Source: Trichosphaerium sp. ATCC 40318 (taxonomy: Eukaryota; Protista; Tubulinea). From it: DNA of 64,000 nucleotides. Shown here in pieces: positions 1 through 64,000 of the stretch (positions within the stretch are counted from its first letter, which is position 1; each line of letters begins with the position of its first letter). The position numbers and the translations under genes were made by a program. The notes under the pieces are model-generated. The model had not been told where the DNA came from. It made no database searches and saw only the letters and a program-made list of their open reading frames with translations. The stretch is taken from positions 27,148 through 91,147 of the forward strand of contig JALMLS010000091.1 in NCBI GenBank assembly GCA_038496445.1. The letters are read 5' to 3'.

Positions 1-1318
1 AGAAAAAATTTTAAACTCCTTACCGTATTGTGCCAAGTTATGTATTACTGACTCGCATTGAGCTGCAAGTTCTCTTGTAGGTTCCAATATAACTGCTTTT
101 ACGCATCTTTGATAACTTGTATAACATTAGTAAATAGTTAAGGTCACTATCAACGTACCCAGCGCGAGATTTTTGATAAATCATTTCCAATACAGGCAAC
201 GCGAAAGCAGCAGTTTTTCCAGAACCTGTCATGGCGCTAGCTGTGACATCTTTACCATTGAAGACTTTTGGTATAACAGCCTATAAAATAAACATCAATA
301 GAGTATTTTAAAACCGGGTAATCAGCCGGTTGATTAAAACAAAACAAAACAGAAAAAACAGCAACTTTTGTTATATTTCGTACCGCTTGAATAGGCATTG
401 GACGTGCCCAGCCTAATTTTTCAATACCGCGTAGTAATGGTTTACATAGTTTAAGTTTATGCCAAGGGATATCTTCAACTTCAGTGACTTTCTAAACCAT
501 CAAAATGTCAAAATTCCAAAAGTGACATTTTATTTTTTTTTTGAAATGAAATTCTTGAAAAAACAAAAAATGCAACCCCTTACCTCTTTACGCTTATCCA
601 TAGCTTTTGCTGCTTTTTCTTGAGCTTTCCTGACTTTTCTTTGTCTTCTTTTCTCTGCTTTTGCAGCTTCTAATGCCTCAGTATCTGGTTCTTCGATACC
701 ATCATCTACGCTTTCATCTGAATCTTCTGATTCTTCATTACTTGATTCTTCTTCATCTGACTCTGAGTCTGATCCAGAGGATGACATATCACCAAATGTT
801 CCCTCAAAATCTGCGTCCTCCTTTATAGCTTGCGCTGCAGCGTCTTCTTTTTGTTTGTCCTTTCGTTTAAAATGAGCTTTAAGGATTGTAATAAAAATAC
901 CATACGCAATTGCGTATTAGTTCAGGTGATGAAATGGCGCGTTTTGTATAAAATTAAAGAGGTTTACAGTTTCTGTCACTTACAACACGTTCAAAACTTT
1001 CACGTATAATGTTTATCTTAGTAGCCAGAGATGTACGATATTCCTATGCGTTATTAGCGAAATTTTACATGTTTTCTGTATAACGGAATTAGAGGTTCAA
1101 ACGTACGTCTCCTCTGTTTGGTTCAGCCATTTTAGCTGCTCGGTCAAAGTTCCAAGCATGTACTGTGTTTTTTCCGCTGTCGAACTCCAATTCGATCTGT
1201 ATAAACAGTGAATACAACTACTTTACAATACGCGAGTAAATTTAATTATACAGACCTCGTCCATGCCGTCGTCATCTACTTCTGGCGTGTCATCGAAAAC
1301 TACGCGTAGGTCGTCCAT
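1..1318 (-). CDS. DRS1: DEAD-box RNA helicase DRS1/DDX27-like, 5' part (multi-exon, runs off window start)
   Basis: Spliced exons give an acidic N-terminus (MDDLRVVFDDTPEVDDD, SDSESDEEE), Q-motif region (LKLCKPLLRGIEKLGWARPMPIQA), Walker A SAMTGSGKTAAFALPVLE and motif Ia VILEPTRELAAQ. Confidence 0.8.
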
Positions 1319-1529
1319 TGCGAGCTTTCAGAGTCTTTTCTGCCTTTGTTCCAAAAACGTTTTTACACCTCCAGAAATACTTCAGCTTTGACAATGCAAG
1401 ACTTTTTTCTGCGACAACGCAAATTCTGCCGCAATAATCGGGAGAACCCCCGCAATCCTTTTGAAGACCTACCATTCCAAATTAGTAGACGTATATCATT
1501 TTGGTGGTAGTTTTGCTGTTTAACGAGCT

Positions 1530-4500
1530 ATGTTCACAAATTCGAACCCAGACTTTACGCTCAATGAACCTGGAAACGAGTTTTATAATGACGGTACATT
1601 AATAAGCGAATGTTTTAAACCCAAAATATTCACTGTCAACAGGTTTTGGTTTAGATTTTACGACCACACCTACAAATGATCCTGGAATGTTTAATTTCTC
1701 TCAACAAGAGAATTGGCCAGCCTCAGCAAACAGCGCAAATTCGCTAGGGCAAACATCAGGCCTTTTTAACAGTTCAGGAAACCTACAAGCGCCTGACCTT
1801 GGTGGTAATTTTACAATAAATGTAACGTGCGTGGTTGTGTTTTTTTCATTTTTGTCGCGAAGTTTCTGACTTTCTCAGTGGTAATGGACATCACTCGCCA
1901 GGTGCAACACAGGCGATGGTACGGGTAAAAAATAAAAAAAAAACAACGCCTTTTTGTTGACATGTGTGCTTATTACATAACAGGGCGAGCCAGTATCGTC
2001 TCCTTACTCGGATACACCAACTTCACCGGATTCTATCGAGATAGAGAACACACCTCCTCATTCACCGCCTCAAAACTCCTCAAATATATTTGTCGCTACA
2101 GTTTTACATAAACCAAGGTAAAACGGGCTGTTTGCGTAGTGTTGATGACTTTTTTTTGACGTCCTTTTTTAGAGGTAAAGGTGGTAAATACGTCACTATA
2201 GAGGAAGGTCAGCGTATTAGAGTAACAAGAGATAGAGGTAAACGATTAAGAGTAGTGCTGGAGACTGTTGTGACTTGTGATTGGTCAAATGCTTTTCAAC
2301 TTTTGTTGGACGATGTTAATGAGGACGTATGTATTTTTTCTTAGCGCCCCACGCTAATATTTGAGAATTTTTTTTAATTTATTTTAAATATCTCTGTTGA
2401 TGTCTGACGCCTTTATAGGGGACTGTTATTCAGACATATGATGCAAATGGCCCTGGATTTGATATTGAAGCGAATAGAATGCGTCAATCAACGCCTCTAG
2501 GTAACTAACTAAGGAATCTTATTTTTCTAAATTGTTTTTCGATATTCGGTTTTCTACACTACAAAAAAAGATAAAGTACTATAAACAATTTATAACGTCT
2601 TTATAGGTAACGAGCCTCCTCGATATACTATTGAACTTGAAATTAAAGTATATCTAATACATCGCCGGTTACGATTTCGTGTTTGTGCTTCTAGTACCTC
2701 CGGACAACTGCACGAAGGGAGGACTGTTGAATTTTATACACATGATAGTGGTAGAAGGTCGGTACACTCAATCCCGTAAATTCCCTAAAAGCTCCTCTTT
2801 TTATACCTTATTTTAACGAAAAACCACAAGAAAAGTAATTTTCCCTTTTCTCCTTCCAATTTATAAGGAATCACAATGATGTCATTGTTTTGTTAGTATT
2901 AAAAAAAACTTTCTAGAGGTGATCCAAAAAAGGCTTCTACAAAAACGCGGAACAAAACATCAAGTAATACTCCTGCAAAAGCACCTTCTCGAAAACGTAG
3001 GAGAACTACTAGTGGTCCTGATACTCAATCTTCTGTTGGTCCTTCAAGTTTCTTGATGACGCCCATGTCTCAACAACAAGCTCAACCAATTGTACCACAA
3101 ATGCCTCTTCAACAACGGCAGATTCCACCACAACAGCAACCAATGGCTTTTACTCAAGTACTTACATTTTATTTTGAAATTGAAAAAAATTTCAGATTAC
3201 TAACTTTTCTCGACCCAGGGGATGGCACGTCAACAAATGCCTCAACATATAAATGGTGATTTACAAGTCAACGGTTATGTAAAGGTACGGATTTTTTTTA
3301 GTGACCTCAGTGATTCTTTTTCTGGCGTTTATAATTTTATTTTATTTTTTTCTTATTTTGACCTTAGGCGCATGGATTTTTCCAATATTCTGATGAACGT
3401 CTCAAAACTGATATTACAGATATTGTTGATGCCATGCAAGTTGTAACAAATTTGAATGGTAAAACTTATAAGTGGAAGCCAGGAACAGAGCAAGCGGGTA
3501 CGTTGTTCGCGAATAAAATTTTATTTGCTTTTTACTGGTGATTTTTTTTATCTTATTTGGTTGTAGATGCTCGTGGTGGAGAACGGGTGATTGGTTTTAT
3601 AGCTCAAGAGGTTCAAAAAATTGCTCCTTCAGTTATAAAACAGGTACGATAGCTCGTGCGCTAGTAAATTCCAAAAACCGCCTAAATACTGGTTTTTTTG
3701 TGTTTTTGTTTTGTTGTTTTTATTACTCAATACTGACTGTTTGTAGGCACCTGACGGATTTCTCACTGTTAACTACATAGAATTGCTGCCATATCTTGTC
3801 GAAGCATTCAAGCAACTAGTAGCGTACGTAGTCTCCACAAGCATTTTTCAAAAAAATTGAAGAAATACTACGATTGTTTTGAGTTTTCTGTTTTCTTATG
3901 TATTGAAGCGACCATGAGAAATCAAAAGGAGAAATTGATGGTGATATATCGGCTCTTAAAGCAGATGTAGCAGCCTTACTTTCTAAAAAATCTGAAACAG
4001 ATGATCTAAAGGAACAACTCATCTTACTTCGGAGACGAGTGTCTCGGTTAAGCTATCACGCTCATGGTACGTTTCATAGACAATCAAGCTTTGTCTGATA
4101 CTGTTATAGGTTCCGATGCAGCAAGTGCTAGTACAAGTGCTGGAGACATACTAACAATGAGTGGGAAGCGACGTCTTGTTAAGGCTGAGAGTGACTCTTC
4201 ATCCACTCCTCCTCATAAAAAAAGTAGTAGTAAAAAAAAGAAGAAAAATAGTAAGCTCGCTTATATATCAATTGCATTACTTGCTGCTATGATTGTAACA
4301 GCAGGTCTTATTATTGTATTGGTACGCACTATTTTCTCCTTTGAAAACATTAAAGAAAAAAAGAAAAATCACGTGTTATTCTGAAAACAAACTTACAAAA
4401 CGATTTTTGGTTTTCGTGTTGTTTTTCCACTACTGGAGTTTGAGTCAGGTTTTCTTTTTTGTATTGCGGCAGGTTGCTTATTTTTTTCTAGCTTGTGTTG

Positions 4501-5566
4501 ACTGTGTTCGCTGATAATGACGGTGGTATTGACGATGATATTATATGGACTGCAAACCAAGTAGATAATCCTAGTTTTGAAGCAACAGATATAACAGATC
4601 CATCAATAGCTCTTTTATGGGAATTTACTGAAGGTGTATCAGTAGTAGATTTAGAGTACGTTCAAATAACTTTTGCCCGAATTTGAACTTGTACTTGAGC
4701 GTTTTCGTTTATTTCTTCATTTTCCTTTTGATAGTAGTATGACAAGGTAGTTTAGTACTACTCTGCACTTGTTTTTTTTTTTCCATATTTTCTTTGAGAC
4801 GAAGTTCGATTAACTCTTTTGGTTAGAAATACGCCCGGGATTCCCATACGACACGGAACCAATGTAATAAAGTTGGAGAGTGTTAATGGTACACAACCAT
4901 CTGCTCAACAGTTGGTCGTTCCGTATAGTACAACAAATTCTGGGAGTTACAATAGTGTCATGTTGGCTGGATATGCTTATACAAAGGAGATTGTTGCCTA
5001 TGAAGACTTTAATAGTTACGGTATTATCTTAACTATGGTGTATCAGTATACGGGTGATGGTAGTAATAGTACAGACGCGGAGTATACCATGGAGATAGGT
5101 CTTCCATTCCCTGTATCTGGTACGTAAATTTTTTTTTCCTCTGGAGTCACGTAAAAAACGGCGATATTTGCACGTAGTTACGTGCATGACTACGTGATTA
5201 TAAAACTTGAATATCGCCATGTAAATGGTGCTCGCTACATGTAGTTTTCTAGTTCGCGTAGCGAGTGCATTACTCTTTTTTTTTTTTTGGAAGACAAAGT
5301 AATATCACCACGTTTGTACAACCAATGACTTGCAATCGATTGCATTCAAAAAATTTATGTCAATCATTTTCTGTCGTTACTTTTTTCACTTGCGTAATGT
5401 TGACTGTTTCGCCTTTTTAGATGATTCTGAATGGACTTATAGTGAGTTAGTACAACCCCTTGAAAAGGATGATTACGAACTACGTGCTCTTACAGTGGAA
5501 CTACATGTGACAAGCGCTACAGGCGCAATTTACTTTGACGATATAAATTTGAACTTACAACAATAA
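1530..5566 (+). CDS. MYRF/MrfA-like membrane-bound protein: low-complexity N-terminus, basic beta-rich domain, NLS, Peptidase_S74 (ICA) autocleavage domain, coiled coil, TM, luminal CBM-like domain
   Basis: Joined exons read NGDLQVNGYVK-AHGFFQYSDERLKTDI...GKTYKWK...RVIGFIAQEVQKIAPSVI...DGFLTVNYIELLPYLVEAFKQL (S74 signature); TM LAYISIALLAAMIVTAGLIIVL at about 4258-4320; C-terminal NPSFE...IYFDDINL. Confidence 0.85.
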
Positions 5567-5882
5567 TTCAAGACAAAAAAAAAGGGCAAAGTGGGAAGCT
5601 GACTTTCACTATTGCCCTTCTTTTTTCTTGATTTTTTTTTCAAACCTTGTACCATAAATGTAAATAATATACTCACGAGTACTTACGCCTGTATTGGCGT
5701 TTTTGTAGTTATACTGGAGCAATGAAACTCTTTTATTTTTTTGTCTATAACGTGATTGAGAGCAGTTAGCGGAGGAAAAAACCATGACAAAAAGGTCCAC
5801 TTTGGTCAGCTTTTTATGAAGTTACTGAGCTGTTTTCACGGTATTAGGCTTTGACTTCGTATACAATCGCATATTTAGAACA

Positions 5883-7863
5883 ATGAGAGCGTATTATTAC
5901 GGCTGCTATGGACATGGAATGGTTTTTATTGTATTATTTGTATTATTAGCAATTGCCCGGGCTGATGTCGTCGCAATGGATAGTATTAATCAAACTACAA
6001 CTGTACATATAACGGACTTGTACCTAAACGTCAAACAGCACCCACACATATCAAACGCGTTTATTGGTACTTTTATTGTATCTATGGAGTGGTATGAGTC
6101 CAGTAAGGGTTCCAACGGCGAAATTAAAATGCCTGCAGCAAAACTTGAAAATGCCAAAGTAACACGGTATTTACAAAGTGTAACAAAGACAGGAGATAGG
6201 ATTAGATGGGTACATTACGTTGACGCTGTTTTTTATGAATGGCCTCGTTTCGGGAGTAGTACAATCACAAAAATGATTTGGTAACGTTCTTTTTTAACTA
6301 CTCTTGTTGACGTATTCTTTACAGGGCTCCTGCTATTGCATTTCATTGGCCAGAGTATTGGGTAACTAAAACTACTGGTAGTGCCGTGTGTAGAACACTT
6401 GATACTCGTTTGAAGCCAAAAGAAACTCCGATAAAAGTCAATCCAATAAGTACGATTTTTTGTCCCGTTTTATGAAAGGTTTTATCACGTGACTTGGTGC
6501 ACAACAAACGGAACATATTCTCGGGTAAGACTTGAAAATGCAGGTTAAACCTTGAGGTGTTGTTCTGCTTGAAATGGTGTGAAGAAACTGAAAAGTATAG
6601 CTGTCGTTCTGACTTTGGTTTTTTTTTTGTAGAAAATAACGATCACGATTATAGCCATATACTCCTATTTACAGGGTGTGTATATGAAGCAGATTGGTCG
6701 CTATGGTTATATGATATAGTATTGTGTTCTATAATATGTATAATATCAGTGTGGCCTTGTACTTGGTTTCTCAAGATGAGCCGTTTTGATTTTATAAAAA
6801 AGCCAACTGCGATTATTTTAGGTGGATTCATGTTACATCTTTGCTTGACTTTCTACGTTATGTGGAGGTCTGCATTACATACAAAACAATTACACGATGT
6901 CATTTGGTATTCTAGTCTACGTGCATTGGCTTTTCTTTTTGCTTACCTCAAGTTACAGACGAGAGGAAGGAAATGGTTAGTATACTTTTTACCAACAACT
7001 ATTTTTGATAAAGCAAAATATTTTTCTTTTTTTCCTATTTACTACAGACTAAAACCACTTTCTTTGTTATAATTACCACTTTTCAAGTCAAAGACGTTGT
7101 TCTTTTTGGAAAACAAGCAGTATTTCACAAACACGTGCTAGTGATACAATGTTATTGCCTTTTCTTTTGCACCACAGAAAAAATCTTTCTTGGTTTTTTT
7201 TCGTAGTTTCTCACTGTTACAAGGTATGATTGGAAACAAAAGGAGTTAGTACACCTTTTAATAGATATAGTAATCCATACTGTGTTTATTTATATGACAT
7301 TTTTAAAATATGCTGGAATTGCTGTACAAGTAGATATTCTTTTTCAGTGTGGATACAACTATATTCCAATATATCTTTACCTTCGAGAGTCAATTGTATG
7401 GCTATATTGTTATATCCACAAAAACACTAAAAATAACGATACTGGCATTACTGTATATGATCAACTACCACCAGAGGTATGGCACAAGATTTTTTCTTAC
7501 CTAGAACTATCACATATGCGTACTTTGGTATCAACATCAAAATGTTTTTATGATATTTTATATTGGAAAACAATCGATATAATTTATCCTCCTCCGGAGC
7601 TACATTGTGGTACTGTTATATATAATGACCTATGGTATATATGGACAGGTAAGAGGCTATATTTAAGAAGGAAAACAAGATCATTTAGCGCTAATATACA
7701 TTATCCAACAAAAGTAAAAAGTAGTGGATACTGTGTTTGCTGTTTAAGTGAATTTTGGCGTTCATCAACAGGCGGTCTTGTTTATAAAAAGACAAAGTAT
7801 ATATGCAATATATGTGACTGTTACTTACACCCTGAATGCTTTCATAGAGTACACGTTCATTAA
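5883..7863 (+). CDS. Multipass membrane protein with C-terminal F-box and Cys/His zinc ribbon (4 exons)
   Basis: Signal-like N-terminus; introns 6281-6324, about 6450-6674 and 6980-7206 keep the frame; several hydrophobic helices; F-box DQLPPEVWHKIFSYLELSHMRTLVSTSKCFY; terminal HYP...CVCC...TKYICNICDCYLHPECFHRVH. Confidence 0.65.
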
Positions 7864-8179
7864 CATTAAGCACGTGAAACTTGGACTTGAGTAAAAACTG
7901 TAAATAGCAAAAAAATCTCAAGTAAAAAAAATGTACAAACAATAAAACAAAGGTAACTAGTTAGATACTTCCCAAAATAGCTGAAAAACTCAAATACTTC
8001 ATCACGTGACTGCTTCAACAGTCCAAAACGCCAAAACATCAAAAAGTGCTTAAATTAGTTACACCTCTTTAAGTGAAGTAAGTTATGTCAAGTTTGTGCA
8101 AGAAAGTGTATAGAATTACGATTTTTAACAGTGGAATAAAACACATCTTGGAGAAGTAAATTGCAATATTATTTTGTAA

Positions 8180-9692
8180 TTACAGACACTCTATAGTGAT
8201 ATGTGCAAGTTGATCAAAACTCAAGCGAACAAACCCAGATCTTGCAGCGTCATTCCACTCTAGAGAAAAAAATGTTAAAGAAGAAAAAAAAACAATCTAA
8301 TAAAGTCTAATCATGCTTTACTTCCTTAAGTGAATATGCAATAATAGAATATGTATGATTTTAGAATTGAACATCACGTGATGTTCTGTTTGAGGAAAAA
8401 AAATATTATCGAAAACTTGGAAAATAGAAATGATTCACTTTGCTTACCAAATATGCTTCTGACGATGGCAAGATGTGCCATAGCCATGAGGAATGCCTCA
8501 AAACTTAATCCATAGCCAGTGTTATTGAATTTAGTACTTAATGCAGTGATTGTCGGTTGAGAAAGTGAGAAACCAGCTTAACAAGTCATAAGGTTATGAA
8601 AAGTCTCATATAAAGAAATTAAACAATACCTTGAGATACTGCAGTCCAAGCCTCTCTAGGGTCGATGGAGCCACTTCTATCAGCGTCAGCGACAAAGAAG
8701 GCTTGTGTCATTTGAGTGAGAAATTGGTGTAAAGCTACGTATTCGCGAAAATCTACAATGACAACGTCAGGTACAAATACAGAAGTATTCTCGAACTCAA
8801 CAAAAAAAAATACATAAAAAAACTGCTTGTGCTTCAAACACGTCAATTTTGAGATCTCTAAAATTGACGCCATTGAGCAGCTAGATGAGTAATACTTTTG
8901 TTCACGTGAATCTTACAATTCCAAAAACGAGTAATAGTTAACACATGATACCAGAGAGTTACGTATAATGTATTTTTGGGTATTGTAGACTCCTAAGAAA
9001 AGAGAAAAATGAAACGGTTTGATTTTTGTTTTTTTTGTAAATTCGGAGTGACCTCATTTCTTTGTTGTCTGCTAACGCGTACCTATGCTTCCTGATTTAT
9101 CCTTGTCGAATGCACGTATTATTTTTACCGCACAAGGTAAACCAAGAGGTCTACCGTGAAATGCGACCTACAAAAAATTTTAGACGTTTTTTACGCTAGT
9201 GACGACGTTTTTAACGTAGATTGTCATGTTTTACGTACACCTGCTAATTCTTGAGCAGCAATTGTTCCAGATCTGTCTGTATCTATTGATTGAAACCTAA
9301 ACACGTTAATTTAGAGCTTTCTTATGAGTTAATAAACGGTACCATGACTGTAATTGATAGATCATTTGCTAAAGTGACAGGCAGAGCTTAGAAAATTACC
9401 TCTAGAGTAGTGCGTACTTGATTTTGCATCGCTTGATGGTAATAGTGAGCATACCAACTATTATTGAATACTGTCGTTGTAGTTCGCGTTACACCGCTCG
9501 CAGGGTTACCGTATGAAGTAGTTGTTTGCTGGTAGCCACCTGGATGCGCAGGTCGAGGCGGTTGAACACCGTATGTCGTAGTGGTCTGTTGATAACTGGC
9601 AGCAGGTCGAGGTGGGTAACCTGGTTGATTGTATCTGCTTGGTGGTAAATGTAACAACAGAAACTGGATTCTCCGTACCCTGGGTATGACAT
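8180..9692 (-). CDS. Penta-EF-hand Ca-binding protein (ALG-2/peflin/PefA-B family)
   Basis: P/G/Y/Q-rich N-terminus followed by EF loops FQSIDTDRSGTIAAQEL, FDKDKSGSI, DADRSGSIDPREAW and terminal ARSGFVRLEFDQLAHITIECL. Confidence 0.88.
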
Positions 9693-10318
9693 GTTGTTCT
9701 AATTGTTTAATTCGTAACGAAATGAGCCGTTTGGGTGTTCATTGAAAGTCGCTCCTCATTCCGCAATCAGTTGGTGGACCAGAACATTACGCGTTTACCA
9801 ATTGACTACCTGGGTTTCCGAAATAGCGCAGCAACATGCACTATGGTGCGACAGTTGCTGTAAACACCACCTAAAGTATACAATGGAAGCCTTTCTCACG
9901 AGACATCTTAGCGCACGATGTCGCAATGTTGAGCTCGCTTTACTTACCTCTTAATACGATAACGTTGCGTCATTGTGCTGACAAAATACAAAACCCTTGG
10001 CCAGATGATCATTCAAAAGTGGAAGCTTCTCATTTTACTATATCCAACAACGTGATGAATAATATCGACCATAGGATGACATGACTGAGCAATAGAAAAC
10101 CTATCTTGTCCTTGTATTCTTTACAATATTTGCTGGAAAAAACGTTACTTGATGTTAGGATAATTGGCAAGCAATCCATTGTATTGGCGACTGTTCTGCA
10201 ATTCCTTGTGGGCGTTAAAAGCTAAAGAAGTGCATAGGTTAACAAGTGCGTCTGATCGTAAACAAGTCCATCCGGCTATCACTTAACCTCTAAGGTCACG
10301 TAAATTACACAACAGCTT

Positions 10319-11740
10319 ATGACAATGCAAGTGTCAGATTTTGAAATCCTGGCAGTTGGACCAAATCCTGCGTATCAGAAAACGCTTACGTTCGATGATT
10401 TAATAGTAGGTAACAACGTTGTCAAGCGATAGCAGAGCCTTCTGTTTTGTTAATATTATTAGGTCAAGTAAACAGAGCTAAAACAGCTGTTGTCACTGCC
10501 GGTGGCAAGGGTGTACACTTTGCGATGGCTGCGAACCAAATAAGTAACAATTAAAGCAACAAACTTCAATTCGGCTTATAAACACAGCCAAGGGCATTGC
10601 TTGCGTCGCTCAATTTGTTGGAGGCAACACAGGCTCGTTTATCTCTAATTCACTTGACACCCAAAACATTCTTCACAAAGATGTCAAAATGACGTGCGCA
10701 TATCGCTTTCTGTTGTTTTAACACGCGCGTTAATTCGTCAAAAAATCACTGACACTACCACAAGAGAGCCCACACGGACGTGTACGACACTCCTGGGCCG
10801 TGACAATGAAGCTACAGAAATTATAGATCCTTCTAGCCCTGTAACAGAGCAGCAATTGGCTGAAATGGAGGCTGTCATTCGCGAAAGTGTCAAGAAAACG
10901 AAAGGTAAAAAATCAATGATTCCATCCTCGAATGTTTCTCTTTTGTTGATCTTAGTTATATTTTAGCTGTAGCGTTATGTGGCACTTGTCCACCTGGTGT
11001 TCCACCGTCCTTCTACGCCAATGTAGCTCGTCTAGCGAAATCTTCTAATAATGAACAAATCGTACTATTGGATGGTTATAAAGGCGTAGATAAGGCGTTA
11101 AACTCGAAATGTATTGATATTTTAAAGATAAATACATTGGAGATAAAGAAATTAACAAAAAAAGAAAATATTGATGACGCTGTATCTCTCGTTTTTGATA
11201 GCTTTTCAGTAAAGCACGTATGTATTACTGATGGACCTGGTACTGCTTTTCTATACAGTTCATCTCCTAAGCAAGCATGGAAGTACGACATACCAAAACT
11301 AGAAAATGTCAAAAATCCTATCGGTGCAGGTACATTTTTTTTTTCGCGGTAATAGAACTTTACAAAACAAAAAGTAAAAACAAATGACATTTTACTTTTT
11401 TTAAGTCAGCAACAATATTGAATTTCATGTACAGAAAGTGTGCAGGTTCAATATATTGTACAGTTAAACAGAACTTGTATTGTTTTTGGTTTTTTGACAT
11501 TTTCTTCAAAAGGTGACACGACAGCTGCACTTCTTCTTGTTAAGATGGTACAAGGAACAACTATTCAAGATGCTTATACGTACGTCAAAATACAAATATG
11601 GCCTAAAGACAGATTTCTTACTTTACGTTAGGTATGCGTTAGCTGGTGCTTCAGCAAGTTGCTTAAACCAAATGCCAGCATGCTTTTCTAATGATGATTT
11701 GAAGAGAATAAATGACCTGATTGTAAGAAGTGATGCTTGA
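10319..11740 (+). CDS. PfkB-family sugar kinase, 1-phosphofructokinase/tagatose-6-phosphate kinase-like
   Basis: ILAVGPNPAYQKTL...GQVNRA...AGGKGVHFA, VGGNTG, TRTCTT, LCGTCPPGVP, ITDGPG, NPIGAGD anion-hole motif. Confidence 0.85.
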
Positions 11741-11881
11741 AGTACACAATGAGGACCTTGTGGTAATAATGAAAATATTTTACAGTTTACTAGAGGTACA
11801 GTACAACAAAGGGTTTTTTGTGGTTTTTTTTTGTTTGTGTTTTTTTCACATACGTGAAAATTATAATTCCTTCTTCTGTTA

Positions 11882-13827
11882 TCAGACGTTTGATGCAATA
11901 AGCTTATTTGCTGAAAGTCTGTTTGCAAATACATTTGCTACAACACCTTCTAATATAACGCCTAGAAGTTGAAAAATATAAGTACAAAGGATACTTGCAT
12001 CTAATAAACAAAAAAAGGTCCATCATAAAATAAAAATGTTTTGTCACGTAAACACCCAAACGCTACGCGTAAAATAGATTTTTGAAGTATTTGTCTCACA
12101 TCACAAAAAAAAAAGAAGGAAAATCTGAGTGTCGGACATACTTATTTGTTTTGAATCAATTGCACATGTAGGATGAACAAATATTCTTGCTCCACCTTTA
12201 GTATGAGTGCCAAAGGCCATATGTTTCTTTTTAAAAAACCCAAGAGCCTACAAGACACGTTAACAAGTGAATACTCCATAAAAATGAAACACAGTTGAAA
12301 TAATCGTTATTGTAATCGTAACGCTCTCAATAGTAGCGGAAAATGATCGAGTACCTCAGAGTAACTACTACCAGTGTATTCAGGGTATGTTTTACGTAAT
12401 GTATCACCAGCTTTAATACGCTTGTTTAACAGATCAATTTTGTTTAGAAACAGCACTACGATAGTTGTGCCACCAAACGTATCTCCTGTTACGAGCTATT
12501 AAAAGAATAAACGTCAGTAGTCTGTCAACTTTTTTTTGAACAAAAAAATCAAAACGTTTTTCTCGCTTACCTGTTTCCAAACATCGATAGATTCCTCTAG
12601 TTTAGTTTGCCCAGGTGTGTCAGATTGCACATCCCAGCAATCAATAGCAGAAACGTAAATGGTAGCACGAACAGCACTAAAACAAGAAAAGTTAGTGTTT
12701 TGAGACAGAGCACGTAAAAAATGTCCTAAAACGCACTCTGTAAAACAGTTTATCCATTTCCTACGTTCACTTCTTTGACCACCAACGTCTATGACGTTCC
12801 ATGTAAACCTAAATATACCAATAAGATAATGGTGAGGAGATAAAGCGCCAAAATAGCCAAGAAAAAGAGTAAAAAGAGTAAAACGTTTCGAAAGTTGCAG
12901 TTTGGCGCAAAATATTTACCTATCCATTTTAAACCCGGTCTCATCAACTCCAGTAGATACAATGCCAGTAGTACGTTGTCTAGCAAGCAGCATATCTTGT
13001 GTTGAAGGAATCCAATCCTTATTTATGTCAAGACCTAGCCAGTGCTCTAATGTGAGCACGGTACTATCTCTATCAATTTTACATATCTGGTATGCAGCTT
13101 TAAACCCTTGTTTTTGTGTTAATCCAATTTTAAGCACAAAAGTCTTCAAATAGCCTTACCAACGTCAGAAAATATCTGTTTACATGCTCTAATCCTCTCA
13201 TAAGCTCCTTCTTCGTCATCAAACATACCAAAAGCGTTTGTGCTTGTGATTAAATCTCTTAGGTGTTTATTTTTCCTCTTCGTTTTAAGTCCTCTCTCTG
13301 TTGCCTTTGTTAACACTAGTTGCGTTGCGGCTATAATATTGCTGCAAATAATATTTTTGGTTGTTTTTCTGTCATTGTCTGTGAATCCTCCTGCAAAGCG
13401 TAGGCGCATCTGTTTAACTAATATGTAGTCAGATTTAAAAGTTATTACGGAGTTGAGTTTTTTAAACTGAATCAGAATTACCGCTTGTGGTGTTTAGTTA
13501 AAAAAAGAACGATTTGGCTACTAGTTGCACTAACACACTTTTTTAGGAAGACTGTGAGCGCAAATTCGTCAAATAGCCGCAAAACTTGTCGTTAGCGTAA
13601 TAAACGCTCTTGGATGCATTATGATGAGAAAAAGTAGTTTTGGGTTGAGCGTTGTGGTTTCTAAATTGAAAACAAAAAGCAAACGTACCAACAGTAGATT
13701 TACCACCAGAGCTTGTTCCAAGCATTAGAACATTTATTGTTTGAGCTCTTAACTTCTTTGTTGCGCGAAGCTCCTCGCTAATTTCAACATGACGTGAATT
13801 CCGCTTACCAGATCCCAGAGTGCACAT
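11882..13827 (-). CDS. Heterotrimeric G-protein alpha subunit (divergent)
   Basis: G1 LMLGTSSGGKST, G2 ARQRTTGI, G3 DVGGQRSERRKWINCF, G4 LFLNKID, G5 TCAID, across about 7 exons. Confidence 0.92.
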
Positions 13828-14416
13828 GCTGCTTATTGGTCTAAGATTAGAAAATTATAATACAGAGTTTGACTGCTTTGGTCAATTTGAGTTTTCTACA
13901 ACTAGTTTTTCTTTCTAACCAAGTGCGTACGTTATATTGGTAGACGTTAAACATGCATAAAGCAAAGACTGCCAAAAAGGGAAATAAATGTACGAACCAC
14001 ACGTTCACAAGTTCCTATTATCTTGAATTGGGTTACTTTTTAACGTTGCATTAAAGGTGCGCTGCTTTACAGGACAGTTTTGTCTGTTATGCAAGTGAAG
14101 ATATCCGGAAAAACCAAAACAGTATTTAATGCAGGTGAACTACCTCTTTTCTTGATATCTCGCCTAAAGCACGTACTAGCTCAAGGAATGTATAGGAGCT
14201 ACGTTATTACTGTTATATTCAACTTACACCAAAACGATATAAACACACAGTGGGTGGGCGCGAAGTGGCTATTGTCACTCATTTTTGAATTCTATTTCTA
14301 GCTTTTGTGTACCACTCTATTAAGAGTATTTTTACCCGAAAACACAAAAATGTTAACTTGATTTCTTTTTATGGCCTGACAAGGCGAAAAAATTGTCAGG
14401 TTTTTTTTTTGGTTTA

Positions 14417-17400
14417 TTATTTCTTTACAGCAGAGCTGTAGTGATATTGTACATTACTTGAACTATTACGACGAAGTTCATGTATAGGTGGAGTCGTATG
14501 TAAGTATTTTTTAATACTTGCTTTCAAGTCCGATAGTCTCACAGGTTTACAAAGAAAGTCGTTCATACCTAAAGGTGATGTGAGTAAGAAAAAAACAAGA
14601 AAAAGTTATTATAAGTTACCAAAATTTTTTTGGTTTTCTTTTTGATTCACAAGGTACGTACCAGCTTTCAATGCAATTTTACGCTGCTCTACTACTGCAT
14701 GTGCTGAAATAGCAATAATAGGTGTGCGAATACCTGCATCTCGCATCTTTTGCGTTGTTTCTATGCCGTTCAGTATAGGCATTGAAATATCCATTAATAT
14801 TAAATCAAACGATTCTAAAAAAAAGAGGTAAATTCAGGGTTTCCAACAAAACCAGTACAGCAATGCCACATACCTCGATAAACAATATCAAGAGCTTGTT
14901 TACCATTCATAGCGAATGTAACACCTTTTATACATGAGATACCCCGTAGCATACGCTTGAGTATAGTTTGATTCACAATATTGTCCTGTAAAAGAGAAAA
15001 TCAACAACTTGAGTTTTAGTAGCAAATAATAAAAAAGTCTGCTCATGACATACCTCTGCTACAAGGACTCTATACTGACCAGGTTTATGTGGAGGCTTAC
15101 TTACTTTGGCACTCCGAGCTCTACCTAAGAAAACATAGATGAGTAATTGCTCAACAAAGTGCAATGTAAAACTTGACAGTCGAAAGAAAGAAACTATGTA
15201 TTGTGACGTACTCAGGCCAACTATTGTATGTGGAGCCCCTGGACCACTAAATGATCTTATTGGTTTAGGCCCTTCAGGCACCATCATTGTGTGCTCTACA
15301 CGTCCAGTCAATTTAGTCAATTTATTCAATTTATTCGGTTTATTCAATTTTTTCACTAAAAGACGAATAAAGACAAAGAATGGATTGAAAGAATTTGATC
15401 CAAAGAAAGAATAATTAATATTTACGTACCTGATGCTGCCTTTCTCAGTTTTCGTTTAGAAAACTGACTAGTAACTAGATGCTCTTTATATGGTAAGAAT
15501 GCATAAAAAGTGCAACCCTTTTGAGCTCCAGCACTAAAAACCTTTGAGTTAGAACCAAAAAAAAAAACCAAGAAACTTTCGAGAAACAACAAGAAAAATC
15601 AACATACCTGTATAAATATAGACTACCTCCCATCGCCTCACAAAGACGCCTTACAATAGTCAATCCTAACCCCGTACCTCCGTATTCTCTAGGGGTTGAC
15701 ATTTGGGCCTGTAGTTGTATTAGTCAGATATTAAAGTATTTATGACGTGTGGCCGTTCTTACCTGTACAAATGGTTTGAATACATCCGCTTGGCTCTCTT
15801 TTGAAATACCGATACCTAAGTCACGCACATGAAAGCGCATGTATAGTTTAACGCCCTTTTTAAGGTACTTTTTGATTTTCTTCGGAGATATTTCTGGAAG
15901 ATTTGGTAATGCCTCGTTAAGGATATGATCATCACCAGGTGTATTACGAACAATGGAAGCACCAATGGTGACATAATCACCATCATTTGAGAACTTTATG
16001 GCGTTTGACAAAAGGTTGATCAAAATTTGTTTAATACGATATCGATCGCCCTAGGTTACGTATATTGTTAGTAATTACTCTGTAGTACATACCAAACAAA
16101 ATGGGAACATTGTAGATTGATCTTACCTTGAAATAGTGAGGTGCGCTTGACGGTACGCTTTTTTGTAGATTAATATTCATCTTTAACGCTTGTGGCGCTA
16201 CAACACCACATACATTCGATAGGATACTATAGATATGTACAGTCCCTTCTTCTATTCTTATATTACCAGCTTCTATCTTGCTTACATCAAGTATATTGTT
16301 GATAATATGCTAAAGCAACAAACCAAAGAGTAAGTAATCACTTGTCTTTGTAAGGAAAGTCAAGAAAAAAAAACAAATAAAAAACGCACGAGTAGACTTT
16401 GTGAGCAGTTAAGTACGATTGATATGAACTTATCCATATCACTCGATACAAGTGATGTATCTTGCATAATGTCTATAGCACCAATAATACCAAATAACGG
16501 CGTTCTGTAACAAAAAAAGTCAACAAAAAAAAATATGGTAACAAGAAGCCGTTTTTGGCTGTTATGCCTGTTTACGTGTACCAAAAATGTTGTATTAGTT
16601 TACGCACCTTATCTCATGACTCATCTTACATAGAAAGTCCGTTTTATGCTGATTTGCAAGCTTGAGTTCTCCCATCAGTTTTTTTTGTAGAGTTTGAAAA
16701 ATTATGTTTAGAAAGACAGTAAACACTAGAGTCTCCCATATCATTATTGATAGTTCACTACTTCAGGATTAAGAAATAAAGCGCTAACAAGTTCGTAAAA
16801 CTTACGGTGATGTATCAACACCCACTCTACGCAACTGGTATGTGCATAAGAACCCAGCTAAAGTGCCAATAGAAGAAACTACAACTGGTATATTTTCGTT
16901 CGGAAACGCTACAACTACGGTTAAAAACACGTACGACGCAATTGGCAAATTAGGAATTATAATCAACCCGAGCCCGAGTTGTCAGAAAATGGTTTACACT
17001 ACGTACGTAAAACGCAGCCGGGTAGTTGCCAAAACACGACAGAGTGCAATAACCAAGTGTTTGAACTCCCAATGATGATGGTTCGTGCTAGGGAGTTCGC
17101 CCAATAAAGGAAAACTAAGAAAATGCCTATTTGCAAGTCAGGTTGTTGCGTTATGAGTTTATAGTTATCATACCAGATGTTCGCGTATTTATTTTAGCGT
17201 GTTCTATTATGATCGACACTGTTGAAGCAAGAATAAGTTCCAGTGCATCTAATCCAATTGACAGATACGTCTCACTTCTGTACAGTGCATAAACGAACTT
17301 GAGAACGACAAATAGAAGCCAACATCGACTTATACTTGATTGGGCCCAAAGATATCTGGACCTAGACTCCACATGAGGAAATCATCAAGAGCATAATAAA

Positions 17401-17662
17401 AACAGTTTTCCGTGGCGCGTTTTTCAGTACAAACAGAAAAAATGTGCTTGCAAAAAAAAACGCATGCTGCGTGTGCCCGGAAATGAATAGACGGATAGTG
17501 CAACTAGAATCCAGTAGCGCAGGAGTACGTTGAAGACAAAGGGAGTTGTGGAGTTACGCACTCTGTTGAAGAGCTCTTTGTTTCTGCACTTGATCGAGAC
17601 GTATTACTTTTAGTTTCTATCGTGTACACGCTTTTTCGAAAGCCCGTTTGCCTCTTTGACAT
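14417..17662 (-). CDS. Hybrid sensor histidine kinase (N-terminal TM helices, HisKA, HATPase, receiver)
   Basis: H-box [16 protein letters not shown]-box [14 protein letters not shown]1 [10 protein letters not shown]2 [10 protein letters not shown], receiver [11 protein letters not shown] and [10 protein letters not shown]. Start codon is tentative. Confidence 0.92.
15309..15356 (-). repeat. Short 9-nt tandem repeat (about 5 copies) in the histidine kinase linker
   Basis: aatttagtc/aatttattc/aatttattc/ggtttattc/aattttttc, encoding [15 protein letters not shown]. Confidence 0.6.
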
Positions 17663-18339
17663 TTCACGTTACTGTACTCTCCGTGGGCTACACCATACAA
17701 CGATTGTTTGAGTACTGGCCAAACGGAGTTAGAGGCTAGGCCTGCGGTGTTTAACTTTAGAAATAGAATGACTCGGTGTTTTTGAAAAACTCCATCTAGA
17801 CTTACGATAGGAGGCTTTGCTATATTACTTCACAAGCACTACTATGGAGTAACAACCCAATTGACCTTGCAATTACTGAAAACTACTAAAAAACTCCCTG
17901 TTTGTATAAAAAGCTACAGGCGGCATTAAAGGTATATTCACGCGACTTGTAGTGCGGTAACTCTTTCTGTTTTAAGTGAAATTTGCGTTTGCGTGTCAAT
18001 GTGATCATACTCACTCTTGTACAACGCCTACGGGTTCGGAAAAGTCCTGTGTAGTGCGCAACATTTCAAACTCAGTATGTGGCTCATTTAATCCTGAACA
18101 GACAGGTACACCATTAAAAATACGTCCTGATAATGCGTTTACATACCTGATGGTACAATCGATGCTAAGGAGAAGTTGTCATGATGTAAAGCTTGTTTAA
18201 AGACTAATTTGAAACTTTTTGACGTAATGATGTCGCCAACCTACACAAAAAAGGAGTTAATCTCCTTACATTCCTATTGTGGAGAGAAGCGAACTAACCA
18301 TAGCGCACAACAGCGCTATAAAAGCCAGTGTGCGCTTAT

Positions 18340-19190
18340 ATAGTGTTTTTCCGTGATAGTATTTGTATGCTGTAACGCAATCAATCCATATGTCTTTAAA
18401 CGCGTTTGTGAGAATAGGTATTGTTTCCGTCGAGTCGCCTAAAATAGATTACAAGTCACTTTTTCTATTTTCAAAAAGTGCCAAGTGTCAATCAACGTAC
18501 TACTCTTGTAAGATACTCGAATCAGGTTACCATGTTCTATTGCACGTCCAGTAATGTTGTGATTGATAATACGGCTTTGAAGTAAAGAAAACAGCGTCGG
18601 CAGAGGTTCTATACCTAAACGTCAAATCCAAAGTAATTTTTCCCCACTACCAAATCGGTAAGTTTAAAAGTGACGCCAAGCTATCACGTGCGGAAACTTG
18701 TGGCTGCAAATAAGTACCTCTTTACTGCTAAACGCTACTGTCGCTGTTGATTCATAAACACCGAGATCGTTGCCACTAGCAACACAATTTGTAATTCGAA
18801 AATTAAAATTGTTCATAAAATCGGCTGTAACAAGCTCTTCTCCAAGTACTTTCTTCCACTGGAAAGTTTGACACCAATCTTTAAGGTTTGGCTTCCATAT
18901 ATCACTTTCTATGTATGAATATGCTTGTTTATCTACTAACCATGTTGCCAGGCGTGTCAAGCCTAAATTAAAAAATAAAATTGGTAACAAAAAACGCGTG
19001 GACTTTAGATACCTTCTCTCTTTGTGAAGTCTGTCTCCTTGCATGTCACTGACGCAATATTAAAACCAACGAAGCAATCCTTTACAATCTCTCTTGCGGC
19101 GCCACATGTCTGCGAAAATGATGCACGTGATGACCACGGCGTACACTGTAGTATACAGGTCCAAACTTCCAACGGTAGAAGTGTCAACAT
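18340..19190 (-). CDS. F-box-like hypothetical protein (3' exons uncertain)
   Basis: MLTLLPLEVWTCILQCTPWSSRASFSQTC is F-box-like; a short intron joins it to ORF 18664-19044. Confidence 0.5.
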
Positions 19191-19934
19191 TAAGCACGGA
19201 AATGTCAGCTTTTAACGACTTATGTGAAACGTTTTAGACTCCCGTGTATTTTATAATATGCCCTATACACGCTCGTTGTCTAACAGCGATTATAATAGCG
19301 TCTGTACACCAGCCATTTTTCCCGCCTAATTTGAGTTAAGTTCGTATACCTTTCTAACTTCTTTATCAACGCAATAACTCAGCAACGTATGTATTATTTT
19401 CTACATTTATTGGCGTTAGAGCAGTTTTACGCATTTTCAAGCATTAATAGTTTTTAGTGCGTTAAAAAACGTAACAATGGCTGATGACCGTTCGTACTAT
19501 GCAAGAGGGGCACGTTTACGAGTAATTTTAATGTATTTTGTCTGTAGCGCATGTATATAATCTGATAAGGAGTCCTAGCCTTTGAAAGTGCTCCTGCTTG
19601 CAGGTTGTATTTTACTGGCAAATAAACCAGGTGGTTAGGCTTACAGTTGATGAGGATTATGCACACACAAGTTTTGGACATTCCCGAGTAGAGGCTTGGA
19701 GGTAAGCTCGCAATTACCCCTTGCGAGCGTGTGACTGCTTTAGTCTTCGCAAGGAGGCTATTTACGCTTATGCGGCATCAACACTTTAAACCAACTCCCT
19801 CATCTCACGTCCTAAACCGACGTTATTCGTAGGGCCCACGAATAACGTCGGGATGAGTGTGGTGTCTAACAAGACTATTTTACAACTGAATTGCGAACGT
19901 GCTTTTAGAGTGTTAACACTCTTTTTAGGAGCCA

Positions 19935-20174
19935 ATGCTAGACTTATTGCAAGAAGCTGATGATGAAATAAAGAAACTAAAGGCAGAACTTGCAAAATCA
20001 CGCACAGAAAACAACACACTTAAACGGAAACTCACAGTACTTAAAACACATGATAAAAAGTGGAAGAAACGAGCTAAGACGCTTTTCAATGAGAAAAAAG
20101 CTGTACAGGAAGCAAGGAAAGCTCTTGATGATTATCTAGTTTGTGATTCAGATAGTGAAGAATGGTCCGAGTAA
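19935..20174 (+). CDS. Small coiled-coil hypothetical protein
   Basis: 79-aa ATG ORF with heptad, K/E-rich composition, followed by an AT-rich 3' end with aataaa. Confidence 0.5.
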   Translation: MLDLLQEADDEIKKLKAELAKSRTENNTLKRKLTVLKTHDKKWKKRAKTLFNEKKAVQEARKALDDYLVCDSDSEEWSE

Positions 20175-20727
20175 ACAAATAATTTTTTCTGTCTTGTAAC
20201 ATAAAATAAAATGTAAAATAGTTAATTAACGAACAGTGCACTTATGTAATAGAAAGACTTTTGAAAATCGAGTAGATAACCGAGCAGTTACAGTCAGGGA
20301 ATCGACTCGGATTTGTGGAGACTTTTTTTTACTCGTAATCTCAACTTTCAGCAGAACATTGTGGTTCACTATCAAACTTATATCTTCATAAGAGGCTTGA
20401 GTATCGTGTTGATAATTGAAAGAGTGCATAGCGAAAAATATTGGATACGTGTAGCTGATAGGATCTATAGAAATGTGCCAAAAATTGAGATTAGAGGTAA
20501 TACCATTTTATCAGCAACTTTTTTGATTCACTGGTAGAATACACATTGGAAATCGTCACAAACTGGACTTATTTTGTTTTGCACGTGACATTTTAAATCT
20601 CACTTTAACACGTAATGTTGCCCATGAAAATCTTTGTAGGTTGATTATATTATTTTACAGCAACAGTTTTATGTAAGAAAACACAGAAAAATTTTTCTCA
20701 CTTTCTTTGGTTTTCGCTTCTTTGTTA

Positions 20728-23156
20728 TTACTTGTCAATAAATGAGACTAATTTTTCAACCAAGCGAGTAACAAGCCGGTTTGATTTGAATGATTTACCA
20801 CCCGTGTAGATATTTTTAAAGTGGCGTGTAGCTGCACTGTAAATAGTCCCAAAAAATAGAGCAAATGCTGTACAACTCATTGTAATTACGTTGTATGGCA
20901 TACCTAACGCCGTTAGCATTAACCAAACCAAGTTATAAAAAAACCCTGACGGTAGTGTTTTAATTGGTTATAGGCTTGAAACACCGCACTCAAAGGACTG
21001 GCACAGGTAGTGGCGCAATTTTTTTTTGTAGAATGAGTTTCACAGCAACGTACTGAAATCTGGGTTAGGCAATGAGACTGTCAAGCCATCTGTATACATT
21101 CTTCTAGAAATAATATGCTGTGTAGTTCGCTTGTAAAGCAAAGGAGACCATTCGTCATCTAAAAACGCATCCTGTTGCGAAGAAGCTTTCTGCTTTACTA
21201 CAATCATAGCTGGTGGTAAATCAAATCCTCTAATTACGAGTCAAAATCAACTACGCGAGTAAAAGTTAGACTACTTGCCTGTGGGAATCTGGAGGAAACT
21301 CTGTCCAATGCATAAAAGCTCTATCAAAGGATATACGGATACTCAGCGTAGAGTGTGCCGGCAAGGTGAACGAAAATTCGAAGATAGTTGGTTTCTTACG
21401 ATCTTCACTTGGTTCTAAGCGCACAGAGGATAGAATAGACTTTACAAGAAGGAGTATAAGTAGTGAGAACGCCACTCAAACAAAATAGTTTCTTGCATCT
21501 ACGTACCTTCATTTCAGGGACATGTGTACCATTCACGAATGTTTTCATTGTGTGGAAGTAAAATTTAACAAACCAAGGCACGTAGTTAAAGAAATCCACG
21601 TCAACAGCATTATTTCCCCTAGCAAACTGAATGAGAATTAAAAAACAGCCAAAAAAGGTCTGTTTATAAACAGCACAGTTTCCAAAAAAATTCCTGTTGT
21701 GCGTTTTCTTTGTACCTGTTCAAAAAATCTATCGCAAATCCACCAGATTGCTGTCCGTGACCAGTTAAGTGTCTTCTTACAGTGAATAAAGGCTTTGCTG
21801 TATCAATACGATCTTTAACTTTAAATGACAAGGAGAGAGGCTTTTCTCTCTTCGTCAAGTCAAAAGCTACAAGATCACCTCGTTGCTCTGGGTTTGCTGT
21901 AGCACTTATCTCAATTTTATCACCTTTGTGTTCATAATTAGCTAAAAAGCTAACTATACATTTAACCGTACTAGGATGAGCAATGTAAATCATTGAATTT
22001 GTAGCGAGAGGGCAAGGCTTAACCGATTTCGCGTTCAATAAATCTTTAAGCGAAATACTATTTTTCTTCGTTTTTGGTGTTGCCAAGATCAATGTAAGTG
22101 TTTGTACAAGTTCTAGAGATACTTTTTTGCAATCCTAAATGAAGAATAAGAGTGTTATAGATTGACGATAAAGGTTTGTTGGTAACTGGGTTTTACCTCA
22201 TCTGAGCACGTAGGACGAAAGTGTAATCCCATGGAATGATACTTTGCATTGTAGAGCTTCTTAGGAGGACTCATTAAGGCAGCTAAGCCGCCTTGAGATC
22301 GGCAAGGAAGCAATTTTAGCCATGGAGAAATATTCTCTATGCAAACAGCTTCACCAGGTAATAAACCATGTTTGAATTGCGCATGAGTCACTAGAAACAA
22401 TCATAGAGTTAGATATTCACTTATCAGCAAACATAAAGAAAACAAAGATGTCGTACTTCCTTGGTACATGTTGCTCCTTCCAGTGTGAGAATACGCTGTG
22501 TAAGGTACCGCTATTGTGGTATTTTGCAACGCTGATAATGATGTGCAAAATAACCCACCAAGTGACTATTTGATCTTGAGCGTTATGAATATCCAGATTA
22601 ACTACTGCGTACTTGTGTTAATGTTGCCCATTTATCATCTAGAGTCTTCGTATTGTCATTTGTAAACCAAGCAGCAAGTTCAGCGCCTACGTGTCAAAAT
22701 GATTTAGTTTTGTTATGACAAGTACTTGAACAGGTACTATCATATTCTATTTACGGTGTATGTACCTGCTGGCGCTGGAAAAGGTGGATTACCCCAACTA
22801 ATTTAAAAATCAATTTATTTAACTAACAATCGCCACGCACCGATCATACATCCATCGTCCTTGCGTCATAGTCAAATGTAACTCCTGCAATCCGAATTCG
22901 TTCAAAATTGTCCCTGCGGCCTTTGGAAACAACGTATAGTGTTTAACTAGCATCAATAAGTATATAGCGCGTATATAAGTGTTTTATCAGTACAAAGAGT
23001 ATCTGCCTTGTCTTGTGGGCTCCACTGTACAGTAAACTGAAAGTGAGCCATCACATCACCATGTTTCAAGGGTTTTAGGAGGAGTTCCTCTGAGAAAACC
23101 TCGCTGCATAGTACAAATGCAATCAAGTAAGCGAAAACAACGGCTAGTAGGCGCAT
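20728..23156 (-). CDS. PIGT: GPI transamidase component PIG-T/Gpi16
   Basis: FSEELLLKPL...AHFQF, LFPKA, LHLTMTQGRW, LPGEAVCIENISPWLKLLPC, WTEFPPDSHRGFDLPPA, LPNPDFSMPYNVITMSCT. Confidence 0.95.
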
Positions 23157-23418
23157 TTGGTATCCTTGGAGAAACTATTTAAATTTGCGCTTAACTCTAG
23201 TTGTTTATTGTATCCAACGTTCAAAAACAGTTTTCCAACGCTCGGTAATCACGTGGTTCAGTTGATTAACCACTACTGCCGAAACAATCTTTCTTAGCCC
23301 AAAAAAAAGGTCAAACTACTTAACTTAAAAACTACAAGTCGTGTTTATTTTACATTAATAACTGTCACCTGTTATCCTAGCAGCTACAAGGTGCCGACGC
23401 ATTCACATAGTGTTTTTT

Positions 23419-25898
23419 ATGCAATCCAAAACTCTCCTCATTGCAACTGCGTTATTGGCGTGCTTATGCGGCGTCATAGCGAATGGTACACGCTTTTATA
23501 GCTTGTAATGTTTAAACTCGGATTAGTTCGCTTCAACTCCCTCCCATCAGGTGATTATCCGTGCTGGTTACCTCGCGTTATTAGCGCACAACGCTGTACG
23601 CACCGTTTAAAGATTTCATGTGATAACGCTTATTAACTAAACCATCAGATCTACAACAGGATACTCCTGTCAACTATGCCACGTATATTGGATCTCATAA
23701 CTCCTTCTCCTCTGCTTATTATCGCAGAGCCAATCTACCTCAATTTCTTCCTGAAGGCTATTACAATCAAGAATTCAATATAACTCAACAGCTTAACTGG
23801 GGTGCACGTTGGATAGGTACGCAGAAAGAAAAAACAAAACCAGTTAAAAAAAGTAATTCATGTAACACTTCACTTCAGAGCTCGATTTGCATTACACGGC
23901 TCATCCAGATTTTGGAACTGACGATATCCGAATTTGCCACACTGATCCTGATGTGTACGATATCTGTTATGCTACACCATTTAATCGTACGTCTTGTCAC
24001 TTAAAGCAGCTTCCATAAATGTCAAAAAAAAAAGAAAAATGCGGTGCTTGCCTCTTGTTTTCGGATTTGATTTTTTAAGTCTAGAACTCTGTTTATGGAT
24101 AGATACTTATTCTCTAATTATTTTTCTTTAGAGGATGTATCTATATCTTGCACTGCTTATGACTTCATCGATTATGGAGTACAGGGAACTGGATGCCTTC
24201 CAGTTGATCCTACCTTTGATGTAATGCTCACTGAGATTAATGATTGGTTGGATAATTTTTATGCCACAGAATATGATACTTATGCTGCTGATGAAAGATC
24301 ACCTGAGGTAACAACCTCTTAGACGAAAGAAGCGCCTATTTTCTTATATTTTTTTGTAGGTTGTTTTGGTTGAACTTGATACGACAATTTTTGGTCAAGG
24401 CCTTGATACTGCAACAGAGTATGTAGCGTTTTGCTTCTTTTTTTTAAATAAATTGTTTCGCCTCTTTCTCTTTTGCTAACAACTCTCAAAAGGAATCGAA
24501 TTCGAAATGACATTTTTGCAACGATTGCTAACCATCCTATCATGTCAAAGGTGCTCCTCTATTTTAATTATTACCTACATCAAGGCTATTCTAATCCTTT
24601 TTTTTTTGTAGACCTTCAATAGATCAAGTATTGTTGATCCTTCTGCACGCCCAGTAATATGGCCTACGCCTAACGAGATGCAAGCAATTGGTAAATCTGT
24701 AGTATTTATCACTACTATCAATGGACCAATATCTGAGTACGTAACAGTAATAGCACTGGTATTTGCTTACTTTGTTTTAAACTAGTATTTCCTTCAACCC
24801 AATTTCAACTGCCCAAATCGCAAGCATTGACACTAATGTTGCCAACCATGGGAGAGGAGTTCCTAGGAATTTGAATTTCGATGATGACGGCACTTGTACT
24901 CACAACGGTGTGGCTGTAGTGAACGGAGATGTTGGTGGGTTTTGCAAAAATAATTTACAAAAAATTTAGCTTAATTTTTTTCTTCTAGCTACTTCCTTCA
25001 GAGAAGATCTTATTGAGTGGTTTATTGGACCTATTGCTATCCTTGATAACAAAGTTGATACAGGAATTTTTCTACCTAACACAACACAAGCCTGTGTACG
25101 TAGTAAGGCACCTGTATTTATCATCTCACCTTATGTAGTACCGCTGTGGTATAATCCCTAAATTCGATCGTATTACAGCAATTAAAATGGCTGAACATTT
25201 ATCTTGGTCGTTCGAGCAGTTTGAACCGCAACCAGGTTTGAACACCCTTATGAGGTGGGAAACAGGTCGTTGGTCTACTAGCGCCTGGGCAACAGCTCAA
25301 GATGATCCAGAGCTCAGAGCTTGTCGTCAAAACGGAGCATCAAACGGTGGTTGGCAAATCGCTAATAGTACCGAACTTGGTATGGATTGCCCAGCCGGTC
25401 ATACATGGGATATCCCACGTAATGCGTTTGACAATAATGCATTATGGCAACTCGCCAAAAGCTTGAATCATGACGTTGGTCTTAGCGATGAGTTTTCGCA
25501 AGCTTTCTGGGGTACTGTTTACAGCATTACTTTGTTACATTAAACTATAGTATACTGACGTGTATTAAGGCACTACTTGTAATGTAATGGTACCACCAAC
25601 AGATACACCTACAGTAGCACCTACAAACCCTGTTTCGCCACCAACAAATGCACCTGTTCAAGTGCAACAAGGTATGTTAAGGCGCATGTTTCCTACCTAG
25701 TTTTTTTTTTCATTGCTAACTTGTTATTTTTTTTTTGTAGATTTCTCCTTCGATTTCTTTAAGTTTAACTTCCCATGGATTATTTGTTTAATCTTTTTAA
25801 TCCTCTTCTTGGTTGTATTCTTTGTCTTCCTTTGCTGGCCAAATCCAGCCCAGAAAAAACTGGAGACGTACGAAATTAAGACACAAAAGGGCCCATAA
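23419..25898 (+). CDS. Secreted, membrane-anchored PI-PLC X-domain phosphodiesterase
   Basis: Signal peptide; YIGSHNSFSS, NQEFNITQQLNWGARWIELDLH; Trp/Cys-rich C-terminal domain; P/T linker; TM WIICLIFLILFLVVFFVFL. Confidence 0.8.
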
Positions 25899-26263
25899 AT
25901 ACATAGACTGAAACTAATTTGAGAGGGCGTTAGGCACTCAATAAACATAACTTATTGTTGTAAATACTTTTCTATATTTGCATTGCACTCATGTAGTGAC
26001 ACTTCACGCGCCACGAAAGGCTTCTCGAAAAACGCAATACACGTGTGAAAAATTCCTCATGAAACTACTTTAACTGAACCGTTCGGGCGTTGTTCTTTTG
26101 CAAGTGCACCGCACGTCGGAACATACAACGATTCGTGCACTGAAAGTTGCTGACAGTGAAGAAAAACTGTAGAGAAAAAAAAAAGTTTTGTGGAAAAATT
26201 TGACTCAAAAAGAATCCAACGACCGCCCCAATTTCTAGACCATTTCGCACATCAATAGCCATA

Positions 26264-27031
26264 ATGCAAAACCTATCAGAGAGTACGTCCTCTTTTAATA
26301 CCGAACAAACGCGATTCAGAATAAGTTAAAACAAAAAAAAACATGCTAATAGACATGTATTTATCTGTATTCGCCTTCAAATGGCCTCAAATCATCTATA
26401 ACCGGCGATTTCTACTTTTTTTTCAAATCAGAAGCTTTCAACTTTAATGCTACCAAACACACTCAATATACCAATTATTGTTATAAATACGCTCGCAAAC
26501 AAACATTTACACGCCGATACAAGCGACAAAGCTTTAAACAAAAAGATCTCAGGAAACTAATTGTACTGTAGTCGAAAAGTCTGAGCTCGCTTGTACACTC
26601 GCCTCCCTCGTAATTGAGGATTCTGGCAAAGAAGTCACAGCCGACAGCATCAAAGCAGCCGCAAAGGTGCGTTGTTAAGATTATTTACGCGTCTAAACTC
26701 TCATTCAGGCCGGTGGCGTTGAGGTTCAAGGATTCTGGGCTTCAATTTTCGAAAAAGCTTTCAAAAAAAAGAGCGTTAGCGAAATGATTGAAGGATTTAG
26801 CGCAGGTGGACCAGGTCCTGCTGCTAGTGGTGATGCTGGCGTAAGTATTTTGTTTTGTAAACTACAAAAAAACAATTTAAACATCGTCTCGATCGATATT
26901 AACTTCCTTCTTAGGCCGCTGCCGGTGAAACCGCTGCTGAACCAGAACCAGAAGAGGAAGAAGAAGAATCTGAAGCAGACCTCGGTGGTGGTGGTTTGTT
27001 CGGTGGATCTGACGATGATGATGACTGGTAA
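26264..27031 (+). CDS. RPLP1: 60S acidic ribosomal protein P1
   Basis: MQNLSEIEKSELACTLASLVIEDSGKEVTADSIKAAAKAGGVEVQGFWASIFEKA, Ala/Gly hinge, EEEEEESEADLGGGGLFG tail. Confidence 0.9.
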
Positions 27032-27408
27032 ATATGTTTCAAAGTTCATCTTTGTATGGACAAAAGAAACAAAACGCCAATCAAAACAAAAAAATCTCAG
27101 TCCCTTGTACCTAATATAAACCGAAATTTTAAAACAATCCCTTGTGGTTATCATTTAAACTTGTAACGGGTTGTATCGTTTGAAATCTTTTCGAGGGAGT
27201 TGCGTATTGTGTTAGCGAAAACTGTGGTGAGAAGCTACGTTTGAGGCATATTTGATCCTACTTGACGTCATTTAACGCCTTTTGTGACTTAAAAGCAAAC
27301 CGTAGAATTCCCGAAGGCTCTGATGCTGTTGCTGTAGTTGTAATTGATTGTGAACTATTGTACACTACACTCAAGTCGTATTTGTAGTAACATCGTAATT
27401 TCTATTTG

Positions 27409-30201
27409 ATGGCAACTACAACAGCGCTACGCGCGCTGTCGCTGTATTTGATAGTTGGAATATGCGCTTACGCGGCTGTACCTTTAAATCCAGCTTGGAT
27501 GAAAAGCGACAAAGCTTTCTTAGATAATATGATACTCTCTGGTGCGTATTTAACCGCTTTTTCAGGCGTATTAAATGTAGTTTAGACTTGACACTGCCTG
27601 GAACCCATGACACAGGAACATACATGCTAGTACGAACGAGGTATCAAAGTATTCAAGTCTGACACTTTCTGAAAAGACAGAACGCCTTGAGGAAGGTATA
27701 GCTCCTAAATGGATACTGGACGTATATACAGCTCTAATAGACTTACGTACGGCTATTGAAATTAAATGGCATTTTTATTACGCTTTCTCCGTTGACACTT
27801 CGCGTTACTTTAACTACAGCCAAAACTAATCGCTTTGCTCAACTATAAAACATTCTAAAGCTGGTAGATATCGCTGCACCTTATGACGTAATTAAAAAAT
27901 GGTCTCATACGCAGTCTTATGACGTTTATGACCAATTACAAAGGGGTATACGTTTTCTAGATGTTAGAGTTTGTTGGGATGATAAAACATCCGAGTTTAG
28001 AACTCTTCATGGCTTGCTAGGCGATACAACTATTGTAAGATGATCAATTTTCTGTTTTTTTTTCTTCAACAAGCACGGCTACAAAAAACGTGCTTATTTG
28101 CGCCTATTGGTGTTTTGTTGATTAAGTGTTTAGAATATGTTAAAGAATATTACTCAGTTCATGGATGAGAACACTGAAGAAGTCCTGGTGCGTTCTTTTT
28201 GGCAGACAACTTTTTTTCTTTTTTTTTTCAAAGACGTCCATCACAAAAAAGCGTCTGGAATTAACAATGAATAGGTGCTTCAGTTTGGAAATTTTGCGCA
28301 GTTTACACCTGATTTATACACGAAAGCTATCGAGTTGATAAAGGCGGAAATAGGTACTACAGAGACTGTATTAGCGTTTGTAAACTGAAAAAAAACTTTT
28401 TCTATTTTTTTGTCACAAGGGTACTTTTGTGGGGAATTACTTTGCGTATAAATCATTGTTTTTAGTGGTGGATATGTGTTGATATTATAAAACGCAATAA
28501 TAGCTGTTTCAACGCTTATCAAATCAAACACATGATCATGTGATTCACACGTTGAAGCAGAATAAAACCATTTTTTCTCTCTTCTACTTGGGTCTGTTGT
28601 TATTTATTCTTATGTTCTTTAGGTCCTTTGTTATGGTTGTCTGATACTGGGAGTCCATATGGGTTCGGAACATACAAAGAAATGGTAAAAACTTAGATAA
28701 CAATCAATTGATGTTTTTTTTTGATTTCTTGTTAATCTCATACAATGTTCTTAGGTTTCTTCTAATAAGCGTATTGTCGCTTTCTTTGATGCATGTGATT
28801 ATATCAATGGAGATCCATACTTTTTTTGTAGTCAGCTACTACCTAATCGATGGGCAAATAATGTACGGTAGCTATCTTTATTATGTAAAGAATTATGAAT
28901 GAAGAAAAAAATAGGATAACTTTACAACAATGGAAGGGATTGTCTCTGACTCTGTTGTCGCTGATACAGGATACCCAAATGAAATATATAAACTCCAATG
29001 GGTACTAACAGGTAAATATACTTCCCTTTATTTACAGGATCCTTCTTCATCTCGCAAACTGATAAAAGGCGTAAAAAGAACACGTGGAAGTATGATGGCA
29101 TGTTTTCACCCACAACATAATCTTCTTGCCTTGAGAGTCCGGATGCTGTACAGCGCGTCTGGCTGCAACTGAAAACTCAATTTGTTTGAAGTGTGGAGAG
29201 GACGACATTGTCGGCATACAAACCATGATTTTTGCCTGAAAGGAAACAACTTTTTTTTGGAACACGTGTTAATGTTTTTTGTTAAAATCTTTTTAGAGAA
29301 TGCTGGATTGATTATTGAGAGTGTTTTCGATTTGGGAAAATATGATAGTCTTCGTGAGCTTAGCCGTGTTGCTAATTCTAATTTGAACAAGTTTATGGAA
29401 CGCTATTCAGCGTACTCTATAAATTTAATCATGACAGATTTTTTCCAAGAAACAGACTCTGTAGAGAGATCACGTATACTTAATCGTAGAATGTGTAATG
29501 ATAATCCAAAATATCGTGCTCCTCTTGATGATACCAAAAACTGTAGATATTGGGTATCTAAGAATCTATGTAGCACAAACAAAACAATCGCCAAGTACGT
29601 TAAACTATTGTGTTGAGAGTTGACAAATTTATTTTTTACTTTTTTGTTTTTTTTTCGAAGCTTGTTGTTTACGCTCAAAGATCAATCAACTTGTGATTTT
29701 TTTTCTTGTCTTCAAATATCGTGTACTACGTGTAGTTGTAATAATGATATTTTACTAAAATTGGAGAGTGCTTCGAGACTCAAAGCTTTTTTTTGAGATT
29801 TTTTTTTTTGAGATTCTCTAACTTTTCTTTTTCATTAGTTTGTGTCCACGTTCTTGTGGGTTGTGTAAAATAAATCCTGGAGAACCTGGAAGTGCGTGTA
29901 CTAAGAATGATACTTGCTATTACAAGAAATGTCAAACATCAAAGCAGATTTGTCTCGTTGAGTTTCCAAGAAACGATGGTAAATCTTGTTTTCTTTCTTA
30001 TTCTTTTCTTATTTTTTTTTCTTTAAAGGTGACCCTTGTGGATCTGCGTATCAATGCAAAAGTGGCATATGCTCTTCATTCACTTGTGGTAATGGTAAAA
30101 CAGTCAGTGAAACACCTTCATGGGTAGTTAAAAACCCAACAAAAGAGCAACAGACAAAACTCAAATACTACCTAAATAAGTTTTCGGTAAAGAGCCATTA
30201 A
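27409..30201 (+). CDS. Secreted PI-PLC X-domain (PLCXD-like) protein with C-terminal ShKT and Cys-rich modules
   Basis: Signal peptide; DLTLPGTHDTG, WSHTQSYDVYDQLQRGIRFLDVRV, INLIMTDFF; DDTKNCRYWVSKNLC...CPRSCGLC. Confidence 0.85.
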
Positions 30202-30287
30202 TGCTTCTGAACTTGTCCTAATAAAGCAATATTATATATAACCGTATCACAATATGATACAGAAATTGCAGATGTACTGCTATTTAT

Positions 30288-32660
30288 TTACAATGCACTT
30301 GCTGGAGACATTAGAGAATTTCTTCCTAAATTACATGTTAAGAAACAACTCAAAAAAAAAAGGAAGTAGTACCTTCATCTACCTTAGCGTTCAGAATTGG
30401 CAATACACCTTCTCTACACTGAAGAGGTAGTGATGGATAATGATATAAAAGAGTTGAAATTAATGATTCCGTATCACCTGGCCACCAATAAGGTATAGGA
30501 ACGAGCACTATACCTAAAACAAAAAGTGTTTCAGTTTTGTTTTGTATTTCATTATGACCAAATTCTTTTACCTGACATGGCGCATGCGTGACTCTTTTCA
30601 GCATCTCGTGTTTCAAACGTTTTAGAGTCAGAAAATCCTGGTCTACTATGGTAATGATGTTCTCCTTAAATCAAGGTAAGCAGACATCAAAGGACAACAA
30701 CAAAAATAATAATCATTTTTGGTTTTATACCTTGATACTCAATCGCAAGGTTATATTTAGGTACAAATATATCAACGGTCATCTCTTGAATCCATGATGT
30801 ATAGTTCCTTAGGCCAACTATATGTTCTTGTGTAACCTCACAGTTTGGAAATATTAACTTTATTCTCTCCAGTAGCTGCCTAAACGTAAAATTATTTCAG
30901 ACTGTTTTTTTTGATCCTTTTTTTTTTTCAAGTGACTTACTTTTGGTTTGCTTTTTTACTGATTGAAAATAATCTCCAGTTAAAATCATACGTGGGATAA
31001 AACTCCTTAAGTATGTGTGGAAAGTGATTAGATATTCCTGCTGCACCCAATGAAGCCAATTGCTCGTTTGAGACAGAATACCAAGAAACAAAAAATCAGA
31101 AAAAAAAAATACAGCAACTTGACGATGCCTCTCTTGCAAACTTATTCAAGAAAATTGTATATTATAGATCGTACCAGTTACTAGGGTGTTGAATATTTAA
31201 TTTTGAACTTGCTGTTTGCAAGAATTTGATCTGATTACTCCTCTTTAGCCAATGTCCTTTAGGTGAATCACTAATATGTCATTAAGGTTTTTTTTTCAAA
31301 ACAAAGGTTAGTCTTTGCATACGTAGTAAACGCTCTACGATACCACGTTTTATCAGGAAATAAATAAACTAACATCTCAGAAACACCGCCGCACCTACAA
31401 GAATAAATCAGGTAACCTGAGAATTAAACAAGGATAGAACTCTTTCATAGATAAAAATATCCAAAAAAAAAAAAACCAGAAAGTGGAACTTTTATTTGGT
31501 TGTTTTGGGTTATCTGTGATTGGCGTACTTTTTTAGTAGAGTGTCTAATCCTGCTCGTCTAAGCTTTAAATAGTGTGAGTTTTCAACATCCAATAATGTT
31601 TTAAGGTTGAGATTCTCTGCTGTAGTGTTAAGTTCATTTAGCATATTTTCGCGAGAATTCCAATATTGGTGATGCCTAGCATTGCATTAGTTTAAGTTTG
31701 TATACAAAATGAACGCTATCACAGCGCCTCAAATATAATTGATACAATCTAAGCCGATAATTTAAAGTTTCTAGTATATGCACATACCAAAGAAACCGCA
31801 GAGTTTCAATCAAAAAAGAATTGCAATGTCAAGTAAAAACAAAATAAGTTCAAGAGACAACTTACTTGCTGAATCGCCTCACATCCCAGGGATAATCAGG
31901 ATAAAGATTCATCAATGTCCAGAATAGAGATTTATCATATCTAGAAATACATAATGAGTGCCATTGATTTATAATGTCAACAACAAAAATGACAAAAAAA
32001 AGTTGTCAACTCACTTGAACATTACATTTCTTCCACCAACTTCATAAAAATCTTGCCATGCAATATCATACCAGTCACTAAATACCATAACCTCTAGTAT
32101 CTCTGCAATATCTTGCATGCGTTGATGATGGTTTTTTGAGTCTTTCCAATACGCAGGACCCTCTTTCCTCCCAGAATGAGCAAAAAACTTTTTTTTTGAA
32201 TTTTGAACGCAAAAAAACCACCACAGCTCGTGGTCTGTTGAACTAGAACTTACTTAAATCTCTGTGGAGATACCGCTGCATTAGTGGAATGCTTCAGGGC
32301 CCTGTATAGTTCAAAATATCTACACTGGGTCAGTTTTTTAAATAAACGTTTAATGTTACTTCAATTTGATGTTATGTGTTGCTGCTGTGCGTTGGTAATC
32401 CTCTTTAGCGATTTCATACCACTCATTAACTGTTTTAATCTTCAGTATCCGCGTTATTACCAGAAATTGACCTTGTTGGTACGTTGTGGTAATTCTACGC
32501 TTCCCTGAAGCGAGTTACGCAAAATGTTACAGAATAGTAAAGAGTAGTGTAAAAATTGTCATTTTACACGTATAGGGTACCATTAGGCGTTATTGGCGGA
32601 TGTTTTGCACTAGCTCGTGATAAAACTCTTCCAAACATCCTTTGGTGTTGTATTGCGCAT
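30288..32660 (-). CDS. Helical-repeat protein with C-terminal PD-(D/E)XK (DUF559/RAP-like) nuclease-fold domain; start uncertain
   Basis: Repeats YWKDSKNHHQRMQDIAEILEVMVFSDWYDI...YPDYPW, YWNSRENMLNEL...FPDKTW and HWLKRSNQIKFL...SNWYDL...YPTYDF; C-terminal VDIFVPKYNLAIEYQGEHHY and IVLVPIPYWW. Confidence 0.75.
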
Positions 32661-32934
32661 TAAAACGATGAACAGCACCCACAGGCAAATGTAATAATCA
32701 AATAGACAAATGTTTTAACGCTTAACTAGTTGCTCACGTGCAACAAAGCAAAAAGACAAGATAACATATTTACTGCGCATCCGTCCATGTTCTTAAATAT
32801 TGTTGCTTCACACTGACCCATGACAAGTGTGTGATACATAACGTGGTAATCTCACTTCCTAAAACAAGGGAGTTGAATCTCAGAGAGACGATATTAATAC
32901 AGTTGTTTCTTTCTATGTTATTATTTTATTATTT

Positions 32935-33945
32935 CTACAGTACAACAAAATATGCATCTTGTAAGGTATCCACATCTTCAATACTAGTCACAGCAGTATC
33001 ACATAAGAAAATTGTATGAACACCAACCAAAGGTTCAATACCTTTGTTTGAAATACTTGTTCGACAAAGGTCGATAAGATGAACACCAACTAACGAAGCT
33101 ACTCCCTCATCAGTCACAGCAGTATCCTCAAGGACAATGCTATGCACTCCTGCCAAGGCTTGGACGCCTTCATCAGTGACACTAGTGTTTCCTAAGTCAA
33201 TGGAGTGAACACCAGCCAAGGCCTTAACACCATTATCTGTTACCGAAGTATAAGCGAGGTCTATTGTATGTACACCCGCTAACGGGATCACACCATCATC
33301 AGATACAGTAGTATTCATAAGTTTTATAGTATGGACACCTGCCAACGCCTTGATGCCTTCATCGGTGATATTCGTATCTGACAAGTCGATTATTTTGACA
33401 CCCGCAAGTGATGCTACTCCCTCATTTGTAATGTGCGTACACTCGAAGAGATCAATGTTTCTAACACCACTGAAGCGAAAGAGGTGCTTATCTAGTATAA
33501 ACGCACGAAAATCGCAAGTGCGAATTTTGGTGTTCCGCAGAAGAGGGCTATTTTTAAGAGCTCTGATATGGCGTTTCGACGTAATAGATATCGTTTTAAG
33601 GCCCACGTATGTGTGTACAACGTTTCGTAAGCGCCAGCAAGTTATCGCCGTTGAAGCATTTGAAACGCAAAAGCGGAGGATCCTGGCTAGTACATCGTCT
33701 TCTAAATGGTCTAAAAACGGTACAGGAGCTCTATATAATAAATTAAGTTGCTAATTAGCGTATAATAGCGAAATTTCGCTATGAGGGTATACGCACTCCG
33801 GATACTCATCCATTGCTTCATAATTTAACCTTGGGAATGCGTGCCGGTACAACTTTGAATTGAAATCTTTTGACCTTCTTTTTTTCGTTGGGCTGCAAGA
33901 ATCTGAGGAGTAGATACTTGCGTATTGAGCGCTGGAGTATGACAT
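32935..33945 (-). CDS. F-box-like plus leucine-rich repeat protein (22-aa repeats), one intron near the 5' end
   Basis: LDHLEDDVLARILRFC followed by about 8 repeats of GVHTIDLxxTxVTDEGVxAL. Confidence 0.85.
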
Positions 33946-34539
33946 TTGCGTTGAAAGAGAAATCGATACTCGTACGATCGAAACAATTCGGTTCGGGCAC
34001 CAAACGTCTCAGAGATACGATATTATTATTGTCAAAGTAAGGTTAGTTGCACACCTGTTGATTGATAAACTAAATGAAGTTCTGATACTGGCTTAAAACA
34101 TTTCGATCATCAGTGAAAACAGTAGTAATCAATCATGATTGACATTTTTTTTTGATTTCGGCGGTTTTTTTACAGCTGAGAAAAAAGTTGACATTTGTTA
34201 AATTATCAAACGACACAAGTCACAACATATAAAACACTCGTGGATATCTATAAACTACATCATGCAAAAGCGCAGAGCAATATCATTTCCACAACGTATG
34301 TTTTAGTTGTGTTTAAACGATGCAACTCTAACTTTGTTTTAGCAAATTGCAATAATCTCTTACTCCTTCCAACGGATATGCAAACACTCATTAGTACCCA
34401 GGATAGCGAAATTTTCGCATTATGGTGCGTTTGCAATCAAGAAATTTCAATCAAAAGAAAAAAGCAAAACACTTCAATCAAATTTTTTTTTCAATCTGTT
34501 CCCCAAAAAAAAAACCAGTCTGACAGAAAACTCAGGCAC

Positions 34540-35425
34540 ATGCTTTCTAAAACAGCAGCCACACGCACACGTTATAACAATAGAATGGAAAAACACGGAA
34601 CTTGGTACACGTGGTACGTAATAATGAATCCACTTTTGTATCTTTCAACTAATGACTTCCTGTAGGCACGAAAACGGAAAGAAGCATATTGTAGACAACT
34701 TCGCTTCTGGGTTGCGACACGGCAAACAAACTGAATACAACGAAAAAGGGCATAAAATAGCTGAAACGTTCTTTTGTTTCGGTTTAGAACAAGGTCAATG
34801 TAGCCGTTGGTACTCAAATGGTAGACTACTTCTTCGGGGTGTTAAAGTCAACGGAGAGTTTGAAGGAGAGTACAAAGAATGGCACTCAAACGGTGTATTA
34901 TCAAGACACTGTACAAAACGCAGAGGTCTCTCAGAAGGACCAGAAATAACATGGCACGAAAGTGATATCATTAAATCAAAGTGTCAAATGAAATCTGGTA
35001 AGAAAGACGGAGAATATCTTGAGTGGCACAGAAATGGTGTATTGAAATCTAAGTATACAACCATAAATGGTTTAATACAAGGTCCTTGCATGTGTTTTTA
35101 TGAAAACGGTAAAACACAAGCAATATTTGACGTGGTTGATGATGAGGCACATGGAGATTATAAGGAGTTTTACGAGTCTGGTCAGCTCTCAGCACACTGG
35201 ACAATGGTCCGTGATAATGCCACTGGAGAAAACAGACAATACCATGCAAATGGACGTCTTCAAATCCACAGTATGTTCATTGATGGATATGAAAATGGAT
35301 CTTACAAAGAGTATCATGATAACGGTGAGTTATGTCTTTCAGGAATAATGAAGAATGGTGAATACGTTGGTACTTTGAGTTCTTTTAATCGTAATGGGGA
35401 GTTTGTGTATGCAACAGAAATGTGA
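34540..35425 (+). CDS. MORN-variant (MORN_2/YwqK-like) repeat protein, copy 1, one intron (34614-34665)
   Basis: About 10 repeats of GEYKEWHxNGxL; the N-terminus MLSKTAATRT joins ORF 34652-35425 through a GT-AG intron with an actaat branch site. Confidence 0.9.
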
Positions 35426-35705
35426 AACAGAAAAACAAGTCAAAAAATTAATACAAAATAAATAACTGTTAATTTCTAAAGTCGTGTCATATTCCTTTTG
35501 CAACTCCACTATTCCAACATAACGGCATGCTGTAACTGTTGTTTTTTCAGCAATCCCATCTCCATAGGCCCTTGTGGTCTAGAGGAAGGGTGTCTAAACC
35601 AACTATTCTCATTATCTTTAAATACTGTTTTATTAGTAGAATAACGTGTAAGATTGTTCTTGTGAATAGGCAAGTAGAACGTAAGAGGTTTTTTATTTGT
35701 TGTTC

Positions 35706-37708
35706 TTATTTTATCATCTGTACGATACCAAAAGTACCAGAATAATACCAATCTTTTGATTTTTCTTCAAGTTCCTTTACTTGATCTTCTGTTAAACCAG
35801 ATACAGTCTCTGACTTTAAAGTTCTTATCATAACAACAGGCATATCTAAGGGGGAGTATTATTAAACAATACTGTATGCACATTGCCAGTAAAAAAACAA
35901 AACGAAAGAAAAACTAAATAGGTACCAAAATAATGAGCAATATCTTGTGTTGGTCTTGTGAACGACCACCGCAAGTCTCCATGTACTCTTCTTGCGTTAG
36001 CATCACCTGATATTTAGAGTTAATCACATACTAAAAATATCATAGTTAAAATCGTGCCCTTTATAATCACTAATTTGGATGAACTCAACTCTTTGCTTAG
36101 TTTTTCTGGTATAACAGAAAACGCAGCAAAATCATTCCTAAATAAGAGTAAACAACACAGTTTAAAAGATACCAAAATAAGCACGGCAATAACCTCAATA
36201 GAACCAGTAGACAATGATAACCAGCAGTAGTGTTTTGTCAAAACTTGTGAAAAAAAAAAATTACCACAATATTATTCCTTGAAACGTACCAGTATACATC
36301 GCTAGTTAATTTCCATGAACCCTTTTTAAGTAGATCTCTCCAGTGAGTAACTAAGTCTTTACATTTACCCTTCTCCAAATGAGAAAAAGTCCATTCAACA
36401 TCTTTAATCAGAGCATCAGAAACAAACCTGAAAAAAAAACAGTTAGTACATCATTCGTATCAAAGTTAAAAACTACTGTACACTGGATAATCCTTCAAAT
36501 GGAATACTACATTCTCGGCCATTCCAAAGTGAACTAGTAAAGTACCAAGGCAAAGGTCACAGACAACCTCAAGACCAGCGTTATCACAAATGAAGTCAAC
36601 TCTTTTTTTGTCACTCTTGACGCTACACAAAAAACGTTTTAACACAAATCTGGACTCCTTTACGATTATTCTTTTACCTCAAGTATTCATAAATCTCTTT
36701 TGAGTTATCAATAAGGATATTATCTTGGTCTTTTTCAAGAGAAAAAGAAAGTTCATCAGTTGTTAATCCACTAGGACTTTTACTCAAATCAGCTCTATTT
36801 CCCCATAAATTCATGTATAAAGCTAAATACACGAGTTAATTATTTGACTACATCCACAGTTTAAACAAAAACTAATTAAATACAGCAACTAATCTTGCAC
36901 GTGACAAGATCTCGTTTTCGACAAATGACCTTTTTTTTTTGTTTCAAAGTTTCGGCCTTTGAACAGTATTTTCGTTCACGTGATAGACACAGTAGTAGTC
37001 TCTTACATACCTTTTTGGAATACTACTAGAGCAAGTTTTTTATCAGCTTTGATTAGTTTTAGAGTGAATGCCATAACTTCTTCGACTTGAGTGATAGACT
37101 CAGTCAAATTCTTCTGTTTTTGAGCCTTTCAAAAAAAAACTGTCAACTTTGACAAAATCACGTGGTTCCTCTATCTTATAATATTCTAACCTCAAAGGGA
37201 TCCACCTTGTTTTCAAAATATCCAGTGATATCGTAAATACGTCGGTAAAAGTAACTGTAACAGCTTAGCAGCAAAAAGAGTCCAGCACGCTTACCCTTCC
37301 AAAAACAACCAAGGTGCATCATCCCAAGTGTACCTATATTCCGTGTTAGTGTCTTAAAACATGAGGTATTGAATGGGACAGTGTTAGAAGCGAGTATTAA
37401 AGCGCTTACGGTTTTGAGCTTATTTTGTCGTTCCACACTTTTAGATTAGGCCCCTACGCCAATTAACATTGCGAAAAATGTAATGACGAGCGTACAGTAG
37501 ATATGGTTGGTAGTTTCGCCGCGTTTGCAATGTCATCAAGTATAACTTGTGCCTTTTGCTTGTTAACCTTACCAGAATCAACCAATATCGTTAATATTTG
37601 AGGTAGACGCTACGTAAAATGAGTACTAACAAATAACACGCTTAGAACCTTGTAGACTGACTCACGGCACCAACCCCAGCAATTATTGGCCGCAACAGGA
37701 TCACTCAT
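35706..37708 (-). CDS. ARMT1: ARMT1/DUF89 damage-control phosphatase
   Basis: RLPQIL, APWLFLE.YFYRRI, DPFE, LWGNRADLS, DFICDNAGLE, FVSDA, IIKGDANARR, IRTLKSETVSG. Confidence 0.9.
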
Positions 37709-37828
37709 GGTTGTTAAAGCACAAAAGTACCAGAAGTGACAACTTAACACAATTAAGCTGTACTGCTAGGTAACAACGGCCGGTGGTCTGACATATCTAG
37801 AAATGTTGTAGTCGCAGTGTAAAGTGGA

Positions 37829-38592
37829 ATGGTTTTAATTCAGTTAGCAATTAGTTTCTTATTGCCTATTGCTGCGATTGGTTGTTGGCTACTTTATTGG
37901 AGCTCAAGGGCGCCTAAACAACTAAAGATTAGATCAATCACGTGGCCAAAAACGTTACCAAAGAGAATATGGATTGTAGGTCCAAGTGGATCAGGAAAGA
38001 CAACTCTCAGTGATAAAATAGGTAGCAAACATTCTCATTTATATGATTAAGCTTACGAAACCAAAGCCAAGCGTGAAGGGACTACAGTAGTCCATTTAGA
38101 CGATTATATTTTCCTCAGTAATTGGCAGTTCAATCCAAACGCTTTTAACCAAGGAAGAGAGAGTATACGCTCTTTGGATGAGAAGGTTTGAGTTTTTCTT
38201 TCGAAAAAATCAAAGGAAAAAAGACAACTTTGTTTACTTTGTTTTTGTAGAAGAATGGTTATGTAATTGACGGTACATATAATCGTATGTGTAGACCAAT
38301 GGCTGGAGAGAAACGTGTGGATTTGATTATATTCCTGAATCTCGGCTTTTGGGTTTGCTTCTATCGTTTCTTTATACGCTCCTTGGAACGGATTATTTCA
38401 AATACTAGTTTACACAATGGAAATAGAGAATCACTTGGCATGCTGTTTGTTACATTTGTGCCTCAAGTGGTGTGCGAGTACGCTAAAACAATCGCAGATA
38501 CTGATAGAAACCTTTGCAGCTATGGTGTACCTGTAATTCGGCTAGACAACCGTAATCAAGTGCGTGAATTCGCCAAGAAGTACAAATTATAG
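37829..38592 (+). CDS. P-loop kinase of the FlaR/adenylate-kinase-like family with N-terminal membrane anchor
   Basis: RIWIVGPSGSGKTTLS, VHLDD, VIDGTY, DLIIFLNL, LHNGNRESL; two short introns. Confidence 0.82.
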
Positions 38593-39033
38593 TATTGTAG
38601 TAGAAGACACCAACACAGGATAGTCATGTACTATGCCAAGTGTGAAATTGTTTTGTGTAGTGCGCGAGCGAACGGGAGAAATGTGGGTTACGTTGAGCGC
38701 CCCTACAACGTACTGAAACCATAAAATCACTTATTGCACCTAAGAATTCACAGCAACTATCATTAAAGCTTACATGTAGCCGTAATTGGTAATGTAAGTA
38801 ACTGCGCAGTTAATAATGCTAGAATTGCCAAACTGACTCCGGACGGTGACAAATTGAAGTCAACTTTCTTCCTAAAACAAGAGACCACTTGACAAACATC
38901 CATTAGAAACCCTTTAGCAGGTAAGTATTTGTGGTGCAGAAATTAGATTATGAACTTGTTTTCTTGTTGAATTTCCGCAAAAATAACTAATGTTGCTGTA
39001 AGATCTAAAAGTACTTGCTGGGCGTCATCAAAA

Positions 39034-42000
39034 ATGAGTGCCACACCGGCGAGGTATGTTATGATTTTGTGCACAAACACACAGAAAATTAAAGTATAAT
39101 ACGCAGGGATCCAGTTAAACGGCTTGAAAGTCGCTTCAGAAAGCTCGATAAAGCATTAAAAGAGGCTGAGAAGAAAATTGCTGCTTTGGAAGCGAGCAAT
39201 AAGAGCTTAAAAGAGCGCGTAAAGTACGTAGCTCATCAATGGCTTCATAATAAGCTAATAATGTTACAGGACCCTAGAAGGATCGCAAGGCGCATCACAC
39301 AGGCGAAGCACTAGTGGTACGGCTTATTGGTAGTGACCAGTAGCTTTTTTGCCATAATTGTGTTAATACGCGTTCATTATTTGTCATTTTGTTCTAAACA
39401 TCTCAATTCACGTTTAGGTATAGAAACAAAGAGCTCTGGATTGACTATCAAAGGCTTACGAGAGCCTTCAAAACACAAATCTTTTACAGTGTTTCTACCA
39501 AATAACCAAAAATCTGCTATGATATTCAAACCTAACGCAAAACTTTGTGATATTGTCACTAAGATATGCGAAAACCGCGGAATTCCAACAGATAAATATG
39601 TGTGTAAGGATATGAAGGGTAATAACGTAGATTGGTCAAAGAGTTTAGGAGAATTAAAGTGCGTTAACCAACTGCTTTCAAACTTTTCTTGTCATTGTCT
39701 CTTGAGTCCTATAATCGACTTTTATACTCACTGAAGTATAGTATCGTCGAAGTGACGTATAACACAAAAAGAAATACCGATAAGGGTTGGGATGGCTCTG
39801 GAGGTGATACAAACCGTAGCTCTGCAAGCTCTCGTATGTGTTTATTCTAGATTATTCGTTTTTATCGCATTTACAAGGCTTGGTTCTTAAAAAAGCGCAT
39901 AAATCTGATTTTTCTTTGAAATACTTTAAATTTACTCTATTGCTAGTACGCGACGCTCAAAGGTCACCAACTAGTGATGGACTACTTAAGGATGAAGTAG
40001 CTGGCAGAGTAAAAGAGGTTTGCTAACAAGTAGTAAAAATATTTATCAAATAACCTTTTCTGTTAGGCTGAGGGTAGTAAGGAACTCAATTTATCTTGCA
40101 TTGGAGTTAGGAATATCCCAAGAAGCGTTTCAACATACTACGATAGTGCCAAGGTGCGATTTAAGACATAATTATACTGTTTTGTTTTTCGGTAATTTCT
40201 GACATTACTTTGCTAGTTTACAAAACTCGATCTTGCTGAGAATGAGCTACGTAAATGGCCAAGAGCACTTTCAAACATGGCAGCGATTGAATACTTGGAT
40301 ATGAGTGAAAATCACTTGGGTTCTATCCCAGACGAAGTAACTGCGTTGTCCGCTGTTAAGGTAAGCACTATTTCTACGTGCTTGTTATTAGCTCATGCAT
40401 AAAAAAAGGTTCTACAACTTGAGAAGAACTCCATAAGAGTGGTTTCCCCTGAGATATCTCGGTTAGCAAACCTTCGCAAATTGCTCTTGGGCAACAATCA
40501 AATTACAAAATTGGATACATTACGGTATGTACCTGTTGTTTAGACAACTTCTAGAGTGTTTGTTAATGTTTTGGTAGGTTGGAAAACTTGGCATCGCTTG
40601 TACTTAACAACAACCCTCTAAAACGCGTACCTAAGCTTGTACGATGTTCCAATCTGGCAAAATTAGATTTGAGTCGGTGCAAGATTGTAGAGTTGCCAAA
40701 ACACTTGTTTCAGCTTACTTCTCTTATATTCCTTGATCTCAAGTACGTTTGATGTCTTTTAGTTTTTTGAAATGCAATCTACAAGTTTTTCGTTGTAATC
40801 GTGTAGACGCTCATCTTTACGCGTTAACTGCGTAAACACTAAATTAATTTTATAGCAACAACTCTATTGAGGTGCTTCCAGATGATATTGGTCAGCTGCG
40901 TAACATGAAGGCTTTGAATCTATCGTTCAATAACTTGCGTGTAAGCTACTTGCAAAAAAGTTTAACTACATGCATATTTACGCGCTGTTTTAATAGGATA
41001 TCACGCCTTCTATAGCGTATTGTTCATCCTTGTGGGACGAAAACGAAGAAGGACTTGAGTTTAAGGATAATCCAATTGCAAATGATGATTTATTAGATGC
41101 TTGGAATGAAGGCCAAGGTACATTGTTATTTGCTTTATGCACAAACTTAGAACTAACTCGTAATCTACAAAAAGCTGAACTCTTGAATTACTTGAAAGGA
41201 AAACTACCTGATGGGTTTAGAAAGGATTTGACAGCCTCTTACGGTATGTACTTGAAGCTCTTGGCATGCAACTTTTTTTTTTTGAAACTAAATCTAAAAA
41301 TGTCTTTAGGATCAGACGGTAATATGTCTGATGACAGTGCATACTCTGGTGCTAGTGACTCTTACTCCTACGATGAGGATGAAGAAGGTTTGTGACTAAT
41401 TTTTTTGCAATGGTTTTTCTCGGAGTCCATTGCGTTTGGCGAGTTCTAATGCTTGTACTTAGTTGTAACAATCTCAGAAAAGCTTGTAAAGCTTGCGAAT
41501 ATATATATTGGTGCAATTGATAAGGAGCTTACCCAACAACTTGAAGAGTTTATGGAAGCTACAAACAAAGCTATAAACTTTAAAGCAATCCAACCTCTTG
41601 TTAAAAAACTAAAGGTTATAAGAGACGTAAGTTGACACATTTTATAATCACCTACAAAAGGCAGAAAAAAGTCAAGAAAATTTTTTGGTTTTTATTTTCA
41701 GCCCTCAGTAAAATTGAGTTCGGTGACATTCCAAGTGAAAAATAGATACAGTCATCTATGTATTGTATTCAAATACTTCTCTTTTTTTTTTTGTTTCAAT
41801 GACTTGTACCCTTCTCTTTAACTTTTATTAATCATTTTTGTTAGCTTATTAAAAACAACAGTTGGATCCTTCAGGAAATTGATAGAGACTTCGCTGTTGA
41901 TAAAGATATGGATAAGTTACATCAAGCTCAATCTATTATTGAGGAGGAAATAACAGTATTGGGTATACACTTAAAGTATTGTCGTAGTAAGTTAAGCGCT

Positions 42001-42096
42001 TTATTGGAGCGTAAGACTATAAGACAAAGTGAGACAAATGATGCTGTTGCAATTGTTCAAATGCTTAAAGATTTGAAGCAACATCTTTCATCTTGA
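39034..42096 (+). CDS. Coiled-coil, Ras-binding (ubiquitin-like RBD) and LRR protein
   Basis: FTVFLPNNQKSAMIFKPNAKLCDIVTKICENRGI (RBD-like); LRRs such as LDLAENELRKWP, LDMSENHLGSIP, LNLSFNNL. Confidence 0.75.
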
Positions 42097-42529
42097 ATCA
42101 AATGATGGAATCTAAAGAGTTGTTGCCTGAGTTTCTCTTTCGCTGTTTTAATGTTGTTTTTTTCCTCAACTTAGCATTGTATCACAATGCTATTTCTAGA
42201 GGTATTGAGAAACAAAAGAAAAAAGTGGGAGGGAAGATAGTGGCAATAGCAATAAAATGTAAAAACCAAATCAGAAAAAGTAAACAAAAAAATTAAAAAG
42301 TGTTCCCGACTTATTTGACGTGAAGTCTAGTTGTTTTTTTGTGCGTTGAATGTTCTTCAAAATATCAATGAACTTCATGGATTGTGATATCACACTTTTT
42401 TATTTACATGGGGAGCAATTACAAGTCTTTTTTATGAAAGCTGCTGATTTGTACAAAAAGTAGGATTTTTTTTTCGTTTTTTCAAGGTCTTGTTTGGCTT
42501 TTAGCCTTCAAATTAATATGACCTCCACA

Positions 42530-45500
42530 TTATTTCTTATTAATCATTGGCTTGATTAAAGTATCATAGTATGGTGCAACGAATTGATGATTCTCTGAAG
42601 CTTGTTTTACAAAATCGAAGTAATGGTTGTAGACATCTCCATCCTTTCTACCAAGAGAAGAACGAAGAAGGAAATCAGGTAGATCAAATGCATCTACAAG
42701 AGGAACAGCCTCTCTTCTGACCATCTTACATAACAAGCGTGTCTAAATAGTACATAAATATCATACAAAAAGTACAAGAAGAAGACAAGAAAAAAAGAGG
42801 AAAAAAGGCAAAGAAAAACCAAAGCTTGTTTTTTGGACTAGTTCCTTTACAGTGATACGCAAGGGTTTCTGGTAAGCTCATACGTACTTGTTCGCTTATA
42901 AATTCACTCTGTTTAGCAGAAAAGTAACCACCTTCCAAGAAGTAACGCATAAATTCCTCCAAAGTCACAACTGCGAATAAATCACATAGGCGCAATAAAA
43001 CAGCCTTAACCTTCAAATCTTCGATTTGATCAATTGCTCTTACAAAGCTATCAAACGCGTAGAAGTAGCAGTGAGCCTACAGACAAAAAATCAGCACCAA
43101 GAAGAGGCACAAATGCGGAAGATAAAAAGTAGAAAAAAGTTATGTGCATACCTTTGCAACGTTGACCATCTTCACCATGTGGGCGTTCCATACCTGCCAT
43201 TTAGTACGGCCTGCTTTAGCTTGTACAGCCATACTTTCAACAGCTCTGGATACCATATAAACACAAAGCCATTCAAAAGCCTAAATCATAACTAGTAAGA
43301 AAACAAGAACAAACAGTTTCCAAAAAAATAAAAAAAGCGAAACAGAACCAGTGAACGATTGTTCACTCATCCTTACAACTGCACTTTTTTCTCGCCCCAC
43401 TGAAATACATCACGTTTTATTTAGCTAATAAAAACAGTATTTTCGTGGGGTAGGGAAAAAGAAAGAGACATTTGAGTGATTTTAGTGATTTGTAAAAGGA
43501 TTTATAAAAATGTACCTCTCTGTGTACTGTTGTATTGGCGAAGCTGCTCAAATCTTCACTTTGACATTTCTTTGATAGAGTTGCAGCTGGATTTTCCATA
43601 TACTAAAGAACTATAAGCACAAGACAGAGAGAGATATGCAAAGTGAAAAAAAATGAAAAAACTTTTGTCATACCTTAACAAATCCTTCTAATTTTTCTCC
43701 AGTAACAGCTTGTTTGTATGATTTCACCAAGAACTTAGCTGTTTGTTGAGCAAGTACAGTATTATCACCTTCCCAAGTGCAATTAACAGCATAATTAGCA
43801 AATGTACGAGAAAATCCAGAGTAACCAGAGTAACCATGTCCACCACAACACTAGTAAACATACGTAAGCACAAAAAAACAAAAAAGCTGTCAAAAAAAAA
43901 TCACAAAGCTATCTACGTACCTGACGTGCACGTTCGATTGCATCGATACACCACCATGTAAAGAAAGCCTACATATGTATAAATTAATAAACTAAGAAAA
44001 TTGTCTATTAAGGTTACCTTGAGACCAGCACTAGTAACATGCATAACATGTAATCTCTTCATATTAGATTTACTCAATTCAGCTTGTAATTGAGTGAATT
44101 GTACTTCAAGTTGTTGAGCAGTAAAGTGGAGAGCATATGTTTGTGCAAGTAAAGGCATAAGACGATATTGATGGGTTTGGTAGTCCAAAATTTGTAGCTC
44201 TTGGTCAGCATTTCCCTAATCACTAACTTAACCTCAAAGCAACCACAAACAACCTCTTTTATGATGTCGTACCTGTCTAAATTGTCTACGAATGGCACTG
44301 TAACGGATAGCAATAGTAAGAACCTTCTTGGCGTTGTCTGCGGCATCAGCGAACTATAATTGAGTTAGATTAAGAATCTCAGCTAAAACCACGTACAATT
44401 GCAACACGACCGCTCAATAATGCGCCGTACGACATTTGTGGCTTCACTTGAGTGACGAATTTACCCTGTAATGATAGATTAGCATCATGAGTGTATAATA
44501 ACTATAGTGGATTACCTCTGGAGTTACTTGGGCCCATCTCATAAGCATTCTATCTCTTGGGATACGAACATTGTGGAATCGTATAAAACCGTTGTCAAGA
44601 CCGTTTCTAGATAACGCAGGTGAGATAAGAACTTGTGCGTAGTCGTATTGATCAACTCTTACCTTCCCATCTTTGCACCGCAATCACCAATTTCTATACC
44701 AGATAGTGGTCTGTGGTCCTCTAAGCGTCTTAATTGGCATATAAAACTCTGTACGCCATAATCCTTTTTGTCAATGATGAGACGTGCAAAAACAACAGAG
44801 TGAGTTGCAGTCTGTCCAGCCATACCAATCCACCATTTTGTTGATGTCTGAGTTGGACTACAATAGAGTTTAGTAAAAAGAAAATATCCGCGTAGACATG
44901 TACCTGTTAAGTACGAACTCTTCAGTGCGTCTATCATAAGTCGCAATAGTTTCGATACCACGAACTACAAAGTGTCAGAATTACAAACCAACACATTTCC
45001 ATTAAAATACGCACCAAAAGAACCGTGTCCAAGTTCTGTCATAGCAAAGCAGCCAAATATTTGCATACGCTCAATTTTTGTCTCAAACTCTTTCTTCTGA
45101 GCTTCTGTGCCTTGACCCATAATGGCTGACTTGAAAAGTCCATGATGTACACCCATACGTGTCGCCCTACGAGGATGTATTAAGAAAACAAGCTAAAGAG
45201 CGTATGGCATTGCAGAATTGGTAAAATAGTGTATCAAAAGGAGTAAAGTACCAGTTGTTATCGTAAAGAGACATGACTCTCCAAAATGTCTGTTGTAGTA
45301 AATTATTGAAGTCCTACGAGCATTAGGAGAGTAAGTTTATACGGGTTGTGTACGTTTTGTGCTTTACGAGCGTCACCATCTACTTTATCACCTGAATTGC
45401 TCTTACGCGCTCCTGCGTTTGATCTGGTTTCATCCCACATCTCTGACACGCGTTTAATCTTAAGGAGATGGTAAGGGTCCAAAAAGTCTTTAGCGAAGCG

Positions 45501-45846
45501 CCGGAGTACCTTTGCCATAGTAGTAACACGCTCCTCTGCCCGCGTCATGTTGAGAACATTATTTCCATCATTTAGCACATCATCTGATCTTATACGCTCA
45601 GAAACCATTCTGCGCACGCGCGTTTGCAGTTCTCCGCCATCCTTAGCGTTATTAGCACACGTAGCATGGAATTCTCCGTACAAGCACATTTGTTAGCTTC
45701 TCCACCGCGAAAGTGGCTTTCTTACGCTCAGTTGTGAGTATAGCTGCTGCAGAGCAGGTTTGGCGGACTACTGAAGGAAAAGCTGTTCCTTGGGTTCCAA
45801 TGTGGCCCATGAGCACTTTAACACGATCGCTACGAAGTTGTTGCAT
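42530..45846 (-). CDS. ACOX: Peroxisomal acyl-CoA oxidase
   Basis: GCFAMTELGHGS, KWWIG, GDCGAKMGRNGLDNG, LDYQTHQYRL, TWEGDN, LVDAFDLPD, GRKDGDVY. Confidence 0.95.
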
Positions 45847-46342
45847 CGTCGGTATATTTATAAATGAATTTCTGTATTTTGGGACACGAATATTTCCCGG
45901 TTATGAAATTTATTTTTTGTGTGCTTTGTTACGAGCGTAACTTCTTTCTCTGCTATTTTTATGCGTTTTATAGGCGTCATATAACATTTTCGCACCGTAA
46001 AAGAAGTTTTGAATACTAAAATACTGGGAAGGTCGCTAAAGAGTGCTTTACGCAGGTTTTGGGTATTTGGGAACCTAGAAAGAACCATGTGATACGTTTG
46101 AAGGTTTTTGGAGAACAAGTAGGTTCGCTATTTCAAGTTTTCACATAGCCTTTACTGTTTACTTCAAACTGTTTGCTCACTACAATGCACGCCTACGCAT
46201 TTATTACGAGAACGAAACAATAATAACCTCACCTGTCTTTAGCAAAATTACGATTGACACGTCGCTGTTACGCGACCAAACTAACATCTACGCATACTAA
46301 CTAGTTTTCATGACATCTTTGTTAACATAATTCTTTGTTTTC

Positions 46343-47834
46343 TCACTTTTCTTGAATTACTGCCGTGACACGACCCAATTGAGTTTCGTAAAATGTTCGT
46401 ATGTCAGCAAGCTCACTTTCAGTGAGATCTGCCAAATCTGCTTCTTTCAAAACTTTCATTGATTTGGAAAGCTTGTTGATGTCGTGCATGTGTTTCTTTC
46501 CACTTTCTGTTCTTGCTATTCTTGATGAGCTCGCCTTGAGAAGTTTTCTAGGTTCTTTAGGTGTCATGTTCTTGCTCAGTAGCAGCTTGGCTATTTCCTC
46601 AATCGTTTTATCTTCGCTGTAAAGAAGTAAATTTCAAAATCTAAAGGTAAATTGCAAGCGTACTATGTAGCCAAGAAACCTTGTACGAGCTCTACAAATT
46701 CATCCAACTCTAGCGCACCACTGTGATCATTGTCGTAATGACTGAAGACCTGCAAACAAAGGTATTAAACAACCAAACAATTTTTTTACATTTCAAAAAA
46801 ACTTTACCATGTCGAGTTGTTGCTGAGAAACTGTCAAATGTCCATCTTCGCCAAATTTTTTGATTAATACAGAAAACTCTTTCCTGTCAATATGGCCATC
46901 ATTATCCGTGTCAAACATTTTAAAAAGTTCGACTATAGAGTCACTACAGTAGTGCCTTAGAAAAAACCCATCAACAATACAAAGTCAGTACTGGTATTCT
47001 TTCTTCTTCTCCACGATGTGTTTGTTTCCCTTCATCCAATTCTCTATTAATTTAACTATCTACAACAATAAAAAAGTTGTTATGAACATGCTTTTGGAGG
47101 TTAACAGAAAATTCTTCTTACTTCAGTGTACCCTCGAACTTTAGCACGTTGCTGTGGGGTGAAGTTGAATTCTCCTCCTTCTGCTGACATACGAAACTTT
47201 CTGCCAACGTCTACACTAACATTGTTGGCACCTCCTCGGTGTATACGATATGCTTCTGAGCCACTTTCAAGTAGCAATCGTACTACGAAGTTAATCAGAA
47301 ATCGACAACAAGTGGAATGTATTTTTATTAACGTGATAAACTTGCCTTTGTTAATGTGACCTTGTCTACACGCAAAGTGCATTGGTGTATCGCCCGCCTA
47401 AAGCGTATTGAGAATATTGCATTATTTTAAAGACGGTGTTGGTGAGTGCAGTGCGTTTGTTAACACTGGGGATTACCAAGCGATTTTTGCACTTAGAGAA
47501 CGGTGAATGATTTTGATACTTTTTTTTAAATACACGTCTTTGTTTCGCGTCTGTAATAGTATCACGTGCGTAATTTTAAAAAAATGTCCTAATGAGTTTG
47601 AAGCTCTATGTCGTAGGTCCGTACGTTATCCTGAACGTCTAATTTAGCTCCTGCGCTTATTAACAGCTTTAACGTTTCAATCTCATCCTTTCCAAAGTAA
47701 CAAGCGAGGTGTAAAGGCGTATCACCATCAGAGTTAGGTTTACTGAGCTTATTTTTTGCTTTAGTATGTAGAAGCTTTGTCAATCTCTCGACATTGTGGT
47801 TTGAAGCAGCTTGATGAAGTGGAGTGTTCCCCAT
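46343..47834 (-). CDS. Ankyrin-repeat plus EF-hand protein
   Basis: Ankyrin repeats GNTPLHQAA, GDTPLHLAC, GDTPMHFAC; EF loops FDTDNDGHIDRKEF and YDNDHSGALELDEF. Confidence 0.85.
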
Positions 47835-47976
47835 ACCTCTAACAATAAAATTTAACTGCTCCTCGCTTAAAATAATAGAATTCTGTAAATGAATCACTAG
47901 CTCATCGAACTCTGGGTAGAAAAAGGTATAACTAAGCAAACCGTATTCAGCTACGCTAATAGTTTATTTTGGACAT

Positions 47977-49716
47977 TTAGAATAACATAGCGGCACAGAT
48001 GATCTGTACGAGTAGCATAAAGACTACTGTAGCAGAACTTGAGAAAGTGGAGGATCCTTTTACTTCTGGATCACCTGGGAACTGGCTTGAAGCTTGACCG
48101 ACAACAGTTGTTTCGTAACCACCTGTTAAAGAAATGTTAGCTCGTTTGATTGAGTCTTGTAGAAGAAAGGCGTACTTGTTGAGAATTCGTTGGTGGAGGA
48201 TTCAACAGAGCGTTTTGCTTCTGACATAGCTCTGTGGGCTTTATCGTGTGCAATACCGACTTGTCTAACTGCTTCGAAAGTAGCTTCAACAATAGGATGT
48301 GTTGCTTGATTGATACAGTTAGAGTTGAATGGTATTTTGCTTTAAAACGTTTAAACTTACCTTCTGGTAGAGATCTCTTAGATGTACCCCATAGACCAAG
48401 AGCTGGGCCTACTAAACCATCAGCTTGTGTTGTGAATTCATTAGCAAGACCTAAGAGGAAGCAAGAGTTAATACAAAAGAACAGTATACTAGAAACACAA
48501 CTAATAACGTACCAACGAGAAGTACTTTACAGACAGTGTCGACACAATCTTGTTCACTACCAGCGCAAGGGAAACCATTCAAGATGCTACTAACACTTGA
48601 ACCGAGTGTGTTTGGTTGACCCAAATCGTTAAAGAACTCTTCGAATAAAACGAAAGCTTGTCTCAAAAATTCAAGGTATACTTGGAAGAATGGAGCACAT
48701 CTAGGAGCAACATAGTCGCATGTAGATTGAGCAAACTCGAACACAACGTTGTTTGCTATTTAAATAAGAGTCAGCACAACGATCTTATGTGGTTTTCAAG
48801 GTGATTGAGGTGAAGGACGATTAAAATGATAAAAACCCAAAAAAAAGTAAACGTACAAACATCAGTTACGTATGCAGTGAAACCAGAGTCACAGACCATA
48901 CACATAGCACCAATACGATGAGTTAACATAGCATAGTAACATTTTGACATTCTTGATGGAATAACAGTATCACTGGTCAACCACTGCATAAGACCAACAA
49001 AGTTTGATAGAAAGTTTTCGAGTGCTTTTCTAATCTTTTTGTCTTGTACTTGATCAATAACTCCATCGTAAGCAGAAAAAAAGTTCTGGTTAAACAAATC
49101 ATTTGCTTGCTTCAAGGCTGCCCTATTGACAAGACAGGTTAAAACCAAATGCGCAAAAGAAACCCAAAAGAGGAAAAAAGCCAAAAAAAAAAAAGACAAA
49201 AGCGGAAATTGTCCTCGTACTTTGTGGCATCTACATCCCTATCAATTCTCGCTTTGGCTAAGCCAGCTTCTTCAGAAATCTAGCTTCGTTTAGAGGTGGT
49301 TGGCATAGTTTGATGAATTTTTATTTGCGTACGCTTGAGAGAAGCATTTCGGTACAGCATTGTGTTCCATTATTCTCTTGGCAAACGCCAGTAGCAGGCC
49401 ACTAAATAAAAAATGTGAGTTTTGATTTTCATTCATTTCATTTCGCTGTATAGAAGTCATCACAACTCATTTGAGTAGCTATCGCAGCGTTTCGGAGTTG
49501 TTTGGACTGTGTAACAACGGAAAACAAGGCGTACCGGTTGTGGAGTTGTCTCAAATTGGGAAGCGATGTTAGGAAATAGAGAGCCGTAAACGCTGATCCT
49601 GGTGTTACCGACTGTACAGTCTTGAGCAGCAACAGCTTCAACAACGTTAGTTTTCAATAGCCGTATGAGTGTTGTGTACCTGCGAATATAAGAAAACAAA
49701 CAAGAGTGGCTTTCAT
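47977..49716 (-). CDS. Secreted Cys-rich surface protein with hydrophobic, GPI-signal-like C-terminus
   Basis: Signal MKATLVCFLIFA; spaced cysteines (CMVCD, CAPF, CAGSEQDCVDTVCK); ends GSSTFSSSATVVFMLLVQIICAAMLF. Confidence 0.65.
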
Positions 49717-50241
49717 GACCATATTGTGATTTTATGGCTTAGTCTAACCCGTTATTATTATTAAGTCACCCGAAAAGACCCGACCGGGCGTTCACTGTTA
49801 GAGGGTCGCTTGATGGTTCTACGCATGATTGTATTCGTTTTAATGTACGTCTAATCGAACCATCCATTTGTACGATTAACAGTGCACATCTTTGGGGTTT
49901 TTGGGGTAGTTTGGGTTACGCTGAAAAAACCTTTTTTGTGTTTATCGTAAGAAAACTTGTCAAAAATCTCAATATGGCCAATGATTGGGTGGATGATTAC
50001 CCACTTACCCAAGTGCCACGGTTTAGCGTGATTATAGCACAATTACAGAACTCTGGCGCTCATATGGAATTTCACTCATGAAGTTCGCAAAGCAGTACGT
50101 ACCGTGGAACGCTGTATTTTGATGCAGTTGCTCCTGCCATAGTTACAGCTCTTTAAATACGACCCATACAGTATTAAAAAAACGTTTTTTTTTATTTTTT
50201 TTTGTACAAGAAGGGGTTGGGTAAATATTTCGTTATCACAA

Positions 50242-51099
50242 TCAATTGTAAGGTTCTAATCGACCTTCACCGGCGTCGTATTCACAGTCAATGTTACCAT
50301 GTCTGTCCCAAGATCTATAGAGACCTTTAGGGCAACCATTCTTCACAAACATAATCATCATAATTTGACCATTGTCGAACCATTCTTTATATTCACCCTC
50401 CTCGAAACCGTTGACGTAGTTAGCCAAAGTGCCCAACGTGCCGTTGCGCCAGTACTCTCTGCATACTCCTTGAGCTAGCCCGTTGACCATAGTGAGTACA
50501 CTAGAGACCTCACCAGTTTTGTAGAACTCTTTGTATTCTCCTTCAGCTGCGCCGTCTATCATGTTGTAGATAGCCTTTTTGCTTCCGTTTTCGTGGTAGT
50601 CGATACACTGACCTTGTGGAGAGCCCTCTACGACTTCGTAAATTGTTTGCGGTTGGCCGTTACTATGCCACTCTCTGTATGTTCCGTTTCTACATCCGTG
50701 GTTCATATGACACTCGCTCTCTAGCTGTCCGTTGTCATGCCAAGTTTGCTTTAAACCGTGGGAGAATCCTTCTTTCTTAACGCATAGTGTCGCTAGACAT
50801 CCGTTTTCGTGCCATTCTTTGTAGTCTCCTTCGAGCTTTCCTTTGGCGTTTGTAGTCAAGCACTTCAATTGTCCGTTCTGATGCCATTGTCTGGAAACAC
50901 CGTGTTTTAGATCGTATGAAAAATACTCTTGTGATGATATAGATCCGTTTTCTAGCCATTTGGTAGTCATTCCGTGTCGTTTACCGTTTCGAAAATGTGA
51001 TTGAACTTTTTTCGATCCGTTTTTGTACCAAGCCTCCCAGGCCCCTTTTTTCTCGAGTTTATCGTCGAAATGGGTTCTAGTGGCAGCTGTCTTGGACAT
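50242..51099 (-). CDS. MORN-variant (MORN_2/YwqK-like) repeat protein, copy 2, intronless
   Basis: 285-aa uninterrupted ORF with GxYKEWHENG repeats; shares SKTAATRT with copy 1. Confidence 0.92.
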   Translation of the reverse strand: MSKTAATRTHFDDKLEKKGAWEAWYKNGSKKVQSHFRNGKRHGMTTKWLENGSISSQEYFSYDLKHGVSRQWHQNGQLKCLTTNAKGKLEGDYKEWHENGCLATLCVKKEGFSHGLKQTWHDNGQLESECHMNHGCRNGTYREWHSNGQPQTIYEVVEGSPQGQCIDYHENGSKKAIYNMIDGAAEGEYKEFYKTGEVSSVLTMVNGLAQGVCREYWRNGTLGTLANYVNGFEEGEYKEWFDNGQIMMIMFVKNGCPKGLYRSWDRHGNIDCEYDAGEGRLEPYN

Positions 51100-52050
51100 A
51101 AGGTGCCTAGGGCTCGGATTTAGAAAAAAATGTTTGATTGACAGGTTAAAAATTTTGTTACAAATTTCTCAAATGAAAAATCGCTCCTACGTACCACTTG
51201 GTGGATATTTCTTCTCCATAACCGCAAATGAGCTTCTGTATATCGGAAGGTAGCTGTGTAGGTGACGAACAGAGTGCTAAAAAGAAGATTAGGCGAGAGA
51301 TTCCAAAACGTCAAAAAAAAGCAACTCGTACGTCTAGTATTGTTTTCCATTTTGCGTTTGTTCATAGAGTTTAGGTAGATGTTGGGTATCAGAAGAGTTG
51401 ATGTTGCAATCAGTTGATGATAAGATAATGATTATTTTCGCCTGTCTATTTTGTTCTTGTCCGAGAAAATAAACCCAAAAAAAAGCGCCTGGAGCCCTTG
51501 ATAGACTACTGATGCACTCCGATCATATCTATCTGCTATCTGATCATACGAAAAAACGTATTCTATAGCTTTTAACTCCTTTTCAAAAGCTTGGACAATA
51601 AATAAACCAATCTTCGCTGAACGTGAAAACTCGCATTTCTTTTTTTGTTTATCAATCAACAATCTTTCTACCCACAAAAAATTGCTATCAGTCACGATTT
51701 AAAGCGTACCATTCAAAACTGAATTCTTTGTTATGTCTCATCTTGAGATGACGAATTGTTTTAATAGCTAATCCTCCTTTTATTAACTTTATTAAATCAA
51801 GTTTCAAACCCAGGTATTAACTATGTTTTTAGGTGCTACTGTTGTAACAAATACCTCTGGTATGATAAAAGCAAGACAACATGGACTCAAAACAATAATT
51901 GTATGACACGTATGTTTGCTAAAAACAATAGTAGTCGAAAAACCTTAACTTTTTAATCCGTCTATCCCACAAAATACTTTCGATATTGCGTCTACTATAA
52001 TAGCAGAAAAGTCAAAAATTTGTTTTATTTGAGGTTACATTATGTATTTT

Positions 52051-54147
<2,097 letters not shown>

Positions 54148-54327
54148 TTGTCTTTACTACTGTTGTACGTAACTGTAGAAACAGTTTCTGCTTTTTGCGT
54201 AATTTTCTCCGCAAGAGACTTTTGTTGTAAAAACGTTTCACGTCAGAGAACGCCAAAGAGCAATTTTAGCGCGTTATTTTAGGAAGTACTTGTCACATAT
54301 TGCGGATTCGCATGCTCTACGCTTATA
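54148..54327. promoter_or_regulatory. Probable bidirectional promoter between RIO2 and the Roco gene
   Basis: Head-to-head ATGs about 180 bp apart; similar arrangements at 1319-1529, 23157-23418 and 37709-37828. Confidence 0.5.
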
Positions 54328-57300
54328 ATGATGATGGATAAAATAGAAAGTAAATCCTCTGTCAAATTGCTACAATCTAAGAGTTCACAATGTAACTACC
54401 GTGAAAATGCTCGTAATCTTGATATACTGAAGCTAAAACGCGGGTTATCGCGTAAAATGCCTTCGGTATTGGTATGTACGCTGTTGTAGCGTAATCTAAT
54501 AAGAGTGGTAGGAATACTCAGCGTTACATTGGTGTATTGCTGATGGAGACACTGAAAACACCAAACGGCTCGTAGAAAATACCAATGACGTTAATGCTCG
54601 CGATAAATGGGGTTCGTTGCCTTTTTAGTACCATAGATAAAACTAAGAATCTTCGCGTAGGAAATACACCACTGCATCTAGCTTGCCGTGAAGGTACAAT
54701 TGATGAGTTATTTGTATTTTTAACTTAGTTTTGAATACTTACATGAATACTAAAGGTAGCCGTGCAACAATGTTCTACTTGCTTGAAAACGGCGCAGGCA
54801 TCAGTTTACAAAATTATATGGTGACGTTTGGTTTTTTATTGTTAAAACATACGCTAACGAGCAGTTTCAGGGTATTGACGCTTGTGGTATTGCAAAGTAT
54901 CGTAACTTTGGACCATTACGACAGTTTTTATTGAACAAGACTATAACAACGACTACCCCGACACAATTGGATTTTTCGGGTTTAAACCTCAAGTTCATAC
55001 CTTCAGGCAAGAAATAACAACAATCAAAAAACGTCGTTTTTTTTTTTCGAATAGAGAAATGTTCCTTTACTGACGTTTGGTTATTAGAGATATACTCTTG
55101 CACAAAGCTTAAGAAACTGGATCTAAGTTACAATAATATTGAGTGCTTGCCCTCTCAGATAACTAAGCTTGAGAACTTGCAGAGTCTAAACGTACAGCGC
55201 CTTTCAAAACCAAACCAAATTCCTGATTTTTTTTTTCTGACAATGAGGACACTAGTTCCCCTTGAGCTTCTCTGTGAAGAAGTATTTAATCTTCTCTCCG
55301 AGTCATACTATACAAAACAGCCTCTGCTTTTCTTGAGACGTGCTAAGGCGTGAATAACTAATTATATTTAGTTATCCCATAATTACTTACCCGAACTACC
55401 ACCTGAATTGGCTCAGATGACATCTTTATCAGAACTTCGCGTTGAGAGGAATAACTTGGATATTGAGCAAAGCATTATTAACAAGTACTTATGAGAGTCT
55501 TGACTTTATTCCTTACTCTGCGCCTGTAGAGGGACTGCTAGTATTATAAGACATTTAAAAACAAGGTTGACGGATAATCTTAAACCTTGGCACAAAATTA
55601 AACTGTTGTTTGTTGGCAAAGAAGGAGTTGGTATGCTATAGTTTACATGCTACATAATTTTGCTAGTACTAATACGTGTCTTGGTAGGTAAAACAACATT
55701 GTTACGATGTTTGAGAACTAGTAAATTTAGCGGTAAAGATTTATCAACAGATGGCATAGATATGGCTGGTATGTCCAGTTTATTGCGTCTTAGGGACCTT
55801 TCATGTTATTACTTAGCGTTTTATTAACACGTGAGCTTTTTTATAGAGTGGGTGAACGGCAAAGTTAATTTTAATTGTATGGACTTTGGTGGACAAGAAG
55901 TTTTCTATCCAACACATAGATTATTCCTTACTAAGAGATCTATTTACTTGATTATATTTAATCTTCATGATATGGACTCTCTAGTGAGACTTGAGTATTG
56001 GTTAAGGTGGATAAAACATACACAAAAACTTGTAGGCAAGTGAAGAAGAAAAGAATTCTTACGAAAAAGTTTTTCTTTTTGTTTAACTGTTTCTTTTACA
56101 ACAGGTCCACCTGTCATTATTGTTGGTACACATATGGATTTAGTACCTTCGGATAAGATAGCGGCTATTATAAAGTCCATCAAGAAGAGGTATAAGTCTA
56201 AGTTTCCAAACATTAAAGATATTATTGCTGTAAGCAGTAAAGATAAGAAAAATATAGCTTACCTCAAAAAACGCCTTCAAGAGTACGTATAGATATCCAA
56301 TCGCATACAGTATCCTTCTCTTAATTTTCTATGAACAGGGTTGCACTACGATCAGCTATACTAAAAATGAGAGTTCCAAAATCTTGGTAGGTGAAACACG
56401 TGTTTGTTTGACTATTTTTTTTTCCTTGCTTACAGTTTCTTAATAGGAAAATTTTTTGGAATTTCTTGAGTGAGTACAAGAAGAAGCATGGTGCTACTGT
56501 AAAATGGGGAAAATATTGCACATGGGCTAAACAAGCAAATATACCGTCAGGGTATGAGATATCGTCTATTTGATTTATTTGCTTCGACTTATTGTTGTTA
56601 ATAGATCACTCCAAAACTTGACTTCTTTTCTTCATGATATTGGTGCAGTAATGCATTTTAACGAACCTAACTTGAGGCACCTTGTTATTCTAAGTAAGGT
56701 TTAATTAGTAATTACTATATACTCATATTTGTTCGTTATAGATTGCAAGTGGCTTGCAGATGTAATGAAGTCTTTAGTGTCTATGACACAAAATTATGTT
56801 TCAAAAGGAATGTTGAGTGTTAAGCACTTACCACTTATTTGGAAACAGTTCCCTTCATCTGAACGCAAAACTCTTCTTGATATCCTAGAGAAGTTCGAGA
56901 TTATATTTCCTATTGACAAGGAATGTGCTGAGCGTCTATGCGCTAAAGACATAGCACAGCGTACGTACTAAACGAAGTCATGTTTGATGTTTACTAAAAA
57001 TGTCTCTAGATTACTTTACACCCAATGTAGGCCGACGACAAAGCTCAAAACGTCTCTCAGCGCCTGCTTTCAAAAAAAGACCTCATCAAGTTGATCAGTT
57101 CACAGCTTTTAGAGGATCACGTGACGAATCAAGTTGGCAATATAATAGTTTACAGTGTATGTATTTTTTTTTTCAAATGAATTTATTCTGTTAATGTTGA
57201 CACGATGTTATAGCTGTAAGAGAATCAGAAGTCGTTTCAGCAGCTAAATCTACTAGTACGTTTTTTTGGAAAAGCCAAATATAATGTCTTGTATTAATCA

Positions 57301-60300
57301 GGTTAAAATAGAACTAAGGAACAAAATTCAGGAGTTGACTGTATGACATGGTGTTTTTTTTATCCCTAAGTTGTCTTAACTTATTGTATTCACTTTATTT
57401 CTTAGTATATCATCCCTTGTTTACTACCTATTGATCCAGATGAATCCAAGTTAGAGGTAAGTAAAGACTAAGCATCCTTAGAAAATATGCTAATGGGCAT
57501 GAAAATTAGTTGGTATTCTCTAAAAAGCTACCTGATAGATTTTGCTCAATTGTTCGAAGGTACTGTTAAACAATTATTTGCTTTTTTGGTAATGACTGTT
57601 TAGGTATAAATTTATGTTCATGCCTATCGGATTTTCTGCTTCAGTCGTTGTAAGGGCGTACCACTTGCCACATTTCAATATTGTACGTATTAGATAAGTT
57701 AGTCTCATTTTTTTTTGGATTTCTTCTTGTGAATTGAAATGATGTGAACTGAAACTGGTTATAGCAACTTTGTTGGCAAAATGGTGTTATAATGAAGCGT
57801 GGAAATAGAAATCCAATCTTGTTAGGATTATTCTACAATCCACATCTACGCACTTTAGATGTTAATGTCAGATATATAAAATTACACAAAGGATCCGTTT
57901 CTAAGGCGAGACACCTTCTCAAATCAGTCGTACGTGTAATCTGCTGGCATTCAACACGACAAAGCAATTATGCAAACATGCTTTTACTTATGTTCTTAAT
58001 ATAGCTTGAGATGATAAACAATTTGATTGAAGGTGTTTACAGTAACAACTCCGCTGAGAAGTTTGCTCTTTGTACAAAATGTGCAGCAAAAGGTCTTGAT
58101 GATCATCCTATAGAAACTAGTGCATTAGAAATGCTTATAATGAAGAGGGAGAAGCAAGCATTATGTTCTATTCTAAATGTGGAAATTAAGTACGGAAGAT
58201 TCCAGATGGTTGAAAATCACGTTTTCTGTTCTTTTTCTCGTATACTTATCGTATTGTAGTTTGATTGATTTATGTCCGGATCTATTACTTGCAGCAAATA
58301 ATATGATTGAAACATCTACACTTATAATTGGAGAGGAAATTGGAGAAGGTAAAGTTGTTGTTTAGAAGTCTTTGGAGTATAAGTTAATCGTTTATTTTAA
58401 GGCGCTTTCAGTAAAGTATTCAAGGGAACCTATGAGGGTAAAGATGTTGCTATAAAGAGACTTCGTACAGGATCAGGTATGTCATTAAAAGGGTATACTA
58501 TCAATACTTCAACAATTCTTCTAGTTTTGTTTTCTCACATTTTTTGTTCAGGTAATCAAGAGGAGCTTGTTCAAAAATGGCAGGAGATTCAACAAGAAGC
58601 TTTTATAATGGCTGAATTTAATCATCCAAATATTGTTCAGTTTTTTGGTGTTACACTTCAGCCGCCTCAGCTTGTACTCGAGTTGTTAAATGTGCGTAAC
58701 AACGTTTCCTTTTTTTTTTTTGAAAACAGAAAAACCCTCAAACACTCGCTAACTTGTACAAAGGCTGGTGATTTGTTTGAATTACTACACGACAAGAGTT
58801 TCGCGAACAAGGATTTCGCTTGGATTACGAGATTACAACTTGGTATAGATATTGGTAAAGGCCTTGAACACATGCATAAACTTGTACCTCCTATAATGCA
58901 TCGCGATTTAAGAAGTCCTAATGTACGTTCTTACAAAAAGCTTATTCCAAAGTTTGGTTTTTTGGTTCTGTTTACAATACTAATGATTATACGTAGATAT
59001 TTGTACGTAACTCTTGTGATAGAAAAGTAGCTTCATAGCACATAGCTTGTGGCACTAGTGATCCATTTATCCTGTTTTTTCTTATAACCTGTCTAATCTT
59101 TATTTAGCTCCATCGTGAAGGCGATAAGTTAATAGCGAAGGTGGCAGACTTTGGTCTCAGCCAACGTGTGTCTTATAGAGCCAGTGGTATCTTAACAACA
59201 TGGCAATGGATGGCACCAGAAACCTTCGATTCTGCACAGAGTAAAAACTATACTGAACTAGCAGATGTGTACAGTTATGGCATCATCCTTTGGGTGCGTG
59301 ATTACGCTTCTCATTTTTTCTACGCTTTCATATATTTTGTAATGTTTTTGCACTAACGGTTACTTAGGAGCTTTGTTCACGTGAGTATCCATTTGATGAA
59401 TACCAGATTTATAAAAATGACTCAAGAGGGAATCAAAGCAAGCACATAAATCTCGGAAATTATAAAATATCTAATAATTTTTTACTCTAGTCGCTGTTGG
59501 AGATAAATACGCTATGCAAGAACGTATATCCAAAGAGGTATGTACTTTTTTTTTTCTTTTTTTTTGAATTGGCTTACTAAGTTTATGTGTAGGATTTGAG
59601 ACCTACTATTCCGCCCAATACACCTAAACAAGTGGAAAAAGTCATAAATGGGCTTTGGAAGAGGAAACCAAGCGATAGGTATCTCTTTGCTTCAACAACT
59701 TTTTAAGTTTTTCTTGTTTTTTTCTAGTTTTGATTAGTATGATTTTCCTTATTTGTATTTATGTAGGTGGCCTTTGGGTATTGCTATAAAGACTTTAGAT
59801 AATGAATTGAATAAAGTAAAGCAAAGTATGACAGTACCAGATGATAAGATAACGCGTAAATCATCTATCTCTACAGTACGGTTTCTTTGTTTATTTTTTT
59901 GCTACTTTTAGATTTGAAAGTCTTTTAATGTGCTCTCTAGGACAAGCGAAGTCTGAAAGCTTTTGCCATTGAGCGTAAAGAACTAATAATTGAATTGGAA
60001 CGCCAAAAGTGGAGCTGTAATCGTGCTATGGCTTGTAGATTGTACGTCTTATTTTTTTTTTTTCTTCATTCTGATAAATTTTAGCGTTCTTGATTATATT
60101 TCGTCTCACAAAGATCCACTTCGTGATCCTTATAGTACAATACCTAATGTAAAATCGAGAAAGTTCAGGAGTAATCCTTATCACCGTAAGAATTAAGGAG
60201 ACTTTGCTCTTTATTGACCCTTTTGTTTTTTATTCCAGATGTATTTGTTCGAAGACAATCAGTTACTGAAGAAGCTAATATCTTGCTCGAAACTACTCAA

Positions 60301-61332
60301 CAACATCGTACAACATCACTAGCAAAGAGAGAAATCCTTATTGTGCTACTTGGTTCGTTTCATACTCGATAAGGTGGTTACTAACTGTGAGTTTCTTAGC
60401 TGCTTGGCAACTTGACTTAGCTCAGTTGGATATCTTTTCATTGCCATACAAAATGAGGTTTGTTTTTTGTGATTGAATTTTGTTGACTTTGTGTTGTTGG
60501 CGTTATTCTTACATGGTTTTGTTCTTAGATTCTTCAACTATACTGGACAACGTAGTATTGGTGCTAAGGCATTGTTGACAAGATTCGATGACTTTACGGA
60601 GTTAGGTTGTCTGTACTATATTGACCTTGCTGAGTATCCTTTTTTTTTGTTATTTTTTATTTTATTTTTGGATTGCGGTTTCAAGGTTGCTCTTGATCCG
60701 GCATGTCTTTTCTTTCTTGATTTTCTTCTTAACTAGCATTGACAAATAAAAGACCCTTTTCACTTATCAAGCTGCTTTGAACAGTATCAGTCAATTATGC
60801 GAAACTTCCGACAAGGTAATTTTTCTTGATAACAAAGATTTTTTTTTGACTTTCTGATGTTTAGGTGTTCTTATTATTCTGTTTGTTAACTTTGATGCTT
60901 TCTCTAAATCTTACAAAACCGGTGATTTGGATAAATTTATTCTAACACTACGTACGTATCCGTGACTGCTTACAAGTCATAAAAGTTTGCTATGTTTTTT
61001 TTTTCATAACTAATATTCTTTTTCAGCAACGAATTACCTCGATGGTGCTGGTGAGCATAATCTAAATCCACTAAATGCCAATGATGCTATAAATACTATA
61101 CGCACAGTTTTTAGTAACTCATTTAGAAAAAACGGCACGTGTCACGTGAAAAATTGTTTAAAAGTTTTTTCAAACTGCAAAAAAGTGCAAGCTTTTTTTG
61201 GATTGAGTTTACTAAGTTGGTTGTTTAGGTCGGTGGAGAACGACTATATTCCATGTCCAAGACCATGTAGATATTAATGATGGAATGCGTTTCTATACAA
61301 AGACGTACAGAGAAGAGTTTGCTTTTGCTTAA
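54328..61332 (+). CDS. Roco kinase: ankyrin-LRR-ROC-COR-TKL kinase plus C-terminal G-alpha-like domain
   Basis: Ankyrin GNTPLHLAC; LRRs; ROC KLLFVGKEGVGKTTL, STDGID, DFGGQEVFYPTHRLFL, IIVGTHMD; COR WLADVMKSLV; kinase IGEGAFSKV, VAIK, HRDLRSPN, VADFGLS, WQWMAPE. Confidence 0.92.
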
Positions 61333-61538
61333 AGTGACCTTGTAGAGGTTGATAAAGTGCTAGTAAGTAGTACAAAATAAAAATTGTGTAAATTACTTTA
61401 TCTCTGTTATCGCCTTCACTTTATTTCATTTTGGGCTACTTAACTTTACATGTTCACATGTTTAGTTTACTATGGTAGCGAGGATCAAATACTTGATGCA
61501 CAAGAGTCGTTATTTAGGATTGTTGTTCTTTGAGTACA

Positions 61539-62548
61539 CTAAAATATTCGTTGATATAATTCACGTGTTTTGTCTTTGTCCATATGATCGAGCCACACTA
61601 CTTCAAGTGTCTTTGCATTATGTGACTAGAGGACAATAAGTAGTGTAGCTGTTTCAAAAGTTGTTCTGGTTTGATGTCTTGTCTTACCTCGACGTGTAAG
61701 TTGTGGTGTTTTAAAATTGATACAATGGCTTCTCTTATATCATCTTGTTTCCAAACTTCAACATTAGCTCCATACACTTGTAGAATATCTGGGAACGTAT
61801 TGAGACTTCCTTTTCCGTCGGACGCCTACACAATTCTGATAAGTAAAAAAGAGAAAGAATAATGTTTTCTGAACACTTGATACTGTACAGAATCTTACCG
61901 CTTGTGAGCATTGTTTTAGTATGTATTCTACAACTGCGTTCATCCTGGGAAGTAAATTCTGATATGTAAGATACTTCAGCTTCAATCCTGTTTGAGTATT
62001 GTGTTAGTGAAGTGATGCGATAAGTTGGGTGTTGATTCTCTTATGTTGTATTACCGTAGTCCTTCCAATTAGCTTTTGAAATATCGTAGTCAATACAATA
62101 AAACTCAAGGGCTATCATCAAGTCAAACACTGTATCCATCGTAAACCGTCGTGGGATTATAATACATCCAGAAGTGTAAAACGAAATAACGTATTTGAAG
62201 AAATCTGGATATCTGAAAAAAACCCTCATGATCAGCCACGTGACTTGTTTAGAATAAACAATAAAAAGCTTACTGAGTAATGATAATAGCTCCTGAATTA
62301 TCACTCTTAAAGGTTAGAGAAGATCGTGATGTCGAGACACCGAGTAATCGTCCAAGTAATGTATCAGGATGAGAAGCAAGCAGTTCTTTTCGAAGGATAT
62401 ATCTGGATCGTCTTGAAGTTGTTTTATGGCGCACAACAAATCTTAATACATCTTCCTACATACTATATTAACCTTCAAATTAACTCAAGTCATAAAACAA
62501 GGTACAGAAGAGGTGTTGTTGGCCATACGCTGCAATAAATTCAACCAT
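61539..62548 (-). CDS. BTB/POZ (KCTD/T1-type) domain protein
   Basis: LLASHPDTLLGRL...YPDFFKYVISFYTSG...LEFYCI; both ends approximate. Confidence 0.7.
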
Positions 62549-62775
62549 TACTTAACAAATCGTTCAGGCTTAAGCGCTTTGTTTAAGTTGGTTTACTAAT
62601 GTAGTACTTTTGCACATAATGCGTTTTTAGTGGGTGATAACAGATAACATTTCCGGAACATGTGGTCGGCTTTTTGTGTACAACAAAATGCTGAATATGG
62701 AGTTTTAGACAGACAATCAACACCACGTGCTTCAGAGGGTAGTTGGTAGTTTATTTTTTTTGTATGTTTACCCTA

Positions 62776-64000
62776 TTATTCTAGTGCTATTGTAGGCTCT
62801 ACACCATTATCTGGAGAGCTCAGCCTTATACCTACAGTAATAACTCTTTTATTCCGTTTATGTTTATACGGAAACAGCAAACTTGGCTTAGTAGCAAGCA
62901 CAATGATGATGCATAAAACAGTAGCTAATAAGAATGCACCAGTAGAACCTCCTACAATAGGTATGAGGTACTTGTTAAGAGTTGTTTTTTTTCTGCATCA
63001 CAAGATGAAGTATCAAAAGCAATGATTAACTTATTGCCTTCAAGCAGTAAAAAAGTAAGAAAACAACAATTTAATGATTTCTTAAAACCAAACATACCAA
63101 ATATACCTGATACCGCAAGACAATCTTCCTCTGAGAGTATTATTGTAGGCACCTCAGTGATTTCAGATGTACATGATCTCATGAAAGAAACAAGTTCAAA
63201 GGAAGGAGGATATGAAAACGTGTTATTAATAGTTAGCTTAGCATCTGTTTTGTACGTTAGTAATGGTCTTTGACAACGATAACTTTAACATACTTTCTAG
63301 ACTTAAGCAATCGTATGAGTTTAACATAAGAGGACCATTGATAGTTACAGTACTGTTTACGCATGTCAAGTTACCTAAGATAGCTTGTTAAACCTTTTGT
63401 TTCATCTAAATGAAAGAAACCATTACCTTGTATTTTTAGAGACGAAGCTAAAGACAGTGTGGGAGGTATTAAATAAGATGTTGTAACAGTCCATGTTTCA
63501 TCAACACAAATAGCAGCTTGTACATCTGAAGCAAAACCGCCGCAAACAATATTTAAGGAACCACTTCTTGGTGCTTCTACTGGCTTACTTGTTGGCGTTT
63601 CTGCTGGCTCACTTGACGGTGCGATTGGCAAGGATGTTGGTGAGGGCGTTGGTGGTGTATCCGAGGTTAACGTATAGCCTACTATCAACCTGTCAACTGA
63701 AATCCATACACTGTTTTCTTTTGTTTTATCCACTGCTACAACATTGTATCCAGATCCTGATAAGAGCTGTTCACTACCTACACCACATTATAAGCACAGT
63801 GAACACTAACAACAACATAACGTGTACGTACCAGTTGAGTTTATACGCCATACAGAATCATACGCTGTGGCTATTATTGTGTCGTTTCCAAGGGATACAA
63901 TGTTTGTTATTCCACGTGATGTTGTATAGGGTCACCAAACATAGTAAAGGATGCTAAGGTGCCATCTTCAGTAATATTGGCTGTTGAAGAAAACCAAGTT
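62776..64000 (-). CDS. Type I membrane protein, 3' part (P/S/T-rich stalk, single TM); continues beyond the window
   Basis: TPPTPSPTSLP stalk, TM LAVSGIFGGSTGAFLLATVLCIIIVLA, basic stop-transfer KHKRNKR. Confidence 0.65.

Follow-up and report, generated by a model that had tools for sequence, protein, structure and literature searches.

Can the phage-type intramolecular chaperone (ICA) that frees MYRF of animals and MrfA of Dictyostelium from the membrane also serve a cargo of another kind? To the best of our knowledge, MYRF/MrfA is the only class of transcription factors released from a membrane by such a chaperone, and in this class the chaperone invariably accompanies an Ndt80-type domain. 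The question is raised by a gene of the marine amoeba Trichosphaerium sp. ATCC 40318 (Amoebozoa) that lies in the window, i.e., the 64,000 nucleotides of contig JALMLS010000091.1 (positions 27,148 to 91,147, forward strand; assembly GCA_038496445.1) that were analysed. The initial annotation of this window described the product as having the MYRF architecture with a non-Ndt80 N-terminal domain; the layout proved to be real and no Ndt80 signal was detected. To the reading that the product is an autocleaving regulator tethered to the membrane, similar to MYRF but carrying another cargo domain, we give an even chance.

The gene is expressed and has 17 exons (Table 1). Its start codon, ATG at 1530, is preceded by an in-frame TAA at 1521-1523 and its stop codon is at 5564-5566; all 16 introns have GT..AG borders and the spliced translation is free of internal stops. 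At least 15 of the 16 introns are skipped at GT..AG in spliced transcript contigs of runs X1, X3 and X4, which together with X2 represent three studies; the intron at 3285-3367 is absent among the contig matches listed, the other 15 being covered. The same contigs contain the 46-nt mini-exon at 1879-1924 and show the acceptor at 4826. The 792-residue spliced product is identical to the database protein P0061, and P0001 (790 residues) is an isoform of the same protein with a donor 6 nt upstream. From its N-terminus, the product consists of an acidic, S/P-rich region, a basic all-beta domain (hereafter the N-domain), an NLS-like cluster, a Q/P tract, a beta-stalk and the Peptidase_S74/ICA domain, followed by a helical region, a poly-Lys patch, one transmembrane (TM) segment and a predicted lumenal domain. 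The S/P/N-rich region, SRKRRRT cluster and Q/P-rich tract of the initial annotation are all present in the spliced product at the places where it had put them.

Table 1. Positions in the window of the gene and of the features of its product.
Feature	Position	Strand	Residues and basis
Whole CDS	1530..5566	+	17 exons, product 792 aa; spliced contigs, translation, identity with P0061
Exons 1-9	1530-1593, 1643-1826, 1879-1924, 1984-2117, 2173-2326, 2419-2500, 2607-2757, 2917-3157, 3219-3284	+	
Exons 10-17	3368-3497, 3567-3643, 3747-3823, 3909-4066, 4110-4321, 4492-4655, 4827-5119, 5421-5566	+	
N-terminal acidic, aromatic, S/P/N-rich region	1530..2082	+	aa 1-131, net charge -12; composition
Conserved basic all-beta N-domain	2083..2752	+	aa 132-270, pI 8.7; family alignments A2 and A3
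NLS-like basic cluster SRKRRRT	2987..3007	+	aa 296-302; sequence
Short conserved beta-stalk motif G.L.V.G.V.A	3246..3284	+	aa 362-374, directly upstream of cleavage site; alignment A4
ICA/Peptidase_S74 domain	3368..3823	+	exons 10-12, aa 375-469; Pfam PF13884
Catalytic motif S-D-E-R-L-K	3389..3406	+	Ser382 (TCT 3389-3391), Arg385, Lys387 (3404-3406)
Helical, coiled-coil-like segment after ICA (putative)	3909..4066	+	aa 470-521; proline-free, heptad-like sequence
Single TM segment	4253..4512	+	aa 570-599; 4253-4321 and 4492-4512, intron between; hydropathy scan
C-terminal lumenal or extracellular domain (predicted)	4513..5563	+	aa 600-792

The ICA belongs to Peptidase_S74: over the whole protein, the match to PF13884 (E 4.1e-16) reaches 59.5 bits and passes the gathering cut-off of 22, the catalytic Ser, Lys and Arg are conserved, and separate exons match consecutive positions of the profile (E 9e-10 and 1e-4). 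For both P0001 and P0004, PF13884 is the sole family in the precomputed Pfam annotation. The cleavage site predicted initially, FQY-SDERLK, is present with its Ser-Lys dyad intact, as is GFIAQEV, encoded in exon 11. The S, D, R, L and K of the catalytic motif are invariant in eight of eight family sequences, and G(F/L)IAQEV is conserved together with the invariant S-D-x-R-L-K across the family ICA (A4). The S-x4-K spacing of Ser382/Lys387 is also that of the MYRF dyad S578/K583 (PMC3742443). Against the PDB, the family ICA profile matched the phage long-tail-fibre chaperone 6f45 (3e-8) and the MYRF ICA 7dc3 (2.4e-7), and the ICA is equally far from those of phage and of MYRF; the S74 exon alone, too short a query, had no PDB match. 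Upstream of the ICA, in a region of low confidence in the single-sequence model, the stalk consists of the short motif G.L.V.G.V.A only (A4) and is much shorter than that of MYRF/MrfA; by analogy with the phage and MYRF structures (PMC8326128), it may form a triple-beta-helix.

The coiled coil of the initial annotation corresponds to a segment after the ICA that is probably helical, as judged from its heptad-like and proline-free sequence; a helix is also placed at the C-terminus of the ICA in a low-confidence model. Its basic patch and single TM were found as the poly-Lys patch HKKSSSKKKKKNSK on the N-terminal side of one hydrophobic segment, which is C-terminal to the ICA as in the MRF family. 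Because of the positive-inside rule and because neither the hydropathy scan nor the sequence reveals an N-terminal hydrophobic signal sequence, a type II orientation is predicted. In the C-terminal domain, MRF_C1 and MRF_C2 are absent: aa 590-790 have no Pfam match at E<=10, the C-terminal exons scanned singly are also blank, a word search returned the protein itself only, and weak local similarity is found to P0004 only (E 1e-4).

This topology bears on whether the protein could instead be a trimeric fibre or adhesin at the cell surface or outside the cell, with its N-terminus outside and its ICA acting as a folding chaperone only, as in phage tail fibres, or else the product of a gene recently acquired from a virus, with no role in regulation. 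Tail fibres make up most of the S74 proteins, the Ig-like fold (see below) is common among adhesins and many giant-virus genes are reported in Trichosphaerium (PMC10521059), but the lack of a signal peptide, the poly-Lys patch N-terminal of the TM, the conserved NLS-like cluster, the 16 spliceosomal introns of an expressed gene, motif-seeded scans of viral and prokaryotic genomes that found no relative of the N-domain, and a search of BFVD that returned generic Ig-like matches only make it very improbable. Phage tail-spike and tail-fibre chaperones (endosialidase CIMCD; 6f45) do share Peptidase_S74, the catalytic Ser/Lys and G.IAQE with the protein, which among PDB sequences is matched best by a phage chain; here, in contrast, the domain is encoded by a spliced eukaryotic gene, is predicted to be on the cytosolic side of the TM and accompanies a small Ig-like cargo and an NLS instead of a fibre.

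The basic, beta-rich domain of about 135 residues noticed at first is encoded by a region interrupted by three introns and carries the motifs HKPRG..G, R.RVT.(G/D).GK and THDSG; in the family alignment, its invariant residues cluster in the basic hairpin R.RVT.(G/D).GK, to which Arg159 and Lys166 belong, and the loop HKP(R/K)G. An AF2 model built with family sequences (pLDDT 88.9, pTM 0.82) has ten strands, and the N-domain is confidently modelled as a V-set-like Ig sandwich. A single-sequence AF2 model of aa 120-480 reached pLDDT 42 and was left out of the fold search. With the family-based model, Foldseek and VIA returned Ig-like matches, a shape search of the ESM Atlas yielded generic ones only, and the predicted fold has the Ig-like beta-sandwich of Ig-fold (p53-like) DNA-binding domains. 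Many DNA-binding domains of eukaryotes belong to this fold class. The p53 and Grhl2 DNA-binding domains were matched in Foldseek (E about 5e-4, TMq about 0.46) at the level of antibodies and pilins and are not among the best 50 VIA matches; no specific likeness to any known DNA-binding family above generic Ig domains was found in Foldseek or the best 50 of VIA.

Could the N-domain nevertheless be an Ndt80-type domain, shrunk and diverged past recognition, in a true MrfA/MYRF orthologue? The organism belongs to the Amoebozoa, a group in which MrfA occurs alongside other NDT80+S74+TM proteins that lack the MRF C-terminal domain (PMC3828593, PMC13294678), both domains are Ig-like sandwiches at the same position, and p53 and Grainyhead domains are among the Foldseek matches given above. 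However, Pfam scans of the full protein, the isolated N-domain and eight family members found no NDT80_PhoG (PF05224) at E<=10, an eight-sequence N-domain profile retrieved no Ndt80 or MYRF DNA-binding chain from PDB sequences, and 5H5P and 1MNN are outside the best 50 of all three structure searches, p53 being outside that of VIA. The lack of Ndt80/PhoG motifs and the shorter length seen initially therefore stand after the profile and structure search of the region 2080-2760 that had been suggested, which gave an Ig-like fold; a clear Ndt80 match was looked for and none was found. The N-domain has about 135 residues in ten V-set-like strands, whereas the MYRF DNA-binding domain is an s-type Ig fold of 182 residues with 7 core and 9 outer strands (PMC5473870). 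The ICA being as near to phage as to MYRF and the absence of MRF_C1/C2 also argue against orthology, which we regard as quite unlikely. The amoebozoan, fish and sponge proteins with NDT80, 'chaperone of endosialidase' and TM (PMC13294678) resemble the Trichosphaerium family in having ICA and TM, in lacking MRF_C and in including amoebozoan members, but they were chosen for an annotated NDT80/PhoG domain, which this family is without.

Beyond Ndt80, the N-domain matched no Pfam family, also when its exons were scanned singly, no NCBIfam entry and no PDB sequence. An exhaustive phmmer search of 1.84 billion proteins with exon 7 found no relative beyond the protein itself, and a word-indexed search with the N-domain found the protein only. 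Two further exon 7 matches were rejected as relatives: a bacterial FN3-repeat protein, in which only the strand motif 'FRVCA' matched, and a spurious repeat. By language-model features, the nearest named clusters are the DG1062_N, LAG1, COE1 and SPT23/MGA2 DNA-binding domains (0.78-0.88); exon 5 alone gave uninformative phage hypotheticals only, at <0.9. DG1062_N (PF28397, Pfam 38.1) scored 0.88 and shares 169 of 256 features with the N-domain, a language-model score on which we treat membership as a lead only; the literature on 'DG1062' yielded only unrelated instrument model numbers. The suggestion that the domain is undescribed thus holds for the Pfam scans and is uncertain otherwise, because of this weak pointer to PF28397. 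The SPT23/MGA2, COE/EBF and CSL(LAG1) beta-sandwich domains are, with DG1062_N, nearest by these features, but no HMM or structural match between them and the N-domain was obtained. SPT23/MGA2 are ER-membrane-tethered factors that are released by proteasomal processing and not by an ICA. Since the N-domain is a generic Ig-like sandwich, it may be very remotely related to Ig-fold transcription-factor domains, Ndt80 included.

On sequence evidence, a small family of proteins from protists shares the N-domain. Searching via the ICA revealed at least seven divergent proteins of eukaryotes with the same order of N-domain, NLS, ICA and TM, which bears out the parallel family proposed initially; their N-domains have 24-48% identity and pI 8.6-9.7, with GC of 36-62%. 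The order of acidic N-terminus, basic N-domain, basic NLS-like cluster, stalk, ICA and TM is kept. All seven full-length members have acidic N-termini (net -7 to -17), with DDIF-type motifs in several, and the N-terminal region is a candidate activation region. A basic cluster at the position equivalent to SRKRRRT, which sits in a basic linker of net charge +13, is likewise found in seven of seven.

These shared features bear on a further alternative, in which self-cleavage proceeds as proposed and the freed Ig-like fragment binds a protein or other ligand in the cytosol or nucleus instead of DNA. Most structural neighbours of the N-domain are protein-binding Ig domains, its net charge is modest and it matches no known DNA-binding family in Pfam or by profile against the PDB; yet the conserved NLS-like cluster, the acidic activation-like N-terminus and the invariant basic hairpin are jointly like those of a transcription factor and the language-model neighbours are DNA-binding domains. 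We consider this alternative unlikely, though worth keeping in view.

Based on the MYRF/MrfA model, we propose that the product is a type II membrane protein with a cytosolic N-terminal part anchored by its one TM. The ICA, the preceding short beta-stalk and the following helices would mediate trimerisation, after which the folded ICA would cleave the polypeptide at its Ser382/Lys387 dyad, the cut being expected adjoining Ser382, so that roughly the first 380 residues would be released as an N-terminal fragment. This fragment, consisting of the acidic activation-like region, the basic Ig-like domain, the NLS-like cluster and the Q/P tract, would move into the nucleus and act there as a transcriptional regulator, its Ig-like domain serving as a DNA-binding or otherwise chromatin-targeting module, while the lumenal C-terminal domain would stay in the membrane, where it may sense or regulate. 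We infer trimerisation and topology and, from the architecture alone, that the chain is cleaved, that the fragment enters the nucleus and that it binds DNA. With MYRF and MrfA, the protein shares, in the same order, an activation-like N-terminus, an Ig-fold domain, an NLS, a putative beta-stalk, the ICA with Ser-x4-Lys, a single TM and a predicted lumenal C-terminus, and also, as predicted here, type II topology; it differs in its N-domain, which neither sequence nor profile nor fold search identifies as NDT80_PhoG.

More tentatively, and with the balance somewhat against it, the ICA and TM may be a portable self-cleaving release cassette that has been joined at least twice in eukaryotes to different Ig-fold cargos, and the family a new class of trimeric membrane-released protist transcription factors whose DNA-binding domain, with its HKP(R/K)G loop and R.RVT.(G/D).GK hairpin, is unrelated to Ndt80. 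If so, the pairing of one release module with a different cargo in a second family would mean that this module can be reused as a modular unit, and a candidate new DNA-binding domain would be gained. For research on MYRF, the family would also be a domain swap provided by nature for studying the coupling of trimerisation, cleavage and DNA recognition, and it adds a set of candidate regulators bound to membranes in protists that have been little studied.

The gene at 1530-5566 (+) lies in a region with a GC content of ~37% that contains only short ORFs in a six-frame listing, which points to a eukaryotic gene with introns. Its exon chain was drawn from the DNA by GT..AG and then checked against contigs of public sequencing runs. 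The locus is present as contigs in four runs (X1-X4): introns are skipped exactly at GT..AG in the contigs of X1, X3 and X4, and several of the same splice junctions are backed by X2 contigs. According to the contigs, 1879-1924 is an exon of 46 nt, and donor 4656 is joined to an acceptor at 4826; intron 3285-3367 is not among the contig-supported junctions listed. The final model consists of 17 exons with a CDS of 2379 nt that encodes 792 aa with zero internal stops, and an in-frame TAA is found two codons 5' of the ATG. The spliced model is identical, letter for letter, to the database protein P0061 (792 aa). When exon 7 served as the query of an exhaustive HMMER search, a 790-aa isoform, P0001, was returned with 100% identity over that exon; both proteins belong to the same sequence cluster and have source records assigned to taxon 498012 (Trichosphaerium sp. 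ATCC 40318, Amoebozoa, MMETSP0405). The mini-exon 1879-1924 possesses two in-frame donors 6 nt apart, and P0001 uses the upstream one, losing Val-Arg, which is the sole difference from P0061. The longer form is backed by X1 and X3 contigs.

The depth of X2 reaches ~67 at 3565-3846 vs. ~3 in other places, and loose ends occur at 3693-3725, within the T-rich intron 3644-3746. This spike probably stems from other DNA in X2 that matches through low complexity or a repeat, and not from the transcript. The window differs by single bases from the X2-X4 contigs at 1761, 3040, 3951, 3984, 3999, 4933, 4992, 4993 and 5079, where the X1 contigs are identical to it. These differences look like strain or allele variation. 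The runs are listed under different organism codes (A, B and C). At 530-787 (-), the window also contains an ORF of 85 aa with an extremely high share of Ser, Asp and Glu, followed by a Lys/Arg-rich tail.

The initial annotation had described an autocleaving, MYRF-like architecture, and every element that it quoted is present in the spliced product. Peptidase_S74 was matched with an E-value of 4.1e-16 (59.5 bits against a Pfam gathering score of 22), and the two halves of its profile map to consecutive exons. Neither MRF_C1 nor MRF_C2 of Pfam was matched.

Features of the 792-aa product and their coordinates in the window
Feature	Residues (aa)	Nucleotides	Remark
N-terminus, acidic and S/P/N-rich	1-131		net charge -12
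Basic all-beta region (N-domain)	132-270		pI 8.7
SRKRRRT	296-302	2987-3007	within linker of net charge +13
Q/P-rich tract			present
Motif INGDLQVNGYVKA			between Q/P-rich tract and FQY-SDERLK
FQY-SDERLK predicted cleavage motif		Ser codon 3389-3391; Lys codon 3404-3406	
GFIAQEV motif			present
Helical segment			after GFIAQEV
Patch HKKSSSKKKKKNSK, then single hydrophobic segment	570-599 (hydrophobic segment)		
C-terminal domain			193 aa

A search with the ICA (self-cleaving intramolecular chaperone) region identified four database relatives, P0004, P0005, P0006 and P0007, with E-values of 1e-37 to 1e-24, far over the tail-fibre background. The same N-domain is found in P0004, P0005 and P0006, and scanning contigs of metagenomes and metatranscriptomes with motif seeds revealed more copies of it: L001, L002 and L006 carry full ORFs, L007 corresponds to P0006, L003, L004 and L005 are genomic copies that have introns and are followed by an ICA downstream, and L008 is a genomic copy with introns. 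The GC content of the family, ranging from 36 to 62%, indicates that several organisms are represented. That these proteins form a family parallel to the known one, as had been suggested, is borne out by all seven full-length members, which keep the same order (acidic N-terminus, basic N-domain, K/R cluster, G.L.V.G.V.A, S-D-x-R-L-K, G(F/L)IAQEV, helices and TM), with N-terminal net charges of -7 to -17 and N-domain pI values of 8.6-9.7. Pairwise N-domain identities are 24-48%, except for one close pair at 87%. The invariant N-domain residues (H140, K141, P142, G144, G147, R159, V160, T161, G165, K166, D179, L188 and F245 in P0061) are located in one loop and one basic beta-hairpin, and the domain ends in a near-invariant (T/S)(H/Y)(N/D/S)SG motif.

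The membrane-proximal parts vary. P0005 and P0006 each have two TM segments, and P0004 has one TM and a lumenal domain whose similarity to its Trichosphaerium counterpart is weak. This Trichosphaerium domain (4513-5563), for which there are zero Pfam matches, shares two motifs with P0004 (aa 689-724, C-terminal end), W..N...N..FE...P..AL.W at the start and F.DDI.L at the end, which are reminiscent of carbohydrate-binding jelly-roll modules. P0007 (627 aa, on a Logan contig of 2603 nt) begins right at the stalk and ICA, and its 5' end is probably missing. An acidic stretch of ~35 residues is inserted in its ICA, a single TM is present, and its C-terminal region of ~390 aa is unlike that of other members. 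On L009, a eukaryotic Logan contig of SRR10663366 (51.6 kb, 52% GC), P0004 is a single uninterrupted 2.7-kb ORF adjoined by an ARS2/SERRATE homologue, so this member is without introns there, whereas the Trichosphaerium gene has 16.

The claim that the N-domain is not Ndt80 also found support. No family, NDT80_PhoG included, was matched at E<=10 by the N-domain, whether in isolation, in the full protein or in any of eight family members, in a Pfam release that lacks PF28397 (DG1062_N). Among PDB sequences, profiles of four and of eight family sequences matched no chain of Ndt80 or of the MYRF DBD, and neither Ndt80 (1MNN) nor the MYRF DBD (5H5P) appeared in any top 50 of the fold searches. A degenerate Ndt80 orthologue is thus considered quite unlikely. 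No relative beyond the protein itself was found with exon 7 among all 1.84 billion cluster representatives, and a word-indexed search with aa 125-285 matched the protein alone. Two exon 7 matches were rejected: a bacterial FN3-repeat protein with the strand motif FRVCA in common, and a spurious repeat.

Without an alignment, the N-domain model was poor (pLDDT 42); with A3, an eight-sequence family alignment, it reached a pLDDT of 88.9 and a pTM of 0.82 (four of five models at >=88), with ten strands and zero helices. In Foldseek, the Grainyhead DBD and the core of p53 reach E ~5e-4 and TMq ~0.46, and antibodies and pilins score alike. By language-model features, the nearest named neighbours of aa 128-273 are three haptophyte and oomycete clusters named DG1062_N (PF28397) (scores of 0.85-0.88; 167-169 of 256 features in common), followed by the DNA-binding domains of LAG1, COE1 and SPT23/MGA2, all of which serve as a lead only, because every score is under the look-up threshold of 0.9. 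No description of Dictyostelium DG1062 was found in the literature searched.

The family ICA profile matched the MYRF ICA (7dc3, E 2.4e-7) about as well as it did the chaperone of a phage long tail fibre (6f45, E 3e-8), and a single-sequence query gave 3.4e-5 for the phage chain vs. 0.34 for MYRF. The ICA is therefore genuine, with no specific affinity to the MYRF type. An extracellular fibre or viral relic is very improbable, and no relatives of the N-domain were found in the viral contigs or the bacterial and archaeal genomes scanned. The described class comprises MYRF and MrfA. A 2026 survey reported seven proteins, four of them from Amoebozoa, that combine NDT80, a 'chaperone of endosialidase' and a TM without the MYRF C-terminal domain (PMC13294678). 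Those proteins were chosen by an annotated NDT80 domain, whereas the Trichosphaerium family has no NDT80 match, and no description of an ICA and TM protein with another cargo domain was found in the literature searched.

We propose that the ICA would drive trimerisation, after which self-cleavage adjoining Ser382, a position suggested by phage and MYRF precedent, would free an N-fragment of ~380 aa. Such self-cleaving release is predicted with good confidence. That the fragment is released but does not bind DNA is regarded as unlikely. The N-fragment may then reach the nucleus via the basic cluster and work through its Ig-like domain; the entire chain of events, including a function as transcription factor, is given an even chance.

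Follow-up and report, generated by a model that had tools for sequence, protein, structure and literature searches.

A Roco kinase gene of Trichosphaerium sp. with a nine-exon tail weakly resembling the Ras-like half of G-alpha

Interest in Roco kinases stems from LRRK2 and Parkinson's disease, and how their C-terminal domains affect the kinase is an open question of structure. In the vertebrate kinases LRRK1 and LRRK2 and in Dictyostelium Roco kinases of the Roco4 type the domain topology ends in a WD40 propeller (PMC6337361). A gene in a 64,000-nucleotide stretch of contig JALMLS010000091.1 of Trichosphaerium sp. ATCC 40318 (hereafter, the window) raises the question of what a Roco kinase may carry in place of that propeller. 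The original prediction was that the gene encodes a Roco kinase and that its frame runs on into a degenerate, G-alpha-like domain.

The first part of this prediction was borne out. Roc, COR-A and kinase domains were all matched by Pfam on the exons of the gene, which lies on the forward strand, and their motifs are intact. The gene probably starts near 54328, and an exon of its N-terminal part (54585-54725) encodes ankyrin repeats (Pfam Ank, E=4e-4, just under the cutoff). LRR-like repeats are visible by eye at 54960-55450. The ROC GTPase domain occupies several exons (55600-56290); Pfam Roc PF08477 matched 55831-56040 with E=6e-9 and 36.6 bits (cutoff 27), and the G1, G3 and G4 motifs can be read as a P-loop GKEGVGKT (split across exons as GKEGVG and KTT), DFGGQ and GTHMD. 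The COR domain stands directly after Roc, with its COR-A exon at 56729-56968 (Pfam PF16095, E=3e-10, 40.6 bits versus a cutoff of 35.3). The TKL-like protein kinase domain (58330-59678) was recognized by Pfam Pkinase and PK_Tyr_Ser-Thr, by its motifs and by RNA joints; Pkinase gave 34.3 bits on exon 59141-59290 (cutoff 31.7), and the catalytic motifs VAIK, HRD, DFG and APE are all present. A microexon of only 6 bases (58997-59002) lies inside the kinase domain region. The RNA joint 59678>59767, supported by contig 3 and an overhang, leads from the kinase domain to a stop-free exon of 36 residues (59767-59875) that ends in phase 0.

From this last kinase exon the frame stays open to a TAA at 61330-61332, which gives a tail of 283 residues. 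Ten exons span 59767-61332 and sum to 1+960 bases, that is 36+283 codons plus the stop, as counted both by hand and by script. The tail itself is made of nine exons (t1 to t9, all on the forward strand), rather than the approximately seven first proposed, since t1 and t2 precede the stretch that had been quoted. Exon t1 (59941-60041) is helix-like with charged, heptad-like residues and t2 (60085-60185) is a Pro-/basic-rich linker containing DYISSHKDPLR. Exon t3 (60239-60352) encodes the strand REILIVLL after a helix and is the candidate for αN/β1, t4 (60400-60457) is the candidate for β2 and a turn, and t5 (60529-60633; FFNYTGQRS...CLYYIDLA) would provide β3, a degenerate G3/switch II, α2 and β4. 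Exon t6 (60742-60815) is the candidate α3, t7 (60865-60951; VLIILFVNFDAF...) the candidate β5 with a degenerate NKxD motif, t8 (61027-61134) the candidate αG/α4 region, and t9 (61229-61332) a candidate for β6/α5 by position only.

The original prediction also held that the frame could be kept through small exons after the kinase, and phases and spliced RNA contigs agree with it. When exons 59941-61332 were checked against RNA they proved to be real, expressed and joined by spliced contigs, which confirm eight of the nine introns within or bordering the tail. Seven of the joints are given by contigs of run X1 (60041>60085, 60185>60239, 60352>60400, 60457>60529, 60815>60865, 60951>61027 and 61134>61229). 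The other, 60633>60742, comes from a 15-base overhang of contig 5, TATTGACCTTGCTGA, which matches 60619-60633 alone and directly adjoins 60742.

Two of these introns are unusual, and both had been misplaced in the original prediction. The intron at 60634-60741 (forward strand) was classed as U12-type on three criteria: a donor of the form /GTATCCTT, a TCCTTAAC-like branch site 8-15 bases ahead of the 3' end, and excision in RNA. Its donor is GTATCCTTTT at 60634 and its branch site, TTCTTAAC, lies 9-10 bases ahead of the 3' end, the motif ending 8 bases before 60741; its termini are GT..TG, so that the 3' end is neither AG nor AC. The acceptor had been put after ...IDLA at about 60770, whereas RNA puts it at 60741/60742; this adds about 10 residues and gives the product ...DLA-E-QIKDPFHLSS-CFEQ.... 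The last intron of the tail is a GC..AG intron (61135-61228, forward strand). Its RNA joint was read as 61133>61228 with 2 bases of slack and was resolved to 61134>61229, which places the donor at a GC at 61135 instead of the predicted GT at 61113. The corrected donor adds SNSFRKNG, the product being ...TVFSNSFRKN-G-RWRTT....

What recalls G-alpha in the tail is a series of motifs in G-alpha-like order: ILIVLL, MRFFNYTGQRS, CLYYIDLA, VLIILFVNFDAF and TIFHVQ. With the Ras-like domain of G-alpha (PF00503) the tail shares a resemblance in β1, in the β2-β3 hairpin, in the G-Q-R-S that ends β3, in β4 and in β5, where G-alpha has I-I-L-F-x-N-(K)-x-D-x-F and the tail is similar in order and spacing. 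GQ and N-FD are 62 residues apart in the tail and about 66 in G-alpha, and the residues that follow N-FD number roughly 90, compared with 85 in G-alpha and 55 in Arf.

In contrast, five features that G-alpha has were all lacking from the tail. In place of the P-loop GxGESGKST the tail continues A-AWQLDLAQ... after REILIVLL, and GK[ST] occurs nowhere in it. The α1 helix is missing; a G domain without α1 would be structurally unusual, which counts against a G-alpha-derived reading. Only about 26 residues stand between the β1-like strand and GQRS, whereas G-alpha has an all-helical insertion domain between α1 and switch I. A switch I of the form R-x-x-T-x-G-I, the motif that supplies the catalytic Arg and the Mg-binding Thr, was not found between β1 and the hairpin. 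Neither the G5 motif TCAT (T-C-A-T-D-T) nor the α5 helix was found in the tail (t9, profile positions 314-354). The motifs that can be aligned are altered: G3/switch II reads F-N-Y-T-G-Q-R-S-I-G-A-K versus D-V-G-G-Q-R-S-E-R-K-K-W in G-alpha, so that G, Q, R and S are retained, Asn stands for Asp and the RKKW part is largely gone, whereas G4 reads I-I-L-F-V-N-F-D-A-F versus I-I-L-F-L-N-K-x-D-L-F, with Asn and Asp retained and Lys missing. The prediction that G1, the Asp of G3 and the Lys of NKxD are missing or altered is supported. Having no P-loop, an Asn in place of the G3 Asp and no Lys in NKxD, the tail is very unlikely to bind nucleotide.

As an internal comparator we used a bona fide G-alpha gene of the window (11882-13827, reverse strand), which had been called as such and indeed has seven exons matching the G-alpha profile; these exon fragments score 10.8-36.8 bits and fall in order along HMM positions 12-334. 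The tail and this gene, which is 46 kb away, share no intron positions, an observation that is uninformative. A profile of 19 G-alphas was compared by hhalign with one tail exon at a time. Four exons were placed, by independent best matches, on colinear and abutting segments of G-alpha: t3 on 12-39 (P=0.22), t4 on 188-199 (P=0.087), t5 on 199-228 (P=0.02) and t7 on 263-288 (P=0.01), which correspond, in order, to αN/β1, β2-β3, GQRS/switch II/β4 and β5/NKxD. Among 3268 six-frame fragments of the window, the rank-1 match of exon fragment 60867-60950 was the NKxD exon of the real G-alpha gene. At the fixed window 296-315, t8 gave p=0.025, although its free best match falls elsewhere. Exon t6 showed no similarity at the expected α3 position (p=0.49) and t9 none to 314-354, the β6/TCAT/α5 region (p=0.84). 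Thus, of the G-alpha order and spacing claimed at the outset, four exons follow the predicted order, whereas t6 and t9 are unlike the positions expected of them. The placement of t2 on 165-199 (P=0.15) was neither significant nor in order. Note that this exon (60085-60185) contains a look-alike of switch I, DYxxSxxDxLR, which is out of order by that same placement.

The separate exon peptides were also combined into a colinear chain against the 19-sequence profile. The chain scored 84.7 bits versus 68.1 +/- 4.0 for shuffles (z = 4.1, reached by 3 of 10,000 shuffles, p about 3e-4), statistics that depend on the same pattern by which the locus was first flagged. The chain statistic is quoted for exons 3-9 only, because a match of MAC in t1 to the N-terminal MGC of G-alpha was judged spurious (three residues on highly conserved columns). 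Reversed controls were at the null level, and the fixed-window p-values of the exons gave 9e-4 when combined by Fisher's method. Real proteins were a sterner control: when 400 P-loop-free ORFs of giant viruses, non-GTPase proteins, were cut in the same way, z of at least 4 was attained by three (0.75%), and the honest p is therefore about 0.005-0.01. An earlier real-protein control drawn from metagenome loci was discarded, as it comprised just 49 ORFs, some of them GTPase-like contaminants (maximum 140 bits). By profile, the chain z was 4.3 with the Ras-like part of G-alpha, -0.2 with its helical part, -0.1 with Rab and 0.1 with Arf; the Roc pieces of the same gene gave z = 13 with the Rab profile. 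The likeness of the tail to the Ras-like half of G-alpha is thus weak but specific, and its motif order beats chance only modestly.

Single exons gave little. Pfam hmmscan of eight tail exons taken separately was blank at E<=10, and the G-alpha profile run on all six-frame fragments of the window did not lift single tail exons above noise. Exon 60867-60950 had no match in a phmmer search of the PDB; exon 60530-60631 hit only de novo TIM barrels there, through a repeated 18-mer, which is irrelevant, and had no phmmer match among 1.84 billion (1.84e9) protein representatives. Exon t8 lies in the stop-free ORF 61014-61274; with this ORF a word search found no relative, and a metagenome scan gave 487 pattern matches and 0 confirmed ones. 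An ESM Atlas search with one tail exon gave no usable match. Relatives of the tail were thus found in none of the databases searched with single exons or with the exon-holding ORF. Support for descent from G-alpha is weak because database matches are absent and the chain score is modest, and that the tail is a dead copy of G-alpha is unproven.

The reading we prefer, with a probability of about one in two, is that of a single ANK-LRR-ROC-COR-kinase protein of LRRK type whose tail is a nucleotide-free domain patterned on the Ras-like half of G-alpha. The nine-exon tail would sit where LRRK1, LRRK2 and Roco4 have WD40. Its first approximately 68 residues would form a helical segment followed by the Pro/basic-rich linker, and the last approximately 215 would most likely fold as an α/β domain lacking nucleotide that follows G-alpha in its spacing, in the succession of its strands and helices and in a few signature residues (ILIVLL; a hairpin ending in FNYTGQRS; CLYYIDLA; VLIILFVN-FD-F). 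Unable to cycle GTP, the tail would serve beside the kinase as a fixed module for docking or regulation. It would do so either in cis, in the manner of the WD40 and C-terminal helix of LRRK2, or by retaining a partner that belongs to the heterotrimeric G-protein pathway. We infer its fold, its descent from G-alpha and any binding partner.

It is also quite possible, if less probable, that the tail belongs to the Roco protein as a lineage-specific domain devoid of G-alpha ancestry, with GQRS and ILF-N-FD-F as chance matches on a generic background of hydrophobic strands and amphipathic helices. The blank single-exon searches, the three real control proteins that attain the same chain z and the two of seven candidate exons that show nothing where they should all fit such a domain; moreover, the locus was singled out visually in a very large scan, in which look-alikes of that level are to be expected by chance. 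A generic background accounts less well for the four exons that fall independently on abutting segments of G-alpha, for the silence of the Rab, Arf and helical-domain profiles, which share the generic α/β or helical character, and for spacings that follow G-alpha between GQ and N-FD and lie nearer to it than to Arf thereafter. If the likeness is due to chance, the locus is merely another lineage-specific Roco tail.

Under either reading the gene resembles those of LRRK1, LRRK2 and the Roco4 type in its Roc, COR-A and kinase domains with intact motifs, and differs from them at its end, which is not a WD40 domain but a helical-plus-α/β tail that lacks any Pfam match. For the G-alpha-patterned reading there are precedents in pseudo-GTPase domains of larger proteins, such as the plant extra-large G proteins (XLG) and the pseudoGTPase domains of p190RhoGAP, and PfMyoF reportedly "contains a Rab-like tail domain" (the wording of a title, PMC13448217). 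The idea in common is that of a GTPase fold that lost its nucleotide chemistry and serves as an interaction module in a multidomain protein. In XLG proteins the G-alpha architecture is complete, helical domain included, and is clear from the sequence, whereas the tail retains only about 215 residues and its recognition is marginal. A Roco with a G-alpha-like tail did not turn up in literature searches, and the word "heterotrimeric" has 0 occurrences in PMC6337361. If a dead G-alpha-like module does replace WD40 here, it would be the first physical link, in a single polypeptide, of the Roco family with the heterotrimeric G-proteins. The few pseudo-GTPase domains on record would gain one derived from G-alpha, and G-beta would be suggested as the partner.

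A more elaborate version, which we consider unlikely, is that the tail imitates, in one chain, the surfaces by which a heterotrimer binds G-beta. A nucleotide-free G-alpha Ras-like domain would come after a G-gamma/GGL-like helix that carries a DPL motif (exons 59941-60185), and the two together would recruit a free G-beta propeller in trans. The Roco would then gain in trans the WD40 partner that LRRK-type kinases have in cis, and receptor-driven release of G-beta-gamma would be wired directly to the Roco kinase.

All of these readings take the tail to be joined to the kinase. The 65-base intron between the two (59876-59940, forward strand) has canonical GT..AG ends and matching phase, and the splice 59875>59941 lies in a segment, 59798-59991, covered by no listed RNA contig (depth 0 in the bin). 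We infer the link from frame, phase and the canonical splice sites. Were the intron retained, translation would stop at a TAG (59909-59911); alternatively a separate transcript starting within 59941-60025 would encode a small protein from the Met at 60026. The bare segment and the in-frame ATG at 60026, only 21 bases downstream of the start of contig 4, speak for such a separation. However, exon 59767-59875 is stop-free and the phase match across the short intron is exact, 28 codons are open upstream of the ATG in AT-rich DNA, a promoter would have no room, and gaps in coverage are common in this 13-Mb RNA run. A tail outside the Roco polypeptide is therefore distinctly improbable.

About equally improbable is a decaying remnant of a captured G-alpha gene that has no function of its own but is still spliced and translated, for although the tail has lost every nucleotide-binding motif, and the helical domain with them, and the similarity has eroded to near noise, 283 codons are open over nine exons in a genome of 37% GC, and nine introns, the U12-type and GC-AG introns among them, keep working splice signals in expressed sequence. 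An AATAAA is found at 61376, after the stop codon of the tail.

The window (GC content 36.8%) is eukaryotic and dense in short introns, and a single long multi-exon gene occupies about 54.3-61.3 kb of its forward strand. Exon-sized ORFs of this gene matched Roc (E = 6e-9), COR-A (E = 3e-10) and protein kinase (E = 2e-8) in Pfam, with ankyrin slightly below the cutoff. Reading the frames gave a Roc P-loop interrupted by an intron between GKEGVG and KTT, DFGGQ and GTHMD in the same Roc part, and the kinase motifs VAIK, HRD, DFG and APE. Based on these matches and motifs, the product is an LRRK-type ANK-LRR-ROC-COR-kinase protein, the kinase of which is probably catalytically competent. The same domain order is found in LRRK1 and LRRK2, which carry WD40 at the C-terminus (PMC6337361).

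Expression of the C-terminal extension (the tail) was followed in X1, one small public run covering part of the window, the contigs of which are spliced and thus represent RNA. The kinase introns, including 59678>59767, were confirmed, as were the tail joints 60041>60085, 60185>60239, 60352>60400, 60457>60529, 60815>60865, 60951>61027 and 61134>61229; in addition, a 15-base contig overhang unique to 60619-60633 adjoins 60742. The tail is expressed, whereas its likeness to G-alpha is weakly supported by sequence. The ten exons within 59767-61332 total 1 + 960 bases, which encode 36 residues after the kinase, a tail of 283 residues and a TAA at 61330-61332. AATAAA follows at 61376, and a convergent gene begins shortly beyond it. 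The tail translation of the original prediction was correct in substance, with three corrections: exons 59941-60041 and 60085-60185 lie upstream of the stretch it quoted; the last base of the intron following IDLA is 60741 rather than about 60770, adding E-QIKDPFHLSS; and the last donor is the GC at 61135, adding SNSFRKN-G. Intron 60634-60741 (forward strand) is of the U12 type, with donor GTATCCTTTT and branch site TTCTTAAC, and ends in TG rather than AG or AC; it is spliced out in RNA.

Our preferred reading (probability about 0.5) is that the tail is a nucleotide-free alpha/beta module descended from the Ras-like domain of G-alpha, which would occupy the WD40 position of LRRK-type Rocos and provide a fixed surface for docking or regulation of the kinase. 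The G-alpha profile was an alignment of 19 full-length intron-free ORFs, the genes having been retrieved from metagenome contigs by a degenerate DVGGQRSERKKW pattern, and all tests of likeness were run exon by exon. With each exon alone, hhalign placed t3 (60239-60352) at G-alpha 12-39 (P = 0.22), t4 (60400-60457) at 188-199 (P = 0.087), t5 (60529-60633) at 199-228 (P = 0.02) and t7 (60865-60951) at 263-288 (P = 0.01). These placements are colinear and abutting, and lie exactly where the aN/b1, b2-b3, G3/switch II/b4 and b5/G4 segments had been predicted. The best matches of t1 (59941-60041), t2 (60085-60185), t6 (60742-60815), t8 (61027-61134) and t9 (61229-61332) fell elsewhere. The summed colinear alignment score of exons 3-9 was 84.7 bits versus 68.1 +/- 4.0 for within-exon shuffles (reached by 3 of 10,000), and was at the null level for reversed sequences and for reversed exon order. 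In the expected profile windows the p-values were 0.10 (t3), 0.05 (t4), 0.022 (t5), 0.49 (t6), 0.010 (t7), 0.025 (t8) and 0.84 (t9), which combine by Fisher's method to 9e-4.

New here, besides the corrected splice sites, are specificity controls for this likeness. The tail scored z = 4.1 against the whole G-alpha profile, 4.3 against its Ras-like part and -0.2 against its helical part, with -0.1 against a profile of 40 giant-virus Rabs and 0.1 against one of 8 Arfs. The gene's own Roc pieces gave z = 13 against Rab and 2.5 against G-alpha; whole Arfs and whole Rabs gave 9-24 and 0-6, respectively, against G-alpha. As 3 of 400 real P-loop-free control ORFs, divided into pieces as the tail is, reached z >= 4, the realistic p is about 0.005-0.01 rather than 3e-4, and the test is not an independent confirmation because the same letters had drawn the eye originally. 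The likeness thus graded is real enough to measure and specific to the Ras-like half of G-alpha, and about as faint as that between Rab and G-alpha.

The main rival, that the tail is a lineage-specific domain resembling G-alpha by chance, is a possibility we take seriously while holding it in some doubt. Against it stand the colinear placements; in its favour, the tail exons taken singly gave no match in Pfam and no relevant match in PDB, and searches with tail exon sequence found nothing among 1.84 billion protein representatives, metagenome contigs or the ESM Atlas, nor in a word search. When every window fragment was scanned with the G-alpha profile, the seven true G-alpha exons ranked top and the tail exons lay within noise. 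Among 3268 six-frame window fragments compared by Smith-Waterman, the exon at 60867-60950 had the NKxD exon of the real G-alpha gene (11882-13827, reverse strand) as its top match; for the other tail exons the homologous exon was not the top match. The a3 and b6-a5 exons showed no G-alpha similarity by hhalign and fixed-window scoring, and the tail shares zero intron positions with the real gene. That gene is bona fide, with at least 8 exons, an unusual P-loop (LGTSSGGKST, not LGAGESGKST) and QRTTGI in the catalytic-loop region.

The tail keeps a b1-like strand of hydrophobic residues, a tight hairpin with FNYTGQRS at its end, a b4-like strand and IILFVNFDAF. Its G-to-N spacing is 62 residues versus about 66 in G-alpha, and the roughly 90 residues beyond the Asn match G-alpha in size, not Arf. 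In contrast to G-alpha, it lacks the P-loop, a1, the helical domain, switch I and TCAT, together with the G3 Asp and G4 Lys; of these, the original prediction had already noted the P-loop, the G3 Asp and the G4 Lys as missing or altered. Measured against the features that define the family, the tail is no G-alpha and would be at most a G-alpha-derived pseudo-GTPase. That it is a remnant devoid of function, as such losses might be read, we consider scarcely probable for an expressed open frame. Exons t1 and t2 (59941-60185, forward strand) encode a charged helix, then SSHKDPLRDPYST and NPY; they bear a loose resemblance to the DPL...NPF region of G-gamma/GGL and to linker 2 of G-alpha, which has the motif DYxPTxxDxLR (the hhalign placement there, at P = 0.15, breaks the exon order), and neither likeness is significant. 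The boldest reading, in which this helical/DPL segment and the G-alpha-like domain would jointly clamp onto a G-beta propeller supplied in trans, is unlikely. No Roco with a G-alpha-like tail was found in a literature search or in a Roco review (PMC6337361), a limited literature that is not proof of absence.

Because the listed X1 contigs leave 59798-59991 uncovered, the splice 59875>59941 is inferred rather than directly seen. Exon 59767-59875 has no stop codon, and the 65-base GT..AG intron has a pyrimidine tract and agreeing phases, which argue that kinase and tail are very probably a single polypeptide. A separate tail transcript, or a truncated Roco transcript, would fit the uncovered stretch and is improbable given these features. 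Retention of the intron would end translation 11 codons further, at a TAG (59909-59911), and thus a tail-less isoform may exist.

Two introns of the Roco gene are GC..AG (59438-59490 and 61135-61228, forward strand), both with RNA joints. A 6-base microexon, ATATTT (58997-59002, forward strand), bordered by ag and gtacgt, encodes Ile-Phe in the kinase catalytic loop HRDLRSPN-IF-L, and an RNA contig spanning 58922>59108 has exactly these six letters between both sides. An X1 contig of depth 26 at 58608-59294 (forward strand) matches about 27-30 bases per side, with an apparent 629-base GT..CA skip and 255 non-matching bases at both ends; it is most likely a paralogous kinase transcript, not a splice form of the Roco gene. 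Immediately upstream and head-to-head with the Roco gene, an ORF at 53935-54147 (reverse strand) resembles, by eye only, the winged-helix part at the N-terminus of RIO2-type kinases.
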